DNA from: an uncultured Gammaproteobacteria bacterium
GTDB taxonomy: Bacteria > Pseudomonadota > Gammaproteobacteria > CAWJOP01
NCBI GenBank assembly: GCA_963844535.1
Contig: CAWJOP010000002.1
Span: forward strand, 238,013-302,012
Length of the DNA: 64,000 bases
Reading direction: 5' to 3'
Position numbers and translations under genes: made by a program. This document shows positions 1 through 64,000 of the stretch, piece by piece (position 1 is the stretch's first letter; the number at the start of each line of letters is the position of its first letter). Below the pieces are notes generated by a model. That model saw only the letters and a program-made list of their open reading frames with translations. It ran no database searches and was not told where the DNA came from.

Positions 1-43
1 ATCATATTGTAAGGGTGAATAGTTTTATAAGAAGTTTGTTTGT

Positions 44-2203
44 ATGCCGAAGTTGAGAGTGAAATGCAAAGATGATGCCAAAAGGCTTTGGCATGAATTT
101 AATAGTAAATACAGTAACTTAGCGGAAGGCATTAGTGCACAAAGAAAAATACTTTACGCTCAGGGAGAAATTTCGGCGGAATTTAGGGACTTTATCGTAA
201 AAAATGAGGAAAAGGTCACTAAAGCTGCAATCGCAATTCAAAATTGGTGGCGTAGACTAAGACAGAAAGATACGTTGGTTAAGGTCAATCCTGCAGGCAA
301 TCATACGGGTAGTTTTAATCATCTCGTAAACTATAACGAAAAAACCAATCATAATGTTAAGAAATCTCTCAATAAAGCGAAACTTGATAGCCTTGACCAA
401 GCGATAAAATCAGGGAATTGGGATGATCCAATATTTAATGATCCGACTCTTCCTCAGCTTGCGCTCACTCTTTATGACTCTGAAAAAATAACGCAGCAAC
501 AAATTTATACCCTCTTAGAGCGGCATCAAACTTTAAAAGATTTTCCTTTAAGGAATACTTACAAAATATTAGATGAAAATGAACAATTTACTCAAGAAGC
601 TCGAGAATTTTTGCTGCCGATAATTAGGAATCGATTTCATCTGCGCGATTTAGCAGATGAAAGTATTGAAGAATTTCGGTTAATGGTTGCCGCTCTTCCT
701 GGTTCTGAACAGGTATTTTATACCACCGGAATAGGTAAGTTGGCAGAAGAGGGTATTGTAGAAGAAAGTATTAAGCATTCTTTAGGTCTACGATTATTGG
801 GCCTAGATGCCATGTTCTTTGGAAAAAATCAATTAATTCATTTAACCAGTGGTGCACGAGATGCGCTAGGGTTGGTAAGATTTGGATTAGATGAATATGT
901 AAGGCCTATGCCAAGGCTTGGCGTGCAAAAGCTTGGTGACATTGAACATGGAGTCAAGCATCAAGCACGCTATGCCGCAGTTGATTATCCAGAAACAAAG
1001 CCCTATAAAAATATTCATGACTATCTCAATGTAAAAGATTTAGAAGCAACTAGCCACGATGTTTATCATGGCAATGTGATGTCTACCATTCCTAAGAATT
1101 TTTTGTTTGTACTATGGCGTTTTATTGACATTAGCCGTGCGAAAACGGGTTATATGTGGTCAAAAGAGATTTGGGATTGGGTTGATACAGACTATCTTTA
1201 TTTCTTTCATCAGCAGAAAGATTTTGAAGCAGACTGGCTTAACCAACAAATGACTCAGCTTAAATTTTCTACTGAATTATTTTTTGACTTATTAAATTAT
1301 GGCAATGGAACATCTCGTCGCGAGGTTAGTGAGGATGGCTCAGTATTAAGAAAAGACAAGCCAACCCCTATGGGCGTTTTTATTTTTATTGATATGGTTC
1401 AAAATCGCAATGATTGGCTGCAATTGAAAATAGATCCTAATTATTTAGCTGAGCCTTTTAAGCAGTATTATCTGGCAGCAAAAGAGATTTATGAATATAT
1501 AAAAAACGACGAGCCTAAAATTCAATTGTTAAAATATAATATTTATGTACAGCTTAAGGAACAGAAAGTTCCTAAAGCACTTCAGTCCTTTCAGTCTTTA
1601 AATACAATAATAAATGCGCGTCAATCTACGGTTTTGGCTTTTAATAAAGTAAAGAAAGAAGATGAAATAGCAAAATCGAATCAAGATTGGGTAAACACAG
1701 TTTATTTTACCTATGATGGAAAATCGGTAACAAAAAAAACCATAGCGAATATGGTCCTAGGTATGGTCAGCGAGCATTATATGAAAAACCATATTGGAGT
1801 AACTGCTGATTCGGAAGCAGTAGGACATTATTGGAACTCGATAATAACTTTGGGGTATGCTACCGATGAAGCGGAGCACTATGTAAAATTGCGTGAGCAG
1901 GGAATGCTAGATGAAGAAGCACAATTTATTGCCAGGCCTAATCTAGAAAATTGGATAAAATATAATTTTTTAGTAACCACTTTATGTTGTATGACTTTAG
2001 TTGGAACCATTGTTTTGCTTTATGGAGCCTATCAAGTGTATCAACAAGCAAAACTAAATCAGCGAGCAGAGCAACCAAAAATATGGGATAAGGTTGATAA
2101 TAGTGCTGAAACTGAACAGCAATGGCAAACATTACGCTCTGGTTGCAGAGATACAGAAAGCATCCCCACCCCTCCTCGTCAAAGTACTGAACTTACTGCA
2201 TAA
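44..2203 (+). CDS. Hypothetical 719-aa protein with IQ-like motif and C-terminal TM segment; candidate secreted effector
   Basis: Long ORF; AAIAIQNWWRRLRQK resembles an IQ motif; HDVYH motif; hydrophobic FLVTTLCCMTLVGTIVLLYGAY near the C-terminus. Confidence 0.6.
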   Translation: MPKLRVKCKDDAKRLWHEFNSKYSNLAEGISAQRKILYAQGEISAEFRDFIVKNEEKVTKAAIAIQNWWRRLRQKDTLVKVNPAGNHTGSFNHLVNYNEKTNHNVKKSLNKAKLDSLDQAIKSGNWDDPIFNDPTLPQLALTLYDSEKITQQQIYTLLERHQTLKDFPLRNTYKILDENEQFTQEAREFLLPIIRNRFHLRDLADESIEEFRLMVAALPGSEQVFYTTGIGKLAEEGIVEESIKHSLGLRLLGLDAMFFGKNQLIHLTSGARDALGLVRFGLDEYVRPMPRLGVQKLGDIEHGVKHQARYAAVDYPETKPYKNIHDYLNVKDLEATSHDVYHGNVMSTIPKNFLFVLWRFIDISRAKTGYMWSKEIWDWVDTDYLYFFHQQKDFEADWLNQQMTQLKFSTELFFDLLNYGNGTSRREVSEDGSVLRKDKPTPMGVFIFIDMVQNRNDWLQLKIDPNYLAEPFKQYYLAAKEIYEYIKNDEPKIQLLKYNIYVQLKEQKVPKALQSFQSLNTIINARQSTVLAFNKVKKEDEIAKSNQDWVNTVYFTYDGKSVTKKTIANMVLGMVSEHYMKNHIGVTADSEAVGHYWNSIITLGYATDEAEHYVKLREQGMLDEEAQFIARPNLENWIKYNFLVTTLCCMTLVGTIVLLYGAYQVYQQAKLNQRAEQPKIWDKVDNSAETEQQWQTLRSGCRDTESIPTPPRQSTELTA

Positions 2204-2224
2204 CCGCCGCTTATTATAAATTAC

Positions 2225-2269
2225 TTGACAACCGTTTATCATTTTATTAAATTAATGAGTATATACTCA
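2225..2269 (+). promoter_or_regulatory. Sigma70 promoter with palindromic TetR-type operator
   Basis: TTGACA(2225)-17bp-TAAATT(2248); perfect 14-bp palindrome TGAGTATATACTCA at 2256-2269 just upstream of the TetR gene. Confidence 0.65.
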
Positions 2270-2286
2270 CTGAGTAATTTTATATT

Positions 2287-2874
2287 ATGAAAGCTTTGAA
2301 TAGAAAAGAACAAAAAGAACAAACGCGGCAAAAACTGATTGCGACTTCGCTAAGAGTTTTTGCTACGCAAAATATTTCTGCTACTAATACTGCTGAATTG
2401 GCTAAATATGCCAAGGTTTCTCATGGAACCATTTTTTTACATTTCCCAACTCGCGATGATTTGCTTTTTGCTGTAATAGATGAATTTGGTAATCAACTGG
2501 CAGCAAGCTTTGATGAGGCAGCGCGAACATCAAAAGGAGTGATTGGCATACTGAAAGCACATTTAAAAACGCTAAAAGAGTTTGAGGGAGTTTATACACA
2601 TTTGGTTATAGAACTTCCTCATCTGCCCCGTAAGGTAAGAAGCCGTTTTTTTATTGTGCAAGCTGCTATTTCTCATCGAATTTATACTGAAATTGAGCAG
2701 GAGATTAAATTAGGAAAAATTAAAAATATTGAACAGCATAAACTATTTAACACTTGGGTTGCTTTGCTTCATTACTATATGGCAAATAAAGAATTATTTT
2801 GTGGTAAGCAATCTATTATTTCATCAGTAGGTAATGAACTTTTAAAGCATTTTTTAACTCTGATAAAAAGGTAA
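2287..2874 (+). CDS. TetR/AcrR family transcriptional regulator
   Basis: N-terminal HTH (ELAKYAKVSHGTIFLHFPTRDDL). Confidence 0.9.
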   Translation: MKALNRKEQKEQTRQKLIATSLRVFATQNISATNTAELAKYAKVSHGTIFLHFPTRDDLLFAVIDEFGNQLAASFDEAARTSKGVIGILKAHLKTLKEFEGVYTHLVIELPHLPRKVRSRFFIVQAAISHRIYTEIEQEIKLGKIKNIEQHKLFNTWVALLHYYMANKELFCGKQSIISSVGNELLKHFLTLIKR

Positions 2875-2878
2875 AAAT

Positions 2879-3133
2879 ATGGCAAATAATAAATGTAAAT
2901 CATGTGGTTCTTGTGGGTTTCCTATGGAACAGCCAGAAGATTTTGCACTTGGCAATATTGTTAGTTTGTATTGTCGTTATTGTACTGATGAGCAAGGTAG
3001 ACTTTTATCTTATGAGAAAATTTTACAGGCTAATACGCAGTTTTACATAGATTCACAAGGCATATCGGCGGATGCCGCAGAGAATATGGCAAAAGATTTA
3101 TTGGCTACTATGCCAGCTTGGAAAAAGAGATAA
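2879..3133 (+). CDS. Putative zinc-ribbon protein
   Basis: CGSCGFPM and YCRYC cysteine pairs; C-terminal MPAWK. Confidence 0.75.
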   Translation: MANNKCKSCGSCGFPMEQPEDFALGNIVSLYCRYCTDEQGRLLSYEKILQANTQFYIDSQGISADAAENMAKDLLATMPAWKKR

Positions 3134-3138
3134 TAATT

Positions 3139-3795
3139 ATGCGCATTGATTTTTATACTCACCCACATAAAAAGCAGAGAAATGAATTATTTGCATTATC
3201 TTCTGCGGTAGCTGCAATTGATTTTACTAATACTTCAAACGTAGCGCAGGTTTATACCCAATTAATTGCAGTGATCCAAGAGTTACGCGAACATGTGTTT
3301 AATGAAGAAACTTTTGTACATCCATTATTAGCACAAAAAATTCCTAGCAGTGAAAAAGCATTGCATCATGAGCATTCAACATTAGAAAAATATTTAGATG
3401 ATTTGACTGTGCAAGGCGCCTATTTGAAAACACTAAAGTTAGATTATCCTAAGTGCCAGCAACAGGGGTTAGAATTTTATCGATCGTTAAATCGATTTAT
3501 TGCGGCTTATCTGACCCACATTAATGAAGAAGAATATATTATGCAAAATCTATGGGAAGTTGCCGCTGATGCGGAACTAATCGGTATAATGACTGCTTTT
3601 CAAACTTATGACGGCAAGGAGAAGGGTAAAAATTGGTTGGTTAATTATTTTTCGACGATGAGTCTTGATGAACAAAAAATGATGATTCAAACCACAGAAT
3701 TGTTAGTGCCAGCATCTGTCTTTGCAACGCTGCGTCAGCTAGCTGAACAAGTAGTTGGGGCTGAAAGATGGGCATTGGTTTTAAGTGGCGCTTAG
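3139..3795 (+). CDS. Hemerythrin/HHE domain protein
   Basis: [13 protein letters not shown] and HINEEE motifs; ATG at 3139 preferred over TTG 3118. Confidence 0.75.
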
Positions 3796-5033
3796 GATAA
3801 GCGTTTAAAAACTAACGTTCCATTTGTACCGCCAAAACCAAAAGAATTAGAAAGACTAATGTTGATGGTCATCGGTTTGGCATGATGTGGAACAAAATCG
3901 ATACCATAATCTTTGTCGGGGTTATCAAGATTAATCGTTGGCGGAGCAATTTGATCGCGAATGGCCAATATACTAAAGATTGCTTCAATTGCACCAGCAG
4001 CACCTAATAAGTGGCCAGTCATAGATTTGGTGGAACTTACCGCTAAATTTTTTCGTTGTCCAAAAGTTTTTTGAATCGCTAATGCTTCTACTTCATCACC
4101 AGCATTGGTAGAGGTTGCATGAGCATTGATATAGTTAACATCATCTGAATTGATTTTTGCATCTTTTAAAGCATGTTTCATCGCATCGATTCCGCCTTGA
4201 CCTGTTGGCTCTGGCAAGGTCATGTGATAAGCATCACCGCTCATCCCAAAACCGGCTAACTCTGCATAAATATGAGCGCCACGTTGTTTAGCATGCTCAT
4301 ATTCTTCGATAACTAAAACACCTGCACCATCGCCTAGTACAAATCCATCTCGATCTTTGTTCCAAGGTCGGCTTGCTTGAGTGGGTGCTTCATTACGTGT
4401 GGAAAGCGCACGACAGGCAGCAAAGCCGACGAGACCAAGTGGTGAAGTCGCCATTTCAGCGCCGCCAGTAACCATAATATCTGCATCCCCATAAGCTATC
4501 ATTCTTGCTGCTTGCCCAATATTATGAGTACCAGTAGTACAAGCGGTAACAATGGCAATATTGGGACCTCTGAATCCGTATTGGATGGAAACATGCCCTG
4601 AAATCATGTTGATAATTACGCCTGGTACGAAAAATGGTGAAATACGACGTGGCCCTACTTCAAGCAAGGTTTGATTGCTTTTTTCAATCATAGGAAGGCC
4701 ACCGATTCCTGAGCCAATAGCAACACCAATACGTTCTGGATTAACTGTGCTTGTTGTTAAACCAGCATCTTGAATTGCTTCGGCAGTAGCGGCTAGACCA
4801 TATTGAATGAAAACATCCATTTTTTTCTGGTCTTTGATGGAAATATTATATTGAGCGGGATCAAAATTTTTAACTGAGGCGCTAATGCGGACAGGAAAAT
4901 TGGTAGTATCAAAATGAGTTACTTCAGATACACCGCTTTTCCCAGCGAGAATATTTTCCCAAGTCTGTGAGACAGTTAATCCAAGTGGACTAACCATTCC
5001 CATGCCTGTGACTACTACACGACGACCGTTCAA
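3792..5033 (-). CDS. fabF: Beta-ketoacyl-ACP synthase II
   Basis: [38 protein letters not shown]. Confidence 0.97.
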
Positions 5034-5060
5034 GGTAATTCCTGTTAAAGATGAAGAAAG

Positions 5061-5315
5061 TTACGCTTGTTCTTTTTCGTTTTGGCGAGTCTTGATGTAA
5101 TCAATAGCTTGTTGAACAGTTTGAATTTTTTCAGCTTCTTCATCTGGAATTTCTGTTTCGAACTCTTCTTCTAAAGCCATTACCAACTCGACTGTGTCGA
5201 GGGAGTCAGCCCCTAAATCATCAACGAAAGAAGCATCGTTATTTTTAAGAACTACCTCTTCAACGCCTAGTTGTTCCTTGATGACTTTTTTGACACGTTC
5301 TTCAACCGTACTCAT
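5061..5315 (-). CDS. acpP: Acyl carrier protein
   Basis: [20 protein letters not shown]. Confidence 0.97.
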
Positions 5316-5466
5316 GTAAATTTCCTCATCATAAATAGTGGACCAAAAATGAATATGGCTAGTTTAAGGAAATATTTAAGAAAGGCAAGGGGGCTCTTTC
5401 ATATTCTCATCTGGTTATTCCCTTCTCTTAGCTAAGAGGGGAGGGAATAAAAAGGTGAAATAAAGG

Positions 5467-6486
5467 TTATTTTCCAGCATGCTGGAAAATTTGCTCAAAG
5501 ACCCTTTGCGGCGTAATTTCTACAAAACATGCGGGTTTGCTGGTTGATGGGCCAGTATAAGCGCATTGTTCCTGCAAACAGGGCGCACAAGGAAATTGAG
5601 AAATTAAATGTGATTGGTGTTGACCCAATGTGCCGGTAAGCTTTGGATTGGTTGGTCCATAAAGAGAGATAGTCTTAGTATCTAAAGCGGCGGCTAAATG
5701 ACCTAAACCAGTATCTACTGCCACTATCGCTTTTGCTTTTGCTAGAAGCTCGGCAATTGAAATAAGGTCCATGGGAGGTAAAACCTGCATTTTAGGATGA
5801 AATGCAGCAATTTTTTCTGCTCGCTCTTTTTCAATAACATTCCCCCAGGGAATATAGATGGTCAGACCCTGTTCCGCGAGTAATTGTCCTAGTTGTTGCC
5901 AGTAAGTTTCTGGCCATAGTTTTGTTTCCCAGGTTGTGCCATGCAAAAATACAACAATATCCTCAGTTTTTGCAGTAAATTGCTCACCAATTCCATAGTT
6001 AGGGGGGGTGTTAGGGCATGAATAATCTAAAACATGAGCGAATAATTGCCTAACACGAGTAATGGCGTGGTTATTTTTTGGCACACTTATTTGATTGGTA
6101 TAAAAAAGGGTTGAACAAGGCTCTCTGGCAGAATTTTTATCCAGGCCGAAACGCTGGCCTTTTGCAGCAAAACATATTAAGGCACTTTTTAATAGTCCTT
6201 GTGCGTCAATAATCAAGTCATAAGTTTCACTGGTTAATGAGCGGTAGAAATGTTGCCATTTACCTTCTCGAAGGGCTTGCCAGGGCGTTTTACGCCATTT
6301 CCTAAATTCAATTTCAATCACACGATTTACTGCTGGATGCCAAGCGGGAATTTGGGCGAAATTTTTTTCTACTACCCAATCAAAGGTGATATCTGGCAAA
6401 GCCATTTTGGCATCGGTTAAGGCAGGTAATGTGTGAATAACATCACCCATCGAAGAGGTTTTTATAATCAGTGCTTTTTTAATCAT
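5467..6486 (-). CDS. waaC: LPS heptosyltransferase I
   Basis: IIKTSSMGDVIH, DAQGLLKS, DTGLGHLAAA; downstream of waaF; start MIKKAL at 6486. Confidence 0.92.
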   Translation of the reverse strand: MIKKALIIKTSSMGDVIHTLPALTDAKMALPDITFDWVVEKNFAQIPAWHPAVNRVIEIEFRKWRKTPWQALREGKWQHFYRSLTSETYDLIIDAQGLLKSALICFAAKGQRFGLDKNSAREPCSTLFYTNQISVPKNNHAITRVRQLFAHVLDYSCPNTPPNYGIGEQFTAKTEDIVVFLHGTTWETKLWPETYWQQLGQLLAEQGLTIYIPWGNVIEKERAEKIAAFHPKMQVLPPMDLISIAELLAKAKAIVAVDTGLGHLAAALDTKTISLYGPTNPKLTGTLGQHQSHLISQFPCAPCLQEQCAYTGPSTSKPACFVEITPQRVFEQIFQHAGK

Positions 6487-7510
6487 GATGTAGTGCGCTA
6501 ATAGCAATTAAAACTTGAGGAGGGTGTAAGTCTTTCAAGCATTTAAGGTGATTAAGCGGGCAGGTTCTTTGAAAACATGGGCTGCAGGATAAGTTTAAAG
6601 AGAGAACTTGCTTTAAGTGCGTTAAAGGCGGAGTAAAGTTTGGCGTAGATGAGCCATAAATAACTACCATAGCCCGTTTTAACGCAGCGCCGATATGCAT
6701 TAGCCCAGAGTCATTACTGACAATAACTTGGGCAAGCGATAATAGATCGATTGCTTCACCTAACCCAGTTTTGCCAGTAAGATCGTGAGCTTTTTCATGG
6801 GTTAATGATTGAATTTCTTTAGCTATAGGTTGATCTTTCAAACCGCCCAGAATCCATACCGTCCAACCTTCGGCAATTTTTTGATTGGCAACTTCTGCAT
6901 AATATTCTGCTGGCCAACGTTTAGCTGGACCGTATTCTGCACCAGGACAAAGTACCAAGATAGGTTTTGATGGGTCAACACTAAGATTTAATTTGTTTAA
7001 AGTGGATTGAACATTTTCAGGTTGAACTTGTAATTGTGGCCAAGGTAATTCCGAGGGAAGAGCCGTATCTTTAGATAGTCCCAACGCAGCAAAGCGTTGA
7101 ATCATTAATGGAAGTTTTTGCTTATCAAGATGACGGATATCATTGAGTAGTCCCCAACGCATTTCGCCTAACCAGCCGGTTCGTCGTGGAATATTTGCAA
7201 CGAAAGGAATCAATGCGGACTTGAATGAATTAGGCAATAAAATAGCTTGATCATAATGTTCATGGCGGAGCATTTTTCCGCAGGCGAATCGTTTTTTAAC
7301 AGCTAATTCACCATGTTTTGTTGGTAAAACAAAACCATTCTGAATCTCAGGCATGTATTTTAAAATAGGGGATGCCCAATCAGGTGCTAGCACATCAATA
7401 GTAGCGTTAGGTTGTTCGGCCTTTAGTAATTTAAATAGGGTTTGCGCCATGATAAGGTCGCCAACCCAACTGGGACTAACGATTAAAATTTTATTATTTG
7501 ACATTATCAT
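6479..7510 (-). CDS. waaF: LPS heptosyltransferase II
   Basis: PSWVGD, LPNSFKSA, CPGAEYGPAKRWP, NDSGLMH. Confidence 0.95.
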   Translation of the reverse strand: MIMSNNKILIVSPSWVGDLIMAQTLFKLLKAEQPNATIDVLAPDWASPILKYMPEIQNGFVLPTKHGELAVKKRFACGKMLRHEHYDQAILLPNSFKSALIPFVANIPRRTGWLGEMRWGLLNDIRHLDKQKLPLMIQRFAALGLSKDTALPSELPWPQLQVQPENVQSTLNKLNLSVDPSKPILVLCPGAEYGPAKRWPAEYYAEVANQKIAEGWTVWILGGLKDQPIAKEIQSLTHEKAHDLTGKTGLGEAIDLLSLAQVIVSNDSGLMHIGAALKRAMVVIYGSSTPNFTPPLTHLKQVLSLNLSCSPCFQRTCPLNHLKCLKDLHPPQVLIAISALHHD

Positions 7511-7691
7511 GTGCTAAAAAATAGTGGGCATTACAATAAGGGCAAACTGCTTCACCAGTGACTTCAATGGGTAAATAAACGCGTGGATGGGAATCCCAGA
7601 TCCGCATATTCGGCATTGGACAGCACAGTGGTAAATCAGATTGAGTTACGGTATAAGTTCGTTCGGCACTTGCTACTATTTCTGGTTTCAT
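7494..7691 (-). CDS. Zinc-finger (zf-CHCC-like) protein
   Basis: LPLCCP...HPRVYL...CPYC; typically adjacent to waaF. Confidence 0.85.
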   Translation of the reverse strand: MKPEIVASAERTYTVTQSDLPLCCPMPNMRIWDSHPRVYLPIEVTGEAVCPYCNAHYFLAHDNVK

Positions 7692-7758
7692 GAATGATAG
7701 CCTCGTATTTTAAGCAATATCATAACATATAGTTTGACAAATACTTCAAGGACTTGCC

Positions 7759-8331
7759 ATGGCATTTTTTGAAAAACTTAAAATTAAACAGTTACAAAAA
7801 AAATTAAAAAAACTTTATGCAGCAAGAATAGAGGATGGTAAAGCCAATTTAAAAGAAGAAATTTCCGCTTATTTTGAGTTGGCAAAGTTGTATGAGAAAA
7901 GTAAGAAATGTGATCCCAGTGGGATATATGCGCTGGAATGTTATCGTGCAGCTGCAAACTTAGGTAATGCAACTGCGCAATATATCTGCGCTAAGCGGCT
8001 TATTGATAAGGGTTGTTTTTGGCGTGAATGGGCGCTTGGTATGTTTGGCAATAAAGTTCATCAGAAATATGCTGATGATTTGTTTACTGAAGCCCAAACT
8101 TATTTAACCGAGTCAGAAACACAAGGACACCCGCTGGCTAAGCGCTTGCATGGGCTTGCTTATATTCGTGGTTGGGGATTGCAGCAAAATAGCGATGAAG
8201 GATTTAGATTAGTTATTGCTAGTATTGAGCAAGAAGGTGCATGGGAAAGGGCAACGAAAATTTTTGAGGAATTAGGCCTAAATACACCTGAATTTTTTTC
8301 TAAATTAATTTCACATAGGCCAAACCAGTGA
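7759..8331 (+). CDS. Sel1-like repeat protein
   Basis: YRAAANLGNATAQY and GHPLAKRLHGLAYIRGWG Sel1-type motifs. Confidence 0.75.
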   Translation: MAFFEKLKIKQLQKKLKKLYAARIEDGKANLKEEISAYFELAKLYEKSKKCDPSGIYALECYRAAANLGNATAQYICAKRLIDKGCFWREWALGMFGNKVHQKYADDLFTEAQTYLTESETQGHPLAKRLHGLAYIRGWGLQQNSDEGFRLVIASIEQEGAWERATKIFEELGLNTPEFFSKLISHRPNQ

Positions 8332-9020
8332 AAAAATCAGCGCATGACAATATATTGGCCGCAATGGATGTTGATGTTTGGGTATCTCGTGCACGAGTAA
8401 AATCTAAAGAAAAAAGTAAGCAGTTGCTTCCTCAGCACGAGGAGATTATCGACATCGACATGGTATGGAAAACATTAAGGGAAGAAGTTGCCGTCTGTAC
8501 CCGTTGCCCACTTCACAAAACACGGACCCAAACAGTTTTTGGTACTGGGAATATTCATGCAGATTTAATGTTTATTGGCGAAGCCCCAGGCGCACAGGAA
8601 GATAAGCAAGGGGAACCTTTTGTCGGGCGTGCCGGACAGCTTCTGGATTCTATGCTACATTCTATCGGATTTAATCGTCAGACAATTTATATTGCTAATA
8701 TTTTAAAATCTCGGCCGCCGAATAATCGCGATCCATTGCCTGAAGAAGTAGCGGCTTGTACACCATTTTTAACGCGGCAGATTGCGCTAATTCAACCCAA
8801 ATTATTAGTTGCATTGGGGCGGATTGCTGCCCATTTTTTATTGAATACTACTACACCATTAAGTAGTTTGCGCGGTAGGACATTTAACTATGGCCAAAGT
8901 AATATTCCATTGTTAGTGATGTATCACCCTGCTTACTTATTGCGAAGCCCGCAAAATAAATCGAAAGCCTATGAAGACTTATGTGTAGTCAAAGCCACTT
9001 TAGAAAAACTTTTAACTTAG
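8328..9020 (+). CDS. Family-4 uracil-DNA glycosylase (Fe-S)
   Basis: [34 protein letters not shown]. Confidence 0.95.
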
Positions 9021-9595
9021 AACCTGTTCAAAATCTCGCTAGACTGAGACAAAAAGCGCGGATTGATGAGCACCGCAGCGCAAGCAATCCACGTTTTTTG
9101 GCCAGGATAGTAGAGGTTCTGAACAGGTTCTCTGAAGGATACACCTTAATTGAGCTACTAATAGCATTAAGTATGCTATCTTTTTTATTAGTGTGTTCTG
9201 TTTCTGGGTATCAATATATTCAAGCAGCCATCGAAGCCAAGGTAACGCTTCATCGATTAATGGCGCTAATTTATTATGCTCGTACCGAAGCTATTCGAGC
9301 TGGTCAGCCGGTAATTTTGTGTAAAGGACGCGATGGAAAAATTTGTGGTGGTGATTGGTCTGATGGGCAAATTATATTTATTAATTGTGCTAAACCTCAT
9401 ATATTATTTGCAGCTGAGCCGGTGATATGGGGAAAACTAAGTTTTCGTGGTTTTCAATCCAGTGATTTTTTGCGGTTTATGCCTGATGGGACAACGTTTG
9501 AGCAAAATGGAAGTTTTATTTATGATTCAAATCAGTCTGCTAGATTAACTTGGACATTGATTGTTGAAAAATCTGGGCGAATGCGGGTAGTCTAG
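8981..9595 (+). CDS. FimT/GspH family pseudopilin with a palindromic element in its leader
   Basis: Prepilin motif G|YTLIELLIAL; ARTEAI, C..C.GDWSDG, GRMR; no start codon between the element and the cleavage site. Confidence 0.75.
   Translation: MCSQSHFRKTFNLEPVQNLARLRQKARIDEHRSASNPRFLARIVEVLNRFSEGYTLIELLIALSMLSFLLVCSVSGYQYIQAAIEAKVTLHRLMALIYYARTEAIRAGQPVILCKGRDGKICGGDWSDGQIIFINCAKPHILFAAEPVIWGKLSFRGFQSSDFLRFMPDGTTFEQNGSFIYDSNQSARLTWTLIVEKSGRMRVV
9019..9131. mobile_element. Palindromic MITE/RPE-like element overlapping the UDG stop and the FimT N-terminus
   Basis: Terminal inverted repeats AGAACCTGTTCA (9019-9030) / TGAACAGGTTCT (9120-9131); inner AAAAAGCGCGGATTG / CAATCCACGTTTTTT pairing. 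Confidence 0.85.
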
Positions 9596-9617
9596 CAAGA
9601 AGTATGCTTGTTAGTTT

Positions 9618-9726
9618 CTGTCATGCCAGCGCAAGCTGGCATCCAGAAAAAATATTTGGAATTTATAGCATTGATGAGGATGACTTATTTATCTCAACTG
9701 GATGCCAGCTTGCGCTGGCATGACAG
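9618..9726. repeat. REP doublet (GTCAT-type palindromes in inverted orientation)
   Basis: CTGTCATGCCAGCGCAAGCTGGCATCCAG and its exact reverse complement separated by an AT-rich spacer. Confidence 0.9.
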
Positions 9727-9753
9727 GCTATTCACTTTAACGAGTCAATTACT

Positions 9754-11037
9754 ATGAAAAAAAATTTCTTTACATTTATTTTCTTGGGAACTTTAGTTTT
9801 TACAAATGTAGTTGCGGCAGAATCATCTGGCAATACGCAACCAGTACAAAATTTAAAGGCAGCGCCTGCTGGACTTACGCCTTCGACAATTCCTACAGGC
9901 AATGCATTATTTCCAGTGAATGGTGCCCCTCGTTCGTTAGTTACTCCGCCGCCGCCAGCTATTAATGCCACAGGATATATTTTACAAGACGCAGATAGTG
10001 GCGTAACACTAGCATCTTCTAACCCCGATAAGCGCTTAGCTCCAGCCAGTTTAACTAAAATTATGACTTCTTATATTGTTGCGGCAGCGGTGAAAGCTGG
10101 ACGTATTCACCCTGATGATCCAGTTACGATTAGTGAAAAAGCTTGGCGGATGGGTGGATCAAAAACATTTATAAAAATTGGCTCAATTGTATCAGTTAAA
10201 GATTTATTGCAAGGCATTATTGTTCAATCTGGCAATGATGCGTGTGTAGCAATGGCTGAATGTGTGGCAGGTAGTGAGGATGCTTTTGTGAATTTAATGA
10301 ATCAGCAAGCGGCGATCTTGGGAATGAAGAACACACATTTTACCGATAGCACTGGTATGCCTGATCCAAATCATTATACGACCCCGCGAGATATGGCCGT
10401 TCTTTCACGTGCTTTAATTCGTGATTTTCCAGAAGATTACAAGTGGTATTCGCAGAAGTGGTATGTGTATAACAATATTCGCCAACCTAATCGTAATCGG
10501 TTGTTATGGCGGGATTCGAGTGTTGATGGAATTAAAACAGGTCACACAGATGATGCGGGTTTTTGTTTAGTAGCTTCCGCAAAACGCAATAATATGCGTT
10601 TGGTATCTGTAGTTATGGGGTCGCCTAGCGATAATCAAAGAGCCAATGATAGTCAAGAACTTTTAAATTATGGATTTCGATTTTTTGAGACACATAAATT
10701 GTATGACGCAGGTAAGCCAATTGATTATGCACGAGTTTGGTTTGGTAAATCTAAAAAGATACCGATTGGTATGAGTTACGATTTAAGTGTCACTGTTCCA
10801 GTTGGGCAATTTAATCAAGTTAAAACTGAAAAAACTTTTGATATGAATCTCAAAGCGCCAGTGCAAAAAGGGCAAGTAGTTGGAACCATTAGCTTTTTAT
10901 TGAACAATAAAGTTTTGCTAAAGGAGCCATTGTCTGCGTTGCAAGAAGATCCAAAATCTGGCTTTTTTCGCCAGTTGTCTGAATACATCCGTTTAGGTCT
11001 TTATCGGTTATTAGGGGCTGGTGGGCCGACAGCGTGA
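9754..11037 (+). CDS. D-alanyl-D-alanine carboxypeptidase (PBP5/6, DacA/DacC family)
   Basis: PASLTK, SGNDA and KTG motifs; signal peptide. Confidence 0.93.
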   Translation: MKKNFFTFIFLGTLVFTNVVAAESSGNTQPVQNLKAAPAGLTPSTIPTGNALFPVNGAPRSLVTPPPPAINATGYILQDADSGVTLASSNPDKRLAPASLTKIMTSYIVAAAVKAGRIHPDDPVTISEKAWRMGGSKTFIKIGSIVSVKDLLQGIIVQSGNDACVAMAECVAGSEDAFVNLMNQQAAILGMKNTHFTDSTGMPDPNHYTTPRDMAVLSRALIRDFPEDYKWYSQKWYVYNNIRQPNRNRLLWRDSSVDGIKTGHTDDAGFCLVASAKRNNMRLVSVVMGSPSDNQRANDSQELLNYGFRFFETHKLYDAGKPIDYARVWFGKSKKIPIGMSYDLSVTVPVGQFNQVKTEKTFDMNLKAPVQKGQVVGTISFLLNNKVLLKEPLSALQEDPKSGFFRQLSEYIRLGLYRLLGAGGPTA

Positions 11038-11068
11038 GGTTTTTAAGTTTCCTATCACCTCTCCGCCT

Positions 11069-11129
11069 GTGAGGCCGTCATTGCGAGGCTTGCGTTGTTT
11101 GCAAGCCGCGGCAATCCAGCAAAGAAATT
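11069..11129 (+). repeat. CGTC-type REP, left half only (full copy at 29944)
   Basis: GTGAGGCCGTCATTGCGAGGCTTGCGTTGTTTGCAAGCCGCGGCAATCCAGCAAAGAAATT nearly identical to 29950-30010. Confidence 0.85.
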
Positions 11130-11261
11130 AGCTATTTAAAATTATTTGGTTTTGTTCCTGATCCTGCTTTAGAGCGGTTTGTTAAGCAGCAGTCTGAGGC
11201 TAACCAGAAGCATGTTGGACTAGGATGTGTGCAACAGTAATTACCTCTCGATAAAATAGCC

Positions 11262-11693
11262 CTATTTTAATAAGCTAATAACCCCTACGCCCATGATGAT
11301 TAATCCCCCGCCAATAATGACTCCAGGAGTTAAATAATTATCTTTAAACAGAAGAAAACTAAATAAAATTGTGAATAAGGGATAAGATTCTTCAATTAAT
11401 GCAGCGAATGTAGCATTCTTTGCTTGGATAGAAATGGCGATGAAGAAGTTTCCTAGAGTCGCTGCAGCTAAACCGGCTAATAAAATATATTGTATAGTTC
11501 GATTCTGAGAAATAGTTGCTACGTCTTCTTTTAATCGAAAAACATAGGCTAATCCAGTAAATAAAATTGCGCCCGCCCATGCTTGAGCCGCCAATAAAGT
11601 TAATGGAGATATTTGGTGTTTGAAAATTTTTTCATCTAGAGAATAATTTAATCCCCAGGTGATGGCAGCCATCAATGCATAAATTAACCACAT
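11262..11693 (-). CDS. EamA/DMT family small transporter
   Basis: 143 aa, about 5 hydrophobic helices, ESYPLFTILFS. Confidence 0.8.
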   Translation of the reverse strand: MWLIYALMAAITWGLNYSLDEKIFKHQISPLTLLAAQAWAGAILFTGLAYVFRLKEDVATISQNRTIQYILLAGLAAATLGNFFIAISIQAKNATFAALIEESYPLFTILFSFLLFKDNYLTPGVIIGGGLIIMGVGVISLLK

Positions 11694-11708
11694 ATTTTTC
11701 CTAGTTTG

Positions 11709-13340
11709 TTACATTTCGTTGTAATTTGGTCCATCTCCGCCTTCTGGAGGTTCCCAATTAATATTTTGTGTTGGATCTTTGATATCACAGGTTTTGCAAT
11801 GTAAACAATTTTGTTCGTTGATTTGTAAATAAGCTTGTCCATGTGCGTCTTTGAGAATTTCGTAGACATTAGCTGGGCAGTAATATTGTTCAGGTGACTG
11901 ATAAAGCGCTAAATTAACATCTAAAGCTAGTTTGGGATTTTTAAGTTTGATGAAATTAGGTTGGTTTTCTTTATGGTTGGTATTTGAAAGATACACTGAA
12001 GAAAGTTTATCAAAGGTTAATTTGCCATCTGGCGCTGGATAAGTTGGCATCCGACAATTTTTAGCTAATTTAAGTGAGAGATAATCTGCACGATTTCTAA
12101 GTGTCCAAGGAACTTTGCCTTTGAGTAAAAAACTATCTATAGCTGCATAAGCAAGGCCAAGCCAACGTCCGCCATAATGAAATGCAGGGCGAATATTGCG
12201 AACTTGATTCAGCTCTTGCCATAGCCAAGTTTTTTTAAGGTTAGTTTGATAATCGAGTGTTTGGCCAGGAAGGTTTGCAGACAGTGCAGCAAAAACTGTT
12301 TCAGCTGCAACCATTCCAGATTTCATCGCAGTATGTGAACCTTTAATTTTTAGCACATTTAAAAAACCTGCAGCGTCACCCATAATAAGTCCGCCAGGGA
12401 CTGCTAAATTTGGCAATGATTGAATTCCACCTTCAATTAAGGCTCTTGCTCCGTAAGCAATGCGGTTACCGTTTTCAAAGTAAGATCTAATTTTGGGATG
12501 AGTTTTAAATTTTTGTAATTCTTCAAATGGATTTAAATAAGGATTCTGATAATCTAAGCCAACCACAAAACCAACAGCAATTTGTTGATGATCAAGATGA
12601 TAAATGAAGGAGCCTCCGTAGGTTTTTTGATCAAGTGGCCAGCCAATGGTATGAATAACTTTGCCAGGTTGGTGGCGAGGATTATCAACCTCCCATAATT
12701 CCTTTATTCCTAGCCCATAAGTTTGCGGATCGCTGTTTTCGGTTAGTTTGAATTTTTCGATCAACTGTTTGGTTAATGATCCTCTACAGCCTTCGGCAAA
12801 TAAAGTATATTTTGCGCGAATTTCAATTCCTGGTTGGTAACGATTTGTGTGTTCTCCTTGTTTATTAATCCCTATATCCTTAGTAGCAACACCAATTACC
12901 TCATCTTGTTGGTTATATAAAATTTCGTTAGCTGGAAATTCTGGAAAAATTTCAACAGCTAGTTTTTCTGCTTCGTTAGCTAAAAAGCGGCACAGTTTGC
13001 CGAGGCTAATAATATAGTTCCCTTTGTTGTGTAACAGTTTAGGGATAGGTAGTTTCCAGGACTTCTTTTCGGTCAGTAGTAAAAATTCATCTTCTAGTAC
13101 TGCTGTTTGTATTGGGGTATCTAATGTTTGCCATGAGGGAATGAGTTCATTAAGGGCAGTAGGCTCAAATACAGCGCCTGATAGAATATGGGCGCCAACG
13201 GTTGCGCCTTTTTCAAGAATACAAACTCGAATATCTTGTTGGTGTTGATAGGCTAGTTGTTTAAGGCGAATGGCAGCAGCTAAGCCAGCAGGCCCTGCAC
13301 CGACAATAACCACATCAAAATCAACGAATTCACGTTCCAT
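11709..13340 (-). CDS. ETF-ubiquinone oxidoreductase
   Basis: GAGPAGL, HILSGA, EGCRGSL, CLHCKTCDIKDP; true start MEREF at 13340 (the ORF-track extension overlaps etfB). Confidence 0.95.
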   Translation of the reverse strand: MEREFVDFDVVIVGAGPAGLAAAIRLKQLAYQHQQDIRVCILEKGATVGAHILSGAVFEPTALNELIPSWQTLDTPIQTAVLEDEFLLLTEKKSWKLPIPKLLHNKGNYIISLGKLCRFLANEAEKLAVEIFPEFPANEILYNQQDEVIGVATKDIGINKQGEHTNRYQPGIEIRAKYTLFAEGCRGSLTKQLIEKFKLTENSDPQTYGLGIKELWEVDNPRHQPGKVIHTIGWPLDQKTYGGSFIYHLDHQQIAVGFVVGLDYQNPYLNPFEELQKFKTHPKIRSYFENGNRIAYGARALIEGGIQSLPNLAVPGGLIMGDAAGFLNVLKIKGSHTAMKSGMVAAETVFAALSANLPGQTLDYQTNLKKTWLWQELNQVRNIRPAFHYGGRWLGLAYAAIDSFLLKGKVPWTLRNRADYLSLKLAKNCRMPTYPAPDGKLTFDKLSSVYLSNTNHKENQPNFIKLKNPKLALDVNLALYQSPEQYYCPANVYEILKDAHGQAYLQINEQNCLHCKTCDIKDPTQNINWEPPEGGDGPNYNEM

Positions 13341-13421
13341 AAAAACTCCATTATTATTGACGTTAACTTTAAGACAAGACAATATACAGCAAATTTGAAA
13401 AAGGACTAAAACGGAAACTTT

Positions 13422-14174
13422 ATGAAAATCCTTGTTGCGACCAAAAGAGTAGTTGACTATAACGTTAGGATTCGCATCAAACCTGATCATTCAGGCATTG
13501 ATTTAACCAATCTTAAAATGTCAATGAATCCTTTTGATGAAATTGCTTTAGAACAAGCAGTTCGTTTGAAGGAAGCAGATGTTGCCTCTGAAGTCATTGC
13601 GGTTTCATTGGGAACTAGTGAGTGTCAAGAAGTGTTACGTTCTGCATTAGCACGCGGGGCTTGTCGTGCTGTTTTAGTTGAAACAGCAGTAGAGCTCCAG
13701 CCTTTAGCGGTTGCAAAGTTATTAAAAGTTATTGTAGAACGGGAGAAACCACAGCTAGTTATTTTAGGGAAACAGGCAATTGATGATGATAGTAATCAAA
13801 CGGGACAAATGTTAGCTGCTTTACTCAATTGGCCGCAAGGTACATTTGTCTCTGAATTGAAATGGCTGAAGAACCAAGTTGAAGTCACGCGTGAAGTTGA
13901 TGATGGACTTGAAATATTAAATATTGATTTGCCAGCAGTGTTAACTGTAGATCTTCGTTTGAATGAACCTCGGCATATTTCTTTGCCTAACATTATGAAA
14001 GCTAAGCAAAAAACCATTGAAACAATTCAAGCAGAAGAATTAGGAGTAGATATTAATCCTCGGTTAATGTCGCTTGAAACCACTCCTCCGCTACCAAGAA
14101 TAGGTGGGGTGCGTGTTGAAACAGTCAAAGAGCTAGTTGCAAAACTCAAAGAACTCCAAGTACTTCCTGTATGA
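13422..14174 (+). CDS. etfB: Electron transfer flavoprotein beta subunit
   Basis: KRVVDYNV, SMNPFDEIA, GKQAIDDD. Confidence 0.96.
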   Translation: MKILVATKRVVDYNVRIRIKPDHSGIDLTNLKMSMNPFDEIALEQAVRLKEADVASEVIAVSLGTSECQEVLRSALARGACRAVLVETAVELQPLAVAKLLKVIVEREKPQLVILGKQAIDDDSNQTGQMLAALLNWPQGTFVSELKWLKNQVEVTREVDDGLEILNIDLPAVLTVDLRLNEPRHISLPNIMKAKQKTIETIQAEELGVDINPRLMSLETTPPLPRIGGVRVETVKELVAKLKELQVLPV

Positions 14175-15112
14175 AAGCGCTCATTATTGCTGAACATGAT
14201 GGACAACATTTGAAATCTTCAACTCGCTCTGTGTTAACTGCAGCAGCAGAGCTTTGTAATGATCTTGTTGTACTGGTTGCTGGTCATGATTGTGAAAAGG
14301 TAGCGCTGGAAGCAAGTCGTTTTGGTGGGGTTAAAAAAGTACTGTTGGCTCAAGCCCCTTTTTATCAGCGAATTTCTGCTGAAGACCTTAGTGAGCTCGT
14401 ATTAAAAATTGTTGAAGATTTTCAGTATGTGTTGACGCCAGCAACTACTTTCGGTAAGAATTTTCTCCCACGAGTAGCCGCCAGACTTGATGTAGCGCAA
14501 GTTTCTGATGTGGTTAAAATCATTTCTCCTCGTACATTTGTTAGGCCTATTTATGCAGGTAACGCTTATCAAACTGTTGAATTGAATGAACGAATTTATG
14601 TGCTCACTATTCGAACTACTGCTTTTAAAGCAGCTATTTTAGGTGAGCAGAGTGCAGAAATTGAAGCGATGGCACCGTTGGAACCTATTAAGACGGTTAA
14701 GTTTATTCGGCATGAACAAAGCGTTGCGAAGCGCCCTGATTTAACCCAGGCACGTGTAGTGGTAGCAGGAGGTCGAGGTTTGCAGAGTAAAGAAAATTTT
14801 CAGCTGATTGAACAATTGGCAGACAAGTTAGGCGCCGCTATTGGTGCTTCACGTGCTGCGGTAGATGCGGGATTTATTTCTAATGATTATCAAGTGGGGC
14901 AAACCGGTAAAATTGTCGCTCCTGAACTTTATATTGCTATTGGTATTTCAGGAGCGATTCAGCATTTGGCGGGCATGAAAGACAGTAAAGTCATTGTGGC
15001 GATCAATAAAGATGGCAATGCCCCCATTTTTCAGGTAGCAGATTACGGACTTGTTGGGGATCTATTTAAAATTATTCCCGAATTTTGTAAGGAACTTGAA
15101 CAACCAACTTAG
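14171..15112 (+). CDS. etfA: Electron transfer flavoprotein alpha subunit
   Basis: RPIYAGNA, GGRG, GASRAAVD, QVGQTGK, GISGAIQHLAGMKDS. Confidence 0.96.
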   Translation: MKALIIAEHDGQHLKSSTRSVLTAAAELCNDLVVLVAGHDCEKVALEASRFGGVKKVLLAQAPFYQRISAEDLSELVLKIVEDFQYVLTPATTFGKNFLPRVAARLDVAQVSDVVKIISPRTFVRPIYAGNAYQTVELNERIYVLTIRTTAFKAAILGEQSAEIEAMAPLEPIKTVKFIRHEQSVAKRPDLTQARVVVAGGRGLQSKENFQLIEQLADKLGAAIGASRAAVDAGFISNDYQVGQTGKIVAPELYIAIGISGAIQHLAGMKDSKVIVAINKDGNAPIFQVADYGLVGDLFKIIPEFCKELEQPT

Positions 15113-15126
15113 AATTTGGAGTAATT

Positions 15127-16245
15127 ATGTTAATTGGCGTACCAAAAGAAATTAAAAACCATGAATATCGTGTTGGGTTGGCCCCAGCTAGTGTTCGTGA
15201 GCTTATTACCCATGGACATTCAGTCGTAGTTCAGTCAGGCGCTGGCGCAGGGATTAGCGTGGGTGACGAACACTATAAAGCAGTTGGTGCAACTTTGGTT
15301 GCTGATGCTAAGCAGATATTTCAGTCAGCGGAGATGATTGTTAAGGTTAAAGAACCACAGCCAGAAGAATGTTTGATGTTACGCGAAGGGCAAATTATTT
15401 TTACCTATTTACATCTTGCTCCAGATCCTGCCCAAGCCCGTTTGTTATGTGACTCAGGTTGTATTGCTATCGCTTATGAGACAGTTACCGATGATCAAGG
15501 GGGACTACCCTTATTAGCGCCAATGAGTGAAGTAGCAGGGCGAATGTCGATTCAAGCAGGCGCTCGCAGCCTAGAAAAATCGCAAGGTGGGCGTGGTGTG
15601 TTGCTTGGTGGTGTTCCAGGTGTTGAAGCAGCGCGAGTGGTAGTGATAGGTGGTGGGGTAGTGGGTACGAATGCAATTCGCATGGCCATGGGCATGGAAG
15701 CACAGCTTACTGTGTTAGATAGATCATTGCGTCGTTTAAAAGAGTTAGATTTGCAATTTGGTTCTAAAATTAGCACAGTTTATGCAACATCAGATGCGAT
15801 AGAAAGATATGTAGCAGAAGCAGATTTAGTGATTGGTGCAGTGTTAGTGCCTGGTGCGGCAGCACCAAAATTGGTGAGTAAAGAATTGTTGTCGCGTATG
15901 CAGCCTGGCTCAGTGGTAGTCGATGTGGCCATTGACCAGGGTGGGTGTTTTGAAACGAGTCATCCGACTACACATACCGAACCAACTTATATTATTGATA
16001 ATGTAGTGCATTATTGTGTAACTAATATGCCAGGCGCTGTTCCACGAACAGCTACCTTTGCTTTGAATAATGCAACTTTGCCTTTTATTATGGAATTAGC
16101 CAATAAGGGCTATAAGGCTGCATTATTAGAAAATCATCATTTGTTAAATGGGTTGAATGTGTATCATGGACAGGTAACCCACCAAGTGGTGGCAAGAGAT
16201 CTTGAGCGGGATTATTTGGCGGCGAGAGATGCATTGTTGGGATAG
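15127..16245 (+). CDS. ald: Alanine dehydrogenase
   Basis: [39 protein letters not shown]. Confidence 0.96.
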
Positions 16246-16284
16246 GGTCAGTCAGAACAATCGTGCCAGAATTGAAGCAACGTA

Positions 16285-16538
16285 GAAGTTAAACTAGGCG
16301 TCCCCTCTCCCAGCCCGAGTGTTGAAAAGCGTTGTGATCTGCTTCTGGGAGAGGGTCAGGGTGAGGGAAAGTGAATCAACTTCGCTATCTGTTCTGTTGC
16401 CGTTTTCCGCGGTCTTTTTAGCGGGATTTATGATTACATTGCCCTGTGGTTTTCCCTCACCCTGACCCTCTCCCAGGATAAAGTTAGCAGATTTTATTCG
16501 CTTTGGGGCTGGGAGAGGGGACGCTTAGTTTTAACTTC
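16285..16538. mobile_element. Non-autonomous BoxC-like palindromic element, copy 1 (internal-deletion derivative of the DUF559 element)
   Basis: Inverted arms ...GTCCCCTCTCCCA-loop-TGGGAGAGGGTCAGGGTGAGGG; 86-bp core matches the ends of the DUF559 gene region; preceded by CAATCGTGCCA shared with copy 2. Confidence 0.85.
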
Positions 16539-16575
16539 GTTTTTAATTTATTCAACAAAGCCGAAGGAACTTTCA

Positions 16576-17961
16576 ATGCTAGCGTGTTATACAACAGCCT
16601 CCCATGAGGAGGCCATTCCGATTGTTCCAATTGTGCAAAAGGATTTTGCTGCTTGGCTGGCGACTCAGGATGATTTTCTCAAGGATTGGGTGAATCGACT
16701 AGGGTTTATTGCTAAGCCAGAAACATTTTGTTGGATTCCTAGCCCTAACTCTTCTCAAATTCAGCAAGCATTAATTGGTATTAATGATCCAGCAGATTTT
16801 TGGCCCTGGGGTATTTTGCCATTTAATCTGCCTAAAGGGATATATCGGGTGGATGGTGTTCATCATGCAGGTTATATATCAAAAGCAGCTATGGCTTGGG
16901 GACTTGGTGCCTATGAATTTACGCGGTATAAAAAACCAACAAAACCTGCTGCGCAGCTAGTAATTCCGGAAAATAGTGAACAGAAGTTATTCCCGTTAGT
17001 TAAGGTGGCATACCTTATCAGAGATTTGATTAATACCCCTGCTGAAGATATGGGGCCTGCTGAATTAGCGGATGCGGCTTGGTTGGTGGCTGATCCATTT
17101 GGTGCAACGGTTGATCAAATTGTGGGTGATGAATTAATTGAGAAAAATTATCCAGCAATTCATATGGTAGGAAGAGCAAGCAGCAGAGCGCCACGTTTAA
17201 TTGATTTACGTTGGGGCGATCCCAATCACCCACGTGTGACGTTAGTTGGCAAAGGTGTTTGCTTTGATAGTGGAGGTTTAGATTTAAAATCTGCGATTGG
17301 AATGGCATTAATGAAGAAAGACATGGCGGGCGCTGCTCATGCGCTGGGGCTAGCTTATCTCATTATGTCGATGTCTTTACCGGTTTGTTTGCGTGTGTTG
17401 ATTCCGGCCGTGGATAATGTGGTTTCAGGAAATGCTTATCGTCCAGGCGATATTATTGTTACTCGTAAAGGGTTATCGGTTGAAGTAAATAATACTGATG
17501 CAGAAGGCCGGTTGGTGGTGGCCGATAGTTTAACCGAAGCAGCAAGTGAGCATCCTGAACTTTTATTCGATTTTACTACGCTAACTGGCGCAGCACGTAT
17601 TGCTTTGGGGCCAGATATTACTGCAATGTTTTGTAACGATCGAACATTGGCGCAAAGCTTACTCAAGCATGCAGAAAATACCCAAGATCCTATCGTTGAA
17701 TTACCGCTTTATAAACCTTATCGGAAGTATTTAGAAAGCAAAGTTGCTGATCTGCATAATGCGTCAGAGATTCCTTATGGTGGGGCAATTACTGCAGGAT
17801 TGTTTTTGCGCGAGTTTGTTCCAAATCAAATTTCATGGGCACATTTTGATTTGATGGCTTGGAATTTGGCATTACAGCCTTCTCGTCCTGAAGGTGGAGA
17901 AGCCATGGCTGTTTGGGCAGTGTGGGATTATTTAGCTACGCGATTTGGCTTGCCGGGGTAA
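16576..17961 (+). CDS. Leucyl aminopeptidase (M17 family)
   Basis: GKGVCFDSGG, MKKDMAG, NTDAEGRL, TLTGA. Confidence 0.93.
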   Translation: MLACYTTASHEEAIPIVPIVQKDFAAWLATQDDFLKDWVNRLGFIAKPETFCWIPSPNSSQIQQALIGINDPADFWPWGILPFNLPKGIYRVDGVHHAGYISKAAMAWGLGAYEFTRYKKPTKPAAQLVIPENSEQKLFPLVKVAYLIRDLINTPAEDMGPAELADAAWLVADPFGATVDQIVGDELIEKNYPAIHMVGRASSRAPRLIDLRWGDPNHPRVTLVGKGVCFDSGGLDLKSAIGMALMKKDMAGAAHALGLAYLIMSMSLPVCLRVLIPAVDNVVSGNAYRPGDIIVTRKGLSVEVNNTDAEGRLVVADSLTEAASEHPELLFDFTTLTGAARIALGPDITAMFCNDRTLAQSLLKHAENTQDPIVELPLYKPYRKYLESKVADLHNASEIPYGGAITAGLFLREFVPNQISWAHFDLMAWNLALQPSRPEGGEAMAVWAVWDYLATRFGLPG

Positions 17962-17988
17962 TTTATCCACCTTGTAGTTTGCCCTATA

Positions 17989-18142
17989 GCCTACGTGCCG
18001 CGGCTTGTCCGCGGCATCCATTATCAATCTTAAATTAAACTAAATCTTTTTGTACAAGTCACTCACGCCATTAAGTTTATTTCTATCTATATGATAAACC
18101 AGCATTCAATTGGATGCCGCGGACAAGCCGCGGCACGTAGGC
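17989..18142. repeat. GTAG-type REP doublet (REPIN-like)
   Basis: GCCTACGTGCCGCGGCTTGTCCGCGGCATCCA ... TGGATGCCGCGGACAAGCCGCGGCACGTAGGC perfect inverted pair. Confidence 0.9.
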
Positions 18143-18183
18143 AGTAAAGCTGCTCAACGAGAAAAAATAGCACTAGCTGTGAT

Positions 18184-18831
18184 TCATACCCAATAAGCTG
18201 TAGTCGTCATAACTTTAGCAGTTGTTTTCATAAGTAGTTGTATCCAGCGTGATGGTGTTTTTCCGCCAGATTTTAGTGCTTTTGTGGCATGTTGTTCTTC
18301 ATCGATACGCATTTGTTCAAGAATTTTGCGGCTGCGTAAATCTTTAGGCGGCAATTCATTGAGATGGCTTTCAAGATGCTTCATTACTTGATGTTCAGTT
18401 TCAGCGACAAATCCTAAGTTAAGTTGATTGGGTAGTAAGCCGAATACTGTGCCAATTAAAAAGGAACCACAGTACCATAAAAAATTTAAGTAACTAGGAT
18501 GGCTATTCAATTCGTTGAGTCTATCTTGACACCAGATTAAGTGATCGATTTCTTCTTGTGCGGCTTCAAGCAAAAGCTTTCGAGCATGAGGGTCGCGCGC
18601 CGCAAGCGCTTGCCCTTGATACAATGCTTGTGCACAGATTTCGCCAGCATGATCGACGCGCAAAAGAGCAGCAGATTTTTTTTTATCAGTTGAAGTTAAA
18701 GCGCTTTCGGTAACTTGCTGAGCTGGATTGGGCCTGCAAGGGGCCGTTTGCTGTAAAATGGCTTTTAACCCATGATCAAAACTGATGAGCCATTGGTCTA
18801 AATTGGAAAAATTTCGAGTATTGGCGAGCAT
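18184..18831 (-). CDS. coq7: Demethoxyubiquinone hydroxylase (di-iron)
   Basis: RVDHAGEICAQALYQGQ, EEIDHL, ETEHQV..HL, DEEQH. Confidence 0.95.
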   Translation of the reverse strand: MLANTRNFSNLDQWLISFDHGLKAILQQTAPCRPNPAQQVTESALTSTDKKKSAALLRVDHAGEICAQALYQGQALAARDPHARKLLLEAAQEEIDHLIWCQDRLNELNSHPSYLNFLWYCGSFLIGTVFGLLPNQLNLGFVAETEHQVMKHLESHLNELPPKDLRSRKILEQMRIDEEQHATKALKSGGKTPSRWIQLLMKTTAKVMTTTAYWV

Positions 18832-18898
18832 TTCTTTTCTAATTTGTTTTTTAAAGATATAATGGCTGTAATTTTAATTGATTTTTGAATGTTCGTAT

Positions 18899-20281
18899 AT
18901 GAAAAAAATAGCTTTATCTTGCTTTGTTTCTCTGCTGATTTTATTTAGTCATTTAGCGACGGCAGCGCTTCCACAAGTTGTGAATAATCAGTCTATGCCA
19001 AGTCTTGCACCCATGCTGCAGAAAATTATGCCAGCAGTGGTGAATATTAAAGTTCAAGGGACAGCAGATGTTGCTGGTGGCGGATTGAATGACGAAGCTG
19101 CTGAAAATGGTGATAAAAATCAAAATAATGAAGGTAACAATAATCTGCCGCAACGTCGTTTTGAAGGGTTGGGGTCTGGTGTTATTGTCGATGCCGCGCA
19201 TGGTTATGTGGTGACTAATGCTCATGTGATTCGTAAAGCAAAAACCATTATGGTTATGTTAAGTGACGGGCGAAGTTTTAAGGCAAATTTGATTGGCGCT
19301 GATCCTCCGTCAGATATTGCATTGTTGCAAATTAAAGCAACAGGTCTTACTGAATTACCATGGGGAAATTCAGATCTTTTAAAAGTTGGTGATTTTGTAG
19401 CAGCTATTGGTAATCCATTTGGTCTTAATCAAACGGTTACTTTAGGTATTGCCAGCGCAATTCAGCGTAGTGGTTTAGGAATTGAAGGTTATGAAAGCTT
19501 TATTCAAACCGATGCGTCTATTAACCCAGGCAATTCTGGTGGCGCACTGATTAACTTAAAAGGGGAGTTAGTTGGTATTAATACCGCTATTTTAGGTCCT
19601 GCGGGTGGTAGTATTGGTATTGGCTTTGCAATTCCAGCCAATATGACGCGCAGTGTGATGGTACAGTTAATTAAATATGGTTCAGTTCGTCGTGGATTAA
19701 TGGGTGTTTTGTTACAAGACTTTACTCCTGAATTAGCTGGTGCTTTTCGTCTTCCGATGACAACTACAGGTGCATTGATCTCGATGGTTACTCCAGGATC
19801 CCCTGCTGAAAAAGCTGGATTTAAAGCTGGCGACGTGGTTCAACGTATTAATGGGGAACCCGTGAAGAATGCCTCACAAGTGAAAAATATTGTCGGTCTT
19901 TTACGAGTGGGGGCAAGAATTTCTCTTGATGTGTTACGTCAAGGAAAAGTGGTTAAAATTAACTTAGTGACACAAGATCCTGAACAGTATCAGCAAGCAA
20001 ACGAAGCAAAAAATCCATTTTTATACGGCACTGTTTTGAAAATTTTTGATCAACAGGTACCGGTGCAGGGGCGTATTATCGGCGTGTTAGTATTGCGTGT
20101 TGCGCAAAATACCGCTGCTTGGCATGGAGGATTACGTCCAGGCGATGTGATTGTTTCTGCTAATCAGCAACCGATTACTACATTAAATCAATTAGAAACT
20201 CTTTCTCAAAAGTCAGATAAGCAGTTGTTGTTAAATGTAATACGGCAAAGTGGCGCGTTGTTTGTGGTGATTAATCGCTAA
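18899..20281 (+). CDS. DegQ/DegP periplasmic serine protease
   Basis: TNAHV, IQTDASINPGNSGG, two PDZ domains; start MKKIAL at 18899. Confidence 0.93.
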   Translation: MKKIALSCFVSLLILFSHLATAALPQVVNNQSMPSLAPMLQKIMPAVVNIKVQGTADVAGGGLNDEAAENGDKNQNNEGNNNLPQRRFEGLGSGVIVDAAHGYVVTNAHVIRKAKTIMVMLSDGRSFKANLIGADPPSDIALLQIKATGLTELPWGNSDLLKVGDFVAAIGNPFGLNQTVTLGIASAIQRSGLGIEGYESFIQTDASINPGNSGGALINLKGELVGINTAILGPAGGSIGIGFAIPANMTRSVMVQLIKYGSVRRGLMGVLLQDFTPELAGAFRLPMTTTGALISMVTPGSPAEKAGFKAGDVVQRINGEPVKNASQVKNIVGLLRVGARISLDVLRQGKVVKINLVTQDPEQYQQANEAKNPFLYGTVLKIFDQQVPVQGRIIGVLVLRVAQNTAAWHGGLRPGDVIVSANQQPITTLNQLETLSQKSDKQLLLNVIRQSGALFVVINR

Positions 20282-20324
20282 GTTATAGCAATTTCATTTT
20301 CGGGGTTATTGCAAACTTTTTTCA

Positions 20325-20429
20325 ACGTACCGCGCTTTATGCGCGGTATCCAGAAAAACTTAAATTAGCAAAAAAATTTAATTTGATTTTCTAATGAAAT
20401 GGATGCCGCGGACAAGCCGCGGCACGTAG
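20325..20429. repeat. GTAG-type REP doublet with degenerate left arm
   Basis: ACGTACCGCGCTTTATGCGCGGTATCCA ... TGGATGCCGCGGACAAGCCGCGGCACGTAG. Confidence 0.85.
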
Positions 20430-20452
20430 ACTGTAGGTTATGCAAAAGGTCT

Positions 20453-20695
20453 CTATTCATAATTTTTATGTCGGCATGAATTAATTTTTCCACGAATATG
20501 TTTTGCATGCTCATCTGGATCGTTGGGTGTTGACCATATGGTGACACCACATCCCGTTCTATCTTTTAAAGGACATAGCAGCCTACCCCAACCATGACCA
20601 CAAGTTCCTAGCTTGCGACATCGCCATCCATGTTTTTCAGCAAATTTAATTGCTTCTTCAATTTCTTTGTTAGGGTGAGTTTTTCTTTTGGGCAT
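20453..20695 (-). CDS. Small HicA-like protein (orphan)
   Basis: HPNKEIEEAIKFAEKHGWR, GHGWGRLLCP, IWSTP pattern typical of HicA-like small proteins. Confidence 0.6.
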   Translation of the reverse strand: MPKRKTHPNKEIEEAIKFAEKHGWRCRKLGTCGHGWGRLLCPLKDRTGCGVTIWSTPNDPDEHAKHIRGKINSCRHKNYE

Positions 20696-20776
20696 ATTTC
20701 TATACTTGACGATATGAGTAATAATTATTGCATAAAACGTATCTGCTATAAAATTTTTTCAAGGGGAGTTTCTAAA

Positions 20777-21619
20777 GTGACGCAATTTTTTTATAAAACA
20801 TCAGTCTTTATTTTATTGTTTTTCGTTTCTAAGGTTTTGTTAGCAAGCCAGATTAATTTTTCGCAGATATTTGCTGGAAAATCAGCTTGTTTTATTTTGT
20901 TTGATCTGAATCAAAATAAATTGATTGAAAAATATAATCCTGATCGTTGTAGAGAACGTATTCCTCCTGATTCAACCTTTAAAGTTGCTTTATCTGTAAT
21001 GGCGTTTGATCAAAAATTGATTAATCAACAAACAGTGTTTAAATGGGATGGAAAAGATAAGGGGTTATTTAAAGTATGGAATCAAAATCAAACACCGAAA
21101 AGTTGGATTAAAAATTCAACTGTTTGGGTTTCACAAGTACTGACACCACAATTAGGAATGGAAAAAATTCAGCAGTATTTAAAAAAGTTTCATTATGGAA
21201 ATCAGGACTTTTCCGGTGACCCACATAAAGATAATGGTATAACCCAAGCCTGGATGTCTAGTAGTTTGCGGCTTTCTGGTGAGGAACAGTTTAATTTTAT
21301 TGAAGCATTAGTGAATGAGAAGTTGTCAGTTTCTTTATCGGCGATGAAAGATACCAAAGAAAATATGTATATTGAAACTTCACTACGTGGTTGGAAACTA
21401 TACGGAAAGAGCGGTTCGGGTGCGCAACAACGTTATAATCCTCATGCAAAATCAGGCGCACGTGATGGATGGTTTGTTGGGTTTATTGAAAAAGGTCAGC
21501 AGACTTATGTTTTTGTATTAAATTTTTCTGATCTTGATACACCTAATTCAACTGAGTTTGGTGGGTTATGGGCAAAGGGCGTAACTAAGTCGTTATTGAT
21601 GCAGGAAGGGCTGTTTTGA
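20777..21619 (+). CDS. Class D (OXA-type) beta-lactamase
   Basis: STFK, STV, YGN and KSG motifs; GTG start at 20777 after AGGGGAG RBS; signal peptide. Confidence 0.9.
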   Translation: MTQFFYKTSVFILLFFVSKVLLASQINFSQIFAGKSACFILFDLNQNKLIEKYNPDRCRERIPPDSTFKVALSVMAFDQKLINQQTVFKWDGKDKGLFKVWNQNQTPKSWIKNSTVWVSQVLTPQLGMEKIQQYLKKFHYGNQDFSGDPHKDNGITQAWMSSSLRLSGEEQFNFIEALVNEKLSVSLSAMKDTKENMYIETSLRGWKLYGKSGSGAQQRYNPHAKSGARDGWFVGFIEKGQQTYVFVLNFSDLDTPNSTEFGGLWAKGVTKSLLMQEGLF

Positions 21620-21623
21620 GAAG

Positions 21624-22376
21624 CTATTTTTCAAATAATGCCAAGCCATTAAGCACCAAAGAAGGTATTTCAATAAAACGATCAGCGTGATGAAAGCGAG
21701 ACATTAAACGATTGGCATCGCCGCCAGTAATAAATATTTTTAGTGTTAGATTAAATTTTTTTTCAATTTGTTCTAAAGTTGTTTCGATAAATGCTGCTGG
21801 CATCTGTAGGGTGCCAGCGCGCATGGCACCATCAGTATTAAAGCTGAGTAATTGATCTGAATCGATTTGATCAGGACTTAAACGACAGCCAGCGGTATAT
21901 TTCTCTAATGATAATCGCATAAGTTCAACACCAGGCGTAATTAAACCACCTAAATGTGAACCATTTTGGCACACATCTAAAGTAATTGCAGTGCCGCAGC
22001 CAATCAAAGCAAAGGGTGAGTGTTCAGTTTGGTGAAGTGCTAATAATGCTAGCCAACGATCAACTCCTAAAATGCTGTTTGTTATAAGAGGTTTAATTTT
22101 TGGCAGTGTCTGATTTTCCTGAATAAAGGTAGCCTCAATATTCCAATGTTCTTTAACTAAAGTTTTAATTTGTTCGCCAACTAAATCAGTGGCTACATTG
22201 GAAATTAATACATGGTTAGGTTTAGGGAGTGTATGCCACTGATCTAAAATAGTCGATTTAGGTAAGATATCCTGATAACTTTCTCGCCCTAATAATACAA
22301 TGGGTTTAGGTTGAGAAAAGCCCCATTTTATCGCTGTGTTGCCAATGTCAATTAAAAACGTTAAGTCATTTTTCAT
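21624..22376 (-). CDS. coaX: Type III pantothenate kinase
   Basis: IDIGNT, LGVDRW, GTAITLD, HLGGLITPG, TGGDA; follows birA. Confidence 0.93.
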   Translation of the reverse strand: MKNDLTFLIDIGNTAIKWGFSQPKPIVLLGRESYQDILPKSTILDQWHTLPKPNHVLISNVATDLVGEQIKTLVKEHWNIEATFIQENQTLPKIKPLITNSILGVDRWLALLALHQTEHSPFALIGCGTAITLDVCQNGSHLGGLITPGVELMRLSLEKYTAGCRLSPDQIDSDQLLSFNTDGAMRAGTLQMPAAFIETTLEQIEKKFNLTLKIFITGGDANRLMSRFHHADRFIEIPSLVLNGLALFEK

Positions 22377-23344
22377 TGAATTTCCGCACTGTTAAAATAA
22401 TGAAATCCTACTGTATCTTCTATAACCAAACGACCCGTTTCGTCTACTCCGCGCGCTATTCCTTTTATCGTTTCTCCATTAATCTGTAAAGTAATTGGCT
22501 GATTTAATCTGATATCTTTAGCAAGCCACATAGATCGAAATGCACTAAAGCCATTTTTCTCAAATAGCGGTAAAGCAGTTAATAAGTTTTTTAATAAGAG
22601 CGAAACAAGCTCTGAGCGATCAGGTAAAAAATTGACATTGCTTACTACATCAGTCCAGGGTTGATCAATATACCCGTCTTGAGTTAGAACTTTTGTTAAA
22701 AAAACATTCACACCAATACCGATGACAATTTTACTGGGTTGGGTGCGCTCATTAGTGGACTCAATTAAAATGCCAGCTATTTTTTGCTTTGGCTGAACAT
22801 ATATATCATTAGGCCATTTTAATCCAATATTTGCTATACCATAATTTTCTAGGGTGTGAGCAACAATTGCGCCTACCATTAAACTTAATCCTGTCAACTT
22901 TGCAAAATTTTGTTTAAACGGCCATAACACTGAGCAATATAAATTAGCAGCAAAAGGAGAAACCCAATTTTTCCCCTGACGGCCGCGACCTTGAGTTTGT
23001 TGTTCGGCTAAACAAATATGTATATACCTGTCGGACTTCAAGCTGCGAACTGATGCATCTGATTTTACATCGACCTTTAAATTATTTTGATTCGGAAAAT
23101 CCTCGAAATACAGGGAGTATTCCTTCGGTTTTTCCGAATCAAAATAATTTAAATCTCTCGTAAACTCAGCGCCTAATTTCGCAGCTTGAAGTCCGACAGG
23201 TATATGCTCAGTATTTTTTTGCAGGAGATAACTATTGGTTGAATCAATAATGGGTAGCACATTCAAGGTAAAGCATTCATTTTTGAGAATTTGCGTTAAC
23301 TGATGTTCAATATAGCTTGTATCAAGAAGTTTTAAATCGTGCAT
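22373..23344 (-). CDS. birA: Biotin-protein ligase lacking the N-terminal HTH, with a 60-aa in-frame palindromic insertion
   Basis: DSTN, AEQQTQGRGRQG, KWPND, KIAGILIE; insertion lies between DSTN and the AE-Q motif. Confidence 0.92.
   Translation of the reverse strand: MHDLKLLDTSYIEHQLTQILKNECFTLNVLPIIDSTNSYLLQKNTEHIPVGLQAAKLGAEFTRDLNYFDSEKPKEYSLYFEDFPNQNNLKVDVKSDASVRSLKSDRYIHICLAEQQTQGRGRQGKNWVSPFAANLYCSVLWPFKQNFAKLTGLSLMVGAIVAHTLENYGIANIGLKWPNDIYVQPKQKIAGILIESTNERTQPSKIVIGIGVNVFLTKVLTQDGYIDQPWTDVVSNVNFLPDRSELVSLLLKNLLTALPLFEKNGFSAFRSMWLAKDIRLNQPITLQINGETIKGIARGVDETGRLVIEDTVGFHYFNSAEIQ
23022..23205. mobile_element. RPE-like palindromic element inserted in frame in birA
   Basis: Perfect 28-bp inverted repeat ATATACCTGTCGGACTTCAAGCTGCGAA / TTCGCAGCTTGAAGTCCGACAGGTATAT; inner pair TTAAATTATTTTGATTCGGAAAA / TTTTCCGAATCAAAATAATTTAA. 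Confidence 0.92.
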
Positions 23345-23369
23345 GAGTATACTGCTCGCAATATGTCGT

Positions 23370-24281
23370 TTACACCCAATCTCTCGGTTTTAAAAATAGC
23401 TCATATAATTTTGCTTCCTCTGAGCCAGCTTGAGGTTTCCAGTTATAACGCCAAGAAACTTTAGGTGGCAATGACATTAAAATAGATTCAGTGCGTCCAC
23501 CTGATTGCAGACCAAATAAGGTTCCGCGGTCAAAGATTAAATTGAATTCAACGTAACGACCACGTCGATAATGTTGAAAATCAAGTTCTCGTGCGCCATA
23601 AGGATGATTTTTTCGCCGATGCAAAATAGGTTGGTAGGCCGCGATAAAATGATGCCCTACGCGTTTAATAAAATCAAAGCAAGCGTCAAATCCCCATTCA
23701 TTTAGATCGTCAAAAAAAATACCGCCAATTCCACGTGGCTCTTGTCGGTGCTTTAAGTAGAAATATTCATCGCATGCTTTTTTGAAATTTGGATAAACTT
23801 GATTGCCAAACGACTCACAAGCTACTTTGCTCATTTGATGCCAATGAATGCAGTCTTCTTCAAAACCATAATATGGTGTGAGATCAAAACCACCACCAAA
23901 CCACCAAACTGGCGGTTGCTCTTTCGGTTCAGAAATAAAAAATCGTACATTCATATGAGCAGTTGGCGCATAAGGATTACGCGGGTGAATTACAGTAGAG
24001 ACACCCATTGCTTGAAAAGGAGCGCCGATGAGGTTAGGTCGAATTAGAGAGGCAGCTTTTGGCAATTGACTGCCGATGATATGTGAAAAATTTACTCCTG
24101 CCTTTTCAATATGCTGACCTTCAGTGAGTATCTTGGTAATGCCGCCACCGTTTTCATTATGTTCCCAAATATCTTCAAGAAATTTAGCCTGTTCGTCTTC
24201 TTGTTCTAAGGCAGTGCAGAGAGTGGTTTGTAATGAAAGTAATGTGTTTTTTACTAGCAAAATATCAGGCGCATCGGTCAT
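23370..24281 (-). CDS. hemF: Oxygen-dependent coproporphyrinogen III oxidase
   Basis: [39 protein letters not shown]. Confidence 0.97.
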
Positions 24282-24772
24282 TGGAAATCTTTAGGAAATT
24301 CAAAAAATAATTTTTGGCTTTCAACTTTTGTTAATGATTTCCAAGAGTCTGTTTTAAAGCTTAAGGCATACACTCCACAAGTTGGCAAGCTAATATGTTC
24401 TTCGTTACCAAGATAAGCTGCCAGCCAACTTAAGCCTGGATCATGACCAATAAATAAAACACTTTTATGTTCTGGACTAATCTCTGCAATCACTTCAAGT
24501 AACGTTTCAACGCCTGCTTCATAAATACGGGGGTCACTACTGATTTTTTTTGTCGGAATATGAATAGTTTCGGCAATGATGTCTGCCGTAGTAATGGCTC
24601 TTTTAGCTGGGCTCGAGAGGATGAGATCAAATTCTAAAGCATTACTTTGAAAAAACTCAGCAATTAAATGAGTATCTTTTTTACCATGTTTGTTTAATGG
24701 GCGATCAAAATCTGCAAGTTCAGGATTATCCCAACTTGATTTGGCATGACGCATTAAATAAAGTTTTTTCAT
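24278..24772 (-). CDS. sixA: Phosphohistidine phosphatase SixA family
   Basis: [19 protein letters not shown]. Confidence 0.85.
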
Positions 24773-24786
24773 AGTGTAAACAAGCT

Positions 24787-26083
<1,297 letters not shown>

Positions 26084-26094
26084 AGGAGCTTACT

Positions 26095-26979
26095 TTGAAG
26101 GCTAAAGGCGTTATTTATATCGTTGCGACTCCTATCGGTAATCTGGAAGATATTACTATTCGGGCAATTCGCATTTTAAAGGAAGTTCATTTTATCGCAG
26201 CTGAAGATACTAGACATAGTCAAAAACTACTTAAATCTTTGCATATTTCAACGCCCTTGATTGCATTGCATGATTTTAATGAAAAACAACGCACAGCCAG
26301 TTTGTTAAAAAAAGTACAAGAAGGCGCTGCTATTGCATTGATTGCTGATGCAGGTACTCCTTTGATTAGTGATCCTGGTTATACGTTGGTTCAAAAGGCG
26401 CATGAACAAAACATTACGGTGATTCCTATTCCAGGACCTTGTGCTGCTATTACTGCTCTTTGCGCATCAGGGCTACCAACTGATCGATTTGTTTTTGAAG
26501 GATTTTTACCAGTGAAATCGCAAGCCAGGCAAGATCGGCTGAAAATATTGAGTGAAGAGCTGCGTACTATCATTCTTTATGAAGCACCGCATCGTATTCT
26601 TGAGTTGATTGAAGATTTGCATAGGATTTTTGGTGGTTCGCGTTTGGTGACATTGGCAAAGGAATTAACTAAAACTTTTGAGACAATTTATTGTGCAAAT
26701 TTAACGGATTTAAAAGAATGGTTAATTGCTGATCCTGTTCGTCAAAGAGGTGAATTTGTTTTAATTGTTAAGGGGCAATCAGAGCCAAAATCAGCTTTAA
26801 ATTTGGCTGAGGACACCGTATTGGCAGTTTTGCAGGCAGAATTGCCGCTTAAGCAAGCTGTTTCGTTGACTGCGAAAATTTTAGGTCAAAAGAAAAATGC
26901 AATTTACAAAAAAGCTTTGGCAAATGATTTAAGCCATGACATGGCAATCGTGTCAAAATTGAAGCGAAGTAAAAGTTAA
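26095..26979 (+). CDS. rsmI: 16S rRNA C1402 2'-O-methyltransferase; last 13 aa supplied by an inserted repeat
   Basis: VATPIGNLED, AEDTRH, DAGTPLISDPG, YEAPHR, KELTK, GEFVL. Confidence 0.95.
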   Translation: MKAKGVIYIVATPIGNLEDITIRAIRILKEVHFIAAEDTRHSQKLLKSLHISTPLIALHDFNEKQRTASLLKKVQEGAAIALIADAGTPLISDPGYTLVQKAHEQNITVIPIPGPCAAITALCASGLPTDRFVFEGFLPVKSQARQDRLKILSEELRTIILYEAPHRILELIEDLHRIFGGSRLVTLAKELTKTFETIYCANLTDLKEWLIADPVRQRGEFVLIVKGQSEPKSALNLAEDTVLAVLQAELPLKQAVSLTAKILGQKKNAIYKKALANDLSHDMAIVSKLKRSKS

Positions 26980-27284
26980 AACTAAGCGTCCCCTCTCCCA
27001 GCCCCAAAGCATAAAGAAATCTTCGAGTTTTATTCTGGGAGAGGGCCAGGGTGAGGGAAAGTGAATCAACTTCGCTATCTGTTTTGTTGCCGTTTTCCGC
27101 GGTTTTTTAGCAGAATTTATGCTTACATTGCCCTGTGGTTTTCCCTCACCCTGACCCTCTCCCAGAACCAGATCACAGCTCTTTTTAACATTCGGGCTGG
27201 GAGAGGGGACGCTTAGTTTTAACTTATACGTTTACGTTGCTTTCTCAAAAAATGCTTGAGTAAATCTCTGGCGCGATTGCTCTA
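26940..27284. mobile_element. Composite palindromic element with 10-bp target duplication, enclosing BoxC-like copy 2 (26973-27225)
   Basis: TAAGCCATGA at 26930-26939 and 27285-27294; outer imperfect IR GCAATCGTGTCA / TGGCGCGATTGC; inner element homologous to 16285-16538. Confidence 0.85.
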
Positions 27285-27345
27285 TAAGCCATGAAGACTA
27301 ACTTTAAAGTTGAAAAACATTGGCTAACGCATTATCTTTGTTAAT

Positions 27346-27704
27346 GGAGTTAGCTAAACAGTCGCTGTTTTTTATTAAACAGAGGAAAGTCCGGGCTCTA
27401 ACGGGCAACGTGCCAGGTAACGCCTGGGAGGCGCGAGCCTACGGAAAGTGCCACAGAAAATATACCGCCTAGGGTGCATACCTTAGGTAAGGGTGAAATG
27501 GTGCGGTAAGAGCGCACCGCGCTATTGGCAACAATAGTGGCAGGGTAAACCCCACGTGGAGCAAGACCAAATAGAGACCCATGCAGTGTAAGCTGTCAAC
27601 GTGTGGCCCACACGGGGTTTGGGTAGGTCGCTTAAGGGGTATGGTGACATACTTCTCAGATGAATGACTGTTCTTTGACAGAACCCGGCTTATCGGCTGG
27701 CTCC
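27346..27704 (+). ncRNA. rnpB: RNase P RNA, class A
   Basis: GAGGAAAGTCCGGGC, GGAAAGTGCCACAGAAA, GGTAAACCCCAC, ACAGAACCCGGCTTA; GGAG...CTCC terminal helix. Confidence 0.97.
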
Positions 27705-27743
27705 TTCTTTTATCTCTTTGATTTATCATTTTTCCGATGCAGC

Positions 27744-27828
27744 AAACGGGTCCTGTCGCCTGCGGCACCCCTATCATGCTCGCTACGCTGCGCGTGATGG
27801 GGGACCCGCCTCCGGCGCCACCCGTTCG
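27744..27828. repeat. GC-rich palindromic element downstream of rnpB
   Basis: AACGGGT...ACCCGTT outer pairing, inner CCCCTATCATGC / GCGTGATGGGG. Confidence 0.6.
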
Positions 27829-27853
27829 GTGTGCAGGTTTCTTTTAAAAAAAA

Positions 27854-28093
27854 TTGTAACACCCCAGGTAGTTCTATCGAGATAGCTATCAGCCGGTTAA
27901 TCTTTGTTGGGCAGGTTGTTTCGGGAAAGCCGCTCCTGCGATCAGAGATTACGTTCCCTGTAATCTATGTCCTCAACAACCTGCCCAACAAAGATTAACC
28001 TACCTTCCGTTGAAATTTTAGCTCAAAACAGGCGCAAGGACATTGCTTTGAACGGCTAAAAAACTATTTATCAAACTACCTGGGGTGTTACAA
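27854..28093. mobile_element. MITE-like element containing a nested second palindrome (27895-28000)
   Basis: Outer perfect 20-bp IR TTGTAACACCCCAGGTAGTT / AACTACCTGGGGTGTTACAA; inner perfect 26-bp IR GGTTAATCTTTGTTGGGCAGGTTGTT / AACAACCTGCCCAACAAAGATTAACC. Confidence 0.85.
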
Positions 28094-28130
28094 AAAATCG
28101 AAGAAAGTAGCTTTAATTACGAAATACTTT

Positions 28131-28541
28131 TTAACCACTTATGTCTAAATCTTTACGCATTGCTTCTAGCAAAGCATTCATTAGGGTTACGTGTTCTTCT
28201 TCTTTTTTGTAAAAAAATTCTTTACTTAATTGAACAATTTTGCTGTCCGCAATCAGTGCAACTTGTCGTTGAGCCGATACATATTTTTGTTTTGTTGCCT
28301 CAGAACTATCGGCCACAGCATCTTGATAAGCGGCAATTAAATTAGAATATTTTAATAACTTTACTTCAAATATAAGCTTCTTTTGCTCAAAATTTCTTCT
28401 AATCATTGTACTAACTATTGTACCTAATCCCAATCCCGTTAAAAATGAAACTAACACACTTATCCAATTACATATCACAATATCATCCTCCAAATGAATA
28501 ACCCTTATATTTTTACTTAAATATCTTAGGCTAGACAACAC
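28131..28541 (-). CDS. Hypothetical protein with one TM helix (start uncertain)
   Basis: AT-rich ORF, WISVLVSFLTGLGLGTIVS hydrophobic segment. Confidence 0.5.
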   Translation of the reverse strand: MLSSLRYLSKNIRVIHLEDDIVICNWISVLVSFLTGLGLGTIVSTMIRRNFEQKKLIFEVKLLKYSNLIAAYQDAVADSSEATKQKYVSAQRQVALIADSKIVQLSKEFFYKKEEEHVTLMNALLEAMRKDLDISG

Positions 28542-28728
28542 TACTCTATATTTAAAAAAATTTTTAACTACTTAACAGAAAAATTTAAAAGCAGATTTTT
28601 TATGACTTAATTTTTACACTTACGGGAGAAGATTGGGGGTGAGGGTGACCAAAAAGCAGTTGATCAAATTATCATGCTTATTTTTTTGGCATTGAATGGA
28701 TTTACTATTTAAATGCCACACTACAATG

Positions 28729-28887
28729 CCTACGTGCCGCGGCTTGTCCGCGGCATCCAGTCATCAATCTTGAATTAACGACAAATTTCTTCGTACAAAT
28801 CACACCATCGTGAATTTAGCTTCTCAATTAAATTGATTTTCCATTTCTTCAATTAATGGATGCCGCGGACAAGCCGCGGCACGTAGG
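28729..28887. repeat. GTAG-type REP doublet (REPIN-like)
   Basis: Same arms as 17989-18142; spacer also homologous (TCAATCTT.AATTAA...GTACAA.TCAC). Confidence 0.9.
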
Positions 28888-29049
28888 TAGTGTGTCAATG
28901 AGCTTTTTCCAACTTATATATAAGTCTATGCACTTGTTGCGGGCAATGGGGGTGTAAAAATTCTGTACACTTTTAATTTGTACTTCAAATTTATTCATGT
29001 TAAAAACAATATAATTTGGCAAAAAATAACTTAACCTAACTGGTATAAT

Positions 29050-29913
29050 ATGATTCTTAAAACCGCTAGTTTGCCGCCCAATATTTTAAATATTATTCGT
29101 GATAAGGGTACGGAAATGCCCTTTAGTGGCGAATATGATGAATTTGAGGGAAGTGGTAGCTATTTATGTCGTCAGTGTGGATTGGCGTTATTTCGTTCAC
29201 AAACTAAGTTTCCTTCTGGTTGCGGTTGGCCAAGTTTTGATGAAGAGATTGTTGGTACAGTCAGTCAATATTCTGATGCCGACGGGCAGCGTACTGAAGT
29301 GGTATGTCATCGTTGTCATGCGCATTTAGGCCATGTTTTTCAAGGCGAGGGGTTTACTGCTAAAAATATTCGCCACTGTATTAATTCATTAAGTCTTGAT
29401 TTTGTTACTGACCTCACCATTAAAGATAGCGAAGAGGCGATATTTGCTGCGGGTTGTTTTTGGGGCGTTGAGTATTATTTTAAAAAGTTGCCTGGAGTGG
29501 TTAAAGCTGAAGTGGGGTACACGGGTGGGCATAAACCTTATCCTTCTTATGAAGAAGTTTGCAGAGGGAATACTGGTCATATCGAGGCAATTCGTGTTTT
29601 GTATGATCCAGAGCGGCTAAATTATGAACAGCTTACAAAATATTTTTTTGAGATTCATGATCCTACACAGGAAAATGGCCAAGGTCCTGATATTGGTGAA
29701 CAATATCTGAGTAGAATTTTTTACTACAATGAAGAACAAAAATCTGTTGCTGAATTATTAATTCAACAACTTAAGCAGCAAGATTATTCGGTGGTGACTA
29801 AGCTATTGCCTGTAAATATTTTTTGGCGCGCAGAAAATTATCATCAAGATTATTATCAGAAAACTGGCAAACAGCCTTACTGTCATTTTTATGTGAGGCG
29901 GTTTAAAGGGTAG
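29050..29913 (+). CDS. Bifunctional methionine sulfoxide reductase MsrB-MsrA
   Basis: MsrB: GCGWPSF, HLGHVF, RHCINS; MsrA: AAGCFWG, AENYHQDY. Confidence 0.95.
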   Translation: MILKTASLPPNILNIIRDKGTEMPFSGEYDEFEGSGSYLCRQCGLALFRSQTKFPSGCGWPSFDEEIVGTVSQYSDADGQRTEVVCHRCHAHLGHVFQGEGFTAKNIRHCINSLSLDFVTDLTIKDSEEAIFAAGCFWGVEYYFKKLPGVVKAEVGYTGGHKPYPSYEEVCRGNTGHIEAIRVLYDPERLNYEQLTKYFFEIHDPTQENGQGPDIGEQYLSRIFYYNEEQKSVAELLIQQLKQQDYSVVTKLLPVNIFWRAENYHQDYYQKTGKQPYCHFYVRRFKG

Positions 29914-29943
29914 AGTTTCTTCAGAATCTGTACCATTCGTATT

Positions 29944-30070
29944 CCCCCCGTGAGGCCGTCATTGCGAAGCTTGCGTTGTTTGCAAGCTGAAGCAATCCAG
30001 CAAAGAAATTTAAGCATTTTTACTGGATTGCCACGCGCAACGGAGCGAGCAATGACGGCCTCACGGGGGA
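29944..30070. repeat. CGTC-type REP doublet
   Basis: CCCCCGTGAGGCCGTCATTGC ... GCAATGACGGCCTCACGGGGG; inner GCAATCCAG / CTGGATTGC. Confidence 0.9.
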
Positions 30071-30170
30071 AGCGGAGCTTTTACTAATTCTAAGTCTAAG
30101 TCATTAATAGCTATGCTAAGCATAGATCATATTTTAACTTAAATAATGCTCAGAGCAGTGCAACTAACTT

Positions 30171-30214
30171 TTGACAAAAATGATTTTTTTCTCTATTATG
30201 TACGCAAGAGTACT
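30171..30214 (+). promoter_or_regulatory. Sigma70 promoter of the antitoxin-like gene with a possible operator
   Basis: TTGACA(30171)-17bp-TATTAT(30194), followed by GTACGCAAGAGTAC. Confidence 0.6.
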
Positions 30215-30232
30215 CAAATATGAGGACAGATC

Positions 30233-30508
30233 GTGAGGGAACCCAAAGTCTTAAGAGTCGGTATGCGCGAATTTCGGGCACATTTACAACACTATATGCA
30301 TGCTGCTTTGCCAGTTGCTGTCACGCGGCACGGGGAAACAGTAGGCTTTTATATTCCTACACGCCATCACCCTGATAAAGCGGAACTCGATGCATTAAAA
30401 CAAGCCGCCTTAAAGCTTGAATCAATGTTGATTTCTCATGGTGTAACTGAAGAAGATTTACTCTCGGAATTTCGTACACTTAAAAAACGGGTAAAACAAA
30501 AAAAATAA
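30233..30508 (+). CDS. Phd/YefM-like antitoxin (no adjacent toxin)
   Basis: VGMREFRAHL..Y, PVAVTRHGETVGFYIP. Confidence 0.75.
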   Translation: MREPKVLRVGMREFRAHLQHYMHAALPVAVTRHGETVGFYIPTRHHPDKAELDALKQAALKLESMLISHGVTEEDLLSEFRTLKKRVKQKK

Positions 30509-30512
30509 TAGA

Positions 30513-31256
30513 CTATCCTTTATAAGCCCGAATCAGCAAAAGTGCTGGTCTGATTTTATGAATAGCGAATTCAGGTTTTTGTGCAATTAATTCATCAGAT
30601 GGCATTGGTTCTGATAATTTTTGGATTGTAAATCCACATTCAATTAAGCGATTAATGTAAGTTTCAATAGTGCGGTGATATTTAATTACATTATCAACAA
30701 ACCATGTTTGGGAGAATTGTCCCTCATCACGATAATTATCTATTGGCCAGATAATAGTTTCGTTTTCGTTTTTTATGAGCTCACAGTTAGGGTGCGCGGT
30801 ACACATTGGATGTTCTACTGAAAAAATTAAATATCCATCGGATTTTAACCACGAGTATATTTTTTTACTGATTGCTTGATAGTCAGCAATGTAGTGTAAA
30901 GCGAGAGAGCTAATTACTAAGTCTATAGTAGCATCAGGAGCGCTGAAATCTTCAATTGCACATTTTCTGTATTGAATTGCTTCATCATTTGTTTCATGTT
31001 GAGCAATTGCTAACATTTTTTCTGAAACATCAACGCCTAGTACTGAGCTAGCGCCTTGCTGGCGAAGATAACGACAAAAATTGCCAAACCCACAACCTAA
31101 GTCAATAATTTTTCTTCCAGTGATGTTAGGTAAAAGTGAACGAATTGCGGGTTGTTCAATCAGCGCATTAAATCCTTGTTCTCCTTTTCTTAATGCTCGG
31201 TAGCCTTGGAAGAATTCAGGATTATCATAAATATTTTGCGGGAGTTTTTTTGTCAT
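30513..31256 (-). CDS. Class I SAM-dependent methyltransferase
   Basis: IIDLGCGFG, SSLALHY, FSVEHP. Confidence 0.9.
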   Translation of the reverse strand: MTKKLPQNIYDNPEFFQGYRALRKGEQGFNALIEQPAIRSLLPNITGRKIIDLGCGFGNFCRYLRQQGASSVLGVDVSEKMLAIAQHETNDEAIQYRKCAIEDFSAPDATIDLVISSLALHYIADYQAISKKIYSWLKSDGYLIFSVEHPMCTAHPNCELIKNENETIIWPIDNYRDEGQFSQTWFVDNVIKYHRTIETYINRLIECGFTIQKLSEPMPSDELIAQKPEFAIHKIRPALLLIRAYKG

Positions 31257-31270
31257 AATAGTGGCTCTGT

Positions 31271-31780
31271 TTATTGCAATAGGGCTAGTAATAAATCATA
31301 GGTTAGACGATAAATGCCAGAGTTTTGTGATTCACGTGGCCCTGCAACATTAAGTATTTGAATATGATGCTTATTGATCCACTCTGCTATATTACCGATG
31401 AATGGTTCTTTGGATAAATCAACAATTAAGCATGGTTTTTTGCACTGCCTGGCAGTATTAATCGTTAAGAGTGTTCCACCGCTAGGTGGTTTTTGTAGGA
31501 TGATTAATGTGCCATCAGCCGCGAGTACATTTTTTTGCGTTCTTTCTGTGTAATCAGACGAGTCTGTTTCTTGTAAATGATAGTGTAAAGGAATAATACC
31601 ATCCTCTGCTTTGCGTTTTTTAGGGCAGTAGCCTCCATGAGGAATTTTTAAAGCGATAGCAACGTCTAATGCAGCGCGATCAACTCCTGTTTGGCCGCCA
31701 GAAATAATTTTTTTGATTGGAAAATTAGCAACCGTTGAATTCAAAGTAAAATTAAGTTCTGACAAGGTAATCTTTTCCAT
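31271..31780 (-). CDS. Putative molybdenum-carrier/SLOG-like protein
   Basis: IISGGQTGVDRAALD, RTQKNV..ADGTLI, LNVAGPRES. Confidence 0.85.
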   Translation of the reverse strand: MEKITLSELNFTLNSTVANFPIKKIISGGQTGVDRAALDVAIALKIPHGGYCPKKRKAEDGIIPLHYHLQETDSSDYTERTQKNVLAADGTLIILQKPPSGGTLLTINTARQCKKPCLIVDLSKEPFIGNIAEWINKHHIQILNVAGPRESQNSGIYRLTYDLLLALLQ

Positions 31781-33359
31781 ATTGTGCTAAATAATTATGA
31801 TAATTGCCTAGATAATTTCTAATTCCCTCATGTTCAGTAAGCGCAATAATACGAGTGGCAATACGATCGATGAAATATCGATTATGGCTAACAAATAAAA
31901 CAGTGCCGTGAAATTGTTGTAAGCCTTCGGCTAGTGCATCAATAGACTCTAAATCGAGATGATTAGTGGGTTCATCTAATACCAGTACATTGTTTTTCTG
32001 TAGGATAAGGTTTGCAAGTACCAAGCGTGCTGATTCTCCGCCACTTAACACAGATAGTTTTTTATCTACCTCCTGTTTACGAAATAATACTTGTCCGAGT
32101 ACATTTCTCATTTCTTGTGAGCTAGCGGTAGCATGATGTTCTATCCATTGCCAGACTGTAGAATTTGGTGGTAATTGTGCGCGATAGTCCTGAGCGAAAT
32201 AACCAATATTAGCGGTATCGCTCCATTCATGTTGACCTTGTTCGGCTAGAACTTTATTTAATAAAATTTTTAATAAAGTCGATTTCCCAATGCCGTTAGG
32301 GCCAATAATTGCACATTTTTCTCCACGATGTAGGTTAAAAGAAACATTTTTTAATAACACCCTTTGATCAAATTGTTTACTCAGGCGTTCTACTTTCAAA
32401 ACCAGTTTTCCTGAGGGTTTGTTAGCTATAAAGCGAAAATAAGGTTTAGTAATTGAGGAATCAATTATTTCTGGTAGTTCAATACGCTCAATCATTTTCA
32501 AGCGTGATAAAGCTTGCCGTGCTTTATTTGGAGTTGCACGAAATCTGTCGGCATAACGTTGCATGGCTTCAATTTGTTTTTCTTTGTGCTGTAACTCATG
32601 CTGCTTTTGCGAATGAATTTGTTCTTTGGTTTTAACAAATTGATTATAGTTGCCTGGATATTCAGTAATAGTGCTGTAATCAATATCGAGAATAACAGTT
32701 GAAAGATTATTAAGTAGTTCGCGATCGTGAGATACAAACACTAACAAGCCATTAAAATTGTTTTTTAGAAAATCTTCTAGCCAGGCAATCGAGACAATAT
32801 CTAAATGGTTAGTCGGTTCATCGAGTAACATCACATCGGGTTTTTGGAATAAAACTTGCGCTAGCAATGCTCTTAGCTTGTAGCCGCCAGATAATGCACT
32901 TAATGGACCATGATGATATTTTTCTTCAATACCTAATCCAGTTAATAAAGTTTTGGCAATAGATTCTGCTTCATAACCGCCTTGATGCATGATAATTTCT
33001 TCGAGTGCAGCAAGTCGATAGCCATCTGCCTCATTTAGCTGTGGTTTATTTAATAAACTTTCTTTTTCAGCTAACGCTTTGCTTAAAGCAGCATTGCCGT
33101 GGATTACTACATTAATGACGGATTCGGTTTCGTAACGGAAGTGATCCTGTTTTAAAATACCGATGCTGAGATTTTTTGATTTTTCTACATTGCCTTGATT
33201 TGCAGTTTCTTCTTCAGCTAAGCATTTTAAAAAGGTTGATTTGCCCGCGCCATTTGCCCCAGTAATGCCATAGCGTTGATTAGGCTGCAGAATTAAGTTC
33301 ACATCTTGAAATAAAGATTTTTGGCCAAAATATATGGCAAGTTGGCGAATGTCTAACAT
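31752..33359 (-). CDS. ABC-F family ATPase (YbiT-like)
   Basis: Two NBDs (GANGAGKST, GPNGIGKST, LDEPTNHLD twice), no TM segments. Confidence 0.93.
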   Translation of the reverse strand: MLDIRQLAIYFGQKSLFQDVNLILQPNQRYGITGANGAGKSTFLKCLAEEETANQGNVEKSKNLSIGILKQDHFRYETESVINVVIHGNAALSKALAEKESLLNKPQLNEADGYRLAALEEIIMHQGGYEAESIAKTLLTGLGIEEKYHHGPLSALSGGYKLRALLAQVLFQKPDVMLLDEPTNHLDIVSIAWLEDFLKNNFNGLLVFVSHDRELLNNLSTVILDIDYSTITEYPGNYNQFVKTKEQIHSQKQHELQHKEKQIEAMQRYADRFRATPNKARQALSRLKMIERIELPEIIDSSITKPYFRFIANKPSGKLVLKVERLSKQFDQRVLLKNVSFNLHRGEKCAIIGPNGIGKSTLLKILLNKVLAEQGQHEWSDTANIGYFAQDYRAQLPPNSTVWQWIEHHATASSQEMRNVLGQVLFRKQEVDKKLSVLSGGESARLVLANLILQKNNVLVLDEPTNHLDLESIDALAEGLQQFHGTVLFVSHNRYFIDRIATRIIALTEHEGIRNYLGNYHNYLAQYGKDYLVRT

Positions 33360-33392
33360 AAAAATTTCTGCTGATTGGTGCTAGAAGTAGTA

Positions 33393-33468
33393 GGGCGTGT
33401 TGACAATTCATCTCAAATCCTACGTTCCCGCGGCTTGTCCGCGGGAACGTAGGGTTTGGGATGCGCCC
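33393..33468. mobile_element. Short composite palindromic element flanked by direct repeats
   Basis: GGGCGTGTTGACAATTCATCTCAAATCCTACGTTCCCGCGG...CGCCC flanked by CTAGAAGTAGTA at 33381 and 33468. Confidence 0.75.
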
Positions 33469-33498
33469 TAGAAGTAGTAAATTATGACTGATTTTTCT

Positions 33499-34347
33499 TT
33501 ACTTAAGGAGTAACCAGCATTCTGTTATTAACTCAGTTTCTGCTACTTCATGATCAAAATTATAGTAACAGAATATGCAGGGTAGGTCTCCAAGCGTTTC
33601 ATTTGATTTCGGCAACCAGTCACGATATAAGCCATAAACCGTATCACCAATATTATCGCGCGAGCCTTTGTGAACAGCAACAGCGTATCTGCCCGCAGGA
33701 AGTTCTTTTTCTACGACTTCACCAGTGAGCTTTAAAGTTTTCGGAATAGTGATAGCAAGATCAAAACGAAATTCTTCTGCTGGTACTTGGTTTGGATCGT
33801 CGTATGCAAATCCAAAGGCTTCTCCTGGTTTCGGTTTCAAATCTATGGATTGAGCTTTAGCCCAGGACATCAATTTGTTAACACTATCTCCTAGTGTTTT
33901 TGGGTCGCCTCGATGCTCTAAAACAGCTAAACGCCGCGCAGCTAAATTTTTAATCGTCACATTCATTATGTTTTCTCCTCGCTTCGGCATAGAATACGGT
34001 GGTTTTTCCCATGCAGACCAACTCATGCTTTTCCTAAAATCGCTTGGACTTACACCACAGATTTGTTTAAAAGCCCTAGTAAACGATTCATGAGATTCAA
34101 ATCCCGCATTCAATGCAATTTCAATAATCGTATTATCCTTATCAACAATAAGTTGATGTGCGGCTCTTTTAAGCCGCAGCCACTTTACATATTGTCGTAA
34201 AGATAAACCTGTGTAAGCGGTAAATAGGCGATGAAAATGATATTTTGAAAAACATGCAACATTACTTAGTTGTTCTAAGGTAAGTTCATCATCAAGATGT
34301 TTGCCAATAAAATTTATAACTTTATTGATCCGTTGCTCGTAATTCAT
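33499..34347 (-). CDS. AraC family regulator with GyrI-like effector-binding domain
   Basis: FSKYHFHRLF, GFESHESFTRAFK, C-terminal GyrI-like domain; start MNYEQR at 34347 preferred. Confidence 0.9.
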   Translation of the reverse strand: MNYEQRINKVINFIGKHLDDELTLEQLSNVACFSKYHFHRLFTAYTGLSLRQYVKWLRLKRAAHQLIVDKDNTIIEIALNAGFESHESFTRAFKQICGVSPSDFRKSMSWSAWEKPPYSMPKRGENIMNVTIKNLAARRLAVLEHRGDPKTLGDSVNKLMSWAKAQSIDLKPKPGEAFGFAYDDPNQVPAEEFRFDLAITIPKTLKLTGEVVEKELPAGRYAVAVHKGSRDNIGDTVYGLYRDWLPKSNETLGDLPCIFCYYNFDHEVAETELITECWLLLK

Positions 34348-34539
34348 ATAACACTCATCATAAATATTGTCCTGCTTACATGGCAAAATATACTAGGATT
34401 GAACAATGCGCTTTTGATTATTCTTGCTAAATTCACAGAAAAAGGAAGATAAAAAGCGTATTTTTGGGGGTGGAGATAGATAAATGAGAGAAAAATCTTT
34501 TATTTAAAATATACCTTTAGTTTAGGAATACATTAAATA

Positions 34540-34632
<93 letters not shown>

Positions 34633-34683
34633 GCAAGGAACGCTATAGTAAACGAGAATGGTTAAAGTCGCAATTTTAAGGCG

Positions 34684-36018
34684 CTAAAAACTATTATGAG
34701 TTTTTTCTGCCATTAATATTTCGATTTCCTCAATCGATTTCGCAAGACCTTGACTTAATACTTCTGATCCGCCCGGGGTTACTAGAATGTCGTCTTCAAT
34801 GCGAATGCCAATGCCGCGCCAAATTGGATCAACATCGGTATATTCATCTGGAATGTAAATACCCGGTTCAATAGTGAATACCATGCCTAATTCAAGCAGA
34901 CGCCAATTGCCTTCATATTGATATTCGCAAGGATCATGTGTATCGAGTCCTAGCCAGTGACCAAAGTTATGAATGTAAAAACATTGATAAGTTTTTTGAT
35001 CTAATAAGTCGTCTATATTGCCAGTTAGAATGCCTAAATCCACCAGTCCTTCAGTAATAGTGCGTGCAATAGTGATGTGAATGTTGCTCCAATCGTTTCC
35101 GGGCCTAACTGCAGCTATGCCAGCTAATTGTGCTGCTAAAACAATCTCATAAATTTTTCGTTGTGGCTCAGTAAATGTGCCATTCACAGGAAAGGTTCGA
35201 GTAACATCCGAAGCGTAATAATTGTATTCCGCACCAGCGTCAATTAAAACGAGATCACCATTTTCTAATTTTGCGGTGTTGGCATGATAATGCATCACAC
35301 AGGCATTGGCGCCACTAGCTACAATGCTAGGGTAAGCTTCAAATTTTGCGCCTTGTTGCATAAAAGCATATTTTAATTCTGCTTCAAGTTGGTATTCAAA
35401 CAGCCCAGGCTGACAAGTTCTCATTGCTTGTTGATGGCCTTGCACACTAATTTGTGCTGCTTTACGCATCAGCGCAATTTCATCATCGCTTTTTAATAAA
35501 CGCAATTCTCGAATAATTGGCGAAATATTTTCTAGTTGCCCTGGCATGAGTGAACGTGTTCGAGAGTGTTGTGGCAGGTTTTTGAGCACTGAATGAACGA
35601 TTTGCTCTGCAACTGGATCATCAAATGCGTAAAAAATAGTTTTTTTGCCAGTAAACAATTTAGCTAATTGATTTTCAAGTGTTTCAATTGGAAAAGCTTG
35701 ATCCGCGCCATATATCTCACAGGCCTTTTCTTGTCCTATGCGTTTGCCAGTCCATCTTTCTCGCTCAGGGTCAAGCGGAAGATTGAAGAGAAAATATTCT
35801 CCTTCAAAGTGTTCGGGAATAAATACAGCAACGGCATTAGGTTCTTCTATTCCGGTAAGATAATAAAAATCACTTGATGGCCGAAAAGGATATTCACAAT
35901 CACCATTGCGCATCATGACAGAACCATTGAACACTATCGCAATACTATTTTCACCAAGACAGCTAAAAAGTTTTTCTCGCCTAAGCGCGATTTCTCCAAG
36001 TAATTGTGTGGTAATCAT
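34684..36018 (-). CDS. pepP: Xaa-Pro aminopeptidase
   Basis: DFYYLTG, LIDAG, DVTRTFP, GHWLGLDTHD, TIEPG, GIRIEDD. Confidence 0.95.
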   Translation of the reverse strand: MITTQLLGEIALRREKLFSCLGENSIAIVFNGSVMMRNGDCEYPFRPSSDFYYLTGIEEPNAVAVFIPEHFEGEYFLFNLPLDPERERWTGKRIGQEKACEIYGADQAFPIETLENQLAKLFTGKKTIFYAFDDPVAEQIVHSVLKNLPQHSRTRSLMPGQLENISPIIRELRLLKSDDEIALMRKAAQISVQGHQQAMRTCQPGLFEYQLEAELKYAFMQQGAKFEAYPSIVASGANACVMHYHANTAKLENGDLVLIDAGAEYNYYASDVTRTFPVNGTFTEPQRKIYEIVLAAQLAGIAAVRPGNDWSNIHITIARTITEGLVDLGILTGNIDDLLDQKTYQCFYIHNFGHWLGLDTHDPCEYQYEGNWRLLELGMVFTIEPGIYIPDEYTDVDPIWRGIGIRIEDDILVTPGGSEVLSQGLAKSIEEIEILMAEKTHNSF

Positions 36019-36044
36019 AGGATATGTCCTGAAAATATTTATAG

Positions 36045-36827
36045 TTAAGTCCGAATACCAATGCCCTTTTTTAACATGTAAAGATTAAGCATAAATAAAA
36101 AGATAACCATTAACGAAATAGCGATGAATGATACAGTAACATCAATATCGCTAATTCCCAAAATAGCATAGCGGAAGGCATTCACAATATACAAAATAGG
36201 ATTGGCCAAGGAAACTGATTTCCAGAAAGGAGGCAGTAAGTTGATAGAATAGAAAATTCCGCCCAAATAGGTTAATGGAGTTAAAACAAAGGTGGTGATA
36301 AATGAAGTGTCATCAAATGTTTTAGCAAATAGTCCATTCGTAAAACCGGCAAGAGAAAACAAGGTTGCTGAAAGAATAGCTATCGAGCAGATTTGCAATA
36401 TGCTATGTGCATGTAAGTGGGTAAAAAATAGCGAAATTCCGGTAACAACAATTGCAACGACAATGCCGCGCGCAACTCCGCCTAATACAAATCCTAGTAA
36501 CATAAGAGAATTTGGTAATGGAGAAATTAAAATTTCTTCAATACTTTTTTGAAAACGTGCACCATAAAATGAGGAGACAACGTTTGTATAAGAATTATTG
36601 ATTACTGACATCATAATCAGGCCAGGAATAATATATTGAAGATAACTGTAGCCTTGAATTGGCATAATTCTCGAACCAATAAAGTTGCCAAAAATAACAA
36701 TATATAGAGTAACAGTAATGGCGGAAGGCAGAATCGTTTGAATCCAAATGCGCAAAAAGCGCCGAACTTCTTTGACGACTAAAGTACTAAAACCGATCCA
36801 GTTTGTTTTTAATGTATTCATATTCAT
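36045..36827 (-). CDS. ABC-2 type permease (YadH-like)
   Basis: RFLRIWIQTILP, YIIPGLIMMSVI, PLTYLGG. Confidence 0.92.
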   Translation of the reverse strand: MNMNTLKTNWIGFSTLVVKEVRRFLRIWIQTILPSAITVTLYIVIFGNFIGSRIMPIQGYSYLQYIIPGLIMMSVINNSYTNVVSSFYGARFQKSIEEILISPLPNSLMLLGFVLGGVARGIVVAIVVTGISLFFTHLHAHSILQICSIAILSATLFSLAGFTNGLFAKTFDDTSFITTFVLTPLTYLGGIFYSINLLPPFWKSVSLANPILYIVNAFRYAILGISDIDVTVSFIAISLMVIFLFMLNLYMLKKGIGIRT

Positions 36828-37736
36828 TTAAGTTGAAGTTAAACGGACAAACAATTCTTCCAAGCGATTTGCTTTGTTACGCATACTTTTAATTTGCAAC
36901 CCTGCTTGAGAAAATAAGCCAAAGAGGTTAGTTAAAGTTTGCTGATCATCAATGTCAACTTCTAATGTGGATTCATCTAGCATGCGAATTGAAAAATCTC
37001 CGTGCATAAAAGGCTGCGTTAACGGGTTATCAAGATAAAAAATAAAAGTTTCTGTATGCAATTTACTTAATACATTTTTCATGCTGCCTTGTTCAATAAT
37101 ATTGCCTTGATGAATGATCGCAATATTCTTGCAGAGACTTTCTGCTTCTTCTAAATAATGAGTGGTTAAAATAATGGTAGTGCCATGGTGATTAATTTCT
37201 TGAATAAATTGCCATAGTGATCGTCGTAGCTCAATGTCAACACCAGCAGTAGGTTCGTCGAGAATGAGCAGTTTAGGCTGATGAATTAATGCTCTGGCAA
37301 TCATCAAACGGCGTTTTAATCCGCCAGAAAGATAACCAGCCGGATGATCTTTTTTCTTCCATAACCCCAACTGTTTGAGATAAATTTCTGCGCGAGCTGT
37401 GGCAATTTTTTCTGGTACGCCATAGTACCCTGCTTGTTGTACTAAGATAGTGATTAGTTTTTCAAAAATGTTACAGTTAAATTCTTGTGGAACGAGACCA
37501 ATACAGGTTTTAGCGGCGTTTAATTCTTGATCAATATCGTAATCAAATACTTTTACTTGGCCGCTGGATTTGTTGATTAAAGAACAAATAATGCCGATGG
37601 TGGTTGATTTACCCGCACCATTTGGGCCAAGCAAGGCAAAAAAATCTCCTTCCTCAACAGCAAAAGTAATGCCTTTTAATGCCATTACACCATTGGCATA
37701 AGTTTTAGTTAACTGGTTGGTAGTCAGCGCAGTCAT
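36828..37736 (-). CDS. ABC transporter ATP-binding protein (YadG-like)
   Basis: GPNGAGKST, LSGG, LDEPTAGVD, TTHYLEEA. Confidence 0.93.
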   Translation of the reverse strand: MTALTTNQLTKTYANGVMALKGITFAVEEGDFFALLGPNGAGKSTTIGIICSLINKSSGQVKVFDYDIDQELNAAKTCIGLVPQEFNCNIFEKLITILVQQAGYYGVPEKIATARAEIYLKQLGLWKKKDHPAGYLSGGLKRRLMIARALIHQPKLLILDEPTAGVDIELRRSLWQFIQEINHHGTTIILTTHYLEEAESLCKNIAIIHQGNIIEQGSMKNVLSKLHTETFIFYLDNPLTQPFMHGDFSIRMLDESTLEVDIDDQQTLTNLFGLFSQAGLQIKSMRNKANRLEELFVRLTST

Positions 37737-38655
37737 GAGGGTTCCTAAAAAACTGTTTGGCTATTTTAACATCTTTTGTAATTTGTGCTGAAAGTTCCGT
37801 AAGATCAGCAAATTTTTGTTCATTGCGAATTTTTTTGCGTGGAATAATTCGAATGCGTTGGCCATAGATCGATTGATCGAAATCGAATATATGAACTTCT
37901 AATAATTTTTTAACGCCATTCACCGTAGGTTTTTGACCAATATTAGCTATGCCTGGTAAAGGTTTTGGCCCAAGGTCTAACACATCAACCGCAAAAACGC
38001 CTGCAATTGGGTAAGTGAAATTAAATAAATTAATATTGGCAGTAGGAAATCCTAATGTGCGTCCAAGCTGTTGCCCGTAGGTAACGCGGCCAGAGATAGT
38101 ATAATTTTTGCCGAGTAATTGCTTGGCAAGCTCAAAATCATTATGAAATAGAGCAGTGCGAATACGAGAGCTGCTGATCCACTCGTTTTCTTTCGTTATT
38201 TTTTTAATAACTTCAACAGTAAAACTATTTTGTTGTGCAAGTAAAGTGATATCGCCTTCGCGTTGGTAACCAAAATGAAAATCCTCGCCGACTATTAAAT
38301 GAGTAATGTTGAGGCGTTTAATCAGTACTTCATCGATAAATGCTTGTGCCGGTAAATTAGCCAGGCAATGGTTAAAGTTAAGACGTAAGACGTAATCAAC
38401 CTGGAGTTGGTTAAAGTAGCGTAATTTTTCGCGCAGTGATGTTAATCGTGGCAAGGAGTGTCCAGGCGAAAAATATTCAGCAGGTAAAGGCTCAAAAGTA
38501 ATTACCATCGCAGCTTTATGATGCTTGTTCGCACGAAGGTTAAGTGCTGAAATTAAATGCTGATGGCCTAAATGTACGCCATCGAAATTGCCAATGGTAA
38601 CGACCGCCTGTTGATGATGATGTTGCAGCTTATTGAGACTGCTAATGAACTGCAT
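37705..38655 (-). CDS. ribF: Riboflavin kinase/FAD synthetase
   Basis: TIGNFDGVHLGH, ISSSRIR, GRTLGFPTAN. Confidence 0.96.
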   Translation of the reverse strand: MQFISSLNKLQHHHQQAVVTIGNFDGVHLGHQHLISALNLRANKHHKAAMVITFEPLPAEYFSPGHSLPRLTSLREKLRYFNQLQVDYVLRLNFNHCLANLPAQAFIDEVLIKRLNITHLIVGEDFHFGYQREGDITLLAQQNSFTVEVIKKITKENEWISSSRIRTALFHNDFELAKQLLGKNYTISGRVTYGQQLGRTLGFPTANINLFNFTYPIAGVFAVDVLDLGPKPLPGIANIGQKPTVNGVKKLLEVHIFDFDQSIYGQRIRIIPRKKIRNEQKFADLTELSAQITKDVKIAKQFFRNPHDCADYQPVN

Positions 38656-38657
38656 CT

Positions 38658-40202
38658 TTATGCTCTCTTAAATTCTTGCCAACGCATGCCTAATAAGCGC
38701 AAAACACCGAAGTAAAGCACTATAGCACCTAATAATAATAGCATAAGATGCAAAAGCCGTAATTTCCAGCCCCAATTTATCCAGGCAGCGACGTTTGGGC
38801 TGGCAAAATAGCAAAAAACAGCCAAGCTCACATTGGCGCATAATATTTGCCTGGTGAATCTACTCCAACCAGGTTGAGGGCAATAAATTTTTGTACGATA
38901 GAGCGAATAAAACAACAAACTAGCATTGATCCAAGCGGCAAACGAGGTAGCTAAGGCGAGCCCGGCATGTGCTAGTGGCATAATCAGCGCAGCATTTAAT
39001 AGGATGTTGCTGATCATACTTATCGTCGCAATACGCACCGGCGTTTTGATATCTTGTCTTGAGTAAAATGCGGAGGATAAAACTTTAATCAGCATAAAAG
39101 CTAACAGACCTAATGAATAAGCTATCACGCTTTTTCGAGTCATGATCACATCGAATGCCGTAAATTTTCCGTATTGAAATAAACAGGTAATTAAAGGACC
39201 AGCGAGCAACAGCAGGGCGAGTGAAGCAGGAATACCAATTAATAAATTACAACGAATTCCCCAGTCTAAAGTTGCAGCAAACTCACTATGTTCATTATTA
39301 GCAAATTTTTTTGATAAGTGTGGCAATATCACCGTGCTTAACGCTACTCCAAACACACCCAACGGGAAATAAGCGAGGCGATCTGAATAATACAGCCAAG
39401 AAACGCTACCTATTTTTAAGAAAGAGGCAAAAATAGTGTTAAATAATAAGCTAATTTGCACTACTGATGCGCCAAATAAAGCGGGCAACATTAAGCGAAA
39501 TACTTTTTGTACGCCACTATTTTGCCAATTCAAACTAGGACGTGGTAGTAGATTCATCCGGTACAAAAAAGGCATTTGAAAAATAACTTGGATAACACCA
39601 CCAATAAAAACACCCCATGCTAAACCAATCACTGGTGGGTGGAAGAGAGGAGCAAGAAAAAATGCTGACCCGATCATGGCAATATTAAGTAGTGCTGGGG
39701 TGAATGAGGCCACGCCAAATCTATGGTAAACATTTAAAATTGAGCCTAAAAATGCAGTTAAAGAAATTAATAATAAATAAGGAAAAGTAATCCTTAGCAT
39801 TTCAGTGGCTAGCTCAAATCGTGGCATGCCTGGTTTAAAACCAGGGGCAAATAAGGTGATTAATAGTGGTGAGGCAATCACACAAAAAATGGTGATGCCA
39901 ATTAAAACAATGCTTAGTGCGGCAAAAATATGGCCAATAAACTCTCTTGTTTCCTCAAAGCTATTTTGGTGTCGATATTCAGATAGCACTGGAACGAATG
40001 CTTGGGAAAATGATCCTTCGGCAAAAAGTCCACGCATAAAGTTAGGTATTTTAAAGGCAACATAAAATGCATCGACCCCAGCGGTAACACCAAATAAGTC
40101 AGCTACCACCATATCGCGGATAAATCCTAAAATACGCGATAGAAAAGTCATCATAGAAACTAGGGTAGTTGAGCGAATAAGACTCTTAGGGCCTGTGGAC
40201 AT
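38658..40202 (-). CDS. murJ: Lipid II flippase
   Basis: SRILGFIRD, IPNFMRGLFAEGSFSQAFVP, RITFPY. Confidence 0.96.
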   Translation of the reverse strand: MSTGPKSLIRSTTLVSMMTFLSRILGFIRDMVVADLFGVTAGVDAFYVAFKIPNFMRGLFAEGSFSQAFVPVLSEYRHQNSFEETREFIGHIFAALSIVLIGITIFCVIASPLLITLFAPGFKPGMPRFELATEMLRITFPYLLLISLTAFLGSILNVYHRFGVASFTPALLNIAMIGSAFFLAPLFHPPVIGLAWGVFIGGVIQVIFQMPFLYRMNLLPRPSLNWQNSGVQKVFRLMLPALFGASVVQISLLFNTIFASFLKIGSVSWLYYSDRLAYFPLGVFGVALSTVILPHLSKKFANNEHSEFAATLDWGIRCNLLIGIPASLALLLLAGPLITCLFQYGKFTAFDVIMTRKSVIAYSLGLLAFMLIKVLSSAFYSRQDIKTPVRIATISMISNILLNAALIMPLAHAGLALATSFAAWINASLLFYSLYRTKIYCPQPGWSRFTRQILCANVSLAVFCYFASPNVAAWINWGWKLRLLHLMLLLLGAIVLYFGVLRLLGMRWQEFKRA

Positions 40203-40207
40203 TTGAT

Positions 40208-40666
40208 TTATTCTTTAGTTGTTCTGGACAATAACTCGTCAATAGCTTGATTTGCCAATGCATCAGCGGCGTCGTTACCAGCATGACCGCTATGGCCTTT
40301 AACCCAGCGCCATGTCACTTTATGCAGTTGAACTTCCGTTGCTAAAGCTTGCCATAAATCGACATTTTTAACTGGTTTTTTGTCAGCGGTTTTCCAGCCG
40401 CGTTTTTGCCAGCCTGGGAGCCATTCAGTGATTCCCTTACATAGATAGTTTGAGTCAGTAGTGATAACAACCTTGGCGGATCTGGTTAATGCTTTTAATC
40501 CCATAATCGCGGCGGTTAATTCCATCCGATTATTAGTGGTTACAGACTCTGCGCCATAAATACTTTTTTTGCGACCTTTATAACAAAGTAACACGCCCCA
40601 TCCACCAGGCCCAGGGTTTCCTCGACAAGCACCATCGGTAAACATTTCTACAAAATCTGGCTGCAT
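40208..40666 (-). CDS. rnhA: Ribonuclease HI
   Basis: [30 protein letters not shown]. Confidence 0.97.
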
Positions 40667-40668
40667 AG

Positions 40669-41403
40669 TTACACTCTAACTGCAGGTTTCACTGCTCGAT
40701 CGGTCACCAATTCTGAAAACTCCCACCTGGAGCGCAGAGGCGTGGTTCCAAGCGTCTTTTTTTTTGCGACTAAGAGATAGCCTGCACCAAAGGCTTTCCA
40801 CATTAATGCGCCATACTTTTCTAAAAATTCCAGATGCTGTAATAAATAATTGTTTTGTATGGGTGGGCGAAAGAAAAAAGTTTTACTGGTTACAATACTG
40901 AAATTCAAATTTGATAAGGCTTGCTTTACTTCAAACAGTGAGTGAAAGTGCCCACACCAAGGAGCTTGGGTCATCTTTCTTTTAAATAATTGGGCTACCC
41001 CCCATAGGCTTAATGAATGAAACCCTATCACAACAACATACCCCTCTCCAACGAGAATTCGTCCAATTTCCTCTAACACTATCTGAAGGTCGCTTTCAAA
41101 TTCTAATACTTGATTCATTAAAACTAGGTCAATGCTATCTGGTAAAAAGGGGAGTGCGTGATAAGAGCCTGCTACAAAAGGGGCAGATTGTTTAAGCCCT
41201 ATATCTGGTGCAAGTGAAATACAATAAGGAATAGGACTGACAGAAGCAAAGTCAATGCCCGGATTAACGCCTAACTGGAGCAAACGTTGGCCTCTAAGTT
41301 TGGGTAGGATCGCTTCTATTTCGGCCCGTTGAGTTTTGGCAAAAGCAGCGCCTAAAGGTTGCTCATACCAGCGGTCTAAATATTTCAGGATGATTCCACC
41401 CAC
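40669..41403 (-). CDS. SAM-dependent methyltransferase (YafS-like)
   Basis: Upstream of rnhA; [15 protein letters not shown]. Confidence 0.8.
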
Positions 41404-41494
41404 AAGCGATTCCTTTTTAAGGTCAATTACATTGCCACAATTTAGCAGAGTTTACTTATTTTTTCGAATACCTCTCTATAACTTTTTAATTCCC

Positions 41495-41684
41495 TTACGT
41501 CGTCCTCGCGCGAGATTGCTCGCAATAAGGAAAGAAGCACTGAACTTTCGCAATCGAGTCGCGGGGATCCAGATACGATAGTGAAAGGATCCTCTGATTA
41601 TCGTGCCTGGATCCCTGGTCTTCGGCCATGAAAACACCTATTTCCTATCACTATCGCGAATGGCCTTCGCCAGGGACGACGTAA
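41495..41684. repeat. Large CGTC-type palindromic repeat
   Basis: TTACGTCGTCC ... GGACGACGTAA ends; inner GGGATCCAG / CTGGATCCC. Confidence 0.75.
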
Positions 41685-41767
41685 CGTATAGATTATGCAT
41701 CGATATCTCAGTCCAGCCACTCTCACATGAGTGGGAGGATTAAAATTGTTTATTTAATAAAGTCAAA

Positions 41768-41822
41768 AATTGTATAAATTTTATACAATTAACTTGACCT
41801 GAGGGCTTTAGGTTCGTAAGAT
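41768..41822 (+). promoter_or_regulatory. mltD promoter with an upstream palindrome
   Basis: AATTGTATAAATTTTATACAATT dyad (41768-41790); TTGACC(41794)-17bp-TAAGAT(41817). Confidence 0.55.
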
Positions 41823-41828
41823 GCCGCG

Positions 41829-43643
41829 ATGAGTATTAACTGCATGATAAAATTATTGATAGTACGCAAAAGACAGTTAGGTCTAGTAGTTCTTTTAGCC
41901 ACAGTCTTAACGTGTCTTTACAGTTGTGATGCTGATTCTTCTCTGCTAATGAGTGAGGACGGCCCATCAACTTACTCGAAAATAAAGTCCAAGTATCACC
42001 ATAGAATTGCTTCTGGCGACAATAGTTGGTTGGTAGATGATACGCAAATTACTGTGTCGGCTGGCAATTTCTGGGATAGGATGCGAAGTAGTTTTCAGTT
42101 GCAGCATCAAGCCGACAACCCAAAAGTTAAAGCACAGATTAGATGGTATATTCGCCACCAAGCTTATCTTAATCGCAGTGTTAAACGTGCTGCTCCTTAT
42201 ATGTATTACATTTTTGAGCAGGTGCAAAAACGTAATTTGCCAGGAGAGCTAGTTTTATTGCCGTTTATTGAAAGTGCATTTAATCCTTTTGCCTATTCGG
42301 GCCCTGGCGCAGCTGGCCTTTGGCAAATCATGCCACATACCGGTACTGGTTATGGTCTTAAACAAAACTGGTGGTATGACGGTCGTCGCGATATTCATGC
42401 CTCAACTAATGCCGCATTAGATTACTTAACCTATTTAGAAAGTTATTTTGATGGTGATTGGCTGTTAGCGATTGCCGCTTATAATACTGGTGAAGGCAAT
42501 GTACAAAATGCGGTGCGGCGTAATGCAAAAATAGGCTGTAGCACCGACTTTTTCTCGTTAGGTTTGGCGCAAGAAACCCAAGCTTATGTTCCCCAGTTAT
42601 TGGCATTGGCAGCGATTATTAGCAATCCAGAAGAATATCCTATTAAATTACCGTCAGTTCGTGATGAGCCTTATTTGGCTGAAGTAAATATTGGTTATCA
42701 GATTGATTTAAATGAAGCAGCACAATTAGCAGCTATTAGTATCGACGAAATTCACCGACTTAATCCAGCCTATATCCATAAGTTGACAGGTCCTCGCAGC
42801 CCTTGCTGCTTGTTGTTACCTATTGATCGGGTAGAAACTTTTAGAAATAATCTGACTAAATTGTCAGTGGTTAACTATACCTCGCTACAACGCTATAAAG
42901 TAAAGCGTCGCGAAACCATAGAAAGTATCGCCGCACGTTTCCAAATATCCAGCTATAAGCTTCGCCGTATTAATCATCTGAAAACAAATTGCTTACGTTC
43001 TGGAAAAGTCATTTATGTTCCTGTTGAGTCGCCTCGCATCACTGGTAATGTAAAAGGCGCTGTGCCAACAGATACTAGAGAGATGAATGAACGGCCATCA
43101 GTCAGAATGGAGGCAGGTAATACAAGAATGGAAATAGCTGAAGAGATACAAGCAGCAAATAATTCGGTTAGTGAAAACGAATCAATTGCTAGTAATCAGG
43201 CTGTTTCTAATCAATTGCAGAAAATATCGCATAAAGTAAGAAAGGGCGAAACACTGCAACGAATCGCTAAGCGTTATCATGTTAAATTGCAAGATCTACG
43301 AAGATGGAACCATATTAATAAGAAGAGCCGGCTAAACCTAAGGAAGACTCTGATTATTATGCAAAGCACTCATGCCGCTCTGCCGCCCACGGCAATCAGT
43401 TCAAAACATGACAAAATAACTCATTCACATACCGGCGGCGCTAATATAACCAATAAGCAATCTGGTAAAAAAGCAAAAGCACCACATCTAGTAAGAGTGA
43501 GTTATAAAGTTCGATCCGGTGATTCATTAGCGCATATTGCAAAAAAACACCATGTTAGTGCCGCTGAAATACGACGCTGGAATCACCTCTCTCGCACTAA
43601 TCCAACCCCTGGACATGTATTAACAATTTATACGCGATCTTAA
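41829..43643 (+). CDS. mltD: Membrane-bound lytic murein transglycosylase D with LysM repeats
   Basis: LPFIESAFNP, GLWQIMP, AAYNTGEG, ETQAYVP; three LysM domains. Confidence 0.92.
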   Translation: MSINCMIKLLIVRKRQLGLVVLLATVLTCLYSCDADSSLLMSEDGPSTYSKIKSKYHHRIASGDNSWLVDDTQITVSAGNFWDRMRSSFQLQHQADNPKVKAQIRWYIRHQAYLNRSVKRAAPYMYYIFEQVQKRNLPGELVLLPFIESAFNPFAYSGPGAAGLWQIMPHTGTGYGLKQNWWYDGRRDIHASTNAALDYLTYLESYFDGDWLLAIAAYNTGEGNVQNAVRRNAKIGCSTDFFSLGLAQETQAYVPQLLALAAIISNPEEYPIKLPSVRDEPYLAEVNIGYQIDLNEAAQLAAISIDEIHRLNPAYIHKLTGPRSPCCLLLPIDRVETFRNNLTKLSVVNYTSLQRYKVKRRETIESIAARFQISSYKLRRINHLKTNCLRSGKVIYVPVESPRITGNVKGAVPTDTREMNERPSVRMEAGNTRMEIAEEIQAANNSVSENESIASNQAVSNQLQKISHKVRKGETLQRIAKRYHVKLQDLRRWNHINKKSRLNLRKTLIIMQSTHAALPPTAISSKHDKITHSHTGGANITNKQSGKKAKAPHLVRVSYKVRSGDSLAHIAKKHHVSAAEIRRWNHLSRTNPTPGHVLTIYTRS

Positions 43644-43645
43644 GA

Positions 43646-43752
43646 CGTGTTGACAATTCATCTCAAATCCTACGTTCCCGCTGCCGCGACTTGTTCGCGG
43701 TATTATCCGCGGGATCCATGGATGCCGCGAACAAGTCGCGGCAGCGGGACGT
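43646..43752. repeat. Composite REP related to 33393 and to the GTAG family
   Basis: CGTGTTGACAATTCATCTCAAATCCTACGTTCCCGC shared with 33396; CCGCTGCCGCGACTTGTTCGCGG / CCGCGAACAAGTCGCGGCAGCGG. Confidence 0.8.
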
Positions 43753-43771
43753 CGAAGGTAGCGTTAAAACG

Positions 43772-44509
43772 CTAGCCAGCAAATAAGGATTTAAGCTCGA
43801 TATCTATCCTTTCTTTCATGACATTTATGGCGATTTTTCCTTTTTCTACTGTGGCAAGCGTAGGATTACCCCATGCGCCCGTCAGTGAAACCGTGTATTT
43901 TTCAGGATCAGCATGGGGATCTGGCGTTAAATGGCCTGGCCCATCATTTTCTTCAGGCCTTGCCTTTTCTAGATGCACTACTTCAGGATGTATGTACAGC
44001 ATGATCGAGGTTTCAATTTCATCGGCATGAGTGCCTAGTTTTTGCTGCATAATGTTAGTAATTCTTTTATCTTTATCTAAGAAAGATAAATCTAAATATT
44101 CAAATAGAATTCCCTTTTTATCCAGTATATCTTTTGCATCTTGTAATGGTTTATTGGTGCTTATTCCCATATTCAACACATAAAACTTTTGCGCCCCTTG
44201 TTGATACCAACCCTCACATTTTTGCACAAAATAGTCGCAAGAAGTTTCACGAGATAAACTAGAGGAGCCAGCATAAGCTTTAAAGGCCGGGTAATAATTA
44301 TCAGGCATAGTAGGCGCAACAACCACTTCATAATTTTCTACAATATAATTAGCCCAATATTCAGCTTGAAGAAAATCGGTGTTCATGGGCAAATGTAAAC
44401 CATGTTCTTTAGAAGCTGCGCCTAACGGGATTACAACAGGCCAGTTCTTTTCAAAAGCCTCTTTAATTTCTACCCAAGTGACTTCTGTCATTTTTATACC
44501 TTTTGGCAT
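43772..44509 (-). CDS. Creatininase family amidohydrolase
   Basis: KEHGLHLPMNTD, HADEIETS, GAWGNPTLATVEKG. Confidence 0.88.
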   Translation of the reverse strand: MPKGIKMTEVTWVEIKEAFEKNWPVVIPLGAASKEHGLHLPMNTDFLQAEYWANYIVENYEVVVAPTMPDNYYPAFKAYAGSSSLSRETSCDYFVQKCEGWYQQGAQKFYVLNMGISTNKPLQDAKDILDKKGILFEYLDLSFLDKDKRITNIMQQKLGTHADEIETSIMLYIHPEVVHLEKARPEENDGPGHLTPDPHADPEKYTVSLTGAWGNPTLATVEKGKIAINVMKERIDIELKSLFAG

Positions 44510-44528
44510 AGCCGCTTCCCTTTAATGC

Positions 44529-45381
44529 CTATAGCAAGAATTTTTTAATTACTTTGATATATTTATCATGTGCGTCTATTGCAACAGCATGGCCGCAATT
44601 CTTAAAAACTTTCAATTGGGAGTTTTTGATCTTTTCTGCTAATAATTTCGATTGATGGGGGCTACAAATCCAATCTTCCTGTTCCCGCCAAAATAAGCGT
44701 AGGGCAATTAATCTTGTGGAGTTGAGTAATAAGATCAAAGTGCCGTAAATAACTAGCACCTTTATTTAACGCTTCATAAGAAAACTTCATCAATGGTTTC
44801 GCATAAACAGGCTTTTTCTTTAGTCGTGCTGTTATAGAATAAAGAGGATCCATCAACTTAAAAAACTTTTCAACATGCTGACTATTTTTAAAAGTGCCAT
44901 TCCATAAATGCTGACAAATTGCTATTTGTTTTGCATTACCATTTTTCTGTAAGTTCCTTTTTGCTTCCTCGGCATAGCGATAACTCGGTGCTGTGGCTAC
45001 GAGAATGAGCTTCTCCAAATGCTTGGCATAACGAATGGCATAGGCTTGTGCCACCATTCCTCCATAAGAAGTTCCAAGGATACAAATTTTTTTTAGCCCC
45101 AGATAATTACGTAATGCTTCCACATCTTCGACATTATTTTCTAGGGTATACTCAGAAGATTTTGTTTTTTTGCTTTGCCCACAACCACGGCTATCTATAA
45201 AGACTAATTGTGCAACCTCTTGTAACTCCAGCGAGTGCTGTTTGAATCTTAAATGGTTGCTGCCTGGCCCTCCATGAAGCAGAAATAAAACAGGTCTCTC
45301 AACCCATTGATCTCCTACCGGGGCCAATTGCATACCTGCAATATCAAAATAAATTTCAGTATTTCTTAGGTATGCTTTCAT
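44529..45381 (-). pseudogene. Alpha/beta hydrolase (proline iminopeptidase-like), frameshifted near 44685
   Basis: HGGPG and GTSYGG in one frame; catalytic D (EQEDWIC) and H (NCGH) in the next frame after ILAG. Confidence 0.8.
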
Positions 45382-45549
45382 ATTTTATGACTACGTACTT
45401 AAATCTGGGGGCAGTTTGAGGAAGCTTCTGTAACTGATATTTATGATAAATGCTATAAAGTCTTTTGGAAGGGTTAGCGGAAGACTGCGGCAAAACTTTA
45501 GGGAAGAAGAGCAAGAAAGCTGTTTTGATAAACGTAGCTTTTGAAAAGG

Positions 45550-45655
45550 AAAAAGAAAACCTGCCATACGCTCATCCCTGTTTCAGTTTCCTTACTGATA
45601 TTGATCCCTCTCGTCCTTTTGAATCCTTTTCAAAAAGTATGACAGGTTTCTTTAA
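45550..45655 (-). ncRNA. RsmY/RsmZ-like CsrA-binding sRNA, copy 1
   Basis: Five GGA motifs (AAGGAT, AAGGAC, AGGGAT, AAGGAA, AGGGAT) inside a closing stem AACCTGTCATAC / GTATGGCAGGTT plus U-tract; homologous copy at 54079. Confidence 0.7.
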
Positions 45656-45660
45656 AGTTA

Positions 45661-45730
45661 ATAGTACCTGAAATTCGTATCGGTTATCTGTAGGATAATT
45701 AAGATAAAATTTGTAGGATATTCATGATAT
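45661..45730 (-). promoter_or_regulatory. sRNA promoter with GacA/LetA-like upstream box
   Basis: -10 TACTAT; TGTAGGATATTCATGATA at 45712-45729, conserved with TGTAGGATTTTTATGACA upstream of copy 2. Confidence 0.55.
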
Positions 45731-45776
45731 ATAAAACTAGCTGATGTTCGCCAATTTAATAATAACACCATGTTTT

Positions 45777-48200
45777 TTAATCAAATGGTTGGTCATTCAT
45801 AAATCTTTGAATAGCTTCTATTTCAGCCAATACTCTCTGGTAAAGCTCTGGTAGCTTGGCAGTTAGGCCAGATTTAATATAGCTTTCTAATTCGGCACAA
45901 ACTGATTTCAAACGTAATGCGCCACAATAACTCGAGCCACCTTTTAATTTATGCGCTAAACTCTTTAACCCCTTCCAGTCCTTTTTCTGATAGATTTGTT
46001 TTAGTGTTTTTATTTCCTCTGACAAGCTATCAACAAACACCATTAATATTTCCTGCAAAATTGCTTCATTTCCACCTAACAAAGCCTTGGCATATTCAAT
46101 GTCAATAATTTTTTCTACTAGTTGTCTGCCCGCATTTGCATGAGCTGCCTGTTTAACTTGCTTAATTTGCCTTTTCTGTTTTTCACGTTGGTGGATAAAG
46201 TTATCCAAAACAGTTTTAGCCCATTTTTTGCTGATGGGTTTAGTAATCACCATATTCATTCCTACATCAAGACAATATTGTTTCTCCTCGCTTTCTCCAT
46301 GGGCTGTCAATGCTACAATCGGAGTTTTTGCAATCCGTTTAAGGCTATGTGAACGAATCTGTTCTGTCACAGCACAGCCATCCATATCTGGCAAACCAAT
46401 ATCCATAAAAATTAAGTCATAATGTTTTTGTTCAATCAGCTCGAGCGCTGCTTCCCCTGTTTCAGCGATATCTACTTCACAGCCTAATTCTAATAAAATG
46501 GTTTTGGCAATTCTGGCAGCAATTGGATAGTCTTCTACCAACAAGATTTTGTTCATCTTGGCGCTGGACTGCTTGTTTAAAGGTTTTTTATCCTTTGCAT
46601 TTAGCGTATCTTTTGTGCGTATTTTATTAAGATACATAGACGCTTTTTCGATAAGTTCAGATGATTCTATTTGCTGTACTAGTTTATCTTCCTGTGCCTC
46701 TTGCGGGAGGAAAGGTAGCTTATAAGGGATAAGTACTTTAAATACTGTGCCTTTGCCCAATTCACTCGTTAAATAAACTTGGCCACCGACTTCTTCTAAA
46801 AATTGCCTCACAATTTTAAGTCCTAGGCCTTTACCTGAATAAACACCGCTATAAGAAGAAGTTAAACGATTAAATCGTTCAAAAATGATATCTTTCTTGT
46901 CTTCAGGGATACCAACACCTGTATCTGCAACCATAAAATTAAGCATGATTTTGGTATCGGTCTTATCTACCACTAAAATATCGACTTTAACTTCACCTTG
47001 TTCGGTAAATTTAATGGCATTGGAAATTAAGTTAATCAAAATACGTTCAGTTCTTATCGCATCGCCTAATAAGAATTGCGGCACATCTTTGTTTATATTG
47101 AATGTAAAATTTAACTGTTTATTTTTTGCGGAAGGAAGCAATAGATTTAAGGTATGGGTTAATAACGTATGAAGATTAAACTGCTTTTCCAAGATAGGTA
47201 GTTGACCGCTTTCTACTTGGATAAATTCAAAAATTTCATTAATATGATTCAGCAAGACTCGTGCTGATTCGGCAATCTGAACCAAATTTTCTTTCTTATC
47301 GGGATCAGTTTCTTCTTCTGCCATCAAATCTGCCAATCCTAGTATGCCTGTAAAAGGTGTACGCAAATCATGTCGCATATTAGATAAAAAGGCATTATTG
47401 GCAAATTCCGCCAGTTCTTTTGCCTCCTTAAGGTCTTTTTCCGCTTGTTTTCGGTCAGTAATATCGAGTGATGTTCCAATAATGCCAACAATTTCATTAT
47501 ACTCATTTCGTAATGGCGTTTTATGCGTTAATTCCGTCAAAATACTACCATTTGCTAGTTTAACTTTTTCCTCACGTACTATCGTGCGACCTGTCCGCAT
47601 TACCTCTTGATCAAGCGCTTGCCAATCTTCAGCAAATTCTTTCCAACACAAATCATAATCAGTTTTGCCCACCATTTGTTCAGGAAATTCAAAGCCTGCC
47701 ATTTCCGCTACAAATTTATTACAGCCGATATAGTGTCCATTCTTATCTTTCCAATAGACCGCACCAGGTAAATTATTAATGATAGCGTTAATATAAGCCT
47801 TTAAATTATTATAGGATTCTTTGCTACAAGTCTTTAAAGTAAGTACATAAGAAATTTGCTCTTCCAGGTGAATACAAATAATAGTCAGTTCATAATCTTT
47901 TTTAGTGCGAGGCTGATATAACTTTGAACAATGAAACAGCGAATGTTTGCTATATTCAATTTGAGCCAAAACTTCTTTTCCATTAATTTCTTGATTAGAT
48001 AACAATTTTAAGAAAGAGTGATTCAATATTTCAGTTTTCTTTTGAGAAAAAAATTCAGTAGCTGCAGCGTCATTGATTTCAATTACAATCAATTGAACAT
48101 TTAACACAATAATAATAGGTTCTGTAGTAGTTGTGCTGTAACGAGGAGCCGACTCACTATGATTATCTTCACTATATGAGAGTGTATGTATGTCTTTCAT
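45777..48200 (-). CDS. Hybrid sensor kinase PAS-HisKA-HATPase-REC-Hpt (BarA/GacS-like architecture, no evident TM segment)
   Basis: LPGAVYWKD PAS, NMRHDLRTP, NAIKFT, DTGVGI, FMDIGLP, AHKLKG. Confidence 0.93.
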   Translation of the reverse strand: MKDIHTLSYSEDNHSESAPRYSTTTTEPIIIVLNVQLIVIEINDAAATEFFSQKKTEILNHSFLKLLSNQEINGKEVLAQIEYSKHSLFHCSKLYQPRTKKDYELTIICIHLEEQISYVLTLKTCSKESYNNLKAYINAIINNLPGAVYWKDKNGHYIGCNKFVAEMAGFEFPEQMVGKTDYDLCWKEFAEDWQALDQEVMRTGRTIVREEKVKLANGSILTELTHKTPLRNEYNEIVGIIGTSLDITDRKQAEKDLKEAKELAEFANNAFLSNMRHDLRTPFTGILGLADLMAEEETDPDKKENLVQIAESARVLLNHINEIFEFIQVESGQLPILEKQFNLHTLLTHTLNLLLPSAKNKQLNFTFNINKDVPQFLLGDAIRTERILINLISNAIKFTEQGEVKVDILVVDKTDTKIMLNFMVADTGVGIPEDKKDIIFERFNRLTSSYSGVYSGKGLGLKIVRQFLEEVGGQVYLTSELGKGTVFKVLIPYKLPFLPQEAQEDKLVQQIESSELIEKASMYLNKIRTKDTLNAKDKKPLNKQSSAKMNKILLVEDYPIAARIAKTILLELGCEVDIAETGEAALELIEQKHYDLIFMDIGLPDMDGCAVTEQIRSHSLKRIAKTPIVALTAHGESEEKQYCLDVGMNMVITKPISKKWAKTVLDNFIHQREKQKRQIKQVKQAAHANAGRQLVEKIIDIEYAKALLGGNEAILQEILMVFVDSLSEEIKTLKQIYQKKDWKGLKSLAHKLKGGSSYCGALRLKSVCAELESYIKSGLTAKLPELYQRVLAEIEAIQRFMNDQPFD

Positions 48201-48454
48201 AGATTAATCCTTTAATTATTTTTCTAAAGCTCAAAATAGGAGGAAGTCTGTGTCAATAAGTGGTTATTAATATAGTTTATCTAATCAACGTATTATACTG
48301 ATATATTTCTTTATAACCTATCTATTTGGATGCTAAATGCTTCGTTAATCGTTGCCAGAAAGAAATAAATATAAAGTAGTGAGATGCTTTGACTCAGAAA
48401 GATTTTTATCTGTCAGCATATTGCTCCCTTTTTATTTTAAGGAGAAAAGACAAA

Positions 48455-49240
48455 ATGTGGGAAAAAATTAAGGAATTTTGCATTTATTTTTGGTCTATGG
48501 AAGTGTCAATCTCATTATTTGGCACTGTTTTTCTTATTATCTTGATATTACCCTTCGATTATATTTACAAAATTGGATGGCGGAACATACTTCTAAATAC
48601 TAATGCTTTAATTTTAACTTTGTTCATATATGGAGGTATTTAAACTCTTTATAATAACTTCAAAAGGAACAAGAAACTAAGAATTATATATCATGAAGAA
48701 ATAGACGACTACAGAGATTGGAAAGCAGAAGAAGCAAAGTTTAGGATATTAGGTAACATTAAACGACTATCTAAACTAGGAGAAAAAAAGTTTGACCTTA
48801 ATCGTTGTTACTTAAAAGGGGTATATTTAAAAGACCTTATTTTTTGTGAAACTGACTTCAACTGCATTGATTTAAGTGAAGCCAATTTGCAATCCTGTAT
48901 ATTTGAAAAAAGTAATTTTAGAGGGGCAAATCTTTCTAAAGCTTGTATTGTAAAATGTAAATTTATTGAGTGCAAAATAGATCAAGCTAATTTTTTTGAT
49001 ACGGTACTTTATGAAGTTGATTTTTATAAATCTGATTTGAAAAGTTTTTGTGAGACCAACAACCTACATAAATCCCGCCTAATTTACAATCCAAAGAATT
49101 TAGACGCTGAATTATTGGAGAAAATAAAAAAAGAAAAACCTAGCTTACTTGAAAAATCTGACTGTATGGTTCTCAATAGATCAACTGGTAATTTGGTAAT
49201 AATCAACAACGATAATACTCGAGATTCTAATGAAAATTAA
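48455..49240 (+). pseudogene. Membrane-anchored pentapeptide-repeat protein with one in-frame stop (TAA 48641-48643)
   Basis: ATG 48455 after AAGGAG; frame continues past TAA as TLYNNF...HEEIDDYRDW...ANLQSCIFEKSNFRGANLSKA to 49240. Confidence 0.75.
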
Positions 49241-50018
49241 TGAAGAAGCTAAAAAATGTGTTGCATTTTTGCAGTATAAAATGGCCAATGATTCCTATAG
49301 ATATGCTGGCACTTGCTTTTTTGTTGGTATCGAGAATCAATATAAATGTGTTGTAACAGCAAAACATGTTATTGAGGGAATAAAAAATAAGTACGCTCTT
49401 GAAGATGTATTCATTAGAGTAAATCTATTGAATGGCCATACACAAACAATACCTACAAAAGTTAAATCATGGCAATATCATGAAGACGAAACTGTTGATA
49501 TTGCAATACATCAATTTGATTTTGAGAACAGTTATGATCACCTTCATTATCCAGCGTCGTCATTTTTAAATGATGATTTTATTGAAAAATATGAAATAGG
49601 CTGCGGCGATGAAGTTTTCATCACTGGTTTATTTAAACCCCACTTTGGTGAAACCAAAAACTCTCCAATTGTCCGTATAGGCAATATCGCATTGATGCCA
49701 AGCGAGAAAATGCAGGTAAACGGATGTTTAAGGGACGCATATTTAATTGAATCGAGATCAATAGGTGGATTAAGTGGTTCTCCGGTATTTGTAAATTTAG
49801 GAGACGCTAGGAAATTTGGTGGTCGAATACAACATGCGCAAGGCAAGCACATCCCTCTTTTATTAGGTTTAATTCATGGCCACTTTAACTCAGAAAAAAA
49901 TGACATTGATTCTATTTCAAATAAGACGAGTGATCAGGAAAAAATAAACGTAGGGATTGCAATTGTTACACCTGTTGCTAAATTACTAGAAATAATAAAT
50001 AAAAATTCTAGAGTATAA
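49230..50018 (+). CDS. Trypsin-like serine protease
   Basis: TAKH, VDIAI and GGLSGSPV catalytic triad motifs. Confidence 0.85.
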   Translation: MKINEEAKKCVAFLQYKMANDSYRYAGTCFFVGIENQYKCVVTAKHVIEGIKNKYALEDVFIRVNLLNGHTQTIPTKVKSWQYHEDETVDIAIHQFDFENSYDHLHYPASSFLNDDFIEKYEIGCGDEVFITGLFKPHFGETKNSPIVRIGNIALMPSEKMQVNGCLRDAYLIESRSIGGLSGSPVFVNLGDARKFGGRIQHAQGKHIPLLLGLIHGHFNSEKNDIDSISNKTSDQEKINVGIAIVTPVAKLLEIINKNSRV

Positions 50019-50079
50019 AATGACACTCATTTATATGGCGATAATTTAAAAGGGGTCGTTTGAAAAATTCGTGGGTAAG

Positions 50080-50751
50080 TGTCATTCCCGAGAAGGTGCA
50101 CTAGTGTCCAGGGAAGCTGTATAATAAGCAAGCTGTTTTTCTGTAAAAAAATAAAAATATACATCCCCTCTCCCAGTCCCAAAGCATAGAAAAATCTTCG
50201 AGTTTTATTCTGGGAGAGGGCCAGGGTGAGGGGAAACCACAAAATGGTACAACCAATAAATCATGCGAAGGTACTAAGAAAAAAAGCAACTGAAGCAGAA
50301 ACTCAATTGTGGTACTTTTTAAGAAATAGAAAATTAAAGGGCTATAAATTTAAGCGACAAGAAATGATTAGCCCTTACATTGTTGATTTTATTTGCCATT
50401 ATAAAAAATTAATTGTTGAACTCGACGGTGGTCAACATGCGTTTTCACAGGGATATGATAAAAAACGTACAGCATTTTTAGAAAAGCAAGGATATAAAGT
50501 GGTTCGTTTTTGGAATAATGAAATGTTCAATCATGTGGACGAAATACTAGCTACCGTTTTAACTGAGCTAGAGAAGAGATAGCAAAGTTTATTCAATCTC
50601 CCTCACCCTGGCCCTCTCCCAGAATAAAACTCGAAGATTTTTCTATGCTTTGGGGCTGGGAGAGGGGATGTATATTTTTATTTTTTACAGAAAAACAGCT
50701 TGCTTATTATACAGCTTCCCCGGACACTAGTGCACCTTCTTGGGAATGACA
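50080..50751. mobile_element. DUF559 nuclease element with ~152-bp inverted arms
   Basis: Arms 50080-50232 and 50600-50751 are near-perfect reverse complements; each holds a BoxC-like hairpin CCCCTCTCCCA...TGGGAGAGGGCCAGGGTGAGGG. Confidence 0.85.
50244..50582 (+). CDS. DUF559 / Vsr-like PD-(D/E)xK endonuclease
   Basis: LRKKATEAE..LW..LR, KFKRQ, YIVDF, LIVELDGGQH, D..R..FLE..GY.VVRFWNNE; ATG 50244 with RBS provided by the arm end. Confidence 0.92.
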   Translation: MVQPINHAKVLRKKATEAETQLWYFLRNRKLKGYKFKRQEMISPYIVDFICHYKKLIVELDGGQHAFSQGYDKKRTAFLEKQGYKVVRFWNNEMFNHVDEILATVLTELEKR

Positions 50752-50900
50752 ATTAAATTATGAGGAAGAGGAACTAACCCCAAAATTCTTTAAACGAACC
50801 TTTTAAAAGTATTCCGGGAAGCTTATCGGCATAATTAAGCAAAGTCGTTAGAGAAGGAAACAGAAACAATATTTAATTACCAAAAACCTGAGACCTTGCC

Positions 50901-51275
50901 ATGAAAATCCACAACCCTTTATTTTTATCGCTGGCTATGCAAGCAAAAACAAATATTCAAGAAATTGATGTGCATGAGGCAAATAAGCTTCTTCTTGATG
51001 GCAAAATGGTTTTTATTGATGTGCGCGAAGAATCTGAATGGCAGCGAGGACATTTACCTGGTGCTATTCATTTGAGTAAGGGTGTGATTGAGCGAGATAT
51101 TGAAAAACATATTCCTGATACTTCAACACCTTTGGTGTTGTATTGTAGTGGTGGTTATCGATCGGCGCTCGCAACCCAAAGTATTCAAAATATGGGTTAT
51201 AAAAATGTTTGTTCTATAGAAGGGGGCTTAACAACTTGGAACAATGCGGGTTATCCTTTAATTTCTGATGAATAA
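50901..51275 (+). CDS. Rhodanese-like sulfurtransferase
   Basis: IDVREESEW, GHLPGA, YCSGGYRSA. Confidence 0.92.
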   Translation: MKIHNPLFLSLAMQAKTNIQEIDVHEANKLLLDGKMVFIDVREESEWQRGHLPGAIHLSKGVIERDIEKHIPDTSTPLVLYCSGGYRSALATQSIQNMGYKNVCSIEGGLTTWNNAGYPLISDE

Positions 51276-51307
51276 AGAGGGATTAATCGTGTTTATTTTT
51301 ATACTAT

Positions 51308-51994
51308 ATGATGAATGATGAAATGAATTTAATTATCTTTGACATTGACGGAACACTCACGCAAACAAACGATGTGGATTCCATCTGCTTTGCTAAAGCC
51401 ATAAAAGATATGTTACAAATTAATGATCTAAATACCGATTGGGCTTCTTATCAATATTCAACGGATTCTGGCTTGCTCAATGAAATTTACACCCACTTTT
51501 TGCAAAGACTTCCTTCAAGTGAAGAAATCGATTTAATTAAGACGCGTTTTGTTGATTATTTAAAGCAAGCTTGGCAAGAAGATAAGGCATGTTATGCGCC
51601 TGTGCCTGGAGCAATATCTCTATTTGAACAAATCCTAGCACTTTCTCATTGGCATGCTGCGTTAGCAACCGGTGGTTGGAAAGAATCGGCATTATTTAAG
51701 TTATCATCAGCCGAAATTCCTCATCAATCGCTACCAAAAGCCTATGCTGATGATCACGTAGAACGAACAGAAATTATTAAGGTCGCTATCAAACAAGCAA
51801 GAAGCCTTCATCAAGTAGAAAAATACCAACGCATCATTTATGTCGGCGATAAAGCTTGGGATGAGCGCGCTGCCAATTTACTACAGATAGAATTTATTGG
51901 TGTAGGACAGGAATTTAATCAGCGAAAAGATGCGCAACAGTTATTTATTGAAACTTATGAACCTAGCGCGCCCTTGCTTAACTTTCTTCAATGA
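51308..51994 (+). CDS. HAD-superfamily hydrolase
   Basis: IFDIDGTLT, ATGG, YVGDKAWD. Confidence 0.88.
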   Translation: MMNDEMNLIIFDIDGTLTQTNDVDSICFAKAIKDMLQINDLNTDWASYQYSTDSGLLNEIYTHFLQRLPSSEEIDLIKTRFVDYLKQAWQEDKACYAPVPGAISLFEQILALSHWHAALATGGWKESALFKLSSAEIPHQSLPKAYADDHVERTEIIKVAIKQARSLHQVEKYQRIIYVGDKAWDERAANLLQIEFIGVGQEFNQRKDAQQLFIETYEPSAPLLNFLQ

Positions 51995-52011
51995 AGGTCA
52001 AATTTTCATGA

Positions 52012-53031
52012 GTGAGGATAGTAATGTTAATTGATACCTCTTGCCATAATTCTCCTGTACTCAAAACAGGTTGGGAGCGCTTTAAATCGCATGTTCAGCT
52101 TGATATCCCCACAGCGGAAAAGCTATTACAGCCGGTGACAACAAGCAAAATAGCACAATTAAATTTATGTGCTGAAGGATTGGCTAACACCAGCTATAAA
52201 ATTACGTTTGCATCACACCATCCACCAATTATTTTACGTATTTATATGCGCGAGCATTCTGCCTGTCAGCGAGAATTTGCTTTACATCAATTATTAAAAG
52301 ATAAAGTATCAATTGCCGAAATATTTTATATCGATACGAGTTGCAGTGTAATTCCTTATCCTTTTGCTGTAATGGAGTGGGTGGAAGGGATATTGATGCG
52401 TGAGGTGGTGCTGTCAGGTGAAGAAGATGCTATCCAGACTTGTGCATTTGAGGCAGGAAAATGTTTGGCAATGTTACGAGAGCTACGCTTTCAACAAAGT
52501 GGTTTTTTTCAAGAGGATTTAACCATCACCCCACTTTCAGTTAGTGCTGAGTCTTTTTGTTTTGCTTGGTTAGACAACCCTGAAGTGAGTTTAGGTTTAG
52601 GAAAGCTTCTGTGTGAAGCATTACATCAACTGGTTGAAAATCATTCATCGTTTTATCCGAGTGAGCAAGAAGTGAACTTAACCCATGCGGATTATGACCC
52701 CGCGAATATTTTAGTGAAGCAAGTACATCAAGAATGGAAAATAGCAGCAATTTTGGATTGGGAATTTGCGTTTTCCTGTTCTTATTTATTAGATATGGGT
52801 ACTTTTTTGCGTTATAGCCATCGATTACCTAACTATTATGAACAAGCATTTTGTAATGGAATTGAAACCGGGAAATCATTGCCGCCAGAATGGAAAAAGT
52901 CCATCAAACTAATGGACATCGGTTGTTTACTCAGTTTGCTTGAACATAATCCCCCCGAGAAAAGCCCTAAGCTTCATCAGGATGTGGTCTCTTTATTGCA
53001 AGATACTGTCACAAACTGGGAGAAATTTTAA
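52012..53031 (+). CDS. Aminoglycoside phosphotransferase/kinase-like protein
   Basis: EGLANTSY, HADYDPANIL, LDWEF. Confidence 0.85.
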   Translation: MRIVMLIDTSCHNSPVLKTGWERFKSHVQLDIPTAEKLLQPVTTSKIAQLNLCAEGLANTSYKITFASHHPPIILRIYMREHSACQREFALHQLLKDKVSIAEIFYIDTSCSVIPYPFAVMEWVEGILMREVVLSGEEDAIQTCAFEAGKCLAMLRELRFQQSGFFQEDLTITPLSVSAESFCFAWLDNPEVSLGLGKLLCEALHQLVENHSSFYPSEQEVNLTHADYDPANILVKQVHQEWKIAAILDWEFAFSCSYLLDMGTFLRYSHRLPNYYEQAFCNGIETGKSLPPEWKKSIKLMDIGCLLSLLEHNPPEKSPKLHQDVVSLLQDTVTNWEKF

Positions 53032-53125
53032 TTTGTGTTATTGAGCTGTTTTCATGGGTAAATCTAATTTTAAATATGTAGATTTCACATGGTTTGTAGT
53101 ATTATGTGCCCCTTTCAAGCAATAA

Positions 53126-53201
53126 GCCGACATAGCTCAGTTGGTAGAGCAACTGATTTGTAATCAGTAGGTCGTGAGTTCGAGTCCCACTGTCGGCACC
53201 A
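53126..53201 (+). tRNA. tRNA-Thr(UGU)
   Basis: GCCGACA/TGTCGGC acceptor stem, ACTGA-TTTGTAA-TCAGT anticodon arm, TTCGA, ACCA end. Confidence 0.96.
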
Positions 53202-53316
53202 GTGTTTATAAGGGATTTGGAGGATTGACAAAACTCAAAATTTAGTTCGGTGCTATACTGGTGCTATGTTAAAGATATAATTTTAGTAAGTTTCATTAAT
53301 TTTCAGCAAATATTTT

Positions 53317-53961
53317 GGGTCTTTCCCAAAAGAGGGGGCAGTTAATTAGGAACATAATACTTTAACTCTAAGTCTATAATTTTCAAAATTTCTAAAGCCA
53401 TAAGCCCTACGTTGAATCAATTTCATTTTTCGATGAAAGCCTTCAGTAATGCCATTATTTTTAACAAACCGCCACATGCGGACGATCTCTTCTCGCCATT
53501 GGTAAAAGGTATTAGCTAAAGTCACTAACGGTTTAAAACGGGATGCTTTCAGTTGCAAAAGATAATTCCTAAATATCGGAAGTAACCGTTTACAGTATTT
53601 AGCTTTACGATGCTTGTGCATTAACAGGCGATGAAAGCGCTGTTTAAAATCGTAGATAGCGGCAACAGGAGGTTGTTGCCTAAAGTAAGCGTCTCGTAAT
53701 TGAAGTTGTTTTGGAGTGAGACGATTAGGATGAGTACGCAGCATGCCTAATAAGCCGCGTTGATAGCGTAAATTAGGGTCTATCGCGTGATAGGTTTGTA
53801 AACACATTTGTTGTAGTAATCGAATGACATGAAAACGGTCGGCCACTATTTTAGGGTCTTTCCCAAAAGAGGGGGCGGTTAATTAGGAACATAATACTTT
53901 AACTCTTAATCTATAATTTTCAAAATTACGAAAGCCATGAGCCCTGCGTTGAATCAACTTC
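53317..53961 (-). mobile_element. Two tandem ISL3-family right-end remnants (53317-53853 and 53854-53961)
   Basis: ADRFHV, NNGITEGFHRKMKLIQRRAYGFRNFENYRLR; end GGGTCTTTCCCAAAAGAGGGGGC repeated at 53317 and 53854. Confidence 0.88.
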
Positions 53962-54078
53962 CGGAAGATTTTAGAAAGGCTTAGAGGAAGGAAGCCATAG
54001 CTAAGCTTTCCAGTAATACCTATAAATTGAGAATGAAAGCTGGCAGTTACACAGAATCATTTGCAGATTTCACAAAAT

Positions 54079-54172
54079 AAAAAAGAACCTGCCATACTTT
54101 CATCCCTGATTCAGCTTCCTTGCTGATATTTGATCCCTCTAATCCCTTGAAGAGTATGGCAGGTTCCTTCAG
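54079..54172 (-). ncRNA. RsmY/RsmZ-like CsrA-binding sRNA, copy 2
   Basis: GGA motifs AGGGAT, AGGGAT, AAGGAA, AGGGAT within stem GAACCTGCCATACT / AGTATGGCAGGTTC plus U-tract; -10 TATTAT; upstream TGTAGGATTTTTATGACA (54228-54245). Confidence 0.7.
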
Positions 54173-54382
54173 GAGGAATAATACCTAAATCCGTATAGGT
54201 TATCTGTAGTATAATTCATGTACTGTTTGTAGGATTTTTATGACATGTCAAAAAGTCGAAAATTGGTATTTCTGTAATACCTTTCCAAAAGACTTAGGTT
54301 AAGGGTTTCAGTAAGCGCTTCCCGAAGCGCTTATCAAAGCATTATTTTCTGTAATAATGCATCATTCAACAAGCATCAATCT

Positions 54383-54739
54383 TTAATAATGATCAGTTCT
54401 TAGATTTTTTACTTCACTTATTTTTGCACATTGTAATCGTTTTAATATCTCTCTTGCTTGCTCATTTTTTCCAGCCATGTTAGTTCTGATGTTATTGGTG
54501 GTTTTTTTAACCACGTTGATGAAAGCTTGATAATAGTCTGGATAACTTAGATCGCGTAGGGTGCGAAAACTACTGATCGCCAACACCACCATGTGTGCCA
54601 TTGCATCCGATAATGGCTTTAAGGCTCCTGAATGTTTTCTAAAATCACCGTGATCATGATTTAAAAAATAGCTGAGATAGGGCTGATAGCAACCAATATA
54701 GCTACCATCCGCTAAACAAGCTGCAAAACCCAACCCCAC
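54383..54739 (-). CDS. Hypothetical protein; frame open further upstream without a start codon, possibly degenerate
   Basis: ORF track; reading frame stays open to about 54886. Confidence 0.35.
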   Translation of the reverse strand: MGLGFAACLADGSYIGCYQPYLSYFLNHDHGDFRKHSGALKPLSDAMAHMVVLAISSFRTLRDLSYPDYYQAFINVVKKTTNNIRTNMAGKNEQAREILKRLQCAKISEVKNLRTDHY

Positions 54740-55226
54740 TAAAGTTCGGATATCTCGAACAAAATCATCTCCGAGTGGGCTTGAATGTGTGGCATAGTAT
54801 TCAAAGGAAATATGAAAAAGCTCCGCAAGACAAGTAATATCGCCGTTGCGTGAAGGCGGCGCAGCCGCTACACTGGTGGGAACCTGTTAACCTCTTCGCA
54901 GGTTGATATGGCCAGCACCGTGTAAAGTGTTCAAGCACTTTCGCGGTGCGCCTAAACTTAAGAAAGATGAAAGGCTAGTGCTTAAATTCTCGCGTGCCTC
55001 ATCTTCTCAAATTTACCGATTTCCTGGCTATTATCACCACGAAATCAGCTTGTTTATCCTGGCTGATACAAGACTAAATGTCAACGGCTCAACATCCGTT
55101 GTAGCAGCAATCCTGTAATGTCCTCTTTGAGCAATTTAGAGATGTCCTATTTTGCCCTTAGTTTTTAGGTAGTCTAAAAGACCATCTAAAGCTGAGGAAC
55201 CGATCAGGGCAATTGGACGATTTACG

Positions 55227-56532
55227 ATGAGTACGCGAGAGATAGAACGCCTAACGATTATCCAGAAAATTGTAGAAAAACGCCTCAAGCAAGAACGAGG
55301 GGCAAAGTTATTGAAGGTGACACCGCGCCAAATCAGACGATGGGTAAGAGCTTACCGTCAGCAGGGTACACAAGGGTTAATATCAAAGCAGCGAGGCCAA
55401 GTCAGTAATCATCACCATACTGAGGAAACGCAACGGCAAATAAAGCTTTGTGTTATTGCGTTATGTGGATTTTGGGCCAACTTTTGCAGCAGAGAAGCTG
55501 CGTGAGTGTCATGGATTAAAGGTCAATAAAGAGACCTTACGTCAATGGATGATCGACTGGGGAATATGGAAAGCCAAACGTCATAAAGCAGTCAGAATTC
55601 ATCAAACCCGTCAGCGTCGCACTTGCTTTGGCGAACTCGTACAGATTGATGGTTCTCATCACGACTGGTTTGAAGGGCGTGCATCCAAATGCTGTTTGTT
55701 AGTTTTTATAGACGATGCCACCAGTCGCTTGGTTGGATTACGTTTTGAAGCAGGGGAAACAACGGCTGGTTATTTTAAACTAGGGCAAATCTATATGAAG
55801 CAATATGGCAGACCGTTAGCCCTTTATAGCGATAAGGATAGTATATTTCGCACCACTCGGCCTTATCAAATCAATCTGGAAAATACCGAAACACAATTTA
55901 GCCGTGCGATGCGGGAGTTAGATATTGAGCTCATTTGCGCTGATTCACCTCAAGCAAAAGGAAGAGTAGAACGCGCCAATGGTACGCTTCAGAAACGATT
56001 AGTCAGAGAAATGCGGCTGCGTAACATAAATAATATAGAGGATGCCAATGCGTTTCTACCAGAGTTTATAGAAGACTATAATAATCGGTTTGCTGTTGAG
56101 CCTTGCTGCACAATCAATGCTCATCGCAGTACGCTTCCTGATGCAAAAATTTGGGATTTAGTTTTTAGTTTTCAATACGAACGTACGCTGTCTAAAAATT
56201 TGGAAATGAGCTATGACAGCAAGATTTACCAGATTAAGGAGTCCACAAGTGGCTATCGATTACGTCACGCAAAAATTAAGGTTTGCGAAAGCTTAACCGG
56301 TGCAATAACGCTCTTATCCCAGGGAAAGCAATTAAATTATGTCTGCCACGACAAACAACAACGCGCTGCATAAATAGTTGCCTCCAAAGAATTGGAAAAG
56401 AAAATGAATATACTCCGCCAAACTACCAAAAAACCTGTTTCTAACCGAAATCATCCTTGGCGACTTCCTTTTAAAGAAGATGAAAAACAAATTAACAATA
56501 AAAATATAAGCCAGCAAATTCTCAATATTTGA
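55227..56532 (+). pseudogene. IS1202/ISNCY-family DDE transposase, frameshift near 55450 and in-frame TAA at 56371
   Basis: N-terminal HTH; DFGPTFAAEKL, GELVQIDGSHHDW, IDDATS, YSDK, SPQAKGRVER; frame continues after the stop to NHPWR...NI*. Confidence 0.88.
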
Positions 56533-56581
56533 TCCAATTAAGCTATTTGGTGTTCCAAATCATCCGTAGCAAGCACAAGTA

Positions 56582-59362
56582 TTACATTTGTAAAGTATTA
56601 GTTACGTCTATTGGCTGTTTATTCTCAAGATTAATTCCTTCTGGTGGAGGTACAAAAACTCCACTAATATTGCCTGGATTCAAAAGAGAAAGCTGCTGCT
56701 CTAACGGGTCAATCACTTTAATTTCTGTTCCTTCTCTAGCTTTTCTTTTGACGGCAGGGTGGCGATCATGATGATCAAACACAATTAAGTGTTTGCCATC
56801 AACACAATATACTTTATCAGTCCATAGCCTGTCATCTTCATGGATTTTCAATTGTACAATGCAATTATTTAAAGTTTGTACATTACTATTCCGCTTTCGA
56901 GATACCTTGCTCGTATCTTCACTTAAATCCATTTGATCGTAATTACTTTTACTTAAAGCATTCTCAAATTTTTCAAGAAACGGTGGATTTAAGTGAGGAT
57001 GTATCACGGCATAACAATTGGAAAAACGAGGGTGCTGAATACGGATTAATCCGTTCATTCCTTCCTTAAAACATACAGGGCCTACTTTCCATTTAACTTT
57101 GGGCTTAGGATTTGGTGATAGAATATTGATGGTTTCATTGAGCAAACGAGCTTTTTCTGCCTGAAAAAAATGGTGAATTTTAACCGGATCATATTTTTCC
57201 ATTTCTAGGTTAGTTTGCTCTTCTGGAATAAACTCATCTTTCTCTTGACGATTATCTATTTCCGAAGTATCCACGACATGGGTTGGTGGATTTTCTGACA
57301 GAATAGGCTCTTCTTCTTTCAAAAGGTCTTTTACTACACTAATATCGGTAAATAGCTCTGGCTCTATGCTTTGTAAAATATTTTCAGTGGTTTTCTGGTC
57401 TTTCCTCAAAACAGAAAGTAATAACTTATAAAGCTGGCCTTTTAAATTATTAGGATCAATTTCTAATGCTAAGTCGATATACTTCATTGCCATATCATAG
57501 CTAGTATCGTTTCTGTTTGATAAAATTTCTAAGGCTAATGAAAGATAAAAATGTGATAGCATGTCAGGATTAGCGCCTAAGCTACGTATTTTTTGGATTA
57601 AAACCTCAGCCTTATCAACTTGTTGATTCGCTAAATACAAAACCGATGCTGCACTATTACATAAAACGCTATAACCAAACTCAAGTGGGTATTCCTTTTC
57701 AAAGCGTTCAACTAAACTTAATCCCAGCTCATACTTGCCTGCTTGGATGCAAATATTCAAAATTTTAAAAATTTCTGTAGCAATATTAATATTCACATCT
57801 TCCTTAAAATTTTTCTCCGTAAGTGCAAAAGATTGTTCCGCACTGATTACGGCTTGATCATGATCACGTAGCCTGATATAGCAAATAGCTTTTAGATCTA
57901 ATGCCATAATGTTTGCACTACGACTAACAAACTTTGCATCAACAATTTTCAATAAATCTAACCAACTTGAATCACCAGTTAATGTACGGACATAGGCCGT
58001 ACAAATTTTGGAATATTCGCCAAATTCTGATTGGTCACAAATCTTTAAAGCTTCTTCATAATCTTGAAATTTCAGTAAAAGAGTTAAATAACGCTGAAAA
58101 GTTTCTTCATCTTTTGGATCAAAATAAAAAGCATTTTTAAAACTTTCTAAAGCCTCTTTTTCTTTCATCAGAAATGCTTTGGTACAACCTAAATTAAACC
58201 ATACTTCCATTTTATCTTTATTAGCTCTTTGTTCGGGAAACTTGCCTATAGCTTGTTGTAGACAATATTCGCTTTTTAGAAATAACCCAATCTGCTTATA
58301 GAGATTACCTAACATATAATAAAAATTTACTATTTCTTCATTAGAAATTTCTTTTGGATCAAGCCTGCTTAATGCAAACTCGTTAAGTTCGGTAACTACT
58401 TCAACTTGATGTTGTTCCGCAAAAGCTCGTGAAGCTTTTAATATACCAAATACTACAAAATCAGTAGTTATCTTGCCGCTTTGAATAAGCTTTGATAATT
58501 CAGTAATAAGAATCTGTGGTTGAAATGGAGTTTTACTCGTTAATATCAGTGCATCAATTAAACAGCAACATTCATTTTTGTTAAGCCCCCCTGGCTTTTT
58601 CACTAGCCATGCTTTAACCTCTTGAAAAATTTGCTGATTAAAATAGGGAAGTAAACATCCTTTATAGTAGTTTGCAACTGCCTGTTCAGCTATATCTTCC
58701 TGTGGAGAAGATAAATTTACTCCTGGAGACGTATTCTCAATATTGCCTTTTCCAACTTCTTGTCTAAATTGAATGTAATTTAAGCCCATGCACTTGAGGT
58801 CTTTTTTAGCGCCTTGCTTGATAAGTTCTAAAGTAGCTGCTGAATTTTTAAATAATATAGCCATAAATAAAGGCGTGAACTCATTATGGTTCTTAATATT
58901 TAAGTTCGCTTTATATTGTTTCAATAATAGGATAAGTGAAGTATTAACCTCTCTGACAACTACTCGATGTAAAGGTGTGTCTCCCTGTCCATCTTTGGCG
59001 TTTGGGTTAAAGCCTTTTTGCAAAAGATATTCAACAATTTCATTCGCACCATACAAACATGCTTCATGCAACAGGGTAATTCCATCTGGGTCAGCCGTCT
59101 TTGTTAAATCATAGTCACACTCATCTATGAGAAATTTTAGAGTATTGAGTTTTTTCTTCTGAACAGCTTTTATGGCTACGGTTTCAAATAACTCTTGGGG
59201 ACTAATTTTTAGAGATCTAATAGAGTCTTTTAGTTGATTAAAGTCAGGAAGCTTCTTAAGCTCTTTAACTTCAAAATGATTAAGTAGATGATAAAATAAA
59301 TCTTTTGTATTTTTAGAAGATAATATGGACTTTTTGGCTGAAGTTAAATATTTTTCTTTCAT
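56582..59362 (-). CDS. Ankyrin-repeat + TPR protein, 926 aa
   Basis: TLLHEAC, GDTPLH, FTPLF ankyrin motifs; YYMLGNLY, WFNLG, ALEIDPNN TPR-like motifs. Confidence 0.85.
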   Translation of the reverse strand: MKEKYLTSAKKSILSSKNTKDLFYHLLNHFEVKELKKLPDFNQLKDSIRSLKISPQELFETVAIKAVQKKKLNTLKFLIDECDYDLTKTADPDGITLLHEACLYGANEIVEYLLQKGFNPNAKDGQGDTPLHRVVVREVNTSLILLLKQYKANLNIKNHNEFTPLFMAILFKNSAATLELIKQGAKKDLKCMGLNYIQFRQEVGKGNIENTSPGVNLSSPQEDIAEQAVANYYKGCLLPYFNQQIFQEVKAWLVKKPGGLNKNECCCLIDALILTSKTPFQPQILITELSKLIQSGKITTDFVVFGILKASRAFAEQHQVEVVTELNEFALSRLDPKEISNEEIVNFYYMLGNLYKQIGLFLKSEYCLQQAIGKFPEQRANKDKMEVWFNLGCTKAFLMKEKEALESFKNAFYFDPKDEETFQRYLTLLLKFQDYEEALKICDQSEFGEYSKICTAYVRTLTGDSSWLDLLKIVDAKFVSRSANIMALDLKAICYIRLRDHDQAVISAEQSFALTEKNFKEDVNINIATEIFKILNICIQAGKYELGLSLVERFEKEYPLEFGYSVLCNSAASVLYLANQQVDKAEVLIQKIRSLGANPDMLSHFYLSLALEILSNRNDTSYDMAMKYIDLALEIDPNNLKGQLYKLLLSVLRKDQKTTENILQSIEPELFTDISVVKDLLKEEEPILSENPPTHVVDTSEIDNRQEKDEFIPEEQTNLEMEKYDPVKIHHFFQAEKARLLNETINILSPNPKPKVKWKVGPVCFKEGMNGLIRIQHPRFSNCYAVIHPHLNPPFLEKFENALSKSNYDQMDLSEDTSKVSRKRNSNVQTLNNCIVQLKIHEDDRLWTDKVYCVDGKHLIVFDHHDRHPAVKRKAREGTEIKVIDPLEQQLSLLNPGNISGVFVPPPEGINLENKQPIDVTNTLQM

Positions 59363-59727
59363 AGAGATGTCTCATAATGTTAGTTGCTCCCTGCAAATTT
59401 TTTGAGTTTTATTAGTAATATCGCAATTATAATTAAGCATGCTGATCTTGCAAGCTAATATCTATTTTTGAATTTAAGCAAATATTCATCAAAAACCAAA
59501 CTACTGCCATCAGTTTGGCTTTCGGCTAAAGCCAAATAAAGACATTAAAGGAAATAGTTCTTGGAGATAGGGGTTTAACCATTTAGAGAACTATAGAAAG
59601 ATTACACATTAGTTTTTTAAGCAATCTAAAATCTCTCCGCCAAAAGCGGACATCCCTATCTTGCTAAAAAGAGGACATCTCTAAATTGCTTTGACACGAT
59701 CTAACGTCCGTATTAGCTACTGTCAAG

Positions 59728-62700
59728 TCAAATTAAAATAGGTTTTTTTGCCTTTTGTTTTTCTTCTACAAGTCTGCTTAGCTTTTCAATGGTCGGTGCA
59801 GTTATCGCAATATCGTGTACGTTGAACTCAACGTTAAACACTTTTTCGATTTCGACAATCAGTTGCACACTTAACAAAGAAGTACCTCCCATGTCATAAA
59901 AATGATGATGAATACCGATCTGATTAATACCCAGCACCTCTTTCCAAATTTCTGCTAGCTTTTTCTGAATCGCTGTTTTGGGCAAAACATAGTTTTCCTT
60001 ACTTAGTGGATAAAGTATTTTAGGTAAGGCTTTCCGATCAATCTTGCCGTTGGAGCTAATTGGCAATGCTTTAAGAAAGATAAAGTAACTGGGGATCATA
60101 TAGTGAGGTAAGTGAACGCGTAAAAAACTTTTAATTCGACTGATCAAATGACGATGGATACGCGGCAAAAGCGGTTTGTTTGTGTAGTATTCCCAAGCTT
60201 GAGTTAATTCTTCCTGACTGTTTTGTAAGAAATATAAATAATCCCGATTCACTGGCTCCGACATAGATTTTTTCCTAAATAGCACCTGAAAATGATTGAT
60301 AGAATTTTCGCTTGACCAACTAATACTCGCGTAATAACCATGTTCTGTTGCAATTTCATAAATAACTTCTGGGGCAACTGAATGTGTTTTTGCTGTATTG
60401 ATAAGTTGTTTACAGTGCAAAAACCAATCTTCTTCCTGAGAAAAATCTTCTTTGAGTATCTGACTGATACCCGCTACGCGCTGATTAAGAATATTTTTAA
60501 TCGCAAAATAAGTTGGGTTTTCTTCGGATAAAATGGTATGTAGCTTATCTAAATGAAACTGCTCTTGTTGCCAATCATGCCAAGTTACGGTTTCAGCAGG
60601 GTTATTAACTACGTGGTCGATATATAAAATGACATCATAACGAAAGCGGTTCATTTCGTTATGGAATTTACCTTCTTTGAGCAATATTTCTACATGGCTG
60701 ATACGTGGCTCTATTTTTTGTAGTGCATAAAAGAAATTAGCATCAATTATCAATTCATTTTCTTCTTCAACTGAACGATCAACTAGTGCTTTCCACTCTA
60801 AATAAGTCAGATTTTGAATGTTTTTATTCAGTAGTGCTTGAGCATGAAAAGAGCGAAGGTGAACCAAACTTCTAATATCGCCGATAAATAAATGTCCTTT
60901 AGCGCGAATTTTACTGATACATTGTTTTAAAACATCCAAAAGGTATTCTACATTGGGAAAATATTGAACAACGGAATTTAAAATGACCGTGTCATAAGTT
61001 TTGGTAAACTGTTTGGTCTGGTTTGCTTCACATTGAATGAGTTTGACTTGTTTTAAATTTAATGGATTTAATAGTTCTTGAACATGATGTAATGTCTTGC
61101 TTGAAAAATCGCTAGCATCATAATACTCCATTTCAGGAGCCAAACGGAACAACAATAATCCTGTGCCGCAGCCAATTTCCAGAACCGATTGTGGTTGTAA
61201 GGATAAAATGCGTTTTATGGTACAATTGACCCATTCTTGCATTTGAATTTGAGGGATAGGTTTATTTGAGTCACTACTCACCCAACCTGCGGTATTGAAA
61301 TAGGGATCATCAGAAGTTTGTAAGGTATTCGCTAGACATAATTCATCATATACTTTTTGCCAATACTGCGTTTGTTCAGTTTGTAATTCAGAGGCGGTGG
61401 CTTCTTCTAATACACCTAACTTTTTTTGTAGTGTGAGATAAGCGGCTAGTTTTTGGCGGGTTCCTGCTTCAATAGGCAGTACTAAAGCTTGTTTAATACC
61501 AGGAAAATCCAGTAAGTATTTTTCTATTGCATTTACTTCGATACGGTATCCCGCAATTTTCACTTGGAAATCAATCCGGCCTAAAAATTCAATATTTCCA
61601 TCGGGTAAGTAGCGACCTAGATCACCCGTTTTATAAATAAACCCGTAACGAGGATGTTGAATAAATTGTGCCGCTGTACGTTCTGTATCTCGCCAATAGC
61701 CTTTAGCGACGCCTTGTCCACCAATAAATAATGCGCCACTTTCACCTGCTGGGGCAGGATTTAATGCTTCATCTAAAATGTAAAAGGCTTGATTTTTCAT
61801 GGCTTTTCCATAGGGAATGCTTTTCCACTTTGGGTCGACACTATGAATGGGGTAAAGAATAGACCAAATCGATGCTTCGGTTGCACCACCTAAACTAATG
61901 ACATCCACTGAGCCAAACACATCTCGGATTTTTTGCGGAAGGTCTAGGGGAATCCAGTCGCCACTCAATAAAACCAGACGAAGCTCATGATCAGGAATTT
62001 TGGTATATTTATGCGTTAAGTATTCGATGAAAATATTCATGAGCGCCGGAACAGAATCCCAGACTGAAATTTTTTCTTTAAAGAAAATAGTATCCCAACG
62101 GGTCGGATCACCTGCATCGGCTGGATGAGTCATGACAATCGTACTGCCTGCGGTAAGTGCACCGAAAATATCATAAACTGATAGGTCAAAGGTCAAAGCA
62201 GAAATAGCAAAAATCTTATCTCTCTCATCGACTGAAAACCGTTCATTAATATCGAGAATCGTATTCATTGCAGCTTGGTGGGTAATCATGACGCCTTTGG
62301 GTGTGCCCGTAGAACCCGAAGTAAACACGACATAAGCTAAATCTTCTGCACTTTGTTGTGCCGGGAGAAATATCGTTTGATCTTCATTATTTGGAACCAG
62401 TGAATCAACAAAAATAAGGGTTTTATCCTGCGGCCATGCAGAGCATTTTTGATACTGACTTTGCGTCAGTATCACATTCACTTCACCAATATCCAACAAA
62501 TATCGCAAACGTTCAGGGGATTCATTTGGATCAATTGGCAAATAGGCTGCTCCAGATTTTAGAATACCCAATACCGCAACAACCTGTTCCCAACCCTTTT
62601 CCATCACAACAGCCACAAGTTGGTTAGATTTAACTTGTAAGGTAAGAAGCTTTTTAGCAAGGTGGTTAGCTATCGTTGCGAGTTCGCGATAAGTGATTTG

Positions 62701-62787
62701 CCGTACGGGGGTACAAATAGCCATCGCATGTGGATTTTTATCCAAACTATGTTCAAAATATTCGTGTAACAATTTTGTCACTGTCAT
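59728..62787 (-). CDS. Stand-alone NRPS module: adenylation domain interrupted by a methyltransferase, plus PCP (A-MT-T)
   Basis: FTSGSTGTPKG, YKTGDLG, GRIDFQVKIAG, VLEIGCGTG, NSVVQYFP, NGKIDR, FYDMGGTSL; ATG 62787 after GGAG. Confidence 0.92.
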   Translation of the reverse strand: MTVTKLLHEYFEHSLDKNPHAMAICTPVRQITYRELATIANHLAKKLLTLQVKSNQLVAVVMEKGWEQVVAVLGILKSGAAYLPIDPNESPERLRYLLDIGEVNVILTQSQYQKCSAWPQDKTLIFVDSLVPNNEDQTIFLPAQQSAEDLAYVVFTSGSTGTPKGVMITHQAAMNTILDINERFSVDERDKIFAISALTFDLSVYDIFGALTAGSTIVMTHPADAGDPTRWDTIFFKEKISVWDSVPALMNIFIEYLTHKYTKIPDHELRLVLLSGDWIPLDLPQKIRDVFGSVDVISLGGATEASIWSILYPIHSVDPKWKSIPYGKAMKNQAFYILDEALNPAPAGESGALFIGGQGVAKGYWRDTERTAAQFIQHPRYGFIYKTGDLGRYLPDGNIEFLGRIDFQVKIAGYRIEVNAIEKYLLDFPGIKQALVLPIEAGTRQKLAAYLTLQKKLGVLEEATASELQTEQTQYWQKVYDELCLANTLQTSDDPYFNTAGWVSSDSNKPIPQIQMQEWVNCTIKRILSLQPQSVLEIGCGTGLLLFRLAPEMEYYDASDFSSKTLHHVQELLNPLNLKQVKLIQCEANQTKQFTKTYDTVILNSVVQYFPNVEYLLDVLKQCISKIRAKGHLFIGDIRSLVHLRSFHAQALLNKNIQNLTYLEWKALVDRSVEEENELIIDANFFYALQKIEPRISHVEILLKEGKFHNEMNRFRYDVILYIDHVVNNPAETVTWHDWQQEQFHLDKLHTILSEENPTYFAIKNILNQRVAGISQILKEDFSQEEDWFLHCKQLINTAKTHSVAPEVIYEIATEHGYYASISWSSENSINHFQVLFRKKSMSEPVNRDYLYFLQNSQEELTQAWEYYTNKPLLPRIHRHLISRIKSFLRVHLPHYMIPSYFIFLKALPISSNGKIDRKALPKILYPLSKENYVLPKTAIQKKLAEIWKEVLGINQIGIHHHFYDMGGTSLLSVQLIVEIEKVFNVEFNVHDIAITAPTIEKLSRLVEEKQKAKKPILI

Positions 62788-63261
62788 ATATTTACATCTC
62801 CTACCTATAAACAATCAAATTAAAAGCATAAATTGAGCCACAAGACCAATAGCAAACATCGAAAAATGTTTTCGCTTCAGGGGCCATCCTTTTCTCAAAA
62901 GGAAGCTTATTAGCCCTACTATAGCGCAACTTGAGAAATAAAATTAACTTCAAAGGTAAAAAAACATCAATTCTTAGGTTGACGGGAAGTAATGATTGAT
63001 AATAAACAAAGAAGCTAAAAAATAATGAAAAAAATTAAGGTTTGTATAAAGATAAAATTTACTATGAGGAAAGACTTGCCGTGGTCTTGACCTTGATAAG
63101 ATTTTCTTCCACCAAGGAAATATTTCTGCTCCCAAAGGAAACGCATTACTTTTTTTAAATTATGCAAGCTGTTTAGAAGGATTTTTTATGGTAAATTAAC
63201 ACCATACGCTTAAAAAATACTATTTACTGCACGCGTAATTAAAAGCATAGAGATTTAAGTT

Positions 63262-64000
63262 ATGGACAAACTTAGGGAAAAAACTGAAGGGGTTGATGAT
63301 CTCAAAGCTCTTATAGAGCAGCAACAAGCCATTATTGAAGAAAAAAGAGCTGAAATCTTTCGTCTTAAAAGTGTGATTGAAAAGCTACCCGGGAGTATTT
63401 ATTGGAAAGATAAACATGGCGTTTATCTAGGTTGTAATGAATTTGTGCTCAAAATGGCAGGGGTGCGCCATGACAAAGAAATCATTGGGAAGACTGATTT
63501 TAATATGCCCTGGAAAAAGTATGCTGAAGAATTACACGCCATCGATCAACAAGTATTAGAAACCGAGCTTCCGATAGAAACAGAAGAATCCCCTGTGTTA
63601 GCAAATGGTCAGCAAGCTATTATGTTAACGCATAAAGCACCACTGCGTGATGAAAATGGTGACGTCATAGGAATTATCGGCGTATCGGTCGATATTACTG
63701 AACGTAAACAAATGGAAGCACTTCTTGAAGAGGCCAAAAATAAAGCAGAACTGGCTAACCAAACAAAAACGGCTTTTCTTGAAAATATGCGTCATGATAT
63801 ACGTACCCCTTTGACCGGTATTATTGGCTGTGCGGATATTCTTAAAGAAACCTCTACCAATCCAGAAGTCAATGAATACCTTGATGGGTTAGTCACTTCT
63901 AGCCACGCATTGCTTAACTTGCTTAATGAAGTATTAGAAGCCAGTAAAGTAAATTCTGGTGAAATTCCTCTACTCAAACGTAAATTTGATCTCAAAGCCA
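63262..64000 (+). CDS. PAS-domain histidine kinase, truncated by the window edge; paralog of 45777-48200
   Basis: Read from sequence: MDKLREK...LPGSIYWKDKHGVYLGCN...GKTDFNMPW...DITERK...FLENMRHDIRTPLTG. Confidence 0.9.
   Translation, partial: MDKLREKTEGVDDLKALIEQQQAIIEEKRAEIFRLKSVIEKLPGSIYWKDKHGVYLGCNEFVLKMAGVRHDKEIIGKTDFNMPWKKYAEELHAIDQQVLETELPIETEESPVLANGQQAIMLTHKAPLRDENGDVIGIIGVSVDITERKQMEALLEEAKNKAELANQTKTAFLENMRHDIRTPLTGIIGCADILKETSTNPEVNEYLDGLVTSSHALLNLLNEVLEASKVNSGEIPLLKRKFDLKA

What the first reader, a model, noticed from the sequence alone, without database searches (positions are those of the whole stretch)
50080..50751. Candidate new mobile-element system: DUF559 endonuclease inside long inverted arms, with internally deleted non-autonomous copies
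Seen: (1) a 112-aa DUF559 gene is bracketed by near-perfect 152/153-bp inverted arms ending in BoxC-like hairpins, and the left arm end GGTGAGGGG supplies the RBS. (2) Two ~250-bp elements (16285-16538, 26973-27225) have the same hairpins. (3) Their 85-86-bp core, on the minus strand, keeps the leader AAACCACA and the first codons (copy 2 INSAKKPRKTATK vs gene INHAKVLRKKATE, 8/13 identical), then jumps to the stop and trailer (AGATAGCGAAGTTGATTCA vs AGATAGCAAAGTTTATTCA). Established: this full-length/deleted pattern is the hallmark of IS-MITE and RAYT-REPIN pairs, but DUF559 is a Vsr-like PD-(D/E)xK nuclease, not a recognised transposase. Inference: DUF559 may nick hairpin or cruciform arms and mobilise these repeats. 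A TATAAT in each arm points inward and could give sense plus antisense control.
Basis: partly seen in the sequence, partly recalled or inferred. Interest (0 to 1): 0.87.

Follow-up and report, generated by a model that had tools for sequence, protein, structure and literature searches.

The report
DUF559 nuclease gene inside BoxC-type repeats
A small nuclease gene of unknown function sits between two inverted copies of a well-known orphan bacterial repeat (BoxC), and this pairing recurs across many bacterial groups, so the gene may be what spreads these repeats.

Summary
A 112-aa DUF559 gene (50244-50582) is bracketed by inverted arms, 157 nt at 96.8%. With one indel the repeat reaches 50053-50801.

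Each arm ends in a hairpin plus a third G-block. This is the BoxC/PIT/TMECO "intrastrand triplex motif" of E. coli, here with a 33-nt loop. Its mobility gene is unknown in the papers I could search.

The genome holds 107 such hairpins in 62 loci: 4 intact DUF559 copies, 3 partly deleted, 55 gene-less. Gene-less elements carry target duplications: 7 of 10 Fam1 copies have 10-bp repeats, against 0 of 90 controls.

The pairing is general:
- 66 of 77 DUF559 loci from many phyla have inverted flanks above the control 95th percentile.
- In 301 Pseudomonadota genomes, 36 of 42 with 10 or more motif copies carry DUF559, against 44 of 259 others.

Against it:
- E. coli Sakai has 15 motifs and no gene.
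- The outer inverted ends and duplication lengths differ between families, which fits separate transposases.
- No cleavage or movement was tested.

The association is well supported. A mobilising role for DUF559 is inferred, at about 50%.

The parts
50045..50052 (.). Left flanking octamer TTTAAAAG, repeated at 50802-50809. It may be a target-site duplication, or it may just extend the inverted repeat.
   Evidence: Clear non-palindromic 8-bp direct repeats flank two sister copies: ATTATTTC at C3:139657-140416 and GTTTTTTC at C4:237128.
50053..50079 (+). Outermost terminal segment (GGGTCGTTTGAAAAATTCGTGGGTAAG), found only on the long-arm copies.
50080..50164 (+). Left outer arm. It starts TGTCATTCCC and is shared with the 'Fam3' gene-less elements.
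50165..50233 (+). Left triplex-type motif: C-block CCCCTCTCCCAG, 33-nt loop, G-block CTGGGAGAGGG, CCA, then the third block GGGTGAGGGG. The third block also sits where a ribosome-binding site would (9-10 nt before the ATG).
   Evidence: Published pattern in PMC4666352 section 16. The same arrangement precedes DUF559 in other genomes.
50234..50243 (+). Leader AAACCACAAA, also kept in the Fam1 and Fam3 gene-less cores.
50244..50582 (+). DUF559 (YcjD-like, Vsr-fold PD-(D/E)xK) gene, 112 aa plus stop.
50583..50599 (+). Trailer (CAAAGTTTATTCAATCT), homologous to the 3' part of the Fam1 cores.
50600..50667 (-). Right triplex-type motif, the inverted copy of the left one.
50668..50751 (-). Right outer arm, ending GGGAATGACA.
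50752..50801 (-). Right outermost terminal segment, the long variant with 26 extra nt.
26940..27284 (-). It has terminal inverted repeats, two hairpins and an 85-nt core. A perfect 10-bp target duplication TAAGCCATGA flanks it at 26930-26939 and 27285-27294.
16253..16541 (-). Its right terminus is truncated, and its core is inverted relative to its hairpins compared with the other Fam1 copies.

Best explanation
The locus is a gene-bearing member of a family of palindromic repeat elements. Their conserved heart is a DUF559 nuclease gene bracketed by two inverted BoxC/PIT/TMECO-type motifs. Each motif is a C-block, a loop, a G-block and a second G-block.

Shown:
- This gene-plus-repeat unit recurs around DUF559 genes in many phyla.
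- It is inserted among unrelated housekeeping genes with no conserved partner gene.
- Genomes rich in the repeat usually carry the gene.
- In this genome the unit lies inside longer palindromic shells. Those shells have their own terminal inverted repeats and 8- or 10-bp target duplications.
- Internal deletion has produced a graded series from intact gene to gene-less cores to solo hairpins.
- Cores and shells are found inverted and swapped between families.

Inferred:
- DUF559 is the element's own nuclease. It recognises the motif, probably as a hairpin, triplex or cruciform in unwound DNA, and cuts there.
- Host repair then copies or reinserts the element. This would work like a homing endonuclease or a RAYT with its REPINs, with host enzymes doing the joining, because this fold only hydrolyses.

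Open: whether DUF559 or an unseen DDE transposase made the 8-10-bp duplications of the outer shells.
For: In this genome:
- All DUF559 sequence in the genome (4 intact and 3 partial copies) lies inside the arms.
- The 4 intact copies are 87.5-98% identical in protein. All are full length, with pairwise dN/dS of 0.11-0.49.
- There are 107 hairpins in 62 loci.
- The trailer homology between core and gene is significant.
- Fam1 elements have a 10-bp target duplication in 7 of 10 cases, against 0 of 90 controls.
- No Y1/RAYT or IS110 gene is present in the 96%-complete genome. The ends of the IS21, IS3 and IS5/IS982-like elements do not match the repeat ends.

Across genomes:
- 12 or more of 14 small DUF559 loci in 7 other genomes of the class show the same architecture.
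- 66 of 77 loci from many phyla exceed the control 95th percentile for flank inversion. The median score is 53 against 18 in 441 displaced control windows.
- 71 of 80 loci have a G-block motif in a flank.
- In 301 Pseudomonadota genomes, with the motif at 3 or more copies: 49 have both motif and gene, 10 motif only, 31 gene only, 211 neither. At 10 or more copies, 36 of 42 carry the gene against 44 of 259 others.
- Motif type follows the protein tree somewhat (11 changes against 12-17 in 300 shuffles). Cross-phylum clusters share a motif type.
- Among 140 neighbouring ORFs of 74 loci, no transposase or integrase family is in the 25 commonest families.
- The unit lies between guaB and guaA in G034. 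It is missing in a congener and in 8 other families.
- E. coli MG1655 (21 motifs) and 55989 (31) have ycjD. Three B2 strains without it have 2 motifs each.

Protein relatives: the nearest solved structures are 3HRL (E 1.6e-41) and the homing-endonuclease domain 3R3P (E 2.8e-4).

Literature:
- DUF559 is 14-fold enriched among predicted inversion targets (PMC9881135, a passage).
- The authors who studied the motif report finding no associated transposase or integrase (PMC4666352, sections 18 and 20).
Against: - No biochemical or genetic test of cleavage or movement exists or was possible here.
- A PD-(D/E)xK nuclease cannot join strands, so a partner or host repair must be assumed.
- The gene-less families have three unrelated terminal inverted repeats and different duplication lengths (10 bp for Fam1, 8 bp for the long-arm family, 8-10 bp for Fam2). 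One enzyme acting on the ends would not be expected to do that.
- All Fam1 copies share one deletion junction. They therefore multiplied after losing the gene, and their outer ends differ from those of the gene-bearing copies.
- E. coli Sakai has 15 motifs and no DUF559.
- 6 of 42 high-copy genomes lack the gene, and 25 genomes have the gene with none of my pattern.
- The three B2 strains are one lineage, so the E. coli contrast is roughly one event.
- The 301-genome test is not corrected for phylogeny. Each gene also brings two motifs of its own, so only the threshold of 10 or more copies is non-trivial.
- No empty site was found for any copy of this genome, which has no close relative in the held set.
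- A DUF559-domain protein of Caulobacter is interpreted in print as a mismatch-repair nuclease (PMC12907096, passages).
- L. pneumophila Paris has DUF559 next to a transposase in a 3-copy segment (PMC12308824, passages).
Confidence: 0.5

Rival explanations
1. DUF559 is a passenger. The copies in this genome are ordinary MITEs. Their outer terminal inverted repeats were used in trans by DDE transposases, now lost or unassembled. A DUF559-plus-hairpin cassette merely sits in the middle of some of them, and its protein does something else.
For: - There are three unrelated kinds of terminal inverted repeat with family-specific duplication lengths (10 bp in 7 of 10 Fam1; 8 bp in 2 of 4 long-arm copies).
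- Fam1 multiplied after gene loss with a single deletion junction.
- The genome does hold active-looking DDE elements: two kinds of IS21, IS3 and an IS5/IS982-like element.
- In L. pneumophila Paris, DUF559 travels with a transposase (PMC12308824, passages).
- From recall, not tested: ends starting CTGA or CAG with 9-12-bp duplications resemble IS4-family elements.
Against: - No resident IS has matching ends.
- It does not explain why the same gene-plus-motif unit, without such shells, flanks DUF559 in many phyla.
- It does not explain why motif-rich genomes carry the gene.
- It does not explain why the unit sits at the exact centre of three different shells.
- No transposase family is among the 25 commonest families of 140 neighbours.
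- All four copies keep an intact gene under purifying selection.
Confidence: 0.25
2. DUF559 is a host-serving or tolerated repair nuclease. It deals with the unusual DNA structures or mismatches these motifs create, or is a Vsr-like very-short-patch enzyme. It therefore co-occurs with the repeats without spreading them. The repeats spread by slippage, recombination or another agent.
For: - The fold and family are close to Vsr (PMC3424549 and PMC1189080, passages).
- Caulobacter VsrA, which carries a DUF559 domain, is SOS-induced and causes DNA damage when a cytosine methylase is missing (PMC12907096, passages).
- The motif forms a stable triplex as single-stranded DNA and is linked with local genome instability (PMC4666352, abstract and section 20).
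- In E. coli most motif loci are conserved between strains.
Against: - A housekeeping repair gene would not be bracketed by its own substrate in inverted orientation in 66 of 77 loci.
- It would not be present in up to 8 copies per genome.
- It would not be scattered by horizontal transfer across phyla at 44-54% identity.
- It would not decay into internally deleted copies.
- Only 2 of 140 neighbouring ORFs are DNA methylases.
Confidence: 0.15
3. The arms make the gene an invertible segment, either a phase-variable switch or simple recombination between inverted repeats. The short elements would be unrelated regulatory hairpins.
For: - Sister copies show the gene inverted relative to the asymmetric outer ends (window copy against C3:139657-140416).
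- One Fam1 core is inverted relative to its hairpins.
- DUF559 is enriched among predicted programmed-inversion targets (PMC9881135, a passage).
Against: - No invertase gene is adjacent. The neighbours are a trypsin-like peptidase and a rhodanese.
- No promoter-like site was found that inversion would connect.
- Inversion does not explain 62 dispersed loci with target duplications, or the cross-genome co-occurrence.
Confidence: 0.05

Closest known systems
BoxC / PIT / TMECO intrastrand triplex motif of E. coli and other Proteobacteria (Holder et al. 2015, PMC4666352)
   Same: The same three blocks in the same order: CCCTCNCCC, loop, GGGNGAGGG, 3 nt, GGGNGAGGG. Both are often found as inverted pairs, are intergenic and are high-copy.
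   Different: The first loop is 30-34 nt here, against 3-6 nt in the published pattern. Here the pairs enclose a gene or its remnants and lie inside longer palindromic shells. The sections of the paper that I read report no associated gene or mobility function.
RAYT-REP/REPIN systems
   Same: A single small gene is flanked by inverted copies of a palindromic repeat that is abundant elsewhere in the genome as gene-less singlets and inverted doublets. Repeat abundance tracks gene presence.
   Different: The enzyme is a PD-(D/E)xK hydrolase, not an HUH Y1 transposase (PF01797 is absent from this genome). The gene is multi-copy and horizontally scattered. The elements have target duplications.
IS-MITE pairs
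   Same: Terminal inverted repeats, target-site duplications, and internally deleted non-autonomous copies that outnumber the gene-bearing ones.
   Different: The only gene is not a recognised transposase. The gene-less families have outer ends unlike those of the gene-bearing copies.
I-Bth0305I (PDB 3R3P), the Vsr-like homing endonuclease family
   Same: A related catalytic domain (profile E 2.8e-4), used by a selfish element that spreads by cleavage plus host repair.
   Different: That enzyme sits in a phage group I intron, has an extra DNA-binding region and has a defined intron-less target. Here there is no intron and no known empty target.
Vsr, and Caulobacter VsrA (which has a DUF559 domain)
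   Same: The same fold superfamily. VsrA is a DUF559-domain protein shown to damage DNA in vivo.
   Different: Those act in mismatch repair linked to cytosine methylases. Here there is no methylase link, and the gene is embedded in repeats.

Membership tests
DUF559 (Pfam PF04480; YcjD-like) | Profile match above the curated cut-off over the whole domain | tested here: met
   E 9.3e-41, 138.6 bits against a cut-off of 20.6, residues 6-110 on profile positions 5-109 of 109. PDB 3HRL matches at E 1.6e-41. The NCBIfam YcjD equivalog PRK09767 scores only 104 bits against a cut-off of 218.
DUF559 (Pfam PF04480; YcjD-like) | Conserved acidic and histidine residues of the nuclease core | tested here: met
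   D48, E59, D61 and H65 are invariant in 10 sequences. Their catalytic role is assumed by analogy and was not tested.
BoxC/PIT/TMECO motif | C-block, G-block and second G-block of 9 nt, with a 3-nt second loop | tested here: met
   CCCTCTCCC ... GGGAGAGGG CCA GGGTGAGGG. Published pattern.
BoxC/PIT/TMECO motif | First loop of 3-6 nt | tested here: not met
   Loops are 30-34 nt in all 107 hairpins. The same long-loop form occurs in Legionella anisa (L048) and in G028.
IS / MITE | Terminal inverted repeats and target-site duplication | tested here: met
   10 bp in 7 of 10 Fam1 elements against 0 of 90 controls. 8 bp in 2 of 4 long-arm copies; the window copy is ambiguous.
IS / MITE | A recognised transposase in the autonomous copy, or a resident IS with matching ends | tested here: not met
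   The only ORF is DUF559. The ends of IS21, IS3 and the IS5/IS982-like element differ.
RAYT-REPIN | An HUH Y1 transposase gene flanked by the repeats | tested here: not met
   PF01797 has no match in the 96%-complete genome.
Homing endonuclease gene | A gene-less allele that carries the cleavage site | tested here: inconclusive
   No empty site was found in the genome, its relatives or 4 metagenome runs. The guaB-guaA site differs between congeners, but the flanks are too diverged to define a site.
Vsr very-short-patch repair | Linkage to a cytosine methylase; match to the Vsr family | tested here: not met
   Pfam lists only DUF559 and MTES_1575 at E <= 0.01. The neighbours are a peptidase and a rhodanese. 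Only 2 of 140 neighbours elsewhere are methylases.

The most novel reading that the evidence does not exclude
DUF559/YcjD proteins are the missing mobility enzymes of the BoxC/PIT/TMECO triplex repeats throughout bacteria. This would be a third kind of gene-repeat partnership, beside IS-MITE and RAYT-REPIN. It would be driven by a Vsr-fold hydrolase that cuts a DNA structure (hairpin, triplex or the base of an extruded cruciform) and leaves copying and joining to host repair. Cutting at the base of a cruciform would also explain why any palindromic shell around the motif moves with it.
Probability: 0.4. Interest if true: 0.9.

Novelty: new variant of a known kind. Interest (0 to 1): 0.8.

Why it matters
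BoxC/PIT/TMECO repeats have been known since the 1990s. The authors who studied them report 3610 copies in 262 proteobacterial genomes. The repeats are linked with genome instability, yet in the papers I could search they have no known origin or spreading mechanism (PMC4666352).

DUF559/YcjD is a very widespread protein family with a solved structure and no assigned role. Linking the two gives each a testable function, and it can be tested in E. coli K-12 with its own ycjD gene and BoxC copies.

If the nuclease acts on the motif, it would:
- add a new enzyme class to bacterial repeat biology;
- explain many spurious proline- and glycine-rich ORF extensions on DUF559 annotations (seen);
- offer a structure-specific nuclease of interest as a tool.

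Tried and rejected
Steps that led nowhere:
- Rfam, E-value mode, over 49500-51300: no match.
- A fuzzy-regex script timed out. It was replaced by BLAST and substitution-only patterns.
- A 1-mismatch 9-mer scan was too noisy to use.
- Empty sites could not be found. The nearest 40 held genomes are only 'same class', so no orthologous empty site could be sought. An apparent split repeat at C4:91306-93304 is a tandem gene duplicate with the element between the copies, not an empty site.
- Sequencing runs: no RNA holder is listed, and no run holds more than 0.15 of the words.
- Laying 4 runs gave only short contigs. Related elements are present, including a contig over the gene with 9 differences in 373 nt in X3. 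No contig joins across the element, and the joints seen are other family members.
- The motif-class test on an 80-protein tree gave only modest clustering on a poorly resolved tree, with 8 starred branches of 77.
- PADLOC gave two weak partial hits to nuclease modules of large defence proteins (DpdF, E 1.6e-4; Hhe). PHROGs gave weak domain hits, one of them named homing endonuclease (E 4e-4). Neither places the protein in a known system.

Literature:
- The searches were: DUF559 (25 papers); ycjD (13); boxC+BIME+ERIC+E. coli (2); the four 9-mers plus 'repeat' and 'bacterial' (27); 'intrastrand triplex' plus 'bacteria' from 2016 (19); COG2852 / Vsr-like endonuclease / YcjD-like / DUF559 family (16). 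None links DUF559 to these repeats.
- One search was flooded by 'BoxCar' hits and was useless.
- Subscription journals are not covered.
- The supplementary tables of PMC4666352 (gene contexts of the 23 MG1655 motifs) are closed. They may list ycjD beside one motif.

Rejected readings:
- Chance or assembly artefact: the motif occurs 81 times and is expected 0 times.
- Plain transcription terminators: none were found by the scan, and the loops are 30-34 nt.
Full report
**What is at the coordinates**

The window is G000:C2:238013-302012. The genome is 2.30 Mb, 38% G+C, in 9 contigs and is 96% complete. It is the only member of its family among the held genomes. It carries paralogues of the Legionella major outer-membrane protein family.

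ORF 50244-50582 (+) encodes 112 aa. It matches Pfam DUF559 end to end (E 9e-41). The flanking genes are a weak trypsin-like peptidase match and a rhodanese.

The gene lies between inverted arms, 50076-50232 and 50600-50755 (157 nt, 96.8%). Aligning the four full-length copies shows that the inverted repeat continues to 50053-50801, with a 26-nt indel on one side.

Each arm has three layers, from outside in:
- a 27- or 50-nt terminal segment;
- an 85-nt outer arm starting TGTCATTCCC;
- a motif made of CCCCTCTCCCAG, a 33-nt loop, CTGGGAGAGGG, CCA, then GGGTGAGGGG.

The last block ends 10 nt before the ATG. The same arrangement recurs in other genomes.

**The family in this genome**

A stem-loop pattern finds 107 hairpins in 62 loci, with at least six loop types. 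All DUF559-like sequence in the genome lies in these loci:
- four intact 112-aa genes, 87.5-98% identical in protein: C2:288256 (the window copy), C8:230969, C3:139873 and C3:120939;
- three copies with different internal deletions: C1:20541-20927, C2:43472-44072 and C5:148475-148938.

Pairwise dN/dS among the four intact genes is 0.11-0.49, from small numbers of differences.

The 62 loci break down as follows:

| Class | Loci |
|---|---|
| Intact gene | 4 |
| Partial gene | 3 |
| Fam1 core | 14 |
| Fam2 core (2 of them nested between gene-type arms in place of the gene) | 13 |
| Fam3 core | 5 |
| Hairpin pairs with little or no core | 5 |
| Solo hairpins | 18 |

All share one plan: terminal inverted repeat, hairpin, GGGTGAGGG, core, CCCTCACCC, hairpin, terminal inverted repeat.

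**How the cores relate to the gene**

- The Fam3 core begins with the gene's leader and first codons. BLAST alignments run to 50259.
- The Fam1 core keeps the leader AAACCACA and the stop-plus-trailer. The trailer match (21 of 24) is reached by 0 of 1000 shuffles.
It reaches z >= 2.6 in 7 of 11 Fam1 copies.

So the 'full-length versus internally deleted' reading stands. It rests mainly on the trailer, the leader and the three intermediates.

**Signs of movement and rearrangement**

- Fam1 elements (about 335-345 bp) end 3 nt outside GGCAATCGCG. Seven of 10 are flanked by 10-bp direct repeats with at least 8 of 10 identities in register. An eighth fits with a 2-nt offset. None of 90 mismatched left-right pairs reaches 8.
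- Window copy 2 (26940-27284) has a perfect TAAGCCATGA on both sides.
- Two of four complete long-arm copies have clear 8-bp direct repeats (ATTATTTC, GTTTTTTC). The window copy's TTTAAAAG could equally be an extension of the inverted repeat. One copy has none.
- Two of the Fam2 copies show 8-10-bp repeats.
- Between sister copies the gene is inverted relative to the asymmetric outer ends.
- One Fam1 core (window copy 1) is inverted relative to its hairpins. The inner unit is found in either orientation relative to the asymmetric shell ends. Several elements are chimeras of arms from different families.
- As single-stranded DNA, a short element folds into one long hairpin (-75.8 kcal/mol, z -14.75).

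**Other possible mobilising genes**

- The genome has two kinds of IS21 (about 5 copies each), an IS3 (3 copies) and an IS5/IS982-like element joined to a reverse-transcriptase ORF (7 copies).
- Their ends do not resemble any of the three repeat termini.
- There is no Y1/RAYT and no IS110 match.
- Still, three unrelated terminal repeats with family-specific duplication lengths are what separate transposases would leave.
- All Fam1 copies share one deletion junction, so they multiplied after losing the gene.

This is the main evidence for the passenger rival.

**The motif is a known orphan repeat**

The three-block motif is the BoxC/PIT/'TMECO' intrastrand triplex motif: 5'-CCCTCNCCC N3-6 GGGNGAGGG N3 GGGNGAGGG. 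I read the abstract, sections 15, 16, 18 and 20, and passages of Holder et al. 2015 (PMC4666352). They report:
- 3610 copies in 262 proteobacterial genomes;
- 23 copies in MG1655, five of them as inverted pairs;
- triplex formation in vitro as single strands, and local genomic instability;
- no association with transposons, phages or plasmids, and no transposase or integrase remnants nearby.

The words endonuclease and ycjD do not occur in that text. A second paper on the same sequence as a quadruplex-hairpin switch also names no gene (PMC5100583, one passage). An older survey lists BoxC among E. coli stem-loop families (PMC2267715, passages). The motif here differs in its long first loop.

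**Is the pairing with DUF559 general?**

*In the class.* In 14 small DUF559 loci from 7 other genomes of the class (G+C 37-64%), at least 12 show a hairpin plus third block just upstream and the inverse downstream. Some have long outer inverted repeats as here. One of the 14 is from the unpublished G039.

The best 80 loci (44-54% identity) come from at least nine phyla (Pseudomonadota, Chloroflexota and Planctomycetota among them), and two rows carry no phylum label.
- Scoring the upstream 160 nt against the reverse complement of the downstream 160 nt gave a median of 53, against 18 in 441 displaced windows of the same loci.
- 66 of 77 testable loci exceed the control 95th percentile, and 50 exceed the 99th.
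- 71 of 80 carry a recognisable G-block motif in at least one flank.
- Variants occur as matched sets, for example CCCCTCCC/GGGAGGGG with GGGGTGGGG, or CCTTCTCCC/GGGAGAAGG with GGATGAGGG.
- On a weakly resolved protein tree, motif class needs 11 changes against 12-17 in 300 shuffles. Proteins from Binatota, Nitrospirota and Acidobacteriota that share one motif type cluster on short branches.

*Neighbours.* The 140 neighbouring ORFs of 74 loci hit 171 Pfam families. The commonest are housekeeping families with at most 4 members each. No transposase or integrase family is among the 25 listed, and two neighbours are DNA methylases.

*Insertion polymorphism.* In G034 the unit lies between guaB and guaA.
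- A congener whose guaB stretch is 96% identical has a 229-nt spacer there, with a solo motif of another type and no gene.
- In the eight other genomes where both flanks matched and I compared them, the spacers are 25-153 nt.

**Copy number against gene presence**

In 301 Pseudomonadota genomes, all at least 90% complete, I compared the pattern GGGAGAGGGN{2,5}GGGWGAGGG with DUF559 at E <= 1e-20.

| Motif threshold | Both | Motif only | Gene only | Neither | Odds ratio |
|---|---|---|---|---|---|
| 3 or more copies | 49 | 10 | 31 | 211 | 33 |
| 10 or more copies | 36 | 6 | 44 | 215 | 29 |

At the higher threshold, 36 of 42 motif-rich genomes carry the gene, against 44 of 259 others.

Caveats:
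- Relatives are not independent.
- Each gene brings two motifs of its own, so only the higher threshold is informative.
- My pattern misses variant motifs, which probably accounts for many 'gene only' genomes.
- Six motif-rich genomes lack the gene.
- Motif counts far exceed gene counts, for example 328 against 2 and 194 against 1.

**E. coli**

- ycjD is present in 3378 of 5426 complete genomes.
- In MG1655 a hairpin overlaps its stop codon. A full motif lies about 180 nt downstream, after a duplicated piece of the gene's own 3' end.
- Six strains give a mixed result:

| Strain | Motif copies | DUF559 gene |
|---|---|---|
| MG1655 | 21 | yes |
| 55989 | 31 | yes |
| Sakai | 15 | no |
| IHE3034 | 2 | no |
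| CFT073 | 2 | no |
| UTI89 | 2 | no |

The three strains with 2 motifs are all phylogroup B2 (recalled), so they count as one lineage. Sakai is a counter-example, or else a case of relics outliving the gene.

**The protein**

- The nearest solved structure is 3HRL, an uncharacterised 'endonuclease-like protein' (E 1.6e-41). Next is 3R3P, a 'mobile intron protein' (E 2.8e-4). From recall, 3R3P is the catalytic domain of the homing endonuclease I-Bth0305I. PMC3424549 lists 3hrl and 3r3p in the Vsr/DUF559 group and names a group I intron homing endonuclease there.
- D48, E59, D61 and H65 are invariant in 10 sequences.
- A Caulobacter DUF559-domain protein, VsrA, is SOS-induced and causes DNA damage when the methylase ScmA is missing. 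Its authors read it as mismatch repair (PMC12907096, passages).
- L. pneumophila Paris has three copies of a segment holding a transposase and a DUF559 gene (PMC12308824, passages).
- DUF559 is 14-fold enriched among predicted programmed-inversion targets (PMC9881135, one table passage). That fits genes flanked by inverted repeats.

**Reading**

The association is firmly supported: the DUF559 gene and inverted BoxC-type motifs form one unit that is scattered across bacteria, decays by internal deletion, and co-occurs with high repeat loads. I did not find it in the literature I could search.

It has the same kind of support that first tied RAYTs to REPs (recalled). The mechanism is inference. 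A small Vsr-fold hydrolase, related to a homing endonuclease domain, plausibly recognises the motif in a non-B form and cuts, and host repair does the copying.

What made the 8-10-bp duplications of the outer shells is unresolved. It could be DUF559 cutting at the base of an extruded palindrome, or ordinary transposases acting on three kinds of ends.

My odds:
- about 0.85 that the gene-repeat partnership is real and functional in some way;
- 0.5 for the full statement, including DUF559 as the driving nuclease;
- 0.25 for the passenger reading;
- 0.15 for a repair or maintenance role;
- 0.05 for an inversion switch.

**Limits**

- No close relative, RNA run or long reads of this organism were available.
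- Supplements of the cited papers are closed.

Noticed in passing
G000:C4:237307-237636 and G000:C5:207733-208065 (outside the window): A complete Fam2 element sits exactly where the DUF559 gene and its inner blocks would be, between gene-type hairpins. The junctions are symmetrical: GGGCCAGGG|CTGA...TCAG|CCCTGGCCC, with no direct repeat. Other Fam2 ends also abut CCAGGG- or GGGTGAGGG-like sequence, so these elements seem to insert into one another's motifs.
   Followed up: partly
window 29982-30084 (G000:C2:267994-268096): A copy of another dispersed repeat of about 100 nt, unrelated to the hairpin family. It has dozens of matches over the genome (seen when C4:91200-91306 was searched).
   Followed up: no
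window 53316-53854, 54364-55086, 59696-62962 and 63243-64000: Segments of 0.5-3.3 kb near the window's 3' end are repeated elsewhere in the genome at 80% identity or more. Their content was not examined.
   Followed up: no
L001 (G000:C2:93300-97300; 7 copies in the genome): A 3.65-kb repeat combines an IS5/IS982-like DDE transposase ORF, a reverse-transcriptase ORF (RVT_1, group II intron-like) and a 423-aa ORF with no Pfam match.
   Followed up: partly
L041 11041-11420 (E. coli K-12, downstream of ycjD): About 50 nt of ycjD's own 3' end is duplicated between the hairpin at its stop codon and a full BoxC motif about 180 nt downstream. It looks like a miniature deletion derivative next to the gene.
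   Followed up: partly
L128 2939-3169 (G337, guaB-guaA spacer): Where G034 has the DUF559 unit with GGGAGAGGG/GGGTGAGGG motifs, its congener has a solo motif of another type (CCCTTCTCCC TTC GGGAGAAG ... GGGATGAGGGGG). The same spacer has therefore been occupied by different family members.
   Followed up: partly
loci L016, L019, L017, L030, L038: Several DUF559 ORFs read through into the downstream motif. This gives proline-, serine- and glycine-rich tails (for example ...PLTPTPLPGGEGL...) that are probably annotation artefacts of the repeat.
   Followed up: no
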